From contig ML978122.1 in the NCBI GenBank assembly GCA_010015805.1, forward strand, positions 840,453 through 904,452: DNA of 64,000 bases, in the 5' to 3' direction. Positions 1 to 64,000 of this stretch are shown in pieces (position 1 is the stretch's first letter; each line of letters begins with the position of its first letter). The notes beneath the pieces were generated by a model. It was not told where the DNA came from. It made no database searches and worked only from the letters and a program-made list of their open reading frames with translations. Both the position numbers and the translations under genes were made by a program. The DNA comes from Rhizodiscina lignyota (taxonomy: Eukaryota).

Positions 1-323
1 CGATCGCCAAAGATGTACATGTCCAACAGATAATCGAAGTACTTCTGGACTGCCAGTTCATGAAGGACACGAATATCTCTAGTCCAACCTCTTCGAGTTT
101 GATCTCCCGGTCGCGCGCTTCCTTAAACGATCCGGTAAACGCGTTCTCGAAGTACTTCGAATGAGCGCAGAGTAATACGCGATGCAGCGAACATGGTGTC
201 AACTTGTCCCCGACCTTGACAGTGACGACATCAAGTGAGTCTTTGCTGCAAGCCGATGTTAGCTACGATAACTACGAAAAACTTAGGCCATACTAACGAG
301 AATCGGGCACGCTTGAGATCCAT
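1..323 (-). pseudogene. BTB/POZ-domain protein, truncated by the window edge and apparently frameshifted
   Basis: ATG at 323, intron 297-246 (GTTAGT..CTAAC..CAG). Spliced translation MDLKRARFSKDSLDVVTVKVGDKLTPCSLHRVLLCAHSKYFENAFTGSFKEARDREIKLEEVGLEIFVSFMNW is typical of fungal BTB domains. The expected next motif (KYFDYLLDMYIFGDR) lies in a different frame near nt 45-1. Confidence 0.7.
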
Positions 324-561
324 GATGATCCCGAGGCGAGCTTAGCAGCTCCGGCAGCAGTGGAAAAGCAACAGTTGAAGATCGAAGTTGGAATGTGGAA
401 GGTTGCAGAAGTTGATGCGTCAATTTGTGGTGTGACGCATGCGAGGCCCGTGCGCTTAAGATTGGATCGAAGGCAGTCGTGGAGAGTGTTGACGAACATT
501 CACTTCCGGTTCTCACAGAACACATCGAGTTATGCGGTGGTGAGAGTCGGAGTGCCTCTTA

Positions 562-1315
562 TCATCGAATACTCCGCACCAATTCGCGCAAATCACCGCC
601 CTCAACCCAGCTTTCGCCTCCTGTACCAGCACCTCCAGCAGCACTTGCGCCGCCCGCAGCACCCCATCCTTCGCCTACTTCACCAATGATCCGGGCTGGT
701 CGACCGCCGACGACTGAATTGGATGGTATCACCATATTGGCAGGAACAATGGTATGCGGTAGAATCTTGACGTTTTCTCGGACCATACTGAACGGCTGAA
801 GCACGCAGTGCTCGCCAATATGGACATGTGATGAAATTGAAGCCGATTGTATAGTAGAATTTGGACCTGATCCAAGTTCAGCATCAGAGTAAAGAGAATG
901 CAACTCGGACATACCGATGAAGACATTATCTCCAATCTTCATGGGATAGTAAGTCAGCACGCCTCTACTGACCCTACATGGCGGTTTGATCACACAGCCA
1001 GCAGCCACAACGGAACATCGGCCGATACTGATCGAGTGACTTGAGCTACTCTTCGAGCCATCTTCTTTTGTAGTCGATAGTCGATGGAGGTCTCCTCGAA
1101 GATGCACGTCTTCACGTATGACCGTGCGACCACCCAATGTGATATTGGGAGCTCCGCTGATGTTCGCCTTGCGCCAGACTTTGTTGCCGCTATCCTAGAG
1201 AATTGTTAGCATGCTCTGAGCAAGTTTTGAATCACTTCATGAACCGCGTGACGCGTCTTACCGTCTCGATGTACTCTCCCTTCGGCGCCTTTCGCGCGGC
1301 GCTGGGTCGTGACAT
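562..1315 (-). CDS. DCTN5: Dynactin subunit 5 (p25), left-handed beta-helix protein
   Basis: Spliced MSRPSAARKAPKGEYIET|DSGNKVWRKANISGAPNITLGGRTVIREDVHLRGDL...YYPMKIGDNVFIG...HVHIGEHCVLQPF; two short introns (about 1261-1195 and 913-867). Confidence 0.92.
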
Positions 1316-2086
1316 GCTTGCTCGTGCTTGTGCGACTGTAACAACGCGTCTCAAGTAGCACAAGACTCATGAAAGGACGACCGCGGAATCTCTACCGTTT
1401 CAGATAAGATTGTGGATAAAAAGTCACGATGAGGTGTGGTTGCAGTCCATGTCGAATGGCTCACGGACCGTACCGCAGTCCGACGCACCTTGGGCAAGCT
1501 TAAGCTCGCCGAGCACGTGTCGCGATGCGGCTTTTGGCGACGCGCTTCTCTTCGGAGCATTTCGAGTGCTTAACAGCGTCAGGACCACTCGACTCACCAC
1601 CTCCTGCGCGTAATCTGAAGCAAATCGACGCGTCACGCGACCTCAATCTCCTGCTACAGCGCGCAAATTGACAGGCCTGGCGGCGCACTGACTGTTAAGG
1701 ATCCCTTCTCCCTTCAGGGTTGTCTCACTAGCCCCAACGGCGCCCCTAACTCCCACAGAGCGCACACAGACACCCTGACACCCACCCATCCTCCATACCA
1801 TCATCAGGACTTAAATCCACTGCAGTCCAGCAATCCGGGGTCCGAAAGCCAGTCAGCAGCGGGTCGATCAAACAACTCTCGATATATCTCCGTCAGTGGA
1901 GCGCACACACACCTCTTGTGCTCAAGGCTACTGCGTTTGGAACACTATCCGCACCACAATTTAGGCACACGTCACGAAATCCTGCTGCGCAACGGTGGGC
2001 TTGAGGATTCTCTTGGAGGCGGTACACCACATTACAACTGCAATTGAGAAGAGCAGGAAGTGCGCGGAGAAGCGCACATATTCAAG

Positions 2087-2770
2087 ATGGGCGCAAAGGT
2101 CTCTAAAATGCTGGACAAGATCTTCGGATCGAAGGAAATGCGCCTGTTGATGCTGGGACTTGATGCCGCAGGCAAGACAAGTGCGCAACCTCTCCCAACC
2201 ACCAACCACCTTAACCAGCAAAGTGTTATGCTAACAAGTAGTTCCACCTATTCAGCAATCCTCTACAACCTCAAGCTCGAGCAAGACGTCACCACCATCC
2301 CCACAGTCGGCTTCAACGTCGAGACCGTAACGTACAAGAACACCAAGTTCAACGTGTGGGACGTGGGTGGACAGGACAAGATCCGTCCATTGTGGCGGCA
2401 CTACTTCTCCGGAACGCAAGGCCTAGTCTTCGTCATCGACTCCAATGACCGCGACCGGCTGGACGAGGCAAGAACGGAACTGGCACGCATTATCCAGGAC
2501 AGGGAAATGAAGGACGCATTACTGTTGGTGTTCGCGAACAAGCAGGATATCCCTGGAGGTGAGCATACGTGGAGACACATGAAAGGCAGTTCGGGAGCTA
2601 ATGAGGATTGATCAGCAATGCGCCCTGACGAACTGTCAAGACGACTCAAGCTCGATGAAATCGCGAAGAACCACATCTGGAAGGTGGAGCCCAGCTGCGC
2701 GACGACCGGAGAGGGCATCTTCGAGGGCCTGGAGTGGCTCGGCAAGAACGTCAAAGTGCCTGCCAAGTAA
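2087..2770 (+). CDS. ARF6: ADP-ribosylation factor 6 (ArfB class) small GTPase
   Basis: Myristoylatable MG start; [46 protein letters not shown] and FANKQD motifs; introns 2181-2255 and 2559-2616; TAA ends at 2770. Confidence 0.95.
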
Positions 2771-3168
2771 TACTACATTGCAGTTGCGGCGCTGCATTCG
2801 TACTTCTTTCTCTTCTTTAGCGCACATTTTCCTATTCGACGGCCAACCCCTTTCGATATACCCCTTTTCTAATTCTTTCTTTTGTACTTTAGCGGTATTT
2901 CGCCACATTAAATCCTTGTAGTAGACTGGCATCGCGATGGGGCACGAAAAGCGAGTCTGTCGTTGTCTTCCTTTTCTACTCACTTTTATTTTTGGCGGCT
3001 GCGTGTGGACTAAAGTTCGAAATTTGGCTCAGGTGTGTTCGTTTTGCTTCTCAAATTGTATTTTTGACGACAGCTTTTAGACTGGGCAAGCCATCGAGGG
3101 CATGGGGCGAATGAATGTAAAGACTGCTATTCAACCTGATCGGCTCTCGATACTCTTACAGTACATCT

Positions 3169-3246
3169 CGATTTATCCCAAACTCCCGATTTATCCCAAA
3201 CTCCCTGAAATTACGCCAAATGAGCTCCATGCAGAAATTACGCCAA
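3169..3246. repeat. Short tandem and direct repeats between the convergent 3' ends of ARF6 and SGF29
   Basis: cgatttatcccaaactcc twice in tandem (3169-3204); gaaattacgccaa at 3207 and 3234. Confidence 0.8.
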
Positions 3247-3314
3247 CCCATAATGCAGCCGATGCATGCAAACCTGTCCCAATCATGTCTTGAAAGTCGT
3301 TTCCAGTCGAATAA

Positions 3315-4893
3315 TCATTTCACCGAATCAGGCAGCACATACCTCCTCTCAACCTCCTGCTCTTTCTCAGCCTCGTCCTCCCCCTCAAACCGCAACCTCA
3401 CCCATCCCTTTTTGGCCTCGCTCTTATCCTTCGGCGTCACAACCTCCGCCTTGTAGAACGTCGTCGTGCTCGGATACAAGGCTAAGACCTGCTTCCCACT
3501 GCTCAGCGACGGTAACTTCTCGTTCATCTCCGGCGGCGGGATCGACACCAGCGCCGAGACAGACGCGCGATACGGCTGCGGTGGCGTGGGCAGGCTGTCG
3601 TCGATGTCGCGGATCTCGTAGCGTCGCTGCTTGCCTTCGCCGATGACGGACGTGACGCTGCAGAGGATGCCTTCGCCTTCAGGCTGTTCCAATGGGGCGG
3701 CGATGGAGGAGGGTTTGCCACGGGGTGTTGGACGGGGGGAGTTGCGGTAGAAGACTTCTGCGCCGACGGTGAGTTTGAGGCGTTCGGAGGGTCCGGCGGT
3801 CGAGGTTGATGGAGCGGAGGCCGAGGCGGAAGCTACTGTGCTGGTGGAGGGCGTAGGTGTGGCGGCTGCTGTGCGGGACCGTGAGAGGTTACTATTGACT
3901 AATTACAGCATGTTGCATAGAGCAAAAAGTTTGAAGAAATGAAGGATGCGATTTGGAATAAGGAAGTACGAAAACACGTGATAATTCAAGTAGGAGAATG
4001 AAGATTATGGGATTGTTGATTAGTGTACCTTTCAGAACATCTGCATCGCCATCCTCAGTCTTGACAGAGGGCTCCCGTGCAGCAGGCACCGATCCACTTC
4101 TTGACGCCCCACCTTGCTTCAACAGTCTTGACGCAGCACCGGTAGGAACAGTGACTTTGGGCGACGGACCGCCAGGAGAGTCAGCAGCGATACTATCGCG
4201 ATCGCCATCTCCAATGTCGAGCTTAGCGCGTTTCGGATTACGACCTGCTTTCGCGCTGCTGCTCGCACGAGACGCGGCTGGAGGAGCATTGTCAGTCTCG
4301 CCGCGGAGTGCGATGAGAATCTCCAGCTGCTGAGCGATGCTGCCGTGCGGTGGTTCTTCCTCGATGCCAACGTCGGTCGAGAGATCCTCGATGCCGCTGA
4401 TGTTCTCGCGGAGAAGCTTGTCGAGTTCTCGGCCTGCTTCGATGGGGTATGATTCGCCGTTCGCTGTTTACATTGTGAGCTTTGGTAATGGAGGAGGGAA
4501 GTTCGGTCGAAGAGTGATGAACCGCAGGCTCACGGAAGCAGTAAATAAGATCCTCTGATAGAACCGAACTTATCATTCATCATATCTGCCTTACCTTCTT
4601 TCAAGCTGATGATTTTCTCCAACTCCATTATCCTCGCGTGATTCTTATTTGCCTTCTCCTAAGCTGAAGTAAGCCGATGTCCAGTGTAAACAAAACATAG
4701 TTCGTGAATCGACGCTTAAATCGGCACAGGGGTACAGGTGGAGTAGTTTCTCCATATCAATGAAACTCGATGAAGCTCTTACCAGTTTCTCGTCGGCGCC
4801 TTTCATCGCCTCGTAAATCGCCTGCCACAAGTGGCGCTCTTCGCTGGCATCGTCTTTGGTCTGACTCGGGCGACCCCGGCGTGCAGATGACAT
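3315..4893 (-). CDS. SGF29: SAGA-associated factor 29 (tandem Tudor, H3K4me reader)
   Basis: N-terminal coiled coil (MSSARRGRPSQTKDDASEERHLWQAIY) and C-terminal tandem Tudor (GILCSVTSVIGEGKQRRYEIRDID...VLALYPSTTTFYKAEV...LRFEGED..VERRYVL); three introns of about 125-140 nt. Confidence 0.92.
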
Positions 4894-5262
4894 CTTCACT
4901 TGCTTTCAGGCTGTAGAGTTTTTTGATGAAGCTTGATAATACGCGTTGGGAGTGTAATAGTGGTAGGTAGTCGGCTTGATGTTGTTATGCTCGGGCCGAA
5001 GTGAATGTAGGTACTTTGGAGGCTGCCGAACTGCGAGCATGGGTAGAAGGCGATTGGCTCCAGCTGCGCCTCGATGTCGAAAACGTGGGAGCGGAGATTT
5101 CCGCCGCATGAAAGCTTGTCGTGACGCGCCCCGCTATCCACAATTTATTGGTGGCGGTACTACGTAGCGGTGAAAACAGATCTCAACCTTTTCACACCGC
5201 AATTCCGTGCAAGGCATTGAACTCCTACAGAGTGTAATAAGTCAATTGGCATATCGGAAAAG

Positions 5263-6759
5263 ATGCAGGTCCCACTGATTCGTTTGCAATGCGGTATGTT
5301 CACTACTTCTGAAGCTTTCGTGATCCTGCTAACTCTGCATAGGCGTAAATAGCTACGACTGGGGTTAGCCTCATAGCAATTCATGAGACAAGAGACAAAT
5401 CGCTGAACGAATCTCAGGGAAAATTGGTAGCAACTCTGCGGCAGCCAAATTTGCTGCAGCCACTCCGTCGGATGGCTTCTCTATTCAATCTGAGAAGCCT
5501 TACGCTGAAGTCAGTTCGGAAGTTCTCCTGCTACTGCACCCAAGCTGAATGCATTCCAGCTGTGGATGGGAACGCACCCATCAAACCCATCCAAAGATGT
5601 CCAGACCAAGCGCTCCCTGTTGGAACTGATCCAAGACAACAAGGCCCTCATGTCCACTGAGATCAGCCAAAAATACAATGACAAGCTACCTTTCCTCTTC
5701 AAGGTGCTGTCTATCAACAAGGCTCTCAGCATCCAAGCGCATCCGAACAAGAAGCTTGCTGAGCAGTTGCATGCAAAGGACCCCAAGAACTACCCTGATG
5801 ATAACCACAAGCCCGAGATGACTATTGCCATTACACCATTCGACGGTCTTTGTGGATTCCGGCCTCTTGCAGAGATTGCTCACTTCTTTGGATCTGTCGC
5901 TCCGCTGCGTAAGCTCGTGGGTGAGGACCAAGCCTCCAAGTTTGAGTCCGCAGTCAAGGGCAAGGAGACTTCTTCTAACGAGGCGGACACGGCTTCAAAC
6001 AAGAAAGCCCTTCAAGAAGCGTTCACAGCCCTGATGTCCGCCTCAAAAGAAGACATCGCTTCTGCCACCTCCTCCCTCCTCTCCGACGCCAAATCGCAAG
6101 GCTCCTCCTTCGCCGGCTCCGGCGTCGCCGCCACCTCCGGCCAAGAGCTCGCCGACCTGGTCGTGCGCCTGAACGCTGAATTCCCCGACGACATCGGCCT
6201 CTTCGTCCTCTTCTTCCTCAACTACGTCAAGCTGACCGTCGGCGAGGCCATGTTCCTCAAGGCCGACGACATCCACGCATACCTTTCAGGTGACATCATC
6301 GAGTGCATGGCGTCGAGCGACAACGTGGTGCGCGCGGGCTTCACGCCCAAGTTCAAGGACGTCGGCACACTGACCACCATGCTGACGTACAGCTACGCGC
6401 CCATCGAGGAGCAGAAGATGAGTCCGAGCGACTACGCGTATGTCACGCTGAATGCGACGGCTTATTCAAGCAACAGCTCGAGCATTCTTTATGACCCGCC
6501 GATTGAGGAGTTTAGCGTTGTGAGGACCGAGTTGAAGAAGAGTGGGGCGAAAGCGACGTTTGAGCCGATTGCGGGCCCTAGTATCATCATTTGCACGGGT
6601 GGTGAGGGAACGATTAGCGTTGGTCCAAAGAAGGAGGAGGTGAAGAGTGGGTACGTGTACTTTGTCGGCGCGACTGCAGAGTGCATCCTTGAAAGTGCGA
6701 GCGAGGACTTTGTGACGTTCAAGGCTTTCTGCGAGCTGTCTGACAAAGGCAAGCTGTAG
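5263..6759 (+). CDS. PMI40: Mannose-6-phosphate isomerase, class I
   Basis: Spliced [24 protein letters not shown]...[69 protein letters not shown]; three 5' introns. Confidence 0.97.
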
Positions 6760-7048
6760 AGGACACTTTGGAAACTAGAAAAGGTGAAAGCTCGCGAAAC
6801 TGATAGACGGGATCTCAAAAGTAGTCCAGGCGTACCGAGTGCAGGCTTTTCGTTACTACATAGACGAAATCTGGTATCTCATTATCCCAATTCGCCGCCG
6901 TTGCTGCAGTTTCATATGTCCAAGTGCATACCTATAACGCCCTGACAGCTCTTCATTGCAAAGCAAGATGACCGAAACGCCAACCGGATCATGTGAAGCC
7001 ATATCTCGATGCTGTCGAGACGTCAATTTGCGGCAGAAATTGGAAGAA

Positions 7049-8842
7049 TCAGGCAGCAGATTCTGGGCCTGCCTTCACCCCATCCTCTTTGGTTAGGTAG
7101 TCGGGCTCCTCCGCATCCCCATATTCAGAGATCAGCTCTTGCACGACTTCCCTCGCTTCATCAAACTCTCCCAGACCCTCCGCAAACGGCGCCTCCCGCT
7201 TATATTGCTCAAGAAAGGCGTTTCGCTTGCGTAGCCGGTCATATTGCAACATGATCCGCTTGAAGAGGGTCGCAATACCGGTATGGTTGGCGAGCATGAG
7301 GCCTGAGACGCGATGGGATGATTGTACATAGGGAGACTTGCGCGTGAGCGCAACTTGGATCGAGGCAGGTCCCCATGGGATGAAGGTTGCGAGGCGACGT
7401 TCGCGGATACGGAGCAGGGATTTATGAACCTGGTGCGAAAACTTTAGCATAGCTGAAGACTGTCAATGAAGTAGTGCATGGAGTTCTTACATCTGTAGGA
7501 TCGGCCTCGCCCTGGATGATGTTCAAGATACTGATGTAGCAATTCTTCCTACCAAGATCGGTACTAACCATCCTATTCTTCGGCTGCAGCAGACGCCTCA
7601 TGACGTCCAGCACCGTGGTTTTGCGCACAGTCTTCGCCTGCTCAATATTGTCACTTGTGAAAGGTGTGTAGCTGGTCATGAGGAAATGGCAACGTGGAGT
7701 TGGGATCAAGCTTGCAACAATTCCAACTAAGTCATTGTGCATGTAGCCTGGATAGCGTAGTGTGGTTGTGGAAGCGCACATAACGGTCGACACGAGTTGG
7801 TTGGTCTGCTGAAAGGACGGCTCTTGGACGTGAAGGCGGTCCGCTGCTATTCGCGAGAGGGCACCGTTATCGAGAACAACCTGCAATATTGTCAATATGT
7901 GCAGTTCCACGCATGTTGAGAAGTGTTCAATTACGTACCACTGAGTCTGCATTTTGCGTGAGCCTTCGCATGGAGAGCAGGCTGTTATATGGCTGAACGA
8001 CAACGTCACCGGCGTTCTTCGTATCCGGGAATACTGAGTATGTCTGGATGAGCTTCTTCGGGAAGCGATCGTTCAAACGCTCCAGAAGGAAGCTGCCAAG
8101 TCCAGAGCCTGTACCACCAGCTATTGAGTGCAGCATCATGAAGCCCTAACTATGTCAGCCTGTCTCCATACCAAGTCCACTTCTTCGACATACCTCTAGT
8201 GAATCGCTCCCATCTGCTTCCCGGTCTATGATATCCATGACGTCCTCGTACACTGATTCGCCCATAGCGTAACCCGCTGCCCAGATGTTTCCTGCGCCAG
8301 AACCATCCTTGTGTACGTAGAAGTTCTCGGGGTTGTAGATGTTCTTGTACGCGCCAGTTTGGATACCGTTTATGACCTATGGCACAGTTAATACCTTGGG
8401 AATCTCTGCGGTTGTCGCAGTGACTGACTCGAGGTTCTAAGTCAAGGAGGATCGCGCGAGGAATATATCTCGTATCGTCAGACTGGTGGTGTTGTCAGCG
8501 CCTCTGGATTCTATGTTTGGAGTGCTGCCTACTTGGTAGAAGAAGACGTCTTTCCTGTCCCCGCCTTCGGTCGCGAAGTCTTCCAGGTTTCCGTCCTGAC
8601 TGATTCCATGTTCTTGACACAGCTGTTGCCAGAACTGACTCCCCACTATTATACGACGTCAGAATAGTTCTGAAAACATTGCGCACTATTCGAACTGAAG
8701 GTTGTAACTTCGTATATAAACAGGAAGATGGAGGAAATACCGCTATTGCCGCATTGGCCGGCTTGAATCGTTATAATTTCTCTGGAATCGCATCAGCATG
8801 AGCTTTCGTGCCCATGTATCACTCGTCGCCTTACCTGGGCAT
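7049..8842 (-). CDS. mipA: Gamma-tubulin
   Basis: [89 protein letters not shown]; multiple introns. Confidence 0.97.
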
Positions 8843-9180
8843 TGTTGTGCTGTTGACGTTGAAGCTTGGTGTGGGGCACAGCACTCGTTTACGAAGACGC
8901 GCTTCCTGGCTTTTGTCGAAGTCGCGTCGGCGTCCGAAGACCCCGGTCGCTTTTACGGGAAGGGGCCAAGGGGGGTGTGAACAGCACAGTACATAAGACG
9001 AGAGGATTCCTTCCAAATTCCAATCCACTTGCATTTCTTTTAAGCCTCTAGATCTACTCATTAATTAGATACTTATCGTTAATCATTACTTCGTACTACA
9101 ATCCAAGTAGCCGCCCAAGGATCGTAATGACCAGAAACCTGTCATCGCCTAATTCCCCACAGATTGCCAACTCCGTGCCT

Positions 9181-10349
9181 CTATTCCTGCGCCTGCATTA
9201 TCCTTCCCGGACCTTTGAGAAAACGTGGGTCCAAACGATAACCAAATTTAAGTCTAAACAGGAGCGCCCAAAACATGCAGAGTACATGTACCCTCACGAT
9301 CTGACCAAGCTCGCGCCAAGCATAGCTCTCCTTCCGACCGCCATCCTTGCTATATTCATCGCACACCTCGAGGAACTTCTTCGGGTCGTCGGTTATCACA
9401 CCATCGAGCTCCTTTCGTATACACCATCGCATCTTCTTTTCGTCATTGACTGTCCAAGCGAAGATCTCGCGATTCAAAGTCTTGGCTTTGCGGATAAATG
9501 AACCACCAAAGGGACCCATGAGGATAACTTGGAGCATGTTAAAGGCGACGTTCGGAACCGGGAGGAAGAAGGGCGCATATGATGTTGAAAAACCAATGTG
9601 AGAGACTGGGAATTCGGGGAGATACTCGTCGCAGAGAGGTAGGAATTTCGTCTAGGGTGACGAATCAGTATATCATATCGCATCACCTTCCTTGGTGGAA
9701 CTTACAGCCCAGATTCCGAGCACGACACGATCCTTCCATGCACGCGTTTCCGCAGGTGGCACGCTCCGTATAGCCTCTCCGATCAAGCGCATGATGTCGT
9801 CTGCATTGTTGTCGAGTTTGATGTCTAGCAGGACCCACAGATGCTCTTTTCCAGGCTGCGCCAGGTACTCGAGGAGGTCGACCAGGCGCGGCATGTGCTG
9901 CTTCGGTTCTGCCACCGTCTCGAGGTCCTTGATTTGGTCCCAGTTGAGGTCGATGAGCTTCTCATCTCGGCCAAAGCAGCGCTTCATCGACCCGTCCTTG
10001 TGTAGTTAGGGTTCAAGCAATGATCCAAGAGAGGGTATACCCTACATGCGACAACATCACCACGCCGTCCTTTGTGAGGTGGACATCCGTCTCCAGTGCA
10101 TGCGCGCCAACTTTGACAGCTCCATCGAATGCAGCCATTGTATTCTCTGGGAACGCCGCCTTGTAGCCACGATGCGCAATCGTTTGCGGAAGCTGCCTGC
10201 CATATTGATCTTTGATAGCCTTGGCCCATGGCGCTGAATGACGATTAGCTTATCGAAAGCGCTTCCACAGTGCCAGAGGATATTCTACCTGGTGGGAAAT
10301 GTGTGCTCGGCGACAGCAATGGCTGCTCCGCAAGCTTGTCGATAGGCAT
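9181..10349 (-). CDS. Glycerophosphodiester phosphodiesterase / PGC1-like phospholipase C with C-terminal hydrophobic anchor
   Basis: [61 protein letters not shown]; hydrophobic [12 protein letters not shown] near the C terminus. Start uncertain (10349 or about 10418). Confidence 0.88.
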
Positions 10350-11229
10350 CCTTGTGAGCACCGAAGGACCAATGAACTTCTCAATCAATTGCTGCGTCCT
10401 CGACGGAGCGTCGCCCATCCTGTGGTGTCTATATCTATAGCTCGGATTTCGAGCAATCAAGGATCTGGGTGGCAGAAACGACCATGCGCCGGGGCGCAAC
10501 TGCAGCGAAGCTCGAGGCAGTGTGATGCCGCGTGATGTTTCAGCCTAGAATGAACGATGTTTGTATACGTCGCAGATATGTTTGCCGCTTTCTCGCCGGA
10601 GCAGAGACGGAGTTAAGATATGTTTGATGTAGCGACTGTGCAGGACTTCAGGCTGCGGTCAGTTACGAAAGCATTGTGGCAAATAGGAAACGGGCGGGTG
10701 AAAGGGCTCCAGGAAAGTACTGCTGAAGACGGACAGAGAACGGAGCACGACTCGTCGGCCAAAATGAGCATAGGCCGCGCAGCGCAGAGGTAAGGCATGG
10801 ATTGAGGTGGGGAGACGCTCAGCGTTTTAGCAGGCGTCTTGTCTCACACTCTCAGTGCACACTCGGGAATCGGCAGCGCCAGGCTTGAGCACTGCATTTC
10901 GTCCGCATGGAAGTGCAGGTACGAGGCGAAAGGCGTCCGGAAACAGCAGCAGCCGCTCCCAGACGGGACATGAGCGGGCAGAGCAATTGCGGGCGTGACC
11001 ATGGCCCTCTCCATTGACAACGCGACCTCACGTTCCACCGCATCAAAGCGATCAAAAAACCGATCAAAAAATGCAGATCCAATCCCATGTCGGCAACAGG
11101 GGGTATAATTGGCATTGTTTAAGAGCTGTAAGTGCCTGGGACACCCGGCGGTCGGGTCTTACGTGATCGCCAAACTCAAAAACAACCTTAAGCATAAGCT
11201 TGTCTGTCACAATAAGCCGTCAGAACCTT

Positions 11230-12200
11230 CAACCTCGCTTGAATTTATTCCCGTAGATCGGTAAAGTCAAAACAGCAGGGGTCAGAAATTCAATCTCGTC
11301 GATGTTGATATAAATGTCGTTCGTTCCAACTGTCTGTCTCGTAACCTGTCGCGCACAGTTCTGCGATACAACATGGAAACCCAAAGTCCGGTAGCCTTCG
11401 AAGAGAGCCCTTTCAACATCGACCCGGCTGAAACCTACTGTTCCGCCTCTCGGAAGAGTATACTTCTACCCTTTGCGACTTATAGAGCAGCTTGAATCTT
11501 GCTAAATCCGACTTGTCTTTCCCTTCGCTGCCAAAGAGCAAGGAATTCTGATGGGAAAGGCTTCAAGCAAAGGAAATCCGACACCAAGCAAGACGGGATC
11601 CTCTATACTCAAATCCTTCTCCTCTTCGACCGGGGGACTCATTGACCGACGTCCGTCGCCATCGTCATCGGCTGGGATTTCCACAAGAGAGTTGATCCAA
11701 TCGAGTTCCCTTCGTGCTTGATTTTGCCGGTTGTTGTACTGGCGTCTTTTGTGACGACTTCTTCTTCGAGTTCTTTTAAGAGGTCGTCGGTAGGGACGAG
11801 AGTCGAGGGTAAGCTCTCGGAGACGACTAAGACTAGTCGTATCGGCAATCGCTCGGCGACGTAGCCGTCTCGGAGAGTGAGTAGAAAAGGGAGTTCGGCG
11901 CGGTTCCCTCCTACTTTATATTAGAGCTCTAGGTATTCGAGGAGTTCGCCGATCACTTAATAGTCGGTGCGTTCGATCAAGGTTTGACCTAGCTATCAGA
12001 ACAGAGCCCACTTGTCTTGCGCGTTGAGGTCGCTTTCCTTGCTGTCAATCCGGCGTTGACGATCAAAGTTCCACGACAAAGCAAGCAATTTCAAAGTCCA
12101 AACTCCCTCGAAGAAAGTTTATCCGTATTGTACTGCCTACAATCAACCGTTTCAGCCTTCGGAGGAGCATAGTTCTTTCCTTTGCGCGTACCCGTACATC
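11230..12200 (-). pseudogene. Degraded gene of unknown function with RIP-like nonsense codons
   Basis: One frame reads G*L*AVQYG*TFFEGVWTLKLLALSWNFDRQRRIDSKESDLNAQDKWALF**LGQTLIERTDY*VIGELLEYLEL*YKVGGNRAELPFLLTLRDGYVAERLPIRL..., with in-frame stops at 12145, 12139, 12121, 11998, 11995, 11959 and 11923. Confidence 0.5.
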
Positions 12201-12665
12201 TTCGAACTTATCAGATCCTACTCTTCCGTCGCCGAGTTGTTCGCCCTGTATTGCCTCTTCCTTGTTTATGTCCATCTTGTACTTTCTAGTGGCTCGACTA
12301 ATGATTTGCCTCACATTTGATTATACTCGGGACCCGCTCGACGAATTTGGCCGACTTGTTTGAGCTTTACAAGCAAATATGTGTATGCTTAGGTTTTTCA
12401 AGTACCGTGCAAAGCGTGCCTTTGCTTATAATATCGTGCGGTATCGGACGTTGGGAGCGGTATTATGCGGTACTATATATCGACTTGTATCTCAGCGCTG
12501 AATCGTTACCGAAGGCCACTTGGGCTTTTTGCAGTGAATTGGGCGGTACCATTTACGATCACGCGTAAATTCTATCACGTCAGTGACGGCATTTTGATGG
12601 ATCCATGGGAGGTTTGGGTGTTTGAAGTGTTCTTTGATTATATCTAGAATCAAACGACTCGAAGC

Positions 12666-13293
12666 TCACCTGCTGATTTGCGTCACATTTGGTTGAAGCT
12701 GGGGTCCGTTCGATGGCTTTGGTAACTTTGTGTAAGTTTTGGAGACAAATACACATGGCCTTGGACTTTTGTGTTACCCTGCCTTGTGGCGCGCAAGCGA
12801 CTCCTCGTAGGCTGTCTAGGCCTACTCTGAGGCCCTAAGCCGAGCCTGGGTCTCCTCCAGCCCATCCTCCCAGCCTTCGATGATTTTGTGCTGGATACGG
12901 GTCTCCTTGAACATACCGGCCGTTATGCGTTATACCGCCTCAAGGATTCGAGAATTGACAGCAGCTTGTCCGGGTGCAGCTGCCGACATCTGATCGATAG
13001 AAGAGCCTAGGCTACCGAGCTGTGCGTTCAACATGTCTACGTGAAATTTAGTATGTCAAAACTGAGATGTTGGTCGCGGTGATGAGCAGGCTTATTGCAT
13101 CTGTGTCGCTGCGGAGCTGTAGTGTATGTCATTTGCGAGAATCTCGCGTTCAGCGTGTGGTTAGGACCTGCAGCAGCTCCTTCTATTGATCGATGGCGGC
13201 TTTGGCGGCGCTGAACAGGGCTTGACTCTCCTCCGAGTGGATCTCGTGTTTGTGGGCAGCCGCCGCGTGTTCACCTGCTGTAAGGGACTACAT
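12666..13293 (-). pseudogene. Gene for a helical/coiled-coil protein, inactivated by RIP-like mutations
   Basis: M*SLTAGEHAAAAHKHEIHSEESQALFSAAKAAIDQ*KELLQVL..., then an intron remnant (CTAA..TAG acceptor at 13037, no intact GT donor), then MLNAQLGSLGSSIDQMSAAAPGQAAVNSRILEAV*RITAGMFKETRIQHKIIEGWEDGLEETQARLRASE*A*TAYEESLARHKAG*. Confidence 0.65.
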
Positions 13294-16187
13294 CTTGAGT
13301 GTTTGTAGAAGAGATGATATCCCGAAGAAAGGCTTGTAAACTGAATGCAGTTGATTGATGAAGACGAAGAAGGAGAGAAAGCGGATAATGTTGTGGTGTT
13401 CAAAGTTGAAAGAAAGAAAGATCGTCGCGACTTCCTCATGATGCGCACCTTCATCCACGACATGCCCCTTTCCAGGCCGCAACCACGCCGAAACATCATA
13501 TCCAACATTGCAGTACATCACATAATTTCAATTAAATTGAAAGCTTACGCTCATTGCAATTGGAGAACGCATTTTGGAAGATCACGGCAGGAGGCAGAAA
13601 GATGCTCTATCGGGCTATTGGACGGATTGGAGTCTTCACTGAGTGACGTCCACTGCCGAGACGGCATTGCCCACGGCCTTTCTATTTCTCGTACCGCGAT
13701 ATGATCAACCCCCTTTCTAGACAGGCGAGTACCTAAATCGGTCCGTCATTCGATCCATCCTCTCTTGTGACGCTTTTCTTTTCCTTTCCGAGGTCGTCCT
13801 ATGTGGTCATGGCTCCGACGGGGTTATAACCCGGAGACGTTCCAGCCGAGAAATTCGAGTCATGGCACTGGCGATAGGATTCGTTTCACTTCCCACTGTG
13901 CTGTTTCGTTCTGGTGACATCCTTTGATAATGCAGGAGCACCGAGAGTCTAGAATGTCATTCCTTCGTTCGATTGAACCGTGCCTTGGCCCTTGACCAGC
14001 AACCTGGCACCTCGTTCTATACTGCCGACTTCAGACATGATGCAATTCGAAGGCCCAAGGCACGGAAGTGAGGTTCCAGCGCCCAAGAAAGGCGCCTGCA
14101 AGAAGACGTAGTGCGCGCTGTCCCTGACTCGGCCGCTCTCAAAGAGAAGAAGATAGGAATGCCGGTTCAGATCGGACCCCATTTTTTTTTTTTGTTGGAG
14201 TGCACAAATTACCGCTTGACCAAAGATGATGGGTTGTGAGCCAACATTGCCTGCACCTCGACGGTCCGCAAGGTCGGCTGCAGCAGAACAACCGCGCTCT
14301 TAGCTCTTAATTTCTTACGTACTTGGGCAATTTTGGGCAGGTTCTAAAGCACAGTTCAGGGATGCACGAATCAGCACCGATCCCAGATGCCTGGGATGGC
14401 TCTGACAGAGGACGGGTCCTTCCCCTGACCCAAGAATCCGGCCTGGAATTCGTCTACACGAGTCGCTCGACGGAGGATTCTTCGCATGCGAACATCCTTA
14501 AGGCTCTCTTGCCAAATGTTTAGGAAGACGCATTGTGCGTGTGGTGAAGGGGGACCCTGATCGGGACGCATCACGCGTTTGTTGCGACCGTGGCTTTCTC
14601 GAAACATGTTGGAGTTGACAGGCTGCAGGAGCCAAAAGCAATTTGCAATCAAAGCCCGCAGGCTGGGGGAGAGGCTTCAGGCTCTGCTGAAGAAGCGGCC
14701 TCCCAGCTCTAGCGCCACCACCGGCCAGTCGCCCGGATCCAAAACCAAAGGCTGACGGGGAAAAAGAAATGGACACCATGCGAAAGTGGAGTCTGGAGAG
14801 CGTTTGACATGTCGACAATTGGAATCTGCCGTGGATCTGACCGAGTCACACAGCATCCGTTGACCTGCAGTGCTGATCCGTTCAAGCTTCAGCGCTGCAT
14901 CGCAGAGCAGCGTGCTGTGATCTATCGAGATGCCCGAAGCACAGAAGCTTCCGGGCCGTAGATTTTCAGTCTGATCGTCGGCATTGTCCGCGGTCGTCCA
15001 CAACCACGCTGCGGATGAAATGGCTAGCGGGTGGCGCCATCAGACGAAGGGCCGCGATGGCTAACGAACTAACTACAGACGCCACGATGCGGCCCTAAGT
15101 CCCCTCTGCGCCAGTGAGCGCGTTGATCATTCATTCGGCTCCACGGGAGCTTTCCGCGCCCTGTGCCCGCGTCGGTTTCGGCAGGGTTCGCTTCTTTAGC
15201 GTGTGTATTTTTGAGCCATGCCAGCTCGTGCTGGAACAGGCGAGTTTGTCGGCAAACCGCTGCCACTCTTGCACGGGCAGCTTATCAACGGGGAGCGTGT
15301 AGGGCATCGAGGCGTGATGGCATGAAGCACATGGTGGCATGGGGGCTCGCAGGCCGGGCCTGGCAGGCTGGGGCATTGCGCAGCACGGAGCGTCGCTCGC
15401 AACGTCCTCGCGGATGTCGAAATGCTGCCAAACTCCACTCTCCATGAAGCTAGACAAGCTACAATTATCCGCAAGCCGTGTGCGCTGCGACGTGAGTGAG
15501 CTCGGCCGCCGTCCACTAATAAATACGCGACCACCTCACTTGCAGCAGCCATCTGCATCGGCCACTCCCCTTTCTGCGTGCGTACCTTGCTGCTGTCACC
15601 GGCCGCTCGCTGGACGATCATCGCGGCTTGTCGACCCAACGTACCGTTAGGACGAACGACTAGAAGAACATCGCTCAGCAGCGCGCAGCTCGCCCTTTGC
15701 CGGACGCAGCGAGACCGACACCGGGCCCTGCTCCGCTCGAAACAGGCATCCACTCACATCTCACCCGCCCACGCCAAGCCCCGCAGACCCTGCGAAGCGT
15801 ACCGTACAATAGGGCCACCTGCCTCCAATACCACCGTTGTCCCGCATTTTGGCCGCCCCTCCCTCTCTTCAATAGCCGTTCCGCCAGCAATTGTGCCTCC
15901 CAGCCTGCATTCCTATCCTTCTGGTGATGTCGACGCTGCATCGTCGCTGGCTTCCTGTGCTCGTGCTCTGAGCGCTCTCGCGGCCGCCGTCTTCTTCACT
16001 GCGAAAAGGTCCGTATACAGCCAAGCCGTCCCCGGCCCCCAGCAAACAAACGCAAGCGAACCGAGATCGTCTCTGCTGCAATTTGGCCAATAGCTAGTTC
16101 GTAGCTAACACCTCCAGCTTTTCCTTCACTCTTTGATACCCCAATCCTTCCTTCCGACGCCCCTTTAACGACCCTTCTCTCTTCCTC

Positions 16188-17473
16188 ATGGCTCCTGGCA
16201 TAATGTGTTTTGGCAAAAAGGTTGACGATCCGCTCGCGCGGCGGAATGAGGAAATCGAGAAGATGATTCGCGCAGACAGAAAGAGGGCGGAGAAGGAGGT
16301 GAAGCTGCTGCTGCTGGGTAAGAGAATTGTGTGGCCAGTGTGAGCGCGACCGGCTAACTCGACGGCGAACAGGCGCTGGAGAGAGCGGCAAGTCCACAGT
16401 CCTGAAGCAAATGCGCATCATACATACCGGCGGCTTTTCCAAGATGGAGCGCAAACAATGGAGAGTCATCATATTCAGCAACTTGGTCAACGCATTCCAA
16501 ATACTGCTCGCCGCGATGGACGAGCAAGACACGGAATTCGAGGACGAAGACAACTTCGTATGCTTCCCTGTGCCAAAGTGATCGACATCAACTAACTGAC
16601 TCGCGTAGCACTGGGCAGAACTCATCATGTCCGATCCTGATATTGCGCCTGACGAGCCCATGCCACTGGATTGTCTGAATGCTTTCAACAGCCTGTGGTC
16701 AGACAAGGGCGTACAACTTGCCATGCTCAAGGGCAACGAATATGCGCTGCACGATAACTTGTCATAGTATGTTTCCACATTTGCTTTGTAAAACCATCAT
16801 CTGACAGTTTCAGCTTCTTCGCCGATTTGGACAGATTGTTTCAAATGGACTACATGCCCACAGACCAAGACATTCTACGGACAAGATTACGAACCACCGG
16901 AATCAGCGAGACGACCTTCGATTTGGGAAACCTCATCTACCGCATGTTCGACGTCGGTGGTCAACGTTCAGAACGTAAGAAGTGGATACACGTCTTTGAC
17001 AATGTGCAAGTCGTGCTCTTCTTGGCAGCAATAAGCGGTTATGACCACGCGCTGGTTGAAGATCGCAATGGCGTATGTTCACATGTCTGCCCTCCATTAA
17101 AGTGAGATACTCACCGACCTTGTAGAACCAAATGCACGAAGCCCTGATGCTTTTCGAATCCATCTCCAACTCACGTTACTTTGAACGATCCGCTCTCATC
17201 CTCTTCCTCAACAAGATCGATCTCTTCCGCGAAAAGCTATCATCGGGCATGTCACCCATCAACAAACACTTCCCGGACTACTACGGCAAATCAACGGACG
17301 TCGCTGCTGCGAGCGAATTCTTCGCAGACAAGTTCCGTAACCTCGTCCGACAGCCCAATAAGGAGATCTACGTCCACTACACGAATGCTACGGACACCGA
17401 TTTGTTGAAGAAGACGATGGATTCCGTGCAAGACATGATAGTGCAACGGAATCTCACCCAATTGGTATTATAA
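16188..17473 (+). CDS. Heterotrimeric G-protein alpha subunit, fungal group II (GNA-2/GanA/MagC type)
   Basis: KLLLLGAGESGKSTVLKQM, RLRTTGI, DVGGQRSERKKW, FLNKID, TNATDT; MCFG-type N terminus without a myristoyl Gly2 (second ATG at 16203); four introns. Confidence 0.93.
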
Positions 17474-18808
17474 GTTACTCATATGGTCCTTACTACCTCA
17501 GCCTCCCCCGCCCGCCCCTTCAGCTCTTGTTTCTTACAAGCTGTCCAGCTCTTCGAGCCTATGCCATGAGACGACGAACGACTGCCACGCGCGTCGCGTG
17601 GCGAGCGGGGCACTCATGCATTGGCTATCACACTTCGATTCTTCCACTTGTGCTATATATTACGCGTCCCACGATTTTCCTTTTTTTGGTGCACACATAC
17701 ACTTCAGCTTCAAAAGATGGCGATGGTGGCTGCACTAGGCGATGAGGCACTCTGGGAAAAGGGGCAAATGTTTGCTGACGAAAATGGTATTGGATGACAG
17801 GGCATTCTCGTCGAAGAATGAATTGCATATTGCGTTCTTACTGCTCGTACCTCAAAACCTCCTCTGCGCTGCGCTACTACTTTGCATCTTTTTGGTTACG
17901 CCACACTTCCAAGATCAGATCCTCGTTACACTACTTGCGATGCACGCGACCAAAGACGTCCCTTGCCGTACGATTCGCGTATTCGATTGTACATACTTTT
18001 TTGGCTACGAGAGAGAAGAAGAAAAACAAGAAAAAGAAATTCGCATTTCTCCACCAATGCGTTTTGGGGCATTTACCGTGGATTTGGATCGGACGAAACC
18101 CCCACGCTACTACCATTCGCTACTATTATTATGGGGCCGAGATTCGCTGTGGTCTGGTCAGAACTTTGATCCGGCATCGCCGCTTGATCGCAAGATAATT
18201 GTCTGACTTTTACCATCGAGCTGGTCGAGCTGGTCCGCCTCTGTTTGATGAGCCGACTCAGCGCAAGGTCCAGAGGTGTAAAACAGTCGTCGGGGTCCCA
18301 TGTTTTGCTTCGGGGATTGCTAGGCGAGGCGTCCAGGGTTCGGGTGAAGAGCATGGGCCAATACGAGGGACATCGCTGTCGAAACGGTGGAGAAAATTGG
18401 GGGGTTGAATCCGTATGTAAAGGTCAATGCTTGCTGCGGGTTACACAGACTTCTTCTCTCGAAGAGTCAAAGTGTCCGGATTTAAAAAAAAAATTAAGCA
18501 AACAAGATTCGCGGATACGAAGCAGTTATGCATGCAGAAGAACTTGTCTCCGAGTGGTCAGAACGCAAGATTTGCTATGTCAAGGTTTTTTGGGACCAAT
18601 TTGGGTTGGATGTTTGAGATTACGAGCGAATGTTATGATACAGTTCCACAGTTCTGGTTGAATGAACCCCTGACTATTCCCCTCTGGCTTCCTTAAACGC
18701 CAAACGCTATGCAGTGTGCCTATGTCTTTTGTTCAACCGTAAAAATGCCCATGTAGTTTTCTGCCGGACCTCACTCCGGAGAGACTTCGCTTCGCACAGA
18801 ATTCGTTA

Positions 18809-21800
18809 TCACGACGCCTCAGCGCTCACACGCCCAGCCTCGCCTTCGGGTTTAGCTTCAGCACCTTCACCCTCGCCGTCACCTTCCATCTCGTCATCGC
18901 TGCTCTCCCAGCCTTCTTCGACGTTGGCCAGTTTCCGCAGTATCTTGTTCTCCTGCTTCAGCCTTGCGACTCGCTTGACTGTCTTTGTTCGCCCATCGCC
19001 TTCCTCCCTCAACGCGAGCCGAACCCATTCCGCCACCCGTCCGAGTCCTGCCTGCCATTGCTGCTGCTCCAACCGCATGTCCATCTTCTCCGCGCGCTCC
19101 TGCGCAATGATTGCGTTATAATGCTTGTGCAGTGCCAGCGTGTGGTCGGTATGGGAATGCGCGTAGGGTCGGATCTTCTCGATTATCGTGGCGAGTGCGC
19201 CCTCATGCTCCTGCAGCAGATTGCTGTATGCGTTGTTGGAGTCTTGTAGGGTGGCTATCTGGCGGTTCGCAGCGGAGAGCTCATTCGTGAGGCGCGCGAC
19301 GGAGGCGGCGTTTTGGGAGTTGCTGAGTTCGGCGGAGGCTGATGCGATGGTTGGTGAAGTGCCTTCTTGCGCGGCGCGGACCTGATTGTGCTCCCATGTT
19401 AGACATGTCGTGTTCCCATTGCAGTTGGTGTGACGAACCTGTAGCCGCTGAACAGCGTCTATGAGCGAGGAGACATGATTCCGATTGTTCGACAGCTCCT
19501 CGCTCAACTGTAGCACTAGGTTGTACAGAATGTTGATGTCCATCTGCTGGCCCGCCTGGGGCAGGCCGTTCAACATGTTGACGTTGGCCACTCCAGCAGG
19601 CCCAACGACGCCGTTCGCACCTTGATGCTGCTGCATGACTCCGGCGGGCGAGGGCTGTCGAGTTATATTACCGCCGACTACTCCGCCTCCGCTCGGGTTG
19701 TCGAGAAAGGCAGGGAAATAGTTGACCGAGTCTGCCGCGGCGGCACCACCGCGCATGTTCACGTTAAAGTCGCCTTGGCTCCCTTTAGCTGCAGCGGCGG
19801 GATCAGCCTGGCCGTCGTCGTGTTCGCTGTCGTGTGCTTTCTGGCCGCTTTCTGGTGCAGGGTCGGCGGCTCCGGATGTTGGTTCGTTGTTCGACTGTGC
19901 GGAATCGTGCCGGTTGGTGGAGGTGGTCTGCGGGACGGGGATGGGTGTTGGAGGTGCGGGACGCGCTTCGTCTATTGCTCCATTGTTGGACACTTTAGGT
20001 GCAGGATCCACGCGTTCTGATCCTTCGTGAGGATCTGATGAGAGGTGTGAGGCTCCTTCGTCTGTTGTCTGTTCGTGAGCTACACAGCATGTTAAGCACT
20101 GGGGCAGCAGGGATGAGACGACGGAACTTTCCGCGAGCCGGCGTACCTCCAATATGAGAAGCAGGACGACGTGCCTCCAACTCCTTCGCTGCTTTGCGTG
20201 CCACTTTTCGCCCTTAATTCCATATAATCAGTAATAGCACAGCCAAGATCAAAGCTATGATTGGAATATAGAAGCGCTTGAAAGAGGGGGATGCAGATGT
20301 GCACCCACGATGATGATTCGAGGCCACATGTCTTAGCTCTGCCTTTCCTTCAAAACCACCATAGATGATCTCGCATCCTTCTTCTGTTATGTTGTCGCTC
20401 CCATCCGAAGAATCAGGGCTTTTCTCTTTGGTTCCGTCCAAATCACCGACTTCTCCAGCGCCAGAAGACAATGATCTTGGCTCCGTCCGCGTCGGCTGCT
20501 TGGTTTGAATCAGGCCAGAGACGGGCAGATCATGCCTGGTATGAGGACTCGACGGCTCAAGCCCCTTCAACTGATCCATGGCATTTTTGAAAGCATGATC
20601 GAGTGCTGCTGCTCCCATCGGCGACGGCTCGTGCCTACGTTTTTCGTCTTGCATTGTCGGTGCGGGCGTTGAGAAGTACCTGGGCTTCCAAGGTTGCGGC
20701 GAGAGCCTTTCATCAGATGCTTCCCTTACCTGACGCCTGCTCCCTGCACCATCCAGTGAAAGGGGGCTGATGGGGGAGAGATCTTTGGTCTTTGGTGCCA
20801 AAGCCGAACCAGTGTGCAGCCGGGAAGGTCGCGCTGAGTCCTCCCAGTCAACCTCGCTGAAAGGGCCTATTATTCGCGGAAGAGGGCTGGCATCCTTCTC
20901 TAGAGAAGCTGATGGAACATGCTTCTTTGCAGCAGCCTTCTTTGTAACAGTCTCTGCAGCAGCCTTTGCGGCAGCCTTCGCGGCGGCCTTCTTAGCAGCA
21001 GCCTTCTTTGTGGAGCCAGCAGGAGGCTTCGTAGGGGTCATCCTCAAAGAGTCCGATAAGCGTTCCCTTACTTTGGGCGTTCGGCTGCGCTCTCTTTTAG
21101 ACGAACCTTGCTCTGCCGGACGGCTATGCCTTCTCCCTCGAAGGGGGAGTTTTCCAATCTCACTGTCTCCGAAAAGCGCCTCATTGACAATGCTGTCATC
21201 AAATGCTAGTTCGTCTGGATAGGGCTCATCAAGTGCTTCGGGACGGCCGAGAGCTTTGAGACCGCGCTCTAATCCGCCCTTCGCGAAGATCGTGCCGGAT
21301 TTCGGGTCGTCCCAGTCCACTATCTTGACGTCATGTACCGTTCTCCTGGGTGGCTTTTTGGTCTTGGATCCCGCATGTGACACACTATCTTCCTTCCGCT
21401 CTTTGCTCATGCTCAATGTTCTTCTCGGTGTTCTCCTCGGGCTGCGTGCAAGCACCTTTGGAGACCTTGTCCGCACTGGCCGCTTTGGCTTTGTGATGCG
21501 CAAAGGACTTATTTGACGCTTTGATGATTCACATCGCTGTAGCGGTACTTCAAATGCTCCCATATCATTCATCCTTGCGTCTTGCACGGCGTTGTAGATT
21601 TCGATGGCCTCCCGCACCTCGCGACGAGTCATCTCTTCTGGCCTTGAAGTATAGAGCTCTTCAGGGTCATCGACTTCCAATTCATCGTTCCCCTGCAGGT
21701 TCCAATAACGAGATCCTCCACGAGCTTTGAGCTCATCGAGTGTATCGCGGTCCATTTCCTGAACAACAGAATCGGCGCCGCTTTCCGAGCTACTAGAGGA

Positions 21801-24288
21801 ACTTGACAGACTCGGAGCATCTCCATCTGGATCGACAGCACCTCTGTGGTTCTCGAACGGTATTTTGAGCTTTTGCTTTTTTCGCGGAGACGAAGGCTCG
21901 TCAGTGTAGTGATCCGTAGGACTATCTGACCGTTTCCGCGCTTTCGCATTGTAGTATTCCAGCAAGGCTCTCTGTTGATCATAACCATGCGCAAGATCAT
22001 CATTCGAATTCTCGTCGTTAACCATATCGACAACCTCGTCGCCATTGTCGTCGGAACGCTCCACTGGCCCAGCATGGTTTGGTTGAAGAGAATTCTGGAT
22101 GGCATCTTGCATCTCGCGTTCCAAATCGGAATTCTCGTCTCCGTCATCGTCGACCTGCATCAATGACAAAGCCGCATTCGCTGTTCTTTGCAGGTCGTAC
22201 CCAAAAGTATCGCTTTCTTGGGATAGTTCTTCATCAGACATTTCAGCGTCTTCTTCGTCAGCGTTTTCGATACATTTCGAACTTCTCTTTTCAAGCGGGC
22301 CTGGATTCTGGTATCGGAGGAAGCGATCCTGCATATCCTTCATCTCTGACATTGCTCGGGCAGCAGCCTCTTTGGCACGATTCTTTCTGGCCTCATCGAC
22401 TCGACGAGGAGACTTTTTGAGAATGCCTTCAAAGGGTTTGGCTTTGAGGCTAGTTTTCGCTTTCTTGGCCTTAGCGCTAGAATTCGACGGCGCGGCCTCC
22501 GACAGTGGAGCATTGGACGGCCCTGAGGATTCGTTCCAGTAGGGATATTGAGCTATGAGTCTTGATTCGGCCATCGCTCTTTCGAGATCATGCCGAAATT
22601 CTGCATCGTCCTCTTCCGGCTCTGGCGATGGGGATGGGGTTGGACTTTGGTAGATGGCCTTTCCTTTTCCCTTGTCAGGCTTTGGATTTTCTTCTCTGGC
22701 TTCACCGTCAAGACCGGCTGTGACTATTGATTCTGCGATGGCTCTTTCGAGATCACGCTGGTAATCACCCTCCAGTGGACTGTCGGAGTCTTTTGAGCTC
22801 AGCGAAGGGGTTGGAGATTGGAAAACGACTTTCCCCTTGCCTTTGTCGGGCTTTGGTGCGTATTCTCTAAAATCAGGATCAAGGCCAGCCATGAGTCTTG
22901 ATTCTGCTATCGCCCTCTCGAGATCACGCCGATAATCACCGCCCAGTTGTTCTTCCATGCTCTCCTCCGTCGGTGGCGATGAGGGTGGACTTCCCAATAT
23001 CGTCTTTCCTTTTCCTTGGTCGAGCTTTGGTGGCTCTTTTCTCGCCTCGCCGCCATCTTCATCTTCATCAGAGTCTGCGTCGTAAGGGTCGTCCACCGCG
23101 AGTGCCATACTAGATCTGTTTGCGTTGTGCAGCGCCCATCGGCGAAGCCGGGCTTCTTCCTCCCTCTCGTAGTCGCCTTCATCTTCTCCGTCTGGCAGAA
23201 GGCCGTCCTCTTCTCCACGTATACCCATCCGAGCGGGCGGTCTGGAAATGGGACCCTGGCAGATATCGGGCATCTTCTCATCGTCTCCGACCACTGGTTC
23301 CATAAAGTGCGTCTTGGGCGATTGACTCCTTTTCAATACGCTAACTTGCTCCTCCTCAGCCGCCTGCTGGTACTGGTCATCTACCTCGTTAACTTTATTG
23401 ATGATGCGCACTTTATCTCCCCGGTGTTTTGGATTAGCTGAGACCCCGAGGTCTGCCACGAGCTCGATTCTTCTGATCTGCAAAAACTCTTTCACAACTT
23501 CAGACTCCATTGCTTTGTCTTTCTCCTCATCGCTCAGCGGCAGTGCACCCATCCTGGCCTGCTCCAACAATTCATTCTGGTCTTGTTTCGGCGACTCGTA
23601 GAGCTTAGACTCGTCATATGCTGGATAGTCTGGTATCGTATACCCGTTCATTTGGCTCGCCCACTGCTCATAATGTGCCTTCCCTTCTTTCCAGAATTTC
23701 TCGACAATCTCCCCGGGTAGAGCCGCGTCGCGGATTGCATTGATTCTTTGCTCTTTCAGTCTCTCCGTGTGATGATACCTATCATCGCGCAGGTCTTCCG
23801 CAACCTTTTTGACCTTTCCATCTATTTTGCGCATTTCGAGGAGCTCCGCTTCTGTGTACTGGCGGCGGGGACGAACTGGCTCCGGTGATGGCTCGACTTC
23901 TTCGAACTCCAACTCCGGCGGTCTTGGGGAAGGTGGTGGTCTTCGGCGAGGAGGTGGAACGTGATCCCAGAAATCGATGCTTTCATTTACGTCTTCAACC
24001 GCGCAGGCTGATGAGTCTTCGACTGTACCGTCACCCGCGTTGGGGCTCTCGGATTCACTGGGCTCCTGCTGGTGGTGTTCTTGGACGACTGTCTCCTCTC
24101 CGCTGCTGACGAAGTCCTCAGCACTTGACGAGTGCCGAAGTTTACTCCCGCCACTGGGGGTTCCCTTTCTTTTTTTGAAACGATTGTGCCTCTCGGAAGA
24201 CTATTGTAGGACTTTGGTTAGCGGCTTGCATAAAAGGCTTGCATAGATGCCTTGCGTCCTCCCTCAGTGATGAACTACTTACCCCCAT
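18809..24288 (-). CDS. Large disordered protein with UIM-like repeats and a C-terminal SIKE/SCI1-like coiled coil (one gene of about 1725 aa, or two adjacent genes)
   Basis: Proposed exons 24288-24283, 24200-20309, 20212-20147, 20079-19439 and 19381-18809 total 5178 nt and stay in frame with no internal stop. The C-terminal LLQEHEGALATIIEKIRPY resembles the SIKE-family motif. Confidence 0.65.
22545..23027 (-). repeat. Three tandem coding repeats of about 57-58 aa (DKGKGK..SPTPS..DLERAIAES)
   Basis: KLDQGKGK..DYRRDLERAIAESRLMAGLD / KPDKGKGK..DYQRDLERAIAESIVTAGLD / KPDKGKGK..EFRHDLERAMAESRL; the repeat is also visible in the DNA. Confidence 0.9.
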
Positions 24289-24617
24289 ACTGATAATGCA
24301 ACGACAGTGTAAAAGTGTTAAACGAGAGATGCTCGAAATGATAGTGATGCGAATTCGCAGATATAATATTCAGCGAAAGATGATTGCTCATTGATGTTTG
24401 GGAGAGGAGCAGACAAGACAAGGAATAGAAGAAGACTATGCTTACTGTTGAGAGGCGCACTTACTCTCGACAAAGGGCTGGTAAGAAGGAGCTCTTCGCA
24501 CAGCGGTAAACAATTCGCAGGCACATTTACCAAACGATTATAATAATGACTGCGATTTCTTTCATTTACATTTCTTTCGTGAATTATTTGCTCTTATTTA
24601 ATTCGTTTATTCAACCA

Positions 24618-26082
24618 TCAGCTGAATGTGTTGACCCCATCCTTGAACTTATCAAATATCTCAAGAGGGAAATTGTCCCCAAGCAGTTTGTACCCAGCAA
24701 CATTTGGATGAAGGCAATCTCCAGAGTTGAGCTTTGGATTGTTCTCAGTGTGATTCGCCGGGTTGCGAATCCACGCGTCGAAATCGATAACCGCATCAAA
24801 GATTCCGCTCTCACGGATGAACTTGTTCACCTTCTGCCTCGCCATCTCTCTCGTTGGATCGGAGTAAGGCTGGATCGTTGTGTTCGGGCATCCGAACGGC
24901 GTGATCGTCGCCGCGAACATGGGAATGCCGAAAGTGTGTACGCGAGTCACAATCTGCTTGTATGCGGCAATGACGCGATCGGCTACGGCGTTCTGTGCTT
25001 CGACCGTCGTTGCTGCGGTGCCGATGTCGTTGACACCTTCGAATATCATGGCGTACTTGACGCCGGATTGCGCGATGACGTCTCGCTCGATGCGGCTGAG
25101 AGCGTTTGGACCGTTTCCGTCGTAAAGAATGCGGTTGCCACCAGCGGCCTGGTTGAGCATGGAAATATCCTTGGTTGATGGGTTCGCTAGCATGCGCTCG
25201 GCGACAATGTCGGTCCATCGGTTGTTGCCGTTGTTGTCGCTGGAGCGGCCGTCTGTGATACTGTCTCCCACGACGGCAAATGCGGAGGTCGGAGGAGGTG
25301 CCCAGACTTCTACGGCGCTTATGTAGTACCTTTTCTCAGGTGTTAGCAGAATTCCTCCTCCTTTGGTGAGTTGGCACTTACCAATGGAAGATCTCCTGAG
25401 TAGTCACATTTGTCACAGTGATGTTGCGATCGGCCACGTGATTGCCGAACGTCAGCCATGAGGAAACTCTACTTCCAGGGTGCGACGAAATGTTGAACAG
25501 TGCCTGGCCATCGGCAAGATATATGCTGAGCGATATCGTGGATAGGTCCTTGACTGGGAAGTGAATGGGATCAGATACGATGAGCGATTGATCTGGGATG
25601 GTGAAGTTCCTGCTGCCGCTGAAGGTGACATATTGCACGGAGCTGGGTTCGATTTCGGGGATGCCGATAGATTGATTCACAGCAGGGATGGGATGAGCAA
25701 TTGTCATGGCAGTGATGGGGAGATCTGTTGCTCCGAATGCATTCGAGAGACGGATACGAAGAATGTCGCCGCCGACGGACAGTCGAACAGTCTGCCGTAT
25801 CGTAGTGTCATTGAAGACGCCAAATGTGCCATTCTAGATTTAGAAAGTCAATGTCTGAAGCTTGAAGGTGTATGAATATCTTACAAATGGAGGCAGTGGG
25901 AGGTTCGCAGCCTCAGTTAACTGTGGCATTGTCGTCCATGTGTCTACCCAGTGATTCCCGCTCAGCCTTGACTGAACTCCAATAATGCTCCTGACCCATG
26001 ATGGAAGCGCGAAAGCATGTGTTGATGGGACAAGAGCAGTGACAGCTACCATCAGGCAGCCCAAATTAGAGGAAAACATCAT
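24618..26082 (-). CDS. Secreted SGNH/GDSL hydrolase
   Basis: Signal-peptide-like N terminus; WVDTWTTMPQLTE; SGNH blocks VVGDSITDG, NQAAGGN, FEGVNDI and DCLHP; two introns. Confidence 0.92.
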
Positions 26083-27837
26083 GTACAGTGGGAAATGTAC
26101 ACCTGCCTGACAGCGCCAGATTCAATTGACCCAGGGAAATCGCCGTATATATTCATCAGCCCTATTCATCCACCCCATCGCGGACCTGCGGATCGTATGA
26201 TGAGGATTCTTCCCTCCACATGGCAGAATTACCCCTCAGGTACACAGGCTGGGGCCTTGCAGGAGGCAAGGCGTTGATCCACCAGATTTTGCTATTCAAA
26301 TCCAAGGAGACGGAGGCATGACCGGCGGGTAAATTGCAACAACACCGGCAAAGGTGGGGAGCAGCCACGAAGTCAGCCACAGGACGCAACACTTTGGGGA
26401 GATTTCATGTTGCGTGTAATTGCAGTCGGCGAGGCACGAGTCGTATTCCCGGGGAAAGACGTGGTTCCTCGTGGTGATCGACAATGCGGAGATTCCGGCT
26501 AAATCGACGAAAAGCTTGACCGCAATGTCGACCACACTTCCGGCTGCAGTGCCTGCAGTAGGGTTGAGATTGTTGTATTGAAGGTTTGTTGGACTTCTCC
26601 TCGCGGCAATGGCCGTTTGTTGCTGAAGCTGTGGGAGCCGCAACGGAATAAAGTCGAGGTTGATTCGCTCCCCTTAAAAACCTGGCTGTAAGCCCGCTTA
26701 TTGTGGGCCTCAATAATGACAAAAATCCGGAGGCGTCTGGTTCATCATGAAGTCTGATCGCAGTGTCCTTTGGGGTTAAATGGTGGTTAGAGCCAAGTAA
26801 AATTAATTAAGTCCATTTAAAAGATGTAATCAGCTCCAATCCGTCGATGGTGGCATTAGATCTGAAATGAATGCTAAAAATAGAAAAAGAAGGAAAAAAG
26901 AGTGAAGAAGGTTAAGAGAATAGAATAGAATGACATTCTCGAGGCCTCGTCTGAGCACGTATCGGCGCCCACGCACAAAACTTCAACACCAACCCCAAAA
27001 AATGAAAGCAAAAAAACATACAACAGGACGGATTCCCACACGGTCACCCATTGTAGTACTAACGTCCCTCTTTGTGGCTTGAGGAAGGTCGATCGGACGA
27101 GAGGCCCTATTTTCCACAAGATATGGTCGTATGTGCCAGAAGATGTTCTAACATCGAATAAATACGGAGGATTAACAGCAATCGGCAGATCCGCACAACG
27201 ACAGTAACGACAGCCCTGAGATACTCAAATTAGAACAAAAAGAGCATAGAGAGCATCGTTTTCGCACAACGGTGATAATGAGACTTGGAATTCGAAGGAT
27301 CGCTTTGAAGGATCCTATTGAGGTATCTGACCTCTCCTCTCTAACGATATCTAACGCGATTGTAATCCCTCAAGAATCGCAACGTATTAGTGAGAGTACA
27401 GTTGCTTCCCTTCAGGAATCAGGGCATTGTTTTTTCCCTCTGGCATTGTTATTCGAGATGTGGAGGAGCTTATTTCCGGTGAGCAAATACTCTATGAGCC
27501 ACTTTATTATGGGCTGTCTTCAGTATTTACATGAAGCTTCTGCGTACTGGCGAGTTTATGTTCGAGATTGCTGGGGGCCAGCTTGCCGAACATGACTTAG
27601 ATTTGCTTCTCGTTGTCGCGACCTTAATTCAACGCGTCGTCGGACATGGTGTAGGAGGCTAGAGTAGTAGTTGGACGTGTTTCACAGTGAGAGAAGACAA
27701 AAGTGTTACGGAGTACCAACACCGTTTTATTCCAGTTAGCCTACGACTAGGCGTTTCGCCTACACAAATGTGCACAAGAGTGCCGATGAGGGGCTCCATC
27801 CGTAAGAGCCAATATCATCTACCAATGCTGCGGCACC

Positions 27838-29550
27838 TCAATCATCAGGTGTGAATGTCTCGAGTGAGCAATGAGTCGCGCACTCGCATATGGGCGGAAT
27901 GTCCACACTCATAAAGCCATACTCGTCCGGCTCCTCGTCCGAATCTTTATCCTCGGCGCCTTCGTCTTGCTCATACTTCTCCACAGCATTCTCATCGTTG
28001 AAACTTGCAACATCCTCGTAACCTTCCAAGCTCACACCGCCTTGCGCGCTTTCTTTGTCGCACGAACCGAAGCTTTTAGCACGTCTCTCCTTCCTCTCCT
28101 CACACTCTTCCCTCTTCCTCAGCCTCGCCGAGAACTTGTCCATCTGGCTGTGTTTGACACAGCCTCCTAGGTGGATCCTCTCTCTTCCCAAATAGCCAAA
28201 GTACTGCTCGACATATAGCAGAATCCAGTCTACTATCTTCTTGTGGCAGCCCATGTCCTCATCCCACAGTCTGCTAACAACACCCTTCGAATTGACCAGG
28301 TGAGACGGCGGAGAGATATGGATCGCCACCCACTCGAACGGTATTCTCTGTCTAAGAACCCACCTGGCAACAGGGGAAGCATCGTAATAGACCTCGAAGG
28401 ATAGGTTTGCGCCGAAGAAGCGAAGGAAGTCCAGATGTGTGAAGGAGAGGTGAATGCGTCGCACCCTACTAAAGTACGTCTGAGCTAGGAAGCCGTAAGT
28501 GTTCGCCGCCTGCCAGTGGCGCAGGATGAAGTTGCTGTAGCCTTCCACCTTGCGGAATGAGAATTCTGCTTCCCTGTAAACGACGAGAGTGGCTTCTTTG
28601 TTGACAGCCCTGTTAGCGCGCAGTAAGTTCAAATTCGGAGCGAATGTGCTAGGAACGTGATCGTCTTTCGTTGGGTACCGATGGTAGCGGTAGGGGTAGA
28701 CGACTCGAGGTCTACATCCAGTCATTGGCAGTAACGCGTGCAGGTAGATGATCTCGCGGATCTCCAAAGGGAGATCGAAGAGACGAAACTTGAGGCCGTT
28801 GTCGTGCCAGAAATGGTATTGCGCTTTGTACTCCGGATCTGCAATGTCAAAGGGCACGATGGAGACAAGGTATGACTCCAAGGACTCCCATTTGCCGTGA
28901 AATTTGACAACGATATGCGTTTCCTCGACTCTTTGGATGACCTGAACTGGAACAAGATGTGGGGTGTCATTGTCCACCAGGAAGTTAAAGAATTTGATCT
29001 CAGAGAGCCCATTCTGATAGACGCTCTTGGAAGTTGATGCCGGCCAGAAGATGACGTGAAGGCGGTAGACTTCGAAGTTCACAAGGCGCAGCCGGCCAAT
29101 CTCAGCGTGGATGATTTGTTCGATGGACTCGTCGAAGGGGTTGCGAAGTGGTAGACTGTTATTGCTCGACTTCCATCGTCCCACGGGTTCTGGGAGCTGG
29201 GTTTTCCAGCGGAGGTTGAATTGTTGGGCAAAGGTGCCAACTTGATAACCTTCAGATTCAGAGCTCGGAGTCTGAGAGGCTTCATGTGAGAGTAGCGTGT
29301 TTGCTAGTGCGACTTCTTCGCGTAGTGAGAGAAACATGCCTGAGTTATCGTCCAATTGCCATTGAAGGTTGAGGCGAGGGGAAGCCTCGAGTTGAACGCC
29401 GCTGCCGTCAGAGTCAGTTAGAACACCGGTAGTTTCTACCTTCTTCTTCACTCTACGCCCCCGATGTTTTCGTCGCCGCGACTTCTTAGTGCCGTTGTCC
29501 CTTGGATCCTTTGGATCCTTTGGACTTTGACTGCGTAGAGGAAGACTCAT
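27838..29550 (-). CDS. Hypothetical protein with an F-box-like motif
   Basis: Long uninterrupted ORF containing FRLFDLPLEIREIIYLHAL and LNLLRANRAVNKEATLVVY, plus a basic NLS-like KKSRRRKHRGRRVKKK. Start placed at MSLPLRS (29550), although the frame is open to 30159. Confidence 0.7.
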   Translation of the reverse strand: MSLPLRSQSPKDPKDPRDNGTKKSRRRKHRGRRVKKKVETTGVLTDSDGSGVQLEASPRLNLQWQLDDNSGMFLSLREEVALANTLLSHEASQTPSSESEGYQVGTFAQQFNLRWKTQLPEPVGRWKSSNNSLPLRNPFDESIEQIIHAEIGRLRLVNFEVYRLHVIFWPASTSKSVYQNGLSEIKFFNFLVDNDTPHLVPVQVIQRVEETHIVVKFHGKWESLESYLVSIVPFDIADPEYKAQYHFWHDNGLKFRLFDLPLEIREIIYLHALLPMTGCRPRVVYPYRYHRYPTKDDHVPSTFAPNLNLLRANRAVNKEATLVVYREAEFSFRKVEGYSNFILRHWQAANTYGFLAQTYFSRVRRIHLSFTHLDFLRFFGANLSFEVYYDASPVARWVLRQRIPFEWVAIHISPPSHLVNSKGVVSRLWDEDMGCHKKIVDWILLYVEQYFGYLGRERIHLGGCVKHSQMDKFSARLRKREECEERKERRAKSFGSCDKESAQGGVSLEGYEDVASFNDENAVEKYEQDEGAEDKDSDEEPDEYGFMSVDIPPICECATHCSLETFTPDD

Positions 29551-30272
29551 GTTGACGTCAAGAAAAGCAACAGGTCGATTTGCGTCTCTACTGAGTGTGA
29601 CAAGAGCGAAGAGGTCGACAGGAATGGTACGAGCGATGGGGAGATGCCAGTCGATCGATCCGCCTTTTGATTGAGTGATGCCGCAAGTAGTAGGCCTTCG
29701 TGCATCAAAATTCGCGTAACTCGAAGTTCTGTGTGAGTCAGTTGTTTTTGTTGTTGCTTGAAACTTTAACGCGTGAAGTAAATTGAACATACGTTTGCTC
29801 AGCAACTGTGATGGGAAGTGAATACGGAGCAACTTGGATGACAGCTTGCTAGGGACTGACTGCTCTGCGGATTTGGGAAGCGATCTCCCGAGCTTCAGCG
29901 GAAGAGGCCGAGTAGAACGGAGAAATCGAGCTTGATTGAGGGAGCGGAGTATTTTTGATGCAGGACCTAGGTTTGGCACAAGAGAAAGCCAAACCCAAAT
30001 GAAGAGCAGCAGTTGATGAAAGCCAGTCGAAGGAGTGTGCAAAGAAGATGGTGAGAGAACTGCTCTTGGCTGAGGTATAGTTGAGGCCTGAGCCGTTGTC
30101 GATTTTAGCGCGTTATCAGATACGGACTTTTGAAACGCGCGCGCAAGCGCGAATATCATGTGAGTCAGGCCTACCTTTCAGATGCGGGGAACGGCTACGA
30201 ATTCCCAGGAAATGAGTTTTTGATTGAAGGCCTGTTTGACGCTACACAGGTTGTAAATTACGCTATACGGAT

Positions 30273-31721
30273 TCAGCCTGTTCCTTGGTTGTTGGCAGAA
30301 TTTATGAAGTTTCTTTGTTGTGCGCTTCTTAACGCGAACTTGTGGCCTTTGCTCTTGATATGCTGATTCCAATCGCTCTCGGTCACAAGAACAGTGTTAC
30401 AGGGTTCGCAAACCCTTCTTTCCCAGAGATCTCTTCGTTGACTCATGTCATACTCTCTTTTAGGTTCCAGCAGCAGTGCAGACACATCCGAAAGAGTGGC
30501 TGGGTCAAGCATCGCCTCGCCAGCCAGGAATACCTGGGCTAGCTCGAGTGCCTGAACCTCGACGTCTTGATGCCAAGAACCGAGGTCGCTTCCGTCTAGG
30601 ACGAACATGCTGTCTCCGGCGCCTTGACTACGGAGTGCATGTATGAGTTTGATTCGTATCCAGCGCACCTGACGTTTCGCATACTGTCTTGTTGCTGCTT
30701 TCGTTCGCTCAATGGCCGCCTCCTTGAGCTCCTCGAGCCTTTTGTCAGACTTGCTTCCAGACTCTACTGCAGACTGATATTCTTCAAACTCTTTATAGCC
30801 GATGGACACCCAGATTCCACGACTTCGATCAACTTGTTGACCATTGTTATTTTGCTGTTGAAGGAAGGTATGGAGCGACTTCACCTCATCGAGCAAACCA
30901 TTACGAACCATAACATCAACCCGAGCATCCAGACGCGTACGTAGAGTGTCTGGATCACAATGAACCCAGAGCAAGAGCGTTGGACATCTAAGACCATCAA
31001 TATTGGTTGTCGATTCGTCGCCCTCGCCCGGGGCCTGGCCATTTCTAATTTGTTGTTGCTCTTCGTAAGTCTGAGAGGCGGTCTTGCCAGTTTTTAGCCA
31101 GATCTCTAAAGACCTCTGAATTTTTCGCCTATCCTTTGGATGCCAGCGGTCAGCCATGACAGGGTCCACCTCTTTGAGCTTTTCAAGGATGACTTCGGTC
31201 GACTCTTGCATGATTGGCCATTTCTGGTCTCTCTCCTCAGAATTGAGAAAGTCTGCATCCTTATCATCATCATCTGCTAAGCTCTCTCTGAATAAGAGAC
31301 TCTGGGTGTAGTAATGAGTCCCTCCGACGAGGATCGGAAGGCGGCCCCTCGAGCGGATCTCGTCGATAATGCCAAGTGCTTTGTTCACAAATCTACCGAC
31401 AGTCCAGGTTGGTTCTTCAAGACCGATGCAGCCTAAGAGATGATGCGGAACCCCTTTACACTCTTCAGTGGTGACCTTGTTCGTAATGACGGGTAACCCT
31501 TCATATAGTTGCATGGCGTCACCATTGATGATCTCGCCATTGAAGCGAAGTGCAAGTTCCACTGCCAACTGCATGCAAATTAATTCCATATCTTCCTTTG
31601 ACTGACTACGGTAACATACTTGTGACTTGCCAGTTCCTGTGGCGCCGACGATCGCGACCAGAGGTTGCAGTGGTTTTCTCGCCGACATGGCCTTCATAGA
31701 ACCTCGGAATATCGTTGACAT
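30273..31721 (-). CDS. MOD5: tRNA dimethylallyltransferase (isopentenyltransferase)
   Basis: P-loop GATGTGKS, GEIINGDAMQLYEGLPVITNK, LVGGTHYY, SIGYKEF, TRQYAKRQVRWI; C-terminal zinc finger C..C...H..SKGH; one in-frame intron at about 31620-31570. Confidence 0.96.
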   Translation of the reverse strand: MSTIFRGSMKAMSARKPLQPLVAIVGATGTGKSQVCYRSQSKEDMELICMQLAVELALRFNGEIINGDAMQLYEGLPVITNKVTTEECKGVPHHLLGCIGLEEPTWTVGRFVNKALGIIDEIRSRGRLPILVGGTHYYTQSLLFRESLADDDDKDADFLNSEERDQKWPIMQESTEVILEKLKEVDPVMADRWHPKDRRKIQRSLEIWLKTGKTASQTYEEQQQIRNGQAPGEGDESTTNIDGLRCPTLLLWVHCDPDTLRTRLDARVDVMVRNGLLDEVKSLHTFLQQQNNNGQQVDRSRGIWVSIGYKEFEEYQSAVESGSKSDKRLEELKEAAIERTKAATRQYAKRQVRWIRIKLIHALRSQGAGDSMFVLDGSDLGSWHQDVEVQALELAQVFLAGEAMLDPATLSDVSALLLEPKREYDMSQRRDLWERRVCEPCNTVLVTESDWNQHIKSKGHKFALRSAQQRNFINSANNQGTG

Positions 31722-31785
31722 CCATAGAGACGTAGGTTGTGAGATTTATGCAAGCTAATCCGATATTGACCGATGGGAAGCGCGA

Positions 31786-31799
31786 ACGCGTCGACGCGT
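31786..31799. promoter_or_regulatory. Palindromic double MCB-like element in the MOD5/CAF16 divergent promoter
   Basis: ACGCGTCGACGCGT, a perfect 14-bp palindrome containing two ACGCGT, preceded by CGCGAA, in a 210-bp divergent intergenic gap. Confidence 0.5.
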
Positions 31800-31931
31800 G
31801 TGACATGAGACGACGTGAAGGCGGTGAACACTGGCAGAATTCTGCCCAGCTTTTCAAGTCTTGGACCGCCCCCCGGCCATGCGAGATTGGACTCATCGGC
31901 TCTCACTCCCTCAACTGAGCGGGAAGCAATC

Positions 31932-32895
31932 ATGACACGCCCAGATACGGAGATAGAGCCTACAATTACAGTCAACGACCTCAGCTACAAGTTTCCAGAC
32001 GGTAGCAATGGCTTGCGGGACGTATTTTTAGACCTTCCTGCTGGCAGCCGTACACTTCTCATTGGCGGTATGATCACTTGTGCCACATCGTCCTGGATAT
32101 AATCCAACATCTCTATGACTGCTCTGTTGAGTTTCGAGAACATAATTGACTAATAATATCTACCATACAGCGAATGGAGCAGGGAAAACAACCCTTCTGC
32201 GCCTCCTCTCTGGCACACGGCTGGCACCCTCGCGATCAATTGCCATTGCCGGCCTTGATCCGTTCAAAGAGGGCCTTGAAGGTGTAACGTACCTTGGTGT
32301 CGAATGGGTCCTCAATCCGATTGTCCGAACCGACATCGATGTGCCTACTCTTCTCTCTTCTGTTGGTGGCGACGTGTTTACTGAGCGAAGAGACCAACTC
32401 GTCCGGATATTAGACATTGACCTCAGGTGGCGCATGCACGCTGTGTCAGATGGGGAAAGGAGACGAGTACAGCTTGCCATGGGCTTGGTGCGCCCTTGGC
32501 GAGTCCTGCTGTTGGATGAGGTGACAGTAGATCTTGATCTGCTCTCTCGTTCAAACTTCCTGCAATTCTTGAAGCGAGAGACTGAAACTCGGAATGCCAC
32601 GATTGTGTATGCAACGCATATACTCGACAATCTTTCTGATTGGCCGAGCCATTTGGTACACATGAGCCTGGGCAAGGTGAAGAAGTGGGGTCCCGCTGAG
32701 GATCTCTACGCCAGCAATAGTGGCAGCGCCGTGAAGGCTCAAGGAGGTAACCGACTTGGGGAGTTGGTATTGAGGTGGCTACAAGGGGACCTGGATGAAC
32801 GAGGCCCAAGAAATGGCGGAAGAGGTGGCCAGGGAAAGACATATCAGAGCTACGAGGGCCTTGGTGGCTACGGGCTGGAGAAGAGTACAGCATGA
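31932..32895 (+). CDS. CAF16: CCR4-associated factor 16, non-transporter ABC ATPase
   Basis: [51 protein letters not shown]; intron 32068-32170. Confidence 0.93.
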
Positions 32896-34681
32896 CAGGG
32901 TATTCCACAATATGGAACACCCCCATACGATCCGTGAGGAACTTCAACATTGGGCGGCGTTCAACATTCGGCCGTCCCTCATTGCATTTAGCGATGGTTT
33001 TCAACAAGATACCCCTCAGCGTTGTTTCAACATGTTTCGAATACAGGTTAACTGAAGAGATAGATAACTTTATTGTTGTCCCGTGCGAAAGCAATTGAAG
33101 CAGTACACCCATCAAAAGCTGTGGACCTACGAATGTATCGGAACACCCGCTTGAGTTGGCTTGCAGTGAATTCAACTTACTGTTCAGGGAACGAACCACA
33201 ACAGAACTATTGTCATTTTGATTAAATTTGTGTCGTTGCTCTCGTACACTTCCAATGTTGTTCAATTACGAGTGCTCCACTTTGTCCAACCACACTTCTA
33301 ATGACAATATTGAATACGTGGCATTTAGAATAGCGGTCTCTACGCTTATTACGATCGTTATGACAGTGCTCAATTAGTTTTATCATTATATCCCCAGATA
33401 CTAGATCGTACCCTGTGTCTTGCGATGGGATGCTTAGCGTCGTGGTTTGAAATGTCTTGGTTTACAATATAAAGCGATTAACACGCTGTGAGCGGCTAAG
33501 TTTAATTTTGATATGGAATATCAGAATCACTGACTCTTTTTTTCAGTTCGTGTTCATGTTCATGATCGAAAATTTAGGAGTGAAACATTTTTGATGCTGT
33601 GGTACGAGAGACCATATATTTGACCCTAGAAGAGAACAACCAGTAAATCCAAGCCGAAGACAAATAGCAAATTAAAATGCATAATATGAAAGTTCAAGAC
33701 CACAACCATCTATCGTGATGTCGTAAGCAAGGAAATATCAGTGTGAGAGATTGAGGACCGCAAAGTCCACGACAGGAGAATGCCGCTTCTCCTGTTTCCA
33801 TTTCAGGCAAGGCGGCTTTTCTGTCCCCCCTTTGCCCGACTTCCAACGTCAGTCTCTTCAACCGCTCTGCAAAACTTCCTCTACCCCTCCTCGCTCTTTC
33901 GCTCTCAATTCTGCACACCCAGTGATCTTGGTCGGTAGCAGAATGCATTTATACCCGCAATCTTTGAGCTCTATTTCTACGCCAGCTTCGTGGAGAGGAG
34001 TAGGGGTGACGTTGGAGCAAGCCATGAGACCTTACCGCTTAAGCTAACCAAATCGGACATTATTTCTCGATACGAGTCATCAATACGACTAATGTGGAAA
34101 TGAGCTGCCGCTAGGCCCCTGAGCTTAACTCACGCTTAACTACGATAAGGCCTGTATCGTCTTTCTAAAAATTCCTGTGACACGATTTCCATGCACATAT
34201 CCAACCTTTTCGTATTTCGGAGATGATCCGCGCATGCTACAACTCTTTGTTAAGTCATTCAAAAGTCCCCTAGAACAATTTTTGAGATACGATATCCCCA
34301 GAGACTCATCTCGCTTCGTTGTGACGTGCTCGTGTTCTGTTTATGGCGTCAATCTAACTCGTCTAGTTTTGCTCACCGGTCTGGAACCGCCGTTCGAGAA
34401 AGCCACTATCGTGACTTGGCATCTGCTTTGCGTTAACGGCTTCAGGCAACCTGCGACCTCGTTAACCTAATATAGGCTTCTAGGCGGCCGGATCTTTGCT
34501 TTAAGTGACCCTGGAACATGCTTGACTTGCGCCTGCTCCGCCGCCCGCGGGTTGGCCCTGGGAGTCAACGGCCTTAAGTATTCCATGTAGCATCTCGTCC
34601 ATTTTCTGTCTCTATCTCTCCTCGTTGCGACTCTTGTTCGCGTCCTCTCGTTTGACGGGCATTCTTTCCTATCAGAGCACT

Positions 34682-35979
34682 ATGGTTCACTCATTTACCA
34701 TGGCTCGCCTTTCCTTCCTTATTTTTGCTCTTTGCAGCACCGTTCTGTCTCTACCGCAACGTCCTTATCCAAATTCCGTCTTTGTTCCTGTCCATGATAC
34801 CAATGCGCCGCAAATTTGGCCGACATCTGACTCCAAACCAGCTCGCCTTTTGGGAAAGCTAGTGTGAGTAGAGGTAACTGCGTGAGTGTGAGTTGCATCA
34901 GCTGACCATTTTGAAGACACTCTTTCGAGAAAATCCTATCTCTCGGTGCCCATTCAGCGATCCCGACAGTTACACTTTCTCCGTTTCCCACCGATGCTCA
35001 CTCCTACGGCAAGCGCGGCACTACCAGCACTAAATCCACTTCCACCGTCAAATCGACCGCCAAATCCACGTCCACGGCGAAGACGACTGCCAAATCCACG
35101 TCCACTGCGAAGACCACGGCCAAATCCACGTCCACCGCGAAAACTACCGCGAAGACCACATCCACTGCGAAAACCACCTCGAAAACCACATCCACTGCAA
35201 AGACCACCTCAACAACAAAGTCCACTACTAGCTCCAAACCCACCACCACGAGCACTAGTTCCACAACGACTTCCAGTTCCACTACTACATCTGCCATCCC
35301 CTGCATCACGGCTACTGCCGCATTCACAAACGGCGCCGGAAATAAGAATAACAAACAGACCTACGACGGCACTGGATTAGCCGCAAACGACACCTACACC
35401 TGCTACAGCCCATCCAGCTGGAAGAATTTCCCCCCAGAGTCTGAGTGGTTGGATTTTGCTACCATGTGGAACTACAACAAGGAAAACATGTACAACGCCT
35501 GCTCAAATCTGGGTCTGAGTCCTGATGATACTCTCACCCAGCTTCAGCAGATATATGCTGCCATTCAAACAGTCTCTGAGGAGTCTCTTGTTGATCATCG
35601 TTATATTCTTGCTACTGTCGTCCAGGAATCTCTCGGCTGCGTTGTTGTCGGCACAAGCACGAGCCCCGGCGAGGGCAGCCATCCAAACCCTGGTCTCATG
35701 CAGAGCCACAATGGCACCGCATATGATCCCAACAACTCCGCTGCCAGTATCCTTCAGATGATTCGAGATGGTACGGAGGGCACGATTTACGGCGACGGTC
35801 TCGTCCAGTTGATCAACTACTATGGCAACATCTACGAGACCGCTCGCGGGTACAATTCTGGCCATGTCAATCACGGGAATCTGAGTGAGGCGTACGGTGC
35901 GACCACTAGCTATGTCAATGACATTGCCAACCGCATGACTGGCTGGCTGTATGCCGATCAGCTTAACTGTACATGGTAG
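34682..35979 (+). CDS. Secreted protein with a Ser/Thr/Lys-rich stalk and a C-terminal lysozyme-like (SLT/GH23-type) domain
   Basis: Signal peptide MARLSFLIFALCSTVLS (alternative ATG 34700); intron 34864-34916 keeps the frame; KR site; S/T/K repeats; YILATVVQESLGC, NPGLMQSHNG, ARGYNSG and YVNDIANR motifs. Confidence 0.8.
35032..35211 (+). repeat. 30-bp coding tandem repeat, about 6 copies (KSTSTAKTTA)
   Basis: Units start at 35032, 35062, 35092, 35122, 35152 and 35182. Confidence 0.9.
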
Positions 35980-36630
35980 TCCGGAAGCTCGTTGAATATA
36001 GATTTATGCTTCCAGCACTGTACCTTGCTCTGTTGATTGTGACTATATGAATGCCTGTAAAGATGGCAACGAAATCCTCGAGATGATATCCGACAGTTGG
36101 AGACGTCCAGGTAGCGTTTCGTGATAGCGAGTCTCTCCATGCTTACAGGCGATCTGCAAACCCTGTCTCGGACGTCTGCAGATTATCTTCAATACCTCAG
36201 ATTTAGTGAAGAAATGACAACGACAGAGGGTGTGCAGACGGAATTTGCAATCATGCTACCTCTGGAGAAGCTTAAGAGGATGAAGAAAGAGGAGATACGA
36301 GCAAGCAAGGGTTAAATTTCGAGAATAAAATGTGATATCATCGCGAGGAACGATACTCATTCGAATGAAAAGAGGGAAGAAACCAGTAAATCTAAATCTA
36401 ATCCGATAATTAACACGCGAACCCAAAACTCCTGCCATCTATCCCAACGCCGTAAACAATGATTCATGAAATTGTAGCCTGTAAAATCTCCAACGTTTTG
36501 ATAGAAAGCGAAAGCCCCAGGAAAACTCCATGCCATGAAATAGACAAAGAAAGAAAAAACTCTATCATGAAACCCATAACTGCCTCTACAAATTGTGGGT
36601 CGCGAATGTCCGACCGCCCCAAGAGCATGT

Positions 36631-39600
36631 TCAAACATAGAACATGACATCCTGTAAGTCCTGCTTCCAAGGATTCTTCCATTCCAAGTTTCCCGGAGAA
36701 GTAGTAGACTGGGAATCGATCCAAAATGCCGAATTCTGGAGGTGCTGAGCGACACGTAGCTTGAAAGCTTCATCCTTTTCTTCTTTTCCCTGGCGGATTA
36801 GCCCGTTGGCAGCTCTGGCATTAGAGTCCCAAGCTCCAAGGTAGAACCGTCCGCGGGTGCAGAGCTTGTCGGCGCAATATGCAGGCGCGCAATATGAGAT
36901 GCCTTTTGTCGCTGGGGAGTAAGAGTAGCACATCCTGTGAGTCTCGTAGTGTGTTAGCAGAGCATCACTCGCGCCGGAGGAGCGACTTACTATAGCTTGA
37001 ATCTCTTGTGAAGTCAGGCCGATGTCGTTCTTGATCGGGTAGTAGTGAGCAGAGCGCCCCGTGCCTTTGATCGCATCGTGAGACTGAAGATAAAAGTCGC
37101 CGTCTTCTGGATGTGTGATGACGTCCTCAATCACTAAGCCTGGCTTCACATTGCCGTTCAGAGCGCCTTTCCACAATATGCTCATTCCACGCTTTTCAAA
37201 TCTTGCATTACGAGTGGGTTTCTTGCCAGATTTTGATGGGTACGTTTGATTGTTCGAGAGTGGATAAAAGCGGGCATGATGCCGCTTGCCAGCCACGACG
37301 CAAGTAATAAGAGGGGTTTCAGCAGTTTCTGCAGCCAAGTTATCGCCAAGGGCTTCGAACGCCTTTTCGGAGCCTTTCCCTATTGCCGTGAGCTCTTCGT
37401 CGCATATCGTCTGGTACTGCGTCTCGCCGACACCATCCCGGTAGTAGAGCACGTTCTGTGGGAGCCTGTAAGGGCCGTCATTTTCAGCAGTACACCTAGA
37501 CCACGCGAGGAAACGTTCGCAGGACATGTCCAATATATCTGAGATAATCTGATGGTCGTTAAATATTGACCGTAATTTGTCTGATCGCTGAACATACCTC
37601 TTGACGCCCTGACTGGAGCCTCAAACTGCCAGGAATGTTTATGAAATGCGGATCGACGGAGCCAACAAGACTGGCGATTGAGGGAGTAGCAAGATGATCC
37701 CCTTTTCGTGGATGAGTAACGTCACCTCCAAACATTATCGTATCAGCGTTAAGTCGCTCTGTATGTTTATCGACATTAATGTGGTGCGTATCTCCGCCAA
37801 GTTTGAAGTTGAACTTCAAGGCGAGGTTAGAGAAAAAAGGATCTGTTGCACCCTTGTCAATCTTTGTCAGAATAGTCGACAATTTATCCTTTTGACAGCA
37901 GATCGTCATCTTTGCGAGCTGAGTTTCGGTGATTTTCTTGATGGCAGCATAAAGCGCTTGACTCTTCTCTGGAAGTATCACCAGGGCGAGTGGCATCTCG
38001 GAGTATGTGTCGAAGAAAGTCTCGAATATTTTCTTGAGTTTATCCAGATACTGCTCCTGAGTTTCAAGGCATGGAATATGTTGACTGTGCAGGACCGGAG
38101 TCTCCTGCTCGATAGTAATTCCGTGGCCCCTGAGAGTTCGTATCGCATTTTCAGCTACCTTTGCCATGTCTAGAAAAGGAGGCTGAGCGAGAGGCTTCTC
38201 GTAATACAATCCGACGATGCCAAGCTGTTTGAGAGGGCGACCCGGTTTCACGAACTTCGTCTCGCGCAGATCCCACGAGGCACATGCGGGGGTAACTGAT
38301 GGCTTATCGCCAAATTGGATCGTCGGGGCAACTAGAGTTTTCGCTGGCACTCTCAAGAGCTTAGTTATGACATCGAACCCAAGCGCATCCTGAAAAGTCA
38401 GCATGAACAATTCTTACGATAGCGATGATGAAGTAAATTACCAGGGTTGAGGATGTATCTGCCAAGCCAAGACGTTCCAATCACTCAGTCATGATCAAAT
38501 TTGCATTGCTCGCCGGATCTTGGAGTGCTCTGGCGATCATTGAGTTTGAGAGCTTGGAAGGAAGCAAGTGGGTGAAAGGCTGGTTTGCCAGTAGTTCAAG
38601 GCAATCTGACGGAATCCATCTCGCTTTGTGTCGGTCTTCATCCTTGTCATCTCGCGGAACGTACCCAACGTTGACGCAAGGAGCCTCCGGATCGAGCTTG
38701 TTGGTTTTCTGTTTCGAGAACGTATCTTTTATGCCGTGTTAGTAAAGTACTAGGTTGTTAGGACACTCAATAACATACTTTTGAAGTAGTCAAGGACAGG
38801 ACTGGCCTTGAAGTCATTTTGGAGCTTCTTGTAGTTAACTTCTTTTGCAACTGGTTTCCCAATTGCGGTAATGCAAACGTTGCGGAAAGCGTTTGGATCA
38901 GGATCGGTATCAGGATTATGATGTAGCCGCTGGTATGTGATGCGTGCTGATTTTCCAACGAGAGACTTGGAGATCAGTTGAGGTGGGCAACCAGCTGATT
39001 TCATGCGAGCGATGAACTTTGAGACAAGAATCGGGCGTAAAAAGGCGGAAGTAACGGTGTTAACATTGATGAGCATAGTAGAAGTTCCAGGTCTCACCGA
39101 TGAGAAGTAGCCACGATTAGCTAGGAGTGCAGACATCGGAGCTGTGTCATTTGCGTCCCCAGGGCCAGCCTTTGCTCTCGATTTGGTTCCGACAGGCGCA
39201 AGGAACTAATATCCCGCGTTCAAGAAAAATTTATTTGCGCCAATTTGTGTGATCTGATCCGGACGACGTCCGTTGGCATATTTTGCGATGTAAGCATTCA
39301 ACGCTTGTTTCCATGAAGATGCCAATGCAGGATCTGCGGTGCCACGTCGATTCCATTCTTGCAGACTTTCGTGCTTTGAGGATTGAGAGAAATCCAGTAT
39401 GCCCTTGAATTCGTATGCAAGGAATGGCACCTTGGCGATGTGACCAGTTCGTTCTTCGAAATCAAAAGGGTCGATAGGATAGATTTGACCAATGTCTCCA
39501 TCTTGGTGGCTCCACAGTGGCTTGGTTGCCCAAATCTTCGAAAAATCCGTCGCCAAATCATCTCTCCCTTGCAACGGAGGGCGAGAATTGAGCAGATTCA

Positions 39601-40270
39601 TGACTTTCTTCTTGTCTTCACGTCTTTTGATAATCTTTTCCCTTGCTTTTTGCTCTGGTTTTGCACTCTGGGAATTATTTCCGCCTGTCGAAGATTTGCC
39701 TGACGTCGCTGCAGACGAGTTTGATGGAACAGGTGCGGCTTTCGGCTGCACGGGAAGAGTCTTCGTCGTTTCAGGCTGGCCCGTTTCGTAGAGGATGGTG
39801 TACTCGTACAGCTTGTCTGGACAGTCTCGTAGCAGTAGATAATTGGTAATGACTTCATGTTGAGTGGAAGTTGCCGTCGATGCCTTGTGGGTTCTTTCTT
39901 TTGCATTTTCAAGGACTGCGAGCTCGTGGAGTTTCTCCTTTTCGGCATCGGGAAGCTTGATGACCGCCTCTCCGGGAAATTTTAAATTGCACTTCTGCAA
40001 CTCAGCCTTACCCTCGTGAGCCTCTTTGTTGACCTTTTCTGTCGTCATTGGATTTGGCACTGTTGGCCAGCCTCTCCAGAACTTTTGCTCAAGATCCCAG
40101 GCAAGCCGTGGAGGATATTCTGGATTGTCACGATATCACCGCCAGAGTACTCGCCTTGAGTCGAAATCCGTTCCATTTTTCAAGGTCGGAGCACTACACC
40201 TTTCAACTTCGTGATGTGGATCCCTCGGCAGCTTTCCGTCCTTGTCAGGAAGATTGTCACAGCGGTGCTT
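36631..40270 (-). pseudogene. Argonaute (N-L1-PAZ-MID-PIWI) with in-frame premature stops
   Basis: ITNY, IGANKFF, RGYFSSVRPG, CVNVG, WIPSDCLEL, LYAAIKK, NLALKFNFKLGG, FGGDVTHP, RQE, YYRDGVGE, KRHHARF, DFYLQSH and PAYCADKLCTRG motifs; four introns; stops TAG 39208-39206, TGA 38483-38481 and TGA 40138-40136. The 5' boundary is approximate. Confidence 0.85.
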
Positions 40271-40516
40271 CTGCGGACGTTGTCTTTTGATCGGTCGCTG
40301 AGTTGATGTGATAGAAATTTGGAAGATGAATCTAGTTGTCAAATGTGAATATGAACTGTCTTTTATATCCCACTGAGACAATAAGTTTAGCATGGTTGGG
40401 GGTTTCTTTGCCGGCTTGCTAATAAAATGATTACTGTCAAAACAAAGAAGTACAACGCAGCGAGAGCAAGACACAAACGTTGGGAATCTCTGATGCCACC
40501 GCGCAGGATACGCTAA

Positions 40517-41721
40517 TTAACCTAGAGCTCTCATGACGCCTTCAAATGCAACAAGAGCCATGGCATTTGCAGGAAATCTGATGGTAGTTAGCATGTATGT
40601 GTGTGGCAATCGTGATGTATCGCACATACGCTCTTAGAAAACATGGCGTGAAGCCTCTCCAATAACCTCTCCATCCACTCTCTCTCCAGACCGTACGCGC
40701 AGCATCGGACCAGCGTTTGAATTTACGATCAGGACCCAGCGGATCTGTCATAATGCGCTGTTTGACAACGTCGGAGGGATACGATGTGATCCAGAACACT
40801 TGCGCAGACAAACCACCAGCCCAAAAGTTGACCGCTGGCGTGGAGAGTGACGTGTGTGTCGACAGCGCGCGGGTAAGCAAATCGTATGACGACCACCAGA
40901 AGAAAAAGAACGTCCGAAAGATCAGGGTCGCAAACAAGCCGTGAAAAAGACCGCTGACACCATGAGAGCGAAGCTGTTCGCGGGTGAGTACACTATTCTG
41001 TTGTTTGTAACGTACGTGCTTACAAGCTTTCGTGTGCAATCAATTGGCCCACTGTACAGCCGTTTGGATTTGTCTGCTGCATATTGGATCTGCAAGCGCG
41101 CTTTGACGTGTTCAAACGGCGCAGCAATGAAGCTTACAGTCCAGCCTGCCATCATTCCCGCAATACCATGGCCGACTGCTGGCATCTTGCGGTCTCCCGC
41201 ATTCGCCGTCGGCCGTGGAGCGTGCAACGGATTGAAGAAGTTGTCGTTGAGCAACCCGCGATAGACAGTCAGAGAACCAAGCATCACTGCAGCTTGTCGT
41301 CAATGTCACAGTATAACGACAACTTTGAACAAAATTGGTATCATACGAGAGTCCATGAACATCCATCCTATCAGAGGGGGCGTTGCCCCTTTATACAAGC
41401 CTCGGACGCCTTCTTTGCGTACCGTCTGGAGCACGCAATCCAGCGGCCCTCGGAATTGCGATTTTTCAGAGGTCTGGAGACGAACTTTAATGGTATCGAA
41501 CCTAAGTTAGATAAGCACATGATATTTAAGAGATCCGCCATTTCTTCATCAATAACGGGCAAAGCCTTGACGTGTATCCAAAGAGCGGCCAGGAAATGGC
41601 AGCAAACTCACGGATGACCAACGCTCAACTTGGCGATTCCAGAGAATACTCCAGCCACGAAGCCTTTGTAGTTCGTGATGGCAGGCAGCTCTGGCTCAGA
41701 CTTTGCCTTGACTCCCGCCAT
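40517..41721 (-). CDS. Mitochondrial carrier (SLC25), YMC1/carnitine-carrier-like
   Basis: Three carrier signatures [23 protein letters not shown] and [11 protein letters not shown]; four introns. Confidence 0.93.
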
Positions 41722-42071
41722 CGACTCAGTTTGATAGAGATGATTATCGGCTCATCCTCGTCCTCGATGCGCTCTGTTACTACAAAATGCCGCCAAAGGA
41801 GAAACGTAAAGACCGAAGGGGAACGAATTAATGTCGACTCAAAGGTGATAAGCTTACAAAGTCGTTAACAGATCCACATATTGCGATCCTGCAGGGCTCG
41901 ACGTGACGGTGTCGATCGTCCGAAGGCCGACTTCGGCCCGGGAAGATTTTCAGATGTCGCGATTAATCATGGTTGTGAGCGGTTGCTCTTAGCGGATACG
42001 CCGCCATGTAGTACCTCTCACCTGGGCGGCGAAGCTGTCACCTTTCTTAATATCATCTTTGCGTAAGCATC

Positions 42072-43170
42072 ATGTCTGGAAAGAATGGCGCGCAAAGCGC
42101 TGTTGATGGAGCAAATCCGGACCAGAAACGAGTGGTAGACTCATCGAAAGGTATGAAATGCCGTCACCACCTTCGACAGGCCTTGAATTAACAATACATA
42201 GTTTGGACTACCCTGATCACGAATCTAGCATATCTTCCTGGTCTACTCGCTCTCGACTACTCCCTCAAACGCGCCGGATCCCGCTATCCACTTATCGCCT
42301 TGTATACCGACACCTTTCCGGAAGAGGGACACGCAGCTCTTGATGCGAGACAGATCCCCAAGAAGCACATAGCTTACCTGCTTCCTTCGGTCCACAAAGA
42401 TTTCAGCAATGATCCGCGTTTTTACGATTGCTGGTCGAAGCTCACTCCGTTCTCCCTCGTAGAGTATGATCGCGTAGTACAACTGGACAGCGACATGTTA
42501 GTCTTGAAAAATATGGACGAGCTCATGGACATTGAGCTCGATGGGAGTGAGCTGGCTGGTAAAGGACAAAGGGTCTTTGCGGCGAGTCATGCTTGTGTGT
42601 GCAATCCGTTAAAGAAGCCACATTATCCTAAGGACTGGTACGCCTTATCCCACGCAGGCGCGCTTCTTGAGATACTGAATGAAATGTTGCAGGATACCAG
42701 AAAACTGCGCCTTCACATCTCAACATCCTGACCCTGATCGCGCGCAAACGGAAGGTGCTCCTTCGACGGCTGGTCTCGGCATGCCCAATGGAGGCCTTCA
42801 AGTTGTCAACCCCTCCGCTGAGGTCTATTCTCTTATTCTGTCGCAACTCGCAAACGACACCGTTACCACAGCCTACGAGTTCGCGGATCAATCGCTGCTT
42901 GGTGACGTGTTCAATGGTCGCTGGGTCGCCCTACCGTACATATACAATGCGCTGAGGCCGAACCGTTGGAGAGAGGTGCATGGGCCAATATGGCGGGATG
43001 AAAATATCAAGAACTGCCATTATCTGCTAGGTCCGAAGCCTTGGGAGCAAAAGCCGGGAGGCGATTTGCTGTTGGCGGGACGTAAAGACGAGACCGCAAA
43101 ATGGTGGTGGGAGATTGATGAGGAGAGATTGGCAAAAGAGAAAGAAGCCGGTATCGAGGACGGTTTCTAG
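42072..43170 (+). CDS. Glycosyltransferase family 8 protein
   Basis: VWTTLITNLAYLPGLL, CWSKL, DxD motif QLDSDML, FADQSLL, YIYNAL, HYLLGPKPW; introns 42151-42200 and 42638-42693. Confidence 0.92.
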
Positions 43171-43567
43171 TTCACCGACAGGAGTTTCGAGTTGCACATG
43201 CCTCCTTACAATCCTGTGTCAATCTGCACGCCATCGTCCTGCTGGACCGTCTACTCGGAGAGCAAATACTTCGACCAAGAAGCAAGACCATCTCGAGTTC
43301 TACAAGGTCAAGCACTGCGTGAAATCTTCACATAAATCAAAATGCAAAAATACAAGGACGATTGACCGATGAACGCCATGGACTCCAATTAAAGTATAAA
43401 CATTATAGCTGCGTCCCATAACGCCACACGCAGTCCGCGTAAGTGAGCGCGAGACGGGACTGGAGCGACGAAAGGAGATCTTTTATGCTTTTCCTGAAGT
43501 GAATGACTGTTCATTTCCCTCATGTCATAACTCATCATTATTACCATCACGACGACACATCTATCGC

Positions 43568-44204
43568 TTATTTGCCTGGAGACAATACCGCATCCGCAGC
43601 GGCAATTGCTGATTCACAGATCAGTATGAAGACATTGACTGTATGAGCTTGGAGGGACTTACCGGCCTCTTGCTGATCGGCAGTGGCAGGAAGAGCACTC
43701 AAGCAGCTGATAGCAACGGACAGACTGTCAGTCATTACATCGTCACCGCGGACGAAGGACGTGAGCAGGTATTTGCCGTCGGTACCGAGCAACCTGGCGG
43801 TGCCATCGGGAACAGTACCGTCAGTCGTTGGACAGTCACCACGGTACGCGAAGACTATGGAAATTCCAGTCAGCCTTCACCCAAGACTATTAACTAAGCA
43901 ACGATAGCCCTTGCGGGGAGAAAATACCTTGAGTATGCGCACACGCAGTCCCAGTCGCAGCAGTAGACAGAGGCCCCGATGCAACGGCAAGTCCAGTCCA
44001 GCTGTCATCGGCCGGCAGAGAGAGACAGGTGGAGTCAAGGGAAGCACCAGAGAAGCCCACGAGAGTTCCGAGTGCTTTCGTAGAGCCGTCGCTCAATGTG
44101 AGAGTCACACCTTGACCGACCTGGCCAGAGGCTGTCTGAGGAGCAGGAGCGGCGGAAACGAGTGCGACGAGCGCGAGAGGGATCAACTTCATGATGATAT
44201 TCAT
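43568..44204 (-). CDS. Small secreted protein with 4 Cys, effector candidate
   Basis: Signal peptide MKLIPLALVALVSAAP; two canonical introns (43928-43857 and about 43661-43609) join the exons in frame. Confidence 0.75.
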
Positions 44205-46673
44205 CTTGATAGCAGTAGCGCACAGCGATGAAAGACCTAGCCAAGCGATGGGGACGAAAGCACAAGATTCTGACATATCTCCCATCGATCTTTATACTCT
44301 ACGAGATTTTGGAATAGTAGATACGGACTTTTGACCATGCGAAGTCTGGATCGTTCCCATGGTGCTGGTATTTCTATCAAACTCTGCACACCTGGCTTCT
44401 AGCCTCTTCGAACGAGGTGTGTTACAGCATTCATCGACTTCTCGCCTCTTACAGAGCTCTGCGATGCCGCCGCAGAGTCTCCAAGATGTCACTGTGTAGG
44501 CATGCTTGCTCCATACCCTTGCCCAATACCATTATTCTTGGCGACTGCCACTCCAAAACCGATGTACGAGGCTTGGATATCTGTCTCGTGCTTGGCTATA
44601 TGCCTTTTTCTATCAAGCGTAATGTGGATGAAGAGAAGAGTTGTGTTTCGTTCAATCAGACGACTGTGCTAGAAATTTGAAAGCTCATCAGAACTTCCTC
44701 AGGTCTACTTGCATCAGTTCTCGTAGCCAGGCTTGAGTTGAAATCTGTCGGAACATCCGAAGTAAATGAATAACGGAGAAAAGGCCCTCGAACAACCACT
44801 GCGCGCCGTTCCACGTGCTTGCGGAAGGATTCCATGTTCCTGCATTTGACGTGTGCCGCCATCCAAATGTCACTGCAAGGTCTGGACTCCGAACAACATG
44901 GGCATGGTGACGCAACCCTACTCCAAGGGGTCCTTGGAAGTTCTATTTCAAGCCACAATTAGCAAGTGTTCTCGACCGAAATCCCAATTAATTGTGCTGT
45001 ATTTGGGATGGTATAACTCTGCTATTGAAAGTTAATTGCCGGCCATTTTTCTCGAATTGTGCGACTCTCCGCTTTTGCCAAGGCCCCTGACTCGATCGAG
45101 CAGCTTCGCGTTAGCCACATAAAACCCAAGATCCAACCAACCTGTCTCCCGAAGTCACTTTCGCAGGAAAACTATCCCAGACGTTACGCGTCGATACTTT
45201 CTAGCCCGCGGGCCCCTTTATGTTCGGCTTCCGAATATGGGGCCCAGTTGCCGCTCCCATGATGGCTTGCCGAAGAGAGACACGCATCTCCGCGACCCCG
45301 AGCGACCTCTCGCCCCCTGTTCAATTTGTGAACAGCATCGCCTTCGTCTATGTCTATGTAGATCCGTCCGAGCCTAGAATTTGCTTCCTAAGTCATTCCT
45401 GTTCGACCTTCTCTGTTGCTCTTGAAGTAGTAGATATGATATCTCCATTTTATTACAGAGTATGGAGTGCAACCACAGAGACTTCGACTCTCGGAGCGTT
45501 GTAAAGACTATGATCTATTTAAAGAAAGAAACGCATCTTGGCCTTTTTACAATTGTTGTCGTCAGTGCAGATTTAGACGTTCCATGATGCAAAGAAGCGG
45601 AACGATATCAAATACTCACACCATGTCATTTGCAGTTCTTATTCATGTTACGTGGCCAATAGCAAGGCATAGAAGCGTCATTCACGATTCTAATTGGCTA
45701 ACTGATTAAATCCCATATCCCTGAAAATGCGTACAGAGTCCCAAACTTTAAGGGCTTACGAGTCAGACATTGCCCATGTCTCGAATTTTCGCTATTTGTC
45801 GAGCGCAAAGTGTGGAAACCGATGATTGCGATCGGGGCGCATATCCCGCAAGCAACCTCCCATAGAGCCCGCTCGTAGCTATCCGGATCTAGTCCTTGCG
45901 ATGTGCTATTTTCCGCGGATTGTATCTCGATTTATGTAGTCTCTCTATGCCCGTTGCGGCATCATATATATGCCTCCTTCATCACAGATGTTTCTCTTCA
46001 ATGCCCTAGTCGAGCTCTCGAACGACTTGTCTTCTTTGCTCGATCATAATATTCTCTCTTATTTCAGCCCTATTGATTGTGCTAGATTGCTAAATAGGTA
46101 GGTCTCTGTCCCCGGCGGCCTAGCCTACTCTTCGGAACGATCCAGACTTGGTATTCACTAAAGCCTAAGCTATCCTTAGACCCCATAAGACATATTCTAA
46201 AGACTGATCAACAAATTGGTCTGTGAGGCTGAACGAGCTGTGCTTTACCCTGAACGGCGCCTCCGGAGGCACATGCAATCGCAGAAATGCAGGCTAATCA
46301 CTCCTTTCCAGGATCAAGTGTCATTATGTTCGAAGTTTATACTTAGGGTATGTATTGTGACCTATGAAAGAGCAGAAGATGGTATTGGAAGGGTCGCGGA
46401 GTGGCAGACGCAACTGGAAATTAACCCAATCTAGAGGCCCGCTCACCACCTAGAAATTCGGTACTAGCACACCCAGATATTGCTGTCCCGGAACCCAGCG
46501 CCTTCATGTATGGGGTACTCGGGTTAGAGTAGGAGACTTTCTTGGGTAACGCATCATTCCAAGAATTCCAAAGACTCTCAAACAGTAATGATATTCAAGC
46601 ATCTTGAAATTTAAGCGGTGAGTTCAAGTGCGGATCAAGAGGCAGATCTATTTCACGGGAAATATTTTATTAT

Positions 46674-48063
46674 CTATTCGGTTTTGAACGTCTGATATAT
46701 CGCTCTCTCAAGTTTGTTGTAGAGGCTATTCAAGACTGGATCTCCAAACGGAAAAATCTGTGTGAAAATTACGGCGGCAATACCTGTCTCCGGATCGATC
46801 CACTGTAGATTATACAATTAGCGTAAAGATCGAGCAAGGGAATATCCCAACCCCTTATGTGCATACCCAATGTGGGTTCGTCGCTCCACTCCATGCCATG
46901 CTTCCTTTCCGTCGCTTTCCCGGTACGTCTTCCAGATTGACCTTTCCACCAAGCGCGTAGTTCAATTGCAACCCATGTGGAAATTCGGGGCAGATGGCAT
47001 CGTGCAATGGGCCGTCGCAAAAGGCCTGGAAATGCTTCGGATCGTCTAGCTGTGGCTTGAAAAGCTCCGCAATCGACTCTGGCTTCAATATTCTGCTGTC
47101 GCCACTGATCAAAGCACCTAAAAATTCTGCGTAGTCATTTGCGGTGGTAAACAGACCGCCACCACCCATTTCAATCTCAGGGTTCTTTGGAGCAGGATCA
47201 TTGCCATCTCCAAGGCCCAACGGAGCATCTGGAGAGGAACGCCAAGCGATAGTCGTTCGACGAGCTGCAAGTTCAGGGCGCTTATGGATTTGGAAAGTAG
47301 TCGACGACATGCTTAAGGGCTCGAAGATGTGGCGCTCCATATACTCTCCCAGGGTAGAGTTGCTTAGAGCCTCAACTACCCGCCCAGCCCAGTCAATTCC
47401 GACACTGTATGACCATCCTTCGCCAGGGTCGAAAATCAGTGGAAAAGTGATGCCCTCGAGAGTCCTTGATTGGGCATTGACTGTGCGGCCAATATAGGCG
47501 GACCATTTTATGAGGTCAGCATTGCTAGCGTCGTAAGTGAATCCGCTCGAGTGCGTAAGCAAGTACCTGGATCTAGTTCAGCAATGAACGAAACACAATG
47601 TGAGTCGTTTCATCATACCGTAACGTGAGGGCTTTATTAGGTTTCGTAAGAATTGGTGTGCCATCCTCTTCAAATCCCTTCAAGACTTCAATTTTCGAGA
47701 GGTGGGGAACCACTTCTCCAACTTCGTCGTCTAGACCAATATTCCCTTTCTCGACAAGTTGCATTGCACACACGGCTGTGATAAGCTTGGTCATAGACGC
47801 GATCCAACCTACCGAGTCCGCGGTGAATGGCGGTGAATTTGTTTCGAAATTATGCGTTCCTAATGCATTGGAATAGACCGTCTTTCCTGTACTCACGAGG
47901 GTTCGTTAGAAGTCCAAGCGTAAGTCCAGTAGCATTATGCATCCAACGTACCAGCTTTGTCCTTCACAATTAGTGCTGCCGTTCGTAACGTGTCTTTTGA
48001 ATCTGGGTCGGCACTGACGTATTTGTCGAGGATACCGTCAAGGCGAGACTTGTCTAAGGACAT
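46674..48063 (-). CDS. Beta-lactamase-fold serine hydrolase (LovD/class C esterase-like)
   Basis: WIASMTKL (SxxK), LLTHSSGF, FDPGEGWSYSVGIDWAG, MGGGGL, WSGATNPHW|WIDP; three introns. Confidence 0.92.
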
Positions 48064-48871
48064 CTTGACACAAACTAGCGATATCTTTTAGCCCAAGAGA
48101 TGGAGCAGAGCAGCCAATTCTTTGCCGGCGTGGCCTTTTGAGTCCACCGTATCAGAATTACCGGGCAATTCAAAGGTGGATTGGATCTGAATGGGTGTAT
48201 GACGGATACTTTGCAAATTGCGTGGAAGACAGATGTTATCTCTAGTAGAAAGATTGACAGCAGTGAATATCTAAAGTCTCCGAGCGGCGAGAAATCCAGC
48301 TCGGAGAACTTAGAGCACGTACCGATGGACGATTAAGTTAGGAAGACTGAGCTGCTCTAGCTAGAATGATTGGAATCAAGTGGACAATTTAAACCGTACC
48401 GAGAGCGATAGAGTACAGAAGAAAAAGCGAGATACTCAGCTCTTGTCCGTGATAGGAAGGATAGACTACGTTACGAAGGTCGCGGGGTTTGTTGTTTGGA
48501 CTTTGGCCATGACCTTGGCATTGATCCTTGGGCTTGCTTCCATCGTATATGCGCCTCGTAGAGTTGAAATTTCGTTTCGAGGAGCATCTTGTCGTGGATA
48601 TTACATATCCAAATGTTACGTCTGCACCGCAGCTGACATTTACCCAGTCTCGAAAAAATCTGTTATTAGAAAGGTGAAATAACGGCAAGACTTCGGCAAG
48701 ACTTCGGCAGTCGTTTCTAGAGCTTCGTGGAAGCGGAACTTTCCAGCGCAGCCAAACGCGCAACACCAAAGCACTAATCAACACGCGACTTGCGCGCTTA
48801 TTTAAAAAATTGGAAGCTGCATAGTTCATGGACACTACCGCAGACCTGTTCACAGCGCCTTGACGCGCAAC

Positions 48872-51800
48872 ATGGCTCCCATGGGGGAGTCTTTCTACTT
48901 TCCTCCACTCGACCAGTGCTTGAGCGGAGAGAAGCCGATTCTGTAAGTTCTTAGACTTTGATAAGTGGCTTGAGATCTGATAGATTTTAGGTCTTGGAAG
49001 CATGCATATGAGCTTCTCTCGGAACCTCGAACTGCGATCGCCAGCTTCATTCTCCAGGAATTCCTCAAAGACGGCTATGCAATCAATGTGTTGCGGAGAT
49101 GGCTAGAACCACTTGATCAAGACGATGCCGCAAAGGCTCAAGCGAAGCGCGACTTTATAACCAAAACATCCTCTGCCTCCTTCAGCCACCCTTCTGCGAA
49201 TGAGATCAAGGAAGATGCGAGTTGGCTAGCTAAAGAGATCACTCTCGACGAGCTCAGCGCTCTGCGGATAGCTATCCTCGAGGTTCGCGAAAGGCCAATC
49301 GCACAACTGCAACGAGATTCTGCCGGAGCGGGTGTTCAAAATGTTGTTCAAGGCAGCACATTTGGCTCATCGACTACCGGCCCCACTACCAGCGATCTCG
49401 ACATCCCGCAAACATCCTTCGCTTCGAAGGAAGAACGACGGTCTCGACTGCTACAGACATACATGAGCGAGCGGGTCCATGTGGTGAAGATTGGAGATCT
49501 TCTGCAACGCTTGAAGAGCAAAAATGGATACCGCCTGGGAGATGAAATCGCCCCTGTTTGGCTGATTGATGTTCGTGCCTCGATCAGCGGCTCGACCAGG
49601 ACAGGCGGAGCCGAGTTGTGGTCTCAGACTACACGTATAATTCAGGCTGCGAAGAAGCGCTTCGATCATCTTTTTGACATACCTTGGCTCCGGGAATCCG
49701 TGGAATATCAAGTCAACCCTACGGTGGAAGAATGCTGGGTTTGGACTTGCCTCTCGGAAATGAATGCCATGCTTCAGTTCTTGTTTTTCTCGCTGCAACA
49801 GAGCGAAACAATACCGAACGCTCAGCCGATCCTGGAATGGTTTCAGTTCGTTGGTCAAAATCAATTCTTTCAGAATGTGGCGGCAGTAAGTCAGAAGTAA
49901 CCCAATCCGATTGCATTGCTAACATTTATTTGTAGACTTCACCAAGCCAGCAACCTGCAGTTGTACAGTTACAGGCTCTTGCTGCTGTAATATCAATCAG
50001 CATATTCCGTCTTCCAGCTCTAGCGAGACTCATGGTGGCATTCAGCGAGTCTGGTTCTACGAATGATACCCGCGAGTTCGAAACAAGTTTTATCTGCCAG
50101 ACTACATGTATCGCCGACCTACAGACTATCTTCCTGGATGCTATTGAACTTGGGCCTAGCCCTGCTGCTCCAGCCCTACTCCTATGGGCCCTTCTCGCTT
50201 TCATGTTAAATGACATCGCCAATTTATCGGCAGAAAAGAGACGCCAGTCAATCGCCTACGACACCGATTCCACGAGAAGCCGAAGAGAATCTATGACCGC
50301 CGACCCAATAACTGCAGTCGAACGTGGAGTCGAAGTAATTCGAATGACCATCAACGCGGAACAACCTTTCGCAGAATTAGGAGCGGCAGCTGCTGATCGT
50401 TGTCAAGCCTACGAGGTCATTAGCATGCTTGGTAGCGCTCTTCAAGAAACACTTGCTTTCGGTGTGGACGACATGATCCAGCGTTCTGCGAGAAGTGTAA
50501 TGCTTGAACTGCTGGATATGACCGAGCCAACAGCTGGGTACACACCAAATATCGTTGCTGCAGCTCTTGCCCTTATCGGCGGCTCCCAAAGATCTTGGGA
50601 CAGCCTGGTTAAAGAGCATCTCAACACAATCACGGATGGCTTCGCGAAAGAGGGCAGTCTTGCGCGTCGACTGGAGATGGAGGCACAGAAACGCTATCCC
50701 CTGGAGCCCGCTCCTTTCCTTCAATTCACCAAACTCTCCACTCAACTCTCTACAACCCCAGCCGGCAACAATATGTCAACGCTGGTCGAGCTCCAGCGAC
50801 TACCTACCTTCACCCAAGCTATGCCGCTCGAGTTCCAAAGCTACTCTCTTCCGCTATATGACACTGACGTCAACATCATCAAACTCGATGTAAATCTCCA
50901 GCTGTTCAGACCCAAGCGAGCTGCGATAGGTTGGTCTCAGATATCGTCCACGATGGTTCGTGGAAACGATCATGCCGAGATTTTCATTCCCAGTGAGACC
51001 CAAGGCATTGTCATTAGTCTGGTCCGGCCTCTTGTGGTCTTGTGGCACCACAAACATTCTGCTTTGCAATATCTCACCAATTGGCTTTCAACATTGGTTG
51101 CCGGAAGCGGATGGATTGAAACCGCTTCGGACTCTGCAATCAGCCTTCAAGCGGCAGGTGAAATTATTTCCCTGTTTGCTACTTTCGTGCAGGCCAGCAA
51201 AAGTGGAATCAGGGAGAGTGACGGGTCAGAATTGACTACGGCAAGCATGCTCGGATGTCTTGAGGGGCTCCATGATCCATTACACTCAGACCGAGACTTC
51301 ATGAACATCGTGTTCGACATCTTTGAGCAGCAGTTACGGAGTCATGCCCTCCACCCAGGAGTCGACGGATCCATTGACTTGCTTGTAAGCTGTGCGCTCT
51401 TCTTAGTTGGTGTCACCGATTTGTGCCCAGGCCGAGTCTGGTCCTTCATCTCCAGAAGCCAACTTTTGGAACTTGATGGTAGCGGTGGTAACTTGGTGAC
51501 GATTGTGGAGGCCACGGAAATGGTGAACGGCCAATACGACCTGGTTATTGCGACCATCCGGTTGTTCGAAGCGCTCGTTGAGGAAGCGATTCGCAGTGTT
51601 CTTGCCCGTAAAGCTACGAGGACTTCAACTCGCTTCGGACAAGACTTGTCATTTGACGTAACTCCGGATAGGAGTATCAGCGACATCTTGCTTGCCTTCA
51701 CCAAGACCTTAACTGGACTATTCGGCAGTTCGACAGAATGGCGATTTGCTTCTATTGAAGACAAGTTTGAGATGAACACGAGCATTCTTCGCGTCTTTGG

Positions 51801-54459
51801 GAAGGTCATATCCTATACGTATGGATTTGACGACATCAGCGAAAAGCCGAGCAAGCTAACAGCTGTACTCAACGATTCCGCCCAATACATCGTTGACGCC
51901 TTTCTCACGACCTCTACGAATGATTTAGTATCTCGACCACTTCTCCAAATCCTCGTTGACGCAGCTGGCGTCCCATATGAGCGTCTCCCTAAATCTCTCA
52001 ACTTGTCCTGGAGCACACAGTCCCAGTCTGCGCTGCGCTTCTTAGTTCTCCTTCTCCGTACGAACAGCTTCCTCGGCCTACTGAAGCCCGCGATTGAGTC
52101 GAAGCTTATCCAAATGACATCAACCAATGTTCGCCTGTTTGCAGCGTGCCCTGCCTGTCGAGCACAGATGTTGATGCTCTTCACCGAACTCGTCAAAAGT
52201 GCCGGTCGGTCAGAGAAGGAACCGCCGTCTCTCTTTGGGAACATTCGTGCTGATGCCGCCAAGTCCTTCCTAGCTCTACTGACAGACCTTGCACAGTCAA
52301 ATGAGTCAATTCAGACCCAAATTGCTGTGTGGGACTTCCTGTCTGCGATCATCAGCAGCAAGCAGCAGTGGTTTTCGATCTTTGTTCTGACAGGAACAAG
52401 CCCCCGGGATAACTTGAAAGCTCGAAGTAGCGGAGCACCAACCACGAAGACGTTGTTCCAAGTTGCTCTAGAACACGCATCTGACCTCATAACGCTGAAC
52501 CCCGAGCTTGCTGTTTCCATCTTGACATTCGTCAACATTTCACAGAACTATTGGCCAAGAGTCATTCGAGAAATACGCAAACATCCCAGCTTCGAAGATG
52601 GCGTGTTGGCATACGTCGGGATCTTGCAACGAAACGAAAGAGAACGAGATCCGGAACGATTGACTCAATCATGCCACGAGACAAGAATCGCGTCCATCAT
52701 TGCTGAGATTTTGGCAATGTGCCTTCATTTTGCAAGGCAGTTAGGCGATATCTCCGTTGCAGAGAAAATGGCTCCAAAGCTATCGTACTATAAGGAGTTT
52801 GGTGTTGCTACACCAAGATACAACAACAGTTTACATACCAATCTGAAGAAGAACTTGGAAGCCAAGTACCCTGGGTGCAAAATCCACAACTTGAAGAGGA
52901 CTGATTTGAATCCGGCTGAGTTTGGAGAGTCATTCTACTATGACCTGGACTTTGCTGCCAAGGTTCTCGATTTCGATGCCCATTGGGCGAAGGAGCAGAG
53001 CATCAGGCGAGAATTTCCTATCGCAAATGTCGACTTGTCACTTGTGGAAGCGCAGATGGAACTCCTGAACAGTTGGAAGCTGCTTGCTTCGGAACTGAGC
53101 ATTCTTTCTGGCCAAATCAAATTACCGGAGGGGCTCTTGACCGGAGTGATCCAGAGATGCTTGGAAGCAAATTCCAGCACCGACAATCCTCCAGACATAT
53201 TCGACCGTCTGATACAAGTTCGAGCAGACTTTGCATTCGTCCTTCTGCAAAAATTGCTTCGCACATCAGCACCTTTAGCAGAAATGAAGCCGTTGTTCGA
53301 ATGTGCGTGGACAGCCACCCTCTCCGCTGGCGTTGATTTCGAATTTGCCTTTTCAGGTTCAAATACTGGTTACTACCGCACACTCCTCAAAATCCTATTC
53401 CTCACACTCAAACCGCACTTGGGACTCTCAAAGGTACCACGGTCCTCGGATCCTTCTTCTGCCCTCATTCAGCAGCCACAGATGGGCCCCACTCTTCTCG
53501 GAGTTCTAGACCGCGTTGTAGCTCAAGGCTTTCGGTCTCTTGCAACACAGCTCCACGAGGATCCGAATTCCGTCAATCCCGGAGACTTCATTCTCATCAC
53601 CGCTCTGCTTCAGTCCATTCTCCGCGTCAAGGACGTGACGATGTTATACACTGAAATCGTCATCATTCTCACAAACCACAACGTAACGCGATATGCAACC
53701 AACCTCTTCTCGTGGGCTGACCAGCTCGCATTAGACTCTAGCAGCAACGGCCCCGGCGACCCAGTCTACGGGGAGCTCAGCGTTTTGTTCCTCTTGGAAC
53801 TATCAACCGTTCAACCCATGGCAGAAACAATGGCCATTGAAGCAGTCCTTGCACAGCTTAGCGCTGCTAAACTCTGTCAGTACTTCCAGCGGGGCCAAGG
53901 CATGGGACCGTTCGACGAGCCAGTGCGACTCTTCACTATCTGGTCGAAGGGTATCCTCCCGCTAGCGCTGAACCTCCTTGGTGCTATTGGTGCACCTGTT
54001 GCTGCGGAGATCGCAACATTCTTGAATCAGTTCGCGCCGCAGATGGCGCGGAATGCGCGGAGTCTAGAAACTCGCGCGGTGACGGTGTCAAGACGTGGTG
54101 CAGGTCCCATACCGGGAGCGATCACGTTGGGTCTGGCGAACGAGACACATACGCTCGCCCTGATTTCGTATGGCTTGGACCGCGCTAGAGAGGCTGGTGC
54201 TGCCGTTGGAGTGGTCAGTAGTGATATCCCATCGCTCGAGTGGGACGCCGCTGGTGTTAGGGACGATCTGCAGACTTTGATGAATGGTCGGAAGGGACTT
54301 GCTGATCGGATTGTAGCGGTGACAGAAGGAGAGGAGGCGATTATGAGAGTGGATCCGGTTGCGGATAAGCATGCGGACAATCAGTTGGAGGAGAAGATCG
54401 TTGTGGAGTTCCAGGGAGCACTGAGGTGTCTGGGTGTCGAGAATGGCGACGGAAAGTAG
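48872..54459 (+). CDS. NUP188: Nucleoporin Nup188
   Basis: N-terminal YFPPLDQCLSGEKPIL|SWK; about 1800-aa helical solenoid with WSKGILPL and NLSLVEAQ-like motifs; introns 48943-48990 and 49886-49935. Confidence 0.88.
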
Positions 54460-54913
54460 TTTGGTGCTTGACTTTGAAGTCGGCAAAAGTTAGAGCTCGG
54501 AACAAAAATGCTCTGTATAATAGGAAGTCATGGCAAACGAATGCCGCAACTGGGGTGGCTTTCTTCAAGGCTCTGCTCCTTTTTGATCTCAGTGACTGAC
54601 AACTTCATGGAGTGCAATTATAACATAATGATATGCTTGTTCAGCTTCGTCGACTTAACCCTAACGAGCCTTCTCGCTTGGCTTTTGTGCATATGGAGGA
54701 GATACGTAGGTCGATCTTTGGGAGTAGCCAGGGCCAGGTCAAGTGAATTATGCTCATTTTGGTTTAGGCTGCAATCGGGTGACCTTCACGGCTTTGCTAC
54801 CTGATGATCTTGGTGGCTAAAAGCTTGATGAAGCTTTGTCTAGCCCATGGTCGAAATTGCAAAGGTACTTTATTCTTGGCTGAATTTAAATATACACCCT
54901 CTCGGGATCTTCT

Positions 54914-55012
54914 AAAAATTTAGGGTGCGGTAGGGTTCGTAACCCTGAAAACCCTAGGTCCCGTTAATCAACAGGAAATCCCGACAGGATAGGGTTACAA
55001 ACCCCTAAAATT
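54914..55012. repeat. Nested inverted repeats of telomere-like TAGGGT/ACCCTA motifs
   Basis: agggtt-cgt-aaccct (54932-54946), tagggt 54921 with accctag 54951, and aatttaggg 54917 with cccctaaaatt 55002. Confidence 0.55.
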
Positions 55013-55430
55013 CAGAACCATAAAGCCCGCTTTGGCGTCTAACTCTCAGTCCTTACCCGCACTCTCACTCCGTTTTCTGCAATGCTTCAAATCACCATGC
55101 CTAGCCGACTCAACTATTATTACCCCCGCAGAACTTCTCCTAGAAGGGGTTTAGACTATGTTGAACACGAGCACCGCTTAACTTTGCACTTGCGACTAGG
55201 GCTTTAAGCGCTTGCGTTGCTCTCAGCTCATCGATGCTTGTGTCTAGAATGCTGACAGCTGGCAGGAGAGCTGGCCATTTGACAGCCTCGTGATTGTCGA
55301 GGGCCTGAGATCTAGCGACCTCTGCCGCATTTCAAGGAACGCTACGTTTCTGCACAGTTTTCTGTTGCAGCGACATGAAATTTTTCATTTCAGCCTCGTA
55401 TAAGCCGATCATGGACATTGCCAATCATGA

Positions 55431-57442
55431 TTAGCAAATATACGTGTCCTCTTCTAACAGTAGCGACTGTGACTGCCCTGCATTCCTCGTAGTTGTCCCT
55501 ACCACGTCCCGCCAAAAAGTGAACTTGAAGAGCCTAACGAGCCAGTTTCCTGTCATCTTGCGCTTGCTGTCGGGTACAACGATGAACCTGTTGTCTCGGA
55601 GCGTTTCGACGGAGCTGTGGAAAATAGCGTTCTCGGGAATGGCTCGATACGCGCCGTAATTCGGCGGAAGCCATTTACTGTTTTTGATGTCAACATGTCT
55701 GACATGTGAATGCTGAATAAGAGGGACTTACGATACCCATGGATCAGGAGTCTTTCCTTCGACGTATTCCCAGCGACTGAAGGGGAGAAATTCTAAGAGA
55801 CTGGTCAGACTGCGCAAGCGTAAGAAGTCAACAATAACCATGATGGAAACTCACCCATTAACCTCCAACGCAAGACCTGAAAGAATCCAAGGCCTTCTTT
55901 GAGCTTAAGAGGGTCGTGCAACGTGGCTTTTACCAATGCAGTCTTGCGTAATCCCTCTTCTTCCCTGCACCCGTTTAACTCCCAAGACTGTTGCTGAACG
56001 TAGACGTGTCTCGTCAGCCATTTCACCTTGTCATCCTGCCAATCAAGCTTGCTCTAAACGATGCAATCAGTTTCGAAGTCGCTGCACAGCATCCAGACAC
56101 TCACAGCTTTTGTTTCCTCGATGATCCTCACTTCGGCAACCATCCACTTTAAAGCAACGTCTGACAGCAAGTACTTGGTTTCTCCCACGTTCTTGACCTT
56201 GGCCAACGGCCACCCGCCCCCCACATCCCCATGATTGCCCGCAAACCAAACTTCCTTAAGCGTGTTCACGGGACGGTCGGGGCCCCCTCTTTCCGCGTTG
56301 TTGAGTAGGAATAGAGAAGGCCTGAACATGGCTCGTCGCTCATGGATAGACACTGCATGTCGAATATGCCTTGCCGGCGCATGCAGGATGTAAGGCGTCA
56401 TGTCTCTGGTGCTGCTGAATGTGGCGACACTGTTTACGCAATCGAACAATCCCAAGAAGTACACCCGGACCCCTGGGCGACAAAACGTCGACTTGAAGAT
56501 TTGCATGTATTCATAGGCTTCCTGCTTGGTCTTGACCCTGCCATTACCCATTGCCCGGCTGGCCCCGTGGCTGTACAGGATTGCAGATCCTTCCAGTCCG
56601 TATCTTGCTTCAAAATTTGGGATTGGGTTGGGACTGAAACCGTCTGGCAGGTTTGGGTCTGCTTTGGGTTTTACTTTTTGATCGGCCTTTGGTTCAGCCT
56701 CTGGATCAGGCTTTGTGAAGCGGTCTCCCGGACCAAGGTCGTTCTCTTCTATGACATTTCTCGCGAGACTTCGACGCTCAGCAGTGGGACGCTGATGCTC
56801 TGGTGATTCCGAGTCTCTCTGCGGGTTGTGAACAGCATTTGTGCTCTCTTCGTCCCACGTTCCATCCGTCGTCTCGGTAACCTTCTCACGATCGACGGTC
56901 CCACCAAGCCGCTGAAAATCGCTAAATGTCTCCCATGCGAACTGAATCAACTCCTCGTTGCCCATCGAGAGCAGTCCAATATTGTCAATCATCTCACTCA
57001 AGAAGCGAGCCGTGTATGCCCCGCGACTAAATCCGAAGATGTAGATCTTATCACCAGGCATGTAGTATTTGAGAATGAACTGATATCCTCCAATGACGTG
57101 ATGTACGAAGGACGTGCCGAACATTTCGTCGAGCGTCGAATGGATCTTGTCTCTTGTCTCGGCGAAGATACCCTTGGCTTCTGTATTGTCCAGCTGCCCA
57201 GGTCGATATGTCCCGATCCCAGCTTGAGAACTGTTAGCACAGACCTAGAAATACCATGATCACCACTTGCGTTGGTAGTAATGAAATTGGTCGCTTGTAG
57301 TCCTGTTGAGCATTTCATACAGCTTGACAATGTTGGAGTCTTGCTCAGTCGCTTCAAATTTATTGTCAGTCCCATCAAAGCACAAAACAAGGCGCCTCCT
57401 AGGGGCCGTTGTCTCATTAGGATATTCGGCTGTTCCTGCCAT
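55431..57442 (-). CDS. DUF2235 (Tle1-like) alpha/beta hydrolase
   Basis: RRLVLCFDGT, SNIVKL, YYQ|PGIGTY, FGFSRGAYTARFL, FLGLFDCVNSV, RHAVSIHERR, EVWFAGNHGDVGGGW and WLPPNYGAYRAIPENAIFHSSV; four introns, the first GC-AG. The 3' end is approximate. Confidence 0.9.
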
Positions 57443-58069
57443 GGTGTGAAGAGAAATGACCACTTGGAAAACAATTCTGAGGGACCTGGTCTGACGAAAT
57501 CGTTCAGATCATACCTTAAGCAAGATAAGAAATCGCGAAACTGGGCTGACCAGCGAATACATGTTCAATTGCCGTTTATCTCACAACTCGGAAATACCAC
57601 CGGCATAGACCGCTCTCTTTTTTCAGCACTCCCCCCAACCTCCCGCCCTCCAATCTCATTCCCAAATGCCGACATGCTGAAAGCCCAGATGTCGATCACT
57701 GAAAGGCCTCCTGCAAAGGCCGAAGCAGCTCGGTCTACGTCGCATAGAGCTGAACCAATGCTGGCCACCCAGCTCGTGACCTGAATGTAGCTGCTGCGTT
57801 TATCTCTGCATCATGCCAGAAGCTTGGAGCGCTGGGGTATTAGAGTTCATCTTGTGACTACCTACCTCACCATTCAAACCACAGCTGAAGTATTCGCATC
57901 GCAACCCCAGACCTGCAGGGATTGCTCGCAAGCGAAGTCCAGGCGCGCCCAAAATCCGAATCCAGAATCTCGCCTTTGCATCTCACTGTCGTTATGGAGA
58001 GGCTTCGCTGAGCTCGCACCCTTTGAATCATGGACTTGCTGCAACAGAGCGCTTTCAGCTGCTTCAGCA

Positions 58070-58620
58070 GCGCCCAATAGAGTGCGACATCAACAGAGAA
58101 AGATTGGAGCTGTGGCCATGTGATGCTGAAAATGGCCAGAAGCACTCGCTCGGGTAGTTTCAAATGCCTTGAGGAACGAGAATAGCACGGTCAAAGTCCC
58201 AGTTTCAACATGCAAAGCACCTTTCAGCCTCGCCCGGCACTCTCGGTCCTTGGCTCCCACGGTCGATGCTCTCCGTGAACGCTTGATCGAGAAGACTGAC
58301 CTCTGCGTCGACGAAATATTTTCTTGTGCGATGTTGACGAGCTTGCAACTGCATCTTGTATATCCACCGTGAATTGCGCCTTGGCTGGATGCTTTAAAGA
58401 AGGCGCCTCGCTGAGTGGCAATGCAGCACGATCGCGACTTGCATGGTCTTATAATATTTCCACCGTCTATCTAGACGAGTCCGGGTGTGATGAGAGGATT
58501 GAACCCCGAAAGACTGCATCGCCTCCACCAGATGCACCCGCAAAGGTTCCTGGACATCAGCGCAATGACCGCTCCCAGGTCCTGCTTGGGTACGCTCAGA
58601 GCCTCAGAATCGTAACACCA
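58070..58620 (+). mobile_element. Degenerate Tc1/mariner (IS630-Tc1, Ant1-like) transposase relic
   Basis: Collinear fragments across several frames: APNRVRHQQ, RSLAPTVDALRERLIEKTDLCVDEI, ISTVNCALAG, VYLDESGCDERIEPRKT and QRNDRSQVLLGYAQ (region of the first catalytic Asp). Confidence 0.7.
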
Positions 58621-59593
58621 AGGGCCAATCTGTCGGAGCACACAGCGAGTGCGACGCGGCGAGTATCGTGGATTTAATTGAAGACAGAGAAAACTCTGGA
58701 GGAGAGGAATGCTACAATACACAAGTGCACGTGCTTACGCGCTAGTGACACTACGATATGGACTAACCGATGGAAGCTTATATTAACTGCATCTTATAAT
58801 CTCGCTTTAAATCGGAAGAGATCCTATTAAATACAATCCCGCTAATTCTGCGTGCTATCTCACTTGAGCGGGTGAGAAGCTCAAGCTAAAATGCGCGTTA
58901 TCGACTCTTTGATCGAGATGACACTTCGCGACGAATCCTATTTGAATACCATCATTCCTTGGGCGTATCGCAACACATCCAAGATTAAGCCCATATCCCG
59001 CATCCTAATGCCCTTAAAGAGGCCAGCCTATACTCCTGATATAGGAGAAGAGAATATAAATCAAAGGTAAGGGATGTGTAAGTTAACATGTCAAAGGCAA
59101 CGAGCAGGCCTTTGTAACAATTGAATGTAATCATCTGTATGGTTTCAATTTGAAATATACACTCCTCTACTCGCTTGATATAAAGTATAAACATGGTCGG
59201 TAATATCTATGTGCCTGTATTCTACATTTCTTACGACTGGGCGGGTGAGCCAATGCACGAAAGGTTATGAATATCTTACACTCCTCTCTTCCACCAAAGT
59301 TGAACGATCGTGGAAAGTCCGTAAGATATGGATAATTCGTTCTCGCAGCAGGTAGGACTGCCCCTGAAAGGGCTATAGCAACTGTAGCATTTTGCTCTTT
59401 AGGGAGAGAGGTGCAACCTCCGAAGGTCGATACGATGTGCGATATCCTATTCTTCACGAAAAGTAGCACTATCGCTAGAAGCTCGCATATCTAGGTATTG
59501 GAGAGAACTTCTCTGTACTTGAGCACTGTGTGCTACTCCGATGATATCAACTTACTATTCACTGCTCCATGCTATCGACTAGTGGAGAAACTC

Positions 59594-60964
59594 TTAGTCC
59601 CAGTATTTGATCAACCCCGCCAAGTCACCAGTCACCACCTTACTCGTCTCTCTCGGGTGCCACTGGCACGCCACCACGGGCGTCTCGCTCGCCTTGATCT
59701 TGTGCCACATCTTGCACGTCTTCCAGTCCCAGAAGCACACATAGCCACCCGAGTCACCGCTCATCACGATGCCACCATCCGGCGAGATATCCACATCAAT
59801 AGCGTACCCAGCATTATTGTGCCCCTTGAAGCCCTTCTTCCTGTTCTGCCGGAAGCGCTCGCTGCTTGCGTACACCACGATCTGGTTGTCCTGGCTCTGG
59901 AACGCAACGAACGGCTTCTTCGGGTGGCTGGCGGCGCGCACCATGCTGAACATGTGCGGTTCGGCGATGAACTTGATCGGTACGGGTATGCCGTACTCCC
60001 ACGCGCGCAGAGACTTGTCGTCGCTGGTGGTGATGAAGCGCCGATTCTCGTCGCAGAAGGTCACCGTGTTGACCGGACCCAAGTGATGGTCGTACTCTTG
60101 CACCTGCTCCCCGCTCTTCGTGTCAAACTGCACGATCTTCTTGTCCGCCATGCCGGCGAGGAACTCGTGGTTGTGCGCTGGGTCCGGGTTGAAGCGGACG
60201 ACGTGGGCGGTCTTGCCGGTGCTGAAGCGAGAAATGCATGCGCCAGTTTCGGTGTCCCAGAGCTTCATCTGCCGATCGTACGAAGCGGTTAAGAAGCGCG
60301 TCCCGTCGTTGTTGAAGGCGATGTCGTTCACGGATTTGCTGTGGCCCGAGTAAGTGCGCAGGAGACTGCGCTCGTGGTACACGTCCCAGAGCTTCACTTT
60401 GCAGTCGGCGGAAGCGCTCAGGAGTAGGTGGCCCGAGCTGGGGAAGAAGCGCATTTGGTTTATCGGACCGGTGTGGCCCTTGAAGGTGTGAATCTGTCGC
60501 TTCGGATGGTAGCACTGCAGACTGCTGATGTCGCCGCGCAGATCAATGCCCAGATCCTGTGGCACATGCATGTATGTCCTGCCCTGGTAGTCGTACATCT
60601 CCTCGCCATGGAATTCACTCGTCTCTTTACTGCCATTGTCACCTTCGTAGTCTGTGCCTGCAGTTGTGGCTGGTCTCGCTGGCTGCTCCTCAATCTCATC
60701 CTCCTCGTAGACCACGACAACCTCTTCGTCTTCATCCGAACTCTCCTCCGGCGTGTCTTCCTTGTATTTCGCCCATGGTCCTTTATACGCGCCTGCGCCG
60801 TAGATTTTGGAAGGGTCCCCGGCTTCTTCACGCTTGCGCTTCTTGGTGGGTGGCTCGGCGGCGGACTGGAGTTTGTTGTGAGCAGCGCGAAAGGTGCTGT
60901 CGCTGATGACGATTTCGTCGGCCCAACCGGTGGGTACCCTGCCGCCGTTGGTGCTGTTCGACAT
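59594..60964 (-). CDS. CDC40: Pre-mRNA splicing factor CDC40/PRP17 (WD40)
   Basis: YDYQGRTYMHVPQDL, FFPSSGHLLLS, QEYDHHLGPVN, TTSDDKSLRAWEYGIPVPIK, FKGHNNAGY, WHPRETSKV, IKYWD; no intron. Confidence 0.96.
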   Translation of the reverse strand: MSNSTNGGRVPTGWADEIVISDSTFRAAHNKLQSAAEPPTKKRKREEAGDPSKIYGAGAYKGPWAKYKEDTPEESSDEDEEVVVVYEEDEIEEQPARPATTAGTDYEGDNGSKETSEFHGEEMYDYQGRTYMHVPQDLGIDLRGDISSLQCYHPKRQIHTFKGHTGPINQMRFFPSSGHLLLSASADCKVKLWDVYHERSLLRTYSGHSKSVNDIAFNNDGTRFLTASYDRQMKLWDTETGACISRFSTGKTAHVVRFNPDPAHNHEFLAGMADKKIVQFDTKSGEQVQEYDHHLGPVNTVTFCDENRRFITTSDDKSLRAWEYGIPVPIKFIAEPHMFSMVRAASHPKKPFVAFQSQDNQIVVYASSERFRQNRKKGFKGHNNAGYAIDVDISPDGGIVMSGDSGGYVCFWDWKTCKMWHKIKASETPVVACQWHPRETSKVVTGDLAGLIKYWD

Positions 60965-61609
60965 GTTGCAAGGTTGAAGAAAGGGTTGTTGTTGATGTGA
61001 AGTGGGATGCCGTTACCTCGAAACTTTTTCTGGTTAAGAGTGACGTTGGTCTTGGCGCGCTCATGTTTCCCGCGGCACGCGTTAGGTATCAATTTCACGC
61101 GAACAAGCAACGCAGACCTCACTTATTCATCAATGTTCGGAAATTTCCTCATATTAGACACTACCTAATTCGCCTGCATGTGGGCATATAATTTCTACTC
61201 TCTGTACAACGTCCATGCTCAGCGATTGATGATGCCCATCAGGGCTCTCTCATCTTCCTGACCTCAGCTCTATTCACTGCTTTTGCTCTCATGGTGGCTA
61301 TGTGCCTGAGACTACATATTCTCTTCCTTCATTGCAGCAATGCGGCGCGTTGTCCCATTCAGCATCCATTGCTGAAGCAAGAGTCTTCCATTCGTGATAG
61401 ACAATCGGCCGTCGCAATGTCACCGTCTGGCTCGAGGATGATCCGCCTGCTTTTGCGCTTCGTCGAGAGCAAGTGCTCGATGCATAAGGATCGTTCGATA
61501 TGCGCGCTGCTGGGAATATGCGGCCGTTGATGTTGTGCTAATTTGTATAGTGAGGGCCATGAGTTCGGTATTAGAAGAATCGTATATCATCCCCGATCCG
61601 AGTCCACCA

Positions 61610-61987
61610 CTATGGCAATGCAGCCATGGACGCATTCCTCCCAAGCGCATTCGTTGCAACCACGACGGCCTTCTCCATCGCCTCCACGGATGGCGAGACG
61701 ATTATATTTCCGACGACGCTCAGCTGCGGCAATTGCTTGCTCTCCAAGAGCGAACGCACTAATGCGACGACCGTGTACGAGAAGATTTGGTTGGAGAGCC
61801 ACAGTACCGCAGAAAGAATTGCCAATGTAAAGAGATAGCAGACGAGACGTTCACCCGGCGTCATGACGTAGAGACCAAACGTGACGATGAACCAGTAGTG
61901 GAAGTCTGAAAGCTTGTCTCGAATCGCATTGAATGGGGAAGCGTCGCGCTTCGTCTCGTGGTATATCACATGCTCGGGAAACCCCAT
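61610..61987 (-). CDS. Serine palmitoyltransferase small-subunit-like (DUF3317) membrane protein
   Basis: HYWFIVTFGLYVMTPGERLVCYLFTLAILSAVLW fits the Y.vTf.lYm.tP.E + transmembrane-helix pattern. Confidence 0.6.
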   Translation of the reverse strand: MGFPEHVIYHETKRDASPFNAIRDKLSDFHYWFIVTFGLYVMTPGERLVCYLFTLAILSAVLWLSNQIFSYTVVALVRSLLESKQLPQLSVVGNIIVSPSVEAMEKAVVVATNALGRNASMAALP

Positions 61988-64000
61988 TGTTATTGGTCAA
62001 AATTACTATATGGTGCCTCGGGATGGAGATTGGAGAAAAAAAGGACGATACCTGAGCAAAGGGTCTAAGAGAAATACGAGCGGTGACGATGTCGGGGCAG
62101 CGATGGCCTAGCTTCTACTTGTATCTTCCCTCGTGGCACACTCGGATCTAAGCCGGAACGTTAAGAGGATGGTGTGAGTGGTTATGTCAGTCTGCACTTG
62201 CAGCTGTGGTGCGTGACCAGACGAACAATCAGCTGTACAGTAACGAATATGTAAGGTGGAGAAGAGAAGCGCGCTGTCGGCAATGTTAGGAGGACAAAGG
62301 TTTACTACAGCAATACCCTGGGAAGCATATTGATGAGTGATTCCGCATATGTTGTATTAATATCACCAGCACGGATGCCACCTTACCAGTCCGAGCAATA
62401 TGGTGTCACGGTAAGCTTTCTAGGGAAAGGGCCCAGCATAGGGAGCGATCGAGCCGAGCGGAATCGGGCACGGTGTGCGGCGAAAAGTGTTAAATTGGCG
62501 CATCATATCGTCGATGGAGGGCGGTGGGTGGAAGTGTGATGGCTTGAGGCTGTTGTCCCAATGGAATGGCTGGTGCATCCGGTCCTTCCGACACGTTGAT
62601 TGATGTCATTTGAGAGAGCTTCCATTTAATTTCTCGACGATATTAAATCAGTACACCCGTCCCCATTTGCTCTTCGGCAAGATTCAAGTATCATGACGCT
62701 CTAATGTTCACGTCGGACTCGCTCCGTGCCTGACTGTACAGTTAATTTCCAATCGTCATGGTGTGACGTGAAATTGAGGCTGCTCGGGCTGGGTCAATCC
62801 TTCATACCAAGCTTTTTTAAGCCGCCGCTCATCCCTGCCTGCATCGGCACTACTCCGTCTGGCCACGACCTCGAATCATCTCTTCTTTGCCGTTTCTGCT
62901 TCTGGAGCACTTCCTTATGTATTTCCTATTTAGTTTACCTTTCCCCTCTGCCTAGCCCGAAGCCTTGCATTCTCGCATTTCCGTGGACTGATGGGAGGAG
63001 AGCCAACCGATCCTCCCGAGCCGTTAGGATTGTTGGGCTGCATACCGGATCGACAGCCTGCCCTGGCGAGAACTCGCTCTGGACTTGCTGAGTAACACCG
63101 ATTTTATGCCACCGAAGCTGCCAGGGCCGCTGACATCACACTCCAGTGTACTTACACTTGCCACATCACTGGTCGGCTCGCTGTTCCGAAGAGATTGTTA
63201 CGGCACGGTTTCTTCTCGCGCGACAGTGCCGACACCGCCAACATTGCATACCTGAAGAGACGTCTTCGCTGAAAGAGGCACGTGCTATCTGACAGATGCC
63301 TTAGCAATACAACGAATCTTTTGATATGGCATCAATGAACGTAGTGCCGCTGAAAAATTGAAAGCGCAACTGCCGAGAGAATGTTTGTCAGTCTTAGCAC
63401 AGTCGAGCGAACCCAAGTCCTCTCAAGCGATGAAAGTATCACATATGAAGCCGGGGAATGAGCTCGCTTCCAAATCGAAGAATATCTGAAAATAGCTTCG
63501 AGGACGATATTCACATTCCAAAAGTATTCATGGATATACATTTGTAAGTTAAAAGGCTGCCGAAGCCACACTTCTCGAGTGGCTCGAAAGCGTACACTCC
63601 GTATCCAAGCTCGTAGTCTTCGCCTTCGGAATCGCATTCATCTCATCGGCCCCCTTATGGAAGATATGAATCGCCTCTTCAAGTTTATGTTTGCAGTTGG
63701 CTATTATTGAAACAGTGCACCGCGTAATGCGACTTCATTGTCGAGAAACAGCGACTTCTTCGAAGCGACACCGATTGACTCTACCCTGACCACATCTTTG
63801 TCAGTAAGGTCAAGTGCTTCGTCAACTTTCTGCACGTTCACACACCTTTCTCCGGTCAGACACTCTACCATTAGAAAAAGTCATCGGATTTAGCTAATTT
63901 CTCCAAGAAAGGGACATTGAATGTCACCAGCTGCAGGCCAGAAAATTTCGACACCTCGTCCGAAGCTCACATGGCAACAACCATGATTTCTGCTTGATAG

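Follow-up and report, generated by a model that had tools for sequence, protein, structure and literature searches.

The question raised by this locus is whether an Argonaute gene that is otherwise complete, but carries stop codons inside its reading frame, is dead, is restored at the RNA level, or works in part. The window analysed here is a 64,000-nucleotide stretch of contig ML978122.1, and on its minus strand lies a complete-length Argonaute gene of the Dothideomycete Rhizodiscina lignyota. Using stop-to-stop open reading frames and exon translations, we assembled a gene of 1071 codons in five exons, running from 40048 to 36631 (Table 1). The joined coding sequence of 3216 nt contains stop codons only at codons 281, 505 and 1072. 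The first two, a TAG and a TGA, were found exactly where an earlier note on this sequence had placed them. The NCBI annotation covers only the part of the gene after the TGA, as a 558-aa 'Piwi-domain-containing protein' (P0008). The nearest relatives are two intact proteins about 40% identical to the Rhizodiscina product, from Aplosporella prunicola (XP_033396991.1, here P0024, 1156 aa) and Aulographum hederae (KAF1983226.1, here P0082, 1073 aa), the latter from the same order, Aulographales.

Table 1. Exons, introns and in-frame stop codons of the Rhizodiscina Argonaute gene (window positions)
Feature	Positions	Strand	Description
Upstream in-frame TGA	40136..40138	-	Most likely 5′ UTR, no lesion
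Exon 1	38779..40048	-	ATG 40048-40046; variable N-terminal lead, N domain, L1, first part of PAZ; ArgoL1 PF08699 E 1.6e-08; tblastn to P0082, P0024
In-frame TAG, codon 281	39206..39208	-	NAGY*FLAP; variable loop, six residues past the conserved GANKFF motif
Intron 1, 53 nt	38726..38778	-	GTATGT ... TACTAAC ... AAG
Exon 2	38442..38725	-	Remainder of PAZ and start of L2; tblastn
In-frame TGA, codon 505	38481..38483	-	IMTE*LERLG; replaces the conserved Gly of the E-G-L-x-x-L-G motif
Intron 2, 52 nt	38390..38441	-	GTAATT ... CAG; contains ATG 38404-38402, the start in the NCBI 558-aa model
Exon 3	37598..38389	-	L2, MID (Y665, K669, K710, K714), first part of PIWI; D741 (37723-37721), E782 (37600-37598); Piwi PF02171 E 2e-16
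Intron 3, 49 nt	37549..37597	-	GTATGT ... CAG; directly 3′ of the RQE codons; junction same in P0008
Exon 4	36991..37548	-	PIWI core, D820 (37437-37435); Piwi PF02171 E 1.5e-24
Intron 4, 48 nt	36943..36990	-	GTAAGT ... CTGCTAAC ... GAG; junction backed by P0008 and family consensus
Exon 5	36631..36942	-	End of PIWI, D993 (36870-36868), C-terminus MFYV, normal stop TGA 36633-36631

The last intron had been singled out for its unusual GAG acceptor. This acceptor is real; it is uncommon, yet it is the first AG 3′ of the branch site, and the junction that it produces, between EIQAI and THRMCYSYS, is the same in the NCBI model and agrees with the family consensus LQxLTHAFCYxY. At the other end of the gene, the upper bound of 40270 given previously was too generous, true homology to relatives beginning only near EVITNYL. 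A third TGA described there is indeed present, but it probably does not interrupt an N-terminal coding extension, as had been proposed: its distance from the first in-frame ATG, which lies downstream of it, is 88 nt, and homology in this region is weak and of low complexity. Since no ATG intervenes between the two, homology starts only near EVITNYL, and the end of an upstream mitochondrial-carrier gene lies about 470 nt above the ATG, this TGA most likely belongs to the 5′ UTR.

Pfam searches of the exon pieces returned ArgoL1 and Piwi only, the Piwi matches covering profile positions 3-123 in the exon 3 piece and 144-265 in the exon 4 piece; neither PAZ nor ArgoN was matched. The N and PAZ region is collinear with relatives by tblastn, including CVNVG...WIP...QPF, and P0024 is likewise without Pfam PAZ or ArgoN matches. 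Pfam thus backs the claim of collinear domains for ArgoL1 and Piwi, and for the N domain and PAZ the claim probably holds, going by tblastn to relatives. To compare individual residues, we used an alignment of 45 relatives of 900-1250 aa (MAFFT, fast settings), drawn in rank order from the 150 matches listed. The DEDD slicer tetrad is kept, as had been read from the sequence (D741 in GGDVTH, E782 in RQE, D820 in RDGV and D993 in CADK); each residue is invariant in 45 of 45 relatives, and the tetrad aligns with the human AGO2 motifs GADVTHP, RQEII, YRDGV and PAYYAH. The MID residues of the 5′-phosphate pocket that had been listed with it are also retained, and the equivalent of human Gln545 is Ile in the Rhizodiscina gene and V/I across its clade. 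The C-terminus is free and intact. Human AGO2 chains match the gene at E 7.5e-51, and an Atlas structure match has a TM of 0.81. Judged by these residues and matches, the locus is a slicer-type, eukaryotic AGO-clade Argonaute gene.

If the stops were sequencing or assembly errors, or mutations of the cultured isolate, the gene would be intact in wild Rhizodiscina lignyota. A 57-kb Logan contig of depth 157, assembled independently from the sole public run that holds the stretch (a run that is perhaps, indeed probably, the assembly's own data), shows 0 differences and 0 gaps over 36400-40600. Both stops are present in it, with no alternative letter and no variant listed. One run and one isolate thus stand behind the sequence, which leaves this explanation some room. 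That culture would produce two separate nonsense changes within a single 3.2-kb gene is, however, unlikely; and as nonsense accounts for 3.3-4.3% of possible substitutions in the Argonaute coding sequence, a second stop would imply roughly 20-30 substitutions in the gene. We consider an artefact extremely improbable. Two real nonsense codons break an otherwise complete gene.

Homology to relatives, followed by tblastn, runs straight through both stops, and neither stop is therefore intronic. Candidate introns were also considered individually. The TAG could be removed by 29 frame-keeping GT..AG spans, all of which have non-consensus donors (GTCAAA, GTCACA, GTGCCA, GTCTGC, GTGGCA, GTTGAA, GTCGTC, GTCCGG) and all of which delete homologous sequence. 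Two candidate spans would remove the TGA, and both enter exon 3 in the wrong frame. The uninterrupted reading frame that a working Argonaute requires is thus broken at codons 281 and 505, and splicing does not rescue it.

The alignment column of the TAG is variable, with T in 7 of the 45 relatives, A in 5, K in 5, E in 3, gaps in 10 and W in none. The column of the TGA holds Gly in 39 of 45, Ala in five and Val in one, which bears out the suggestion that this stop stands in place of a Gly. Given this conserved Gly, the TGA would most simply have arisen by a change of GGA to TGA. Such a change is a transversion, which speaks against RIP as its origin. The base composition of the gene gives no sign of RIP: TpA/ApT is 0.57 and (CpA+TpG)/(ApC+GpT) is 1.35, similar to the remaining window, and the customary RIP thresholds are above 0.89 and below 1.03 respectively.

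The best-supported reading is that the gene was recently inactivated, in line with the earlier note, which had favoured the view that a divergent RNAi paralog was lost not long ago; the gene is probably a young pseudogene or a null allele of the sequenced strain. It has the structure of an unprocessed pseudogene, with two nonsense codons in genomic DNA and four introns in place. Translation from the ATG would end after 280 residues, ahead of PAZ, MID and PIWI, so that no guide-binding or slicing protein would be made. Both stops are followed by introns, and nonsense-mediated decay would therefore probably act on the spliced mRNA. That the tetrad, the MID pocket, the C-terminus and the splice sites are intact indicates that the loss would be young, or would represent a null allele of this strain. 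The agreement of the gene with its family at conserved columns appears to fit a young loss: of the columns conserved at 95% or more it matches 64 of 65, of those at 90% or more 81 of 86, and of those at 80% or more 128 of 151, the last figure making it 6th worst of 46 rows. The observation that the gene contains no frameshift holds, but it carries little weight as evidence. With indel-to-substitution ratios of 0.03-0.2, which are assumed and do not come from this fungus, the first two lesions would both be nonsense in 3-39% of cases, so that the absence of a frameshift is unremarkable under neutral decay. Counting against a pseudogene are the same intact catalytic and guide-binding residues, four introns and C-terminus, together with an end-branch length of 0.93, in the range seen for intact genes nearby in the tree (0.76-1.04); there is therefore no positive sign of relaxed constraint.

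In FastTree trees of 60 and 105 rows, made without bootstraps, the gene falls in a fast-evolving clade apart from the QDE-2 clade (support 99). The 12 QDE-2-clade rows separate from this clade in both trees, placing the gene outside the QDE-2 orthologue group. No SMS-2-labelled sequence appeared among the matches of the sequence searches. A profile search built on a family alignment recovered just the first sequence of that alignment, and so has no bearing on paralogs or on how far the clade ranges. Named members of the clade are Dothideomycetes together with Sclerophora and Candelina, and the best identity to a relative is 41-42% (42% over 741 columns for P0024).

In this clade, 3 of 12 distinct metagenomic loci have one strict in-frame stop; outside the clade the figure is 1 of 48 loci (Fisher p 0.023). 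Taken together, the Rhizodiscina gene and the related loci have three TGA and two TAG stops. A frameshift heuristic applied to the metagenomic loci mostly caught introns, and only L005 and the L042 group resemble true frame changes. The clade outside QDE-2 thus seems often to lose members, and the census points to birth-and-death turnover within a single Argonaute lineage, a pattern that would be expected of a genome-defence gene engaged in an arms race. The Rhizodiscina gene is most likely a young pseudogene from an often-lost gene group, a real but fairly ordinary case. As a pseudogene it is of modest importance, adding a case of Argonaute loss that can be dated, from a class with varying Argonaute copy number, and the clade census may be more useful than the pseudogene itself.

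Stops in an otherwise intact gene would also be seen if the gene were functional and conditionally recoded, with UAG changed to UGG by ADAT-type A-to-I editing in the style of the Sordariomycete PSC genes and UGA edited or read through, yielding an Argonaute specific to a stage such as sexual development. Editing in fungi has a strong preference for U at -1 and for hairpin loops (PMC11156358 and PMC10776026, in the parts accessible). The TAG does have U at -1 of its A (39207), and folding predicts a small hairpin whose 7-nt loop contains this stop. For the TGA, position -1 is G, and the predicted fold places its A in a stem. However, the argument for editing from hairpins is weak, as the predicted folds are no more stable than those of shuffled sequence (z 0.79 and 0.14 for the TAG, -0.32 and -0.47 for the TGA). 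The lack of Trp at the TAG column is no obstacle in itself, since the TAG stops of edited genes often derive from non-TGG codons, and PSC sites carry premature stops in individual species from other classes of Pezizomycotina, for which editing is unexamined (both from the accessible part of PMC10776026). The recurrence of single in-frame stops in the related loci could be taken in the same sense.

The TGA speaks against recoding. It replaces a conserved Gly, and its A follows G in a predicted stem, so that UAG to UGG editing of the Sordariomycete type cannot rescue the gene; the reservation that UGA is a poor editing context was well founded. Neither stop is in a readthrough context of the UGA-CUA type, the next codons being TTG and TTC. 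In Fusarium, the 71 genes whose premature stop is corrected by editing all use UAG (accessible parts of PMC11156358 and PMC10776026); PSC editing is described as UAG to UGG, and the main text of PMC10776026 contains 'UGA' 0 times. The three TGA and two TAG stops of the gene and its relatives do not fit a UAG-only process. The precedent of stop editing comes from Sordariomycetes, and this host is a Dothideomycete. In the accessible parts of the literature, reports of editing are confined to Sordariomycetes and Pyronema, Aspergillus nidulans and Botrytis cinerea gave negative results, and the editing interaction Ame1-Tad3 is reported to have arisen within Sordariomycetes. Met-Val versus Lys-Asn residues of Ame1 are linked to editing in PMC11087585. 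In the same sources we found no report of A-to-I mRNA editing in Dothideomycetes, the class figuring only as a comparison, although editing may exist there unreported. We therefore regard conditional recoding of the gene as distinctly unlikely.

Genome-wide stop reassignment, or the presence of many recoded genes, is also unlikely. The window contains 17 same-frame ORF pairs with each ORF at least 90 aa long, three of them in the Argonaute locus. Pfam scans of 12 of the other 14 pairs (two at 60910-61827 were left out) gave 0 of 12 with a domain spanning the stop, which counts against recoding of the Argonaute gene as well. One of the 12 had matches (ARF), wholly downstream of the stop. Dikarya are not known to have selenocysteine machinery.

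In genome defence, a role is played by FgRid. Its gene, FgRID, is among the PSC-edited genes, and FgRid is a DNA methyltransferase (accessible part of PMC11156358). By analogy with FgRID, the two stops might act as a developmental gate, with an ADAT-type deaminase changing UAG to UGG and the UGA overcome by readthrough or editing; the slicer Argonaute would then be made at one life stage only. We hold such a gate to be highly improbable. If it existed, the stops in 3 of 12 related metagenomic loci would mark a clade-wide habit, and restorative editing or stop recoding would extend beyond Sordariomycetes and Pezizomycetes, and to UGA. If these stops were recoded, restorative stop editing would be seen for the first time in Dothideomycetes.

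Part of the gene might instead work as a truncated unit, either as the 558-aa MID-PIWI protein made from an internal start or promoter, or as the 280-residue N-terminal fragment. There is no lesion downstream of the TGA, and the annotated P0008 is predicted to fold as a MID-PIWI lobe in an Atlas model (pTM 0.85). Its ATG, however, lies inside intron 2, which has normal GTAATT...CAG signals, so that either this intron would have to be retained or an internal promoter would have to be used. Without PAZ, an Argonaute would lose its hold on the 3′ end of the guide, and no family member is known to work when N and PAZ are missing. The relatives of 536-618 aa that we looked at stem from intron-blind gene calling or short contigs. 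More broadly, relatives of 477-685 aa gave no evidence of a natural short form. We checked nine clusters, of which eight have a single member; seven of the eight are without a long member on record. Six of these are ENA or Logan gene calls (read as intron-blind), one comes from a contig of 1590 nt, and one, from Oleoguttula sp. (477 aa), is an NCBI model. Full-length Alternaria proteins of 1129 aa are found in the ninth cluster, P0051 (536 aa). A functional truncated product is very unlikely, and the public annotation can be corrected: what it lists as a 'Piwi-domain-containing protein' of 558 aa is the last part of a 1071-codon gene that is broken.

Among known systems, the PSC pseudogenes of Fusarium graminearum that are restored by A-to-I editing (among them PUK1, FgRID and FgAMA1; accessible parts of PMC4817773, PMC10776026 and PMC11156358) resemble the Rhizodiscina gene in that, apart from a premature UAG, they are intact and free of frameshifts. 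Their stops need not go back to a Trp codon (accessible part of PMC10776026). They differ in that, according to the same partly accessible sources, they have UAG stops only and belong to Sordariomycetes, a lineage with demonstrated mRNA editing. The Rhizodiscina gene has one UAG and one UGA, the latter at a conserved Gly in an unfavourable context with G at -1; it belongs to a Dothideomycete and is known from DNA alone.

The Aplosporella and Aulographum proteins share with the Rhizodiscina gene collinearity from the N domain to the C-terminus (tblastn), the DEDD tetrad, the MID Y/K/K/K residues, a MF[YW][LV] C-terminus and a clade-wide insertion before NGNVxPG. The precomputed Pfam matches of P0024 are ArgoL1 and Piwi only, the same two as in the Rhizodiscina gene. 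Both proteins are annotated as uninterrupted. Each has Gly at the TGA site; at the TAG site P0024 has Thr and P0082 a shorter loop. QDE-2, the quelling Argonaute of Neurospora crassa (PDB 2yhb, 2yha), belongs to the same protein family and has the same DEDD-type slicer site, its 2yhb MID-PIWI chain matching the gene at E 3.9e-41. The QDE-2 clade nevertheless provides no orthologue: identity to P0009, a protein of the QDE-2 clade, is 26% for the 264-aa product of the Rhizodiscina exon 3 and about 50% for the Dothideomycete proteins that do belong to that clade. Pfam ArgoN, PAZ and ArgoL2 recognise QDE-2-clade proteins but not the Rhizodiscina gene. Finally, Aspergillus nidulans reportedly carries truncated RNA-silencing genes, and is said to be a filamentous ascomycete in which a lineage-specific Argonaute paralog was inactivated while other RNAi genes were kept. 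The Aspergillus genes are reportedly truncated, unlike the Rhizodiscina gene, in which the whole gene is present and the lesions are point lesions only.

Argonaute-like translations were found on the minus strand in a series of long stop-to-stop ORFs from about 40048 to 36631. An exon model was built by reading the minus-strand sequence and translating the separate pieces. The joined CDS of 3216 nt contains stops at codons 281, 505 and 1072 only. A branch-like CTAAC or TTAAC lies 5′ of the acceptor in three of the four introns, and neither motif is present there in intron 2. The unusual GAG acceptor of intron 4 is the first AG 3′ of the CTGCTAAC branch site; the resulting junction, EIQAI/THRMCYSYS, is that of the public model and agrees with the family consensus.

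Coordinates of the window gene and of metagenomic Argonaute loci with stops or frame changes (window positions apply to the gene only)
Feature	Position	Strand	Details
Exon 1	40048-38779	minus	translation; ArgoL1 match (Pfam)
Exon 2	38725-38442	minus	translation
Exon 3	38389-37598	minus	translation; Piwi match (Pfam)
Exon 4	37548-36991	minus	translation; Piwi match (Pfam)
Exon 5	36942-36631	minus	translation; ends in normal stop
Intron 1	between exons 1 and 2	minus	53 nt, donor GTATGT
Intron 2	between exons 2 and 3	minus	52 nt, donor GTAATT
Intron 3	between exons 3 and 4	minus	49 nt, donor GTATGT
Intron 4	between exons 4 and 5	minus	48 nt, donor GTAAGT
Premature TAG	39208-39206	minus	codon 281 of joined CDS
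Premature TGA	38483-38481	minus	codon 505 of joined CDS
Normal terminal stop	36633-36631	minus	codon 1072 of joined CDS
L002	162		in clade; TGA, strict stop
L006	2591		in clade; TGA; segment 78% identical to Alternaria protein; flanking identities 15 and 14 of 15
L010	2943		in clade; TAG at Gln, strict stop
L042/L046/L048	2644/2342/4615		outside clade; TAG inside conserved LKFN-x-KLGG motif, and frame change
L005	about 2193-2202		in clade; frame change near C-terminus, probable lesion
L024			in clade; several stops, probable lesion

An exhaustive HMMER search (E up to 0.001) returned 5250 relatives, and the first 45 of 900-1250 aa among the best 150 matches were aligned as full-length relatives. 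The catalytic residues D741 (GGDVTH), E782 (RQE), D820 (RDGV) and D993 (CADK) are retained and are each invariant in 45 of 45 relatives. Y665, K669, K710 and K714 of MID are likewise in place, as is MFYV at the C-terminus, and the C-terminal 558 residues match human AGO2 chains (E 7.5e-51). The gene is as the earlier note had described it: an intact catalytic tetrad and MID residues, an in-frame TAG and TGA, and a GAG acceptor in the last intron. Part of the NCBI Rhizodiscina lignyota 'Piwi-domain-containing protein' (558 aa) matches the exon-3 product at 100% identity. The start ATG of that model (38404-38402) lies within intron 2, and introns 3 and 4 then follow as in the present model. The annotators evidently kept only the portion downstream of the TGA, so the annotation hides the N-terminal 504 codons and both stops.

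Both stops are present in the DNA. In the single public run holding the stretch, a Logan contig (57 kb, depth 157) repeats them, and over 36400-40600 it has no gap and no differing letter. This rules out an assembler slip or low-coverage error and makes an artefact very unlikely; the assembly itself was probably built from these reads, which therefore say nothing on other isolates. An intron removing either stop was rejected. For the TAG there are 29 frame-keeping GT..AG spans, all with poor donors and all deleting homologous sequence such as GANKFF; the two such spans at the TGA both continue in the wrong frame. The tblastn alignments of six relatives pass straight through both stops.

A third TGA, which the earlier note placed in an N-terminal extension, exists at 40138-40136 (minus strand), but is most likely no coding lesion. 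The sequence has no ATG from there down to the first in-frame one (40048-40046). Upstream of that ATG, tblastn with the Aulographum hederae relative (KAF1983226.1, 1073 aa) gave a weak, low-complexity match, clear homology starting at EVITNYLLLRDCPDKLYEY. Directly upstream lies a multi-exon mitochondrial carrier gene (about 40516-41600, minus strand; three Mito_carr PF00153 matches), whose last exon, by reading of the sequence, ends near 40516. About 470 nt remain for the carrier 3′ end and the Argonaute promoter and 5′ UTR. Given the missing ATG, the weak homology and the carrier gene's end, we take this TGA for probable 5′ UTR rather than a lesion.

The internal TGA falls in the motif E-G-L-x-x-L-G, at a column with Gly in 39 of the 45 relatives, Ala in five and Val in one, bearing out the proposal that it replaces a Gly. 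In the simplest history it would have arisen by a GGA to TGA transversion. The TAG stands six residues past GANKFF, within a variable loop; its column has T in 7 of the 45, A in 5, K in 5, E in 3 and 10 gaps, and Trp in none of the aligned relatives. Agreement with the family is 64/65 at columns at least 95% conserved, 81/86 at those at least 90% conserved and 128/151 at those at least 80% conserved, the last being sixth worst of 46 rows (median 91%). This pattern fits a gene under selection until recently, and does not separate a pseudogene from a recoded gene. Nonsense changes make up 3.3-4.3% of possible substitutions in the CDS. If the indel-to-substitution ratio is assumed to lie between 0.03 and 0.2, the share of cases in which the first two lesions would both be nonsense falls from 39% to 3% across that range. 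On these assumed ratios, two stops without a frameshift are unremarkable as long as the species does not acquire indels often; a frameshift is indeed absent, as had been noted, but this carries little weight. RIP was excluded over the gene by dinucleotide indices.

If both stops were overcome by recoding, the gene would be functional. A 2024 review (PMC11156358) describes a strong preference of fungal editing for U at -1 and for hairpin loops, gives UAG to UGG as the change that corrects premature stops, and reports that none was detected in Aspergillus nidulans or Botrytis cinerea when editing was sought there. The TAG has U at -1, trivially, and folding predicts it in the 7-nt loop of a small hairpin, although shuffled sequences fold just as well (z 0.79 and 0.14). 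At the TGA, the A follows G in a predicted stem, the poor context that had been anticipated, and editing would place Trp at the conserved Gly. For 71 Fusarium genes with edited premature stops, the main text of PMC10776026 discusses TAG alone, with 'UGA' occurring 0 times. The host is a Dothideomycete (order Aulographales), whereas the Ame1-Tad3 interaction on which editing depends reportedly arose within Sordariomycetes (PMC11087585), and a separate origin is proposed there for Pyronema. In the papers covered that join A-to-I RNA editing and Dothideomycetes, the studies appear to be of Fusarium, with the class used for comparison.

Among 12 other same-frame ORF pairs scanned in the window with Pfam, none had a domain spanning the stop, which gives no indication that stops are recoded in general. 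An ARF-family small GTPase gene (about 2046-2608, plus strand; PF00025, E 1.4e-51) is preceded by a long same-frame ORF that, having no domain match and a TGA in between, is probably a non-coding leader. Three consecutive same-frame ORFs (93, 112 and 99 aa) with single TAA/TGA stops between them occupy 60910-61827 (plus strand), in a higher-GC region (0.58 at 60001-61000). In a 354-aa ORF (34915-35979, plus strand), STAKTTAK-like repeats make up a long Ser/Thr-rich stretch, followed by a Cys-containing C-terminal domain; Pfam (E up to 0.001) gave no match, and the product may be a secreted or cell-wall protein.

JGI metagenome contigs were scanned with the clade alignment, yielding 80 loci in 60 distinct groups plus the window. 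Groups were assigned by best tblastn query to the window's 76-row clade or the remainder. A stop was counted only if aligned to a residue, with 15 nearly ungapped columns and at least four identities on each side. One strict in-frame stop was found in 3 of 12 groups in the clade and in 1 of 48 outside it (Fisher's exact test, p = 0.023); metagenome contigs may hold errors, and the outside loci serve as control. The window gene itself fails this filter, its flanks being too divergent, and the census is therefore conservative. The clade is best read as loss-prone. Its stops, including those of the window gene, are TGA three times and TAG twice, which is not the expected residue of a UAG-only editing system. 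Recoding of both stops is judged improbable.

The locus probably holds a slicer-type Argonaute gene that is now a young, unprocessed pseudogene or else a null allele in the sequenced strain. The clade it belongs to lies outside QDE-2, evolves fast and seems prone to loss. Full-length protein would not be made, the mRNA would be subject to nonsense-mediated decay, and the loss would be recent; that a truncated product is functional seems about as improbable as recoding. Recent loss of a divergent RNAi paralog, the main reading of the earlier note, remains the best one given two stops in the DNA, a conserved Gly and no splice rescue.

The closest non-self HMMER match is only 41% identical to the window gene. 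Named members near it are all Dothideomycetes (Aplosporella prunicola, Aulographum hederae, Clohesyomyces, Alternaria, Trichodelitschia, Rachicladosporium, Vermiconidia, Elasticomyces and Oleoguttula), with Sclerophora and Candelina at the base of the clade. FastTree trees of 60 and of 105 rows placed the window gene in a large clade with long branches, split from the QDE-2 clade with support 99. The end branch of the window gene is 0.93, against 0.76-1.04 for its neighbours. In these trees, end branches are about 0.4-1.0 changes per column in the window's clade and about 0.1-0.4 in the QDE-2 clade. By this measure the Argonaute lineage of the window gene evolves distinctly faster; it occurs in several Dothideomycete orders and in two lichen-associated classes. 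Pfam detected neither ArgoN nor PAZ in the window gene or in the Aplosporella prunicola relative (XP_033396991.1, 1156 aa), these being the members checked. In a search with the QDE-2-clade protein P0009, Dothideomycete QDE-2-type proteins were about 50% identical to Sordariomycete ones, whereas the exon-3 product of the window gene is 26% identical to P0009.
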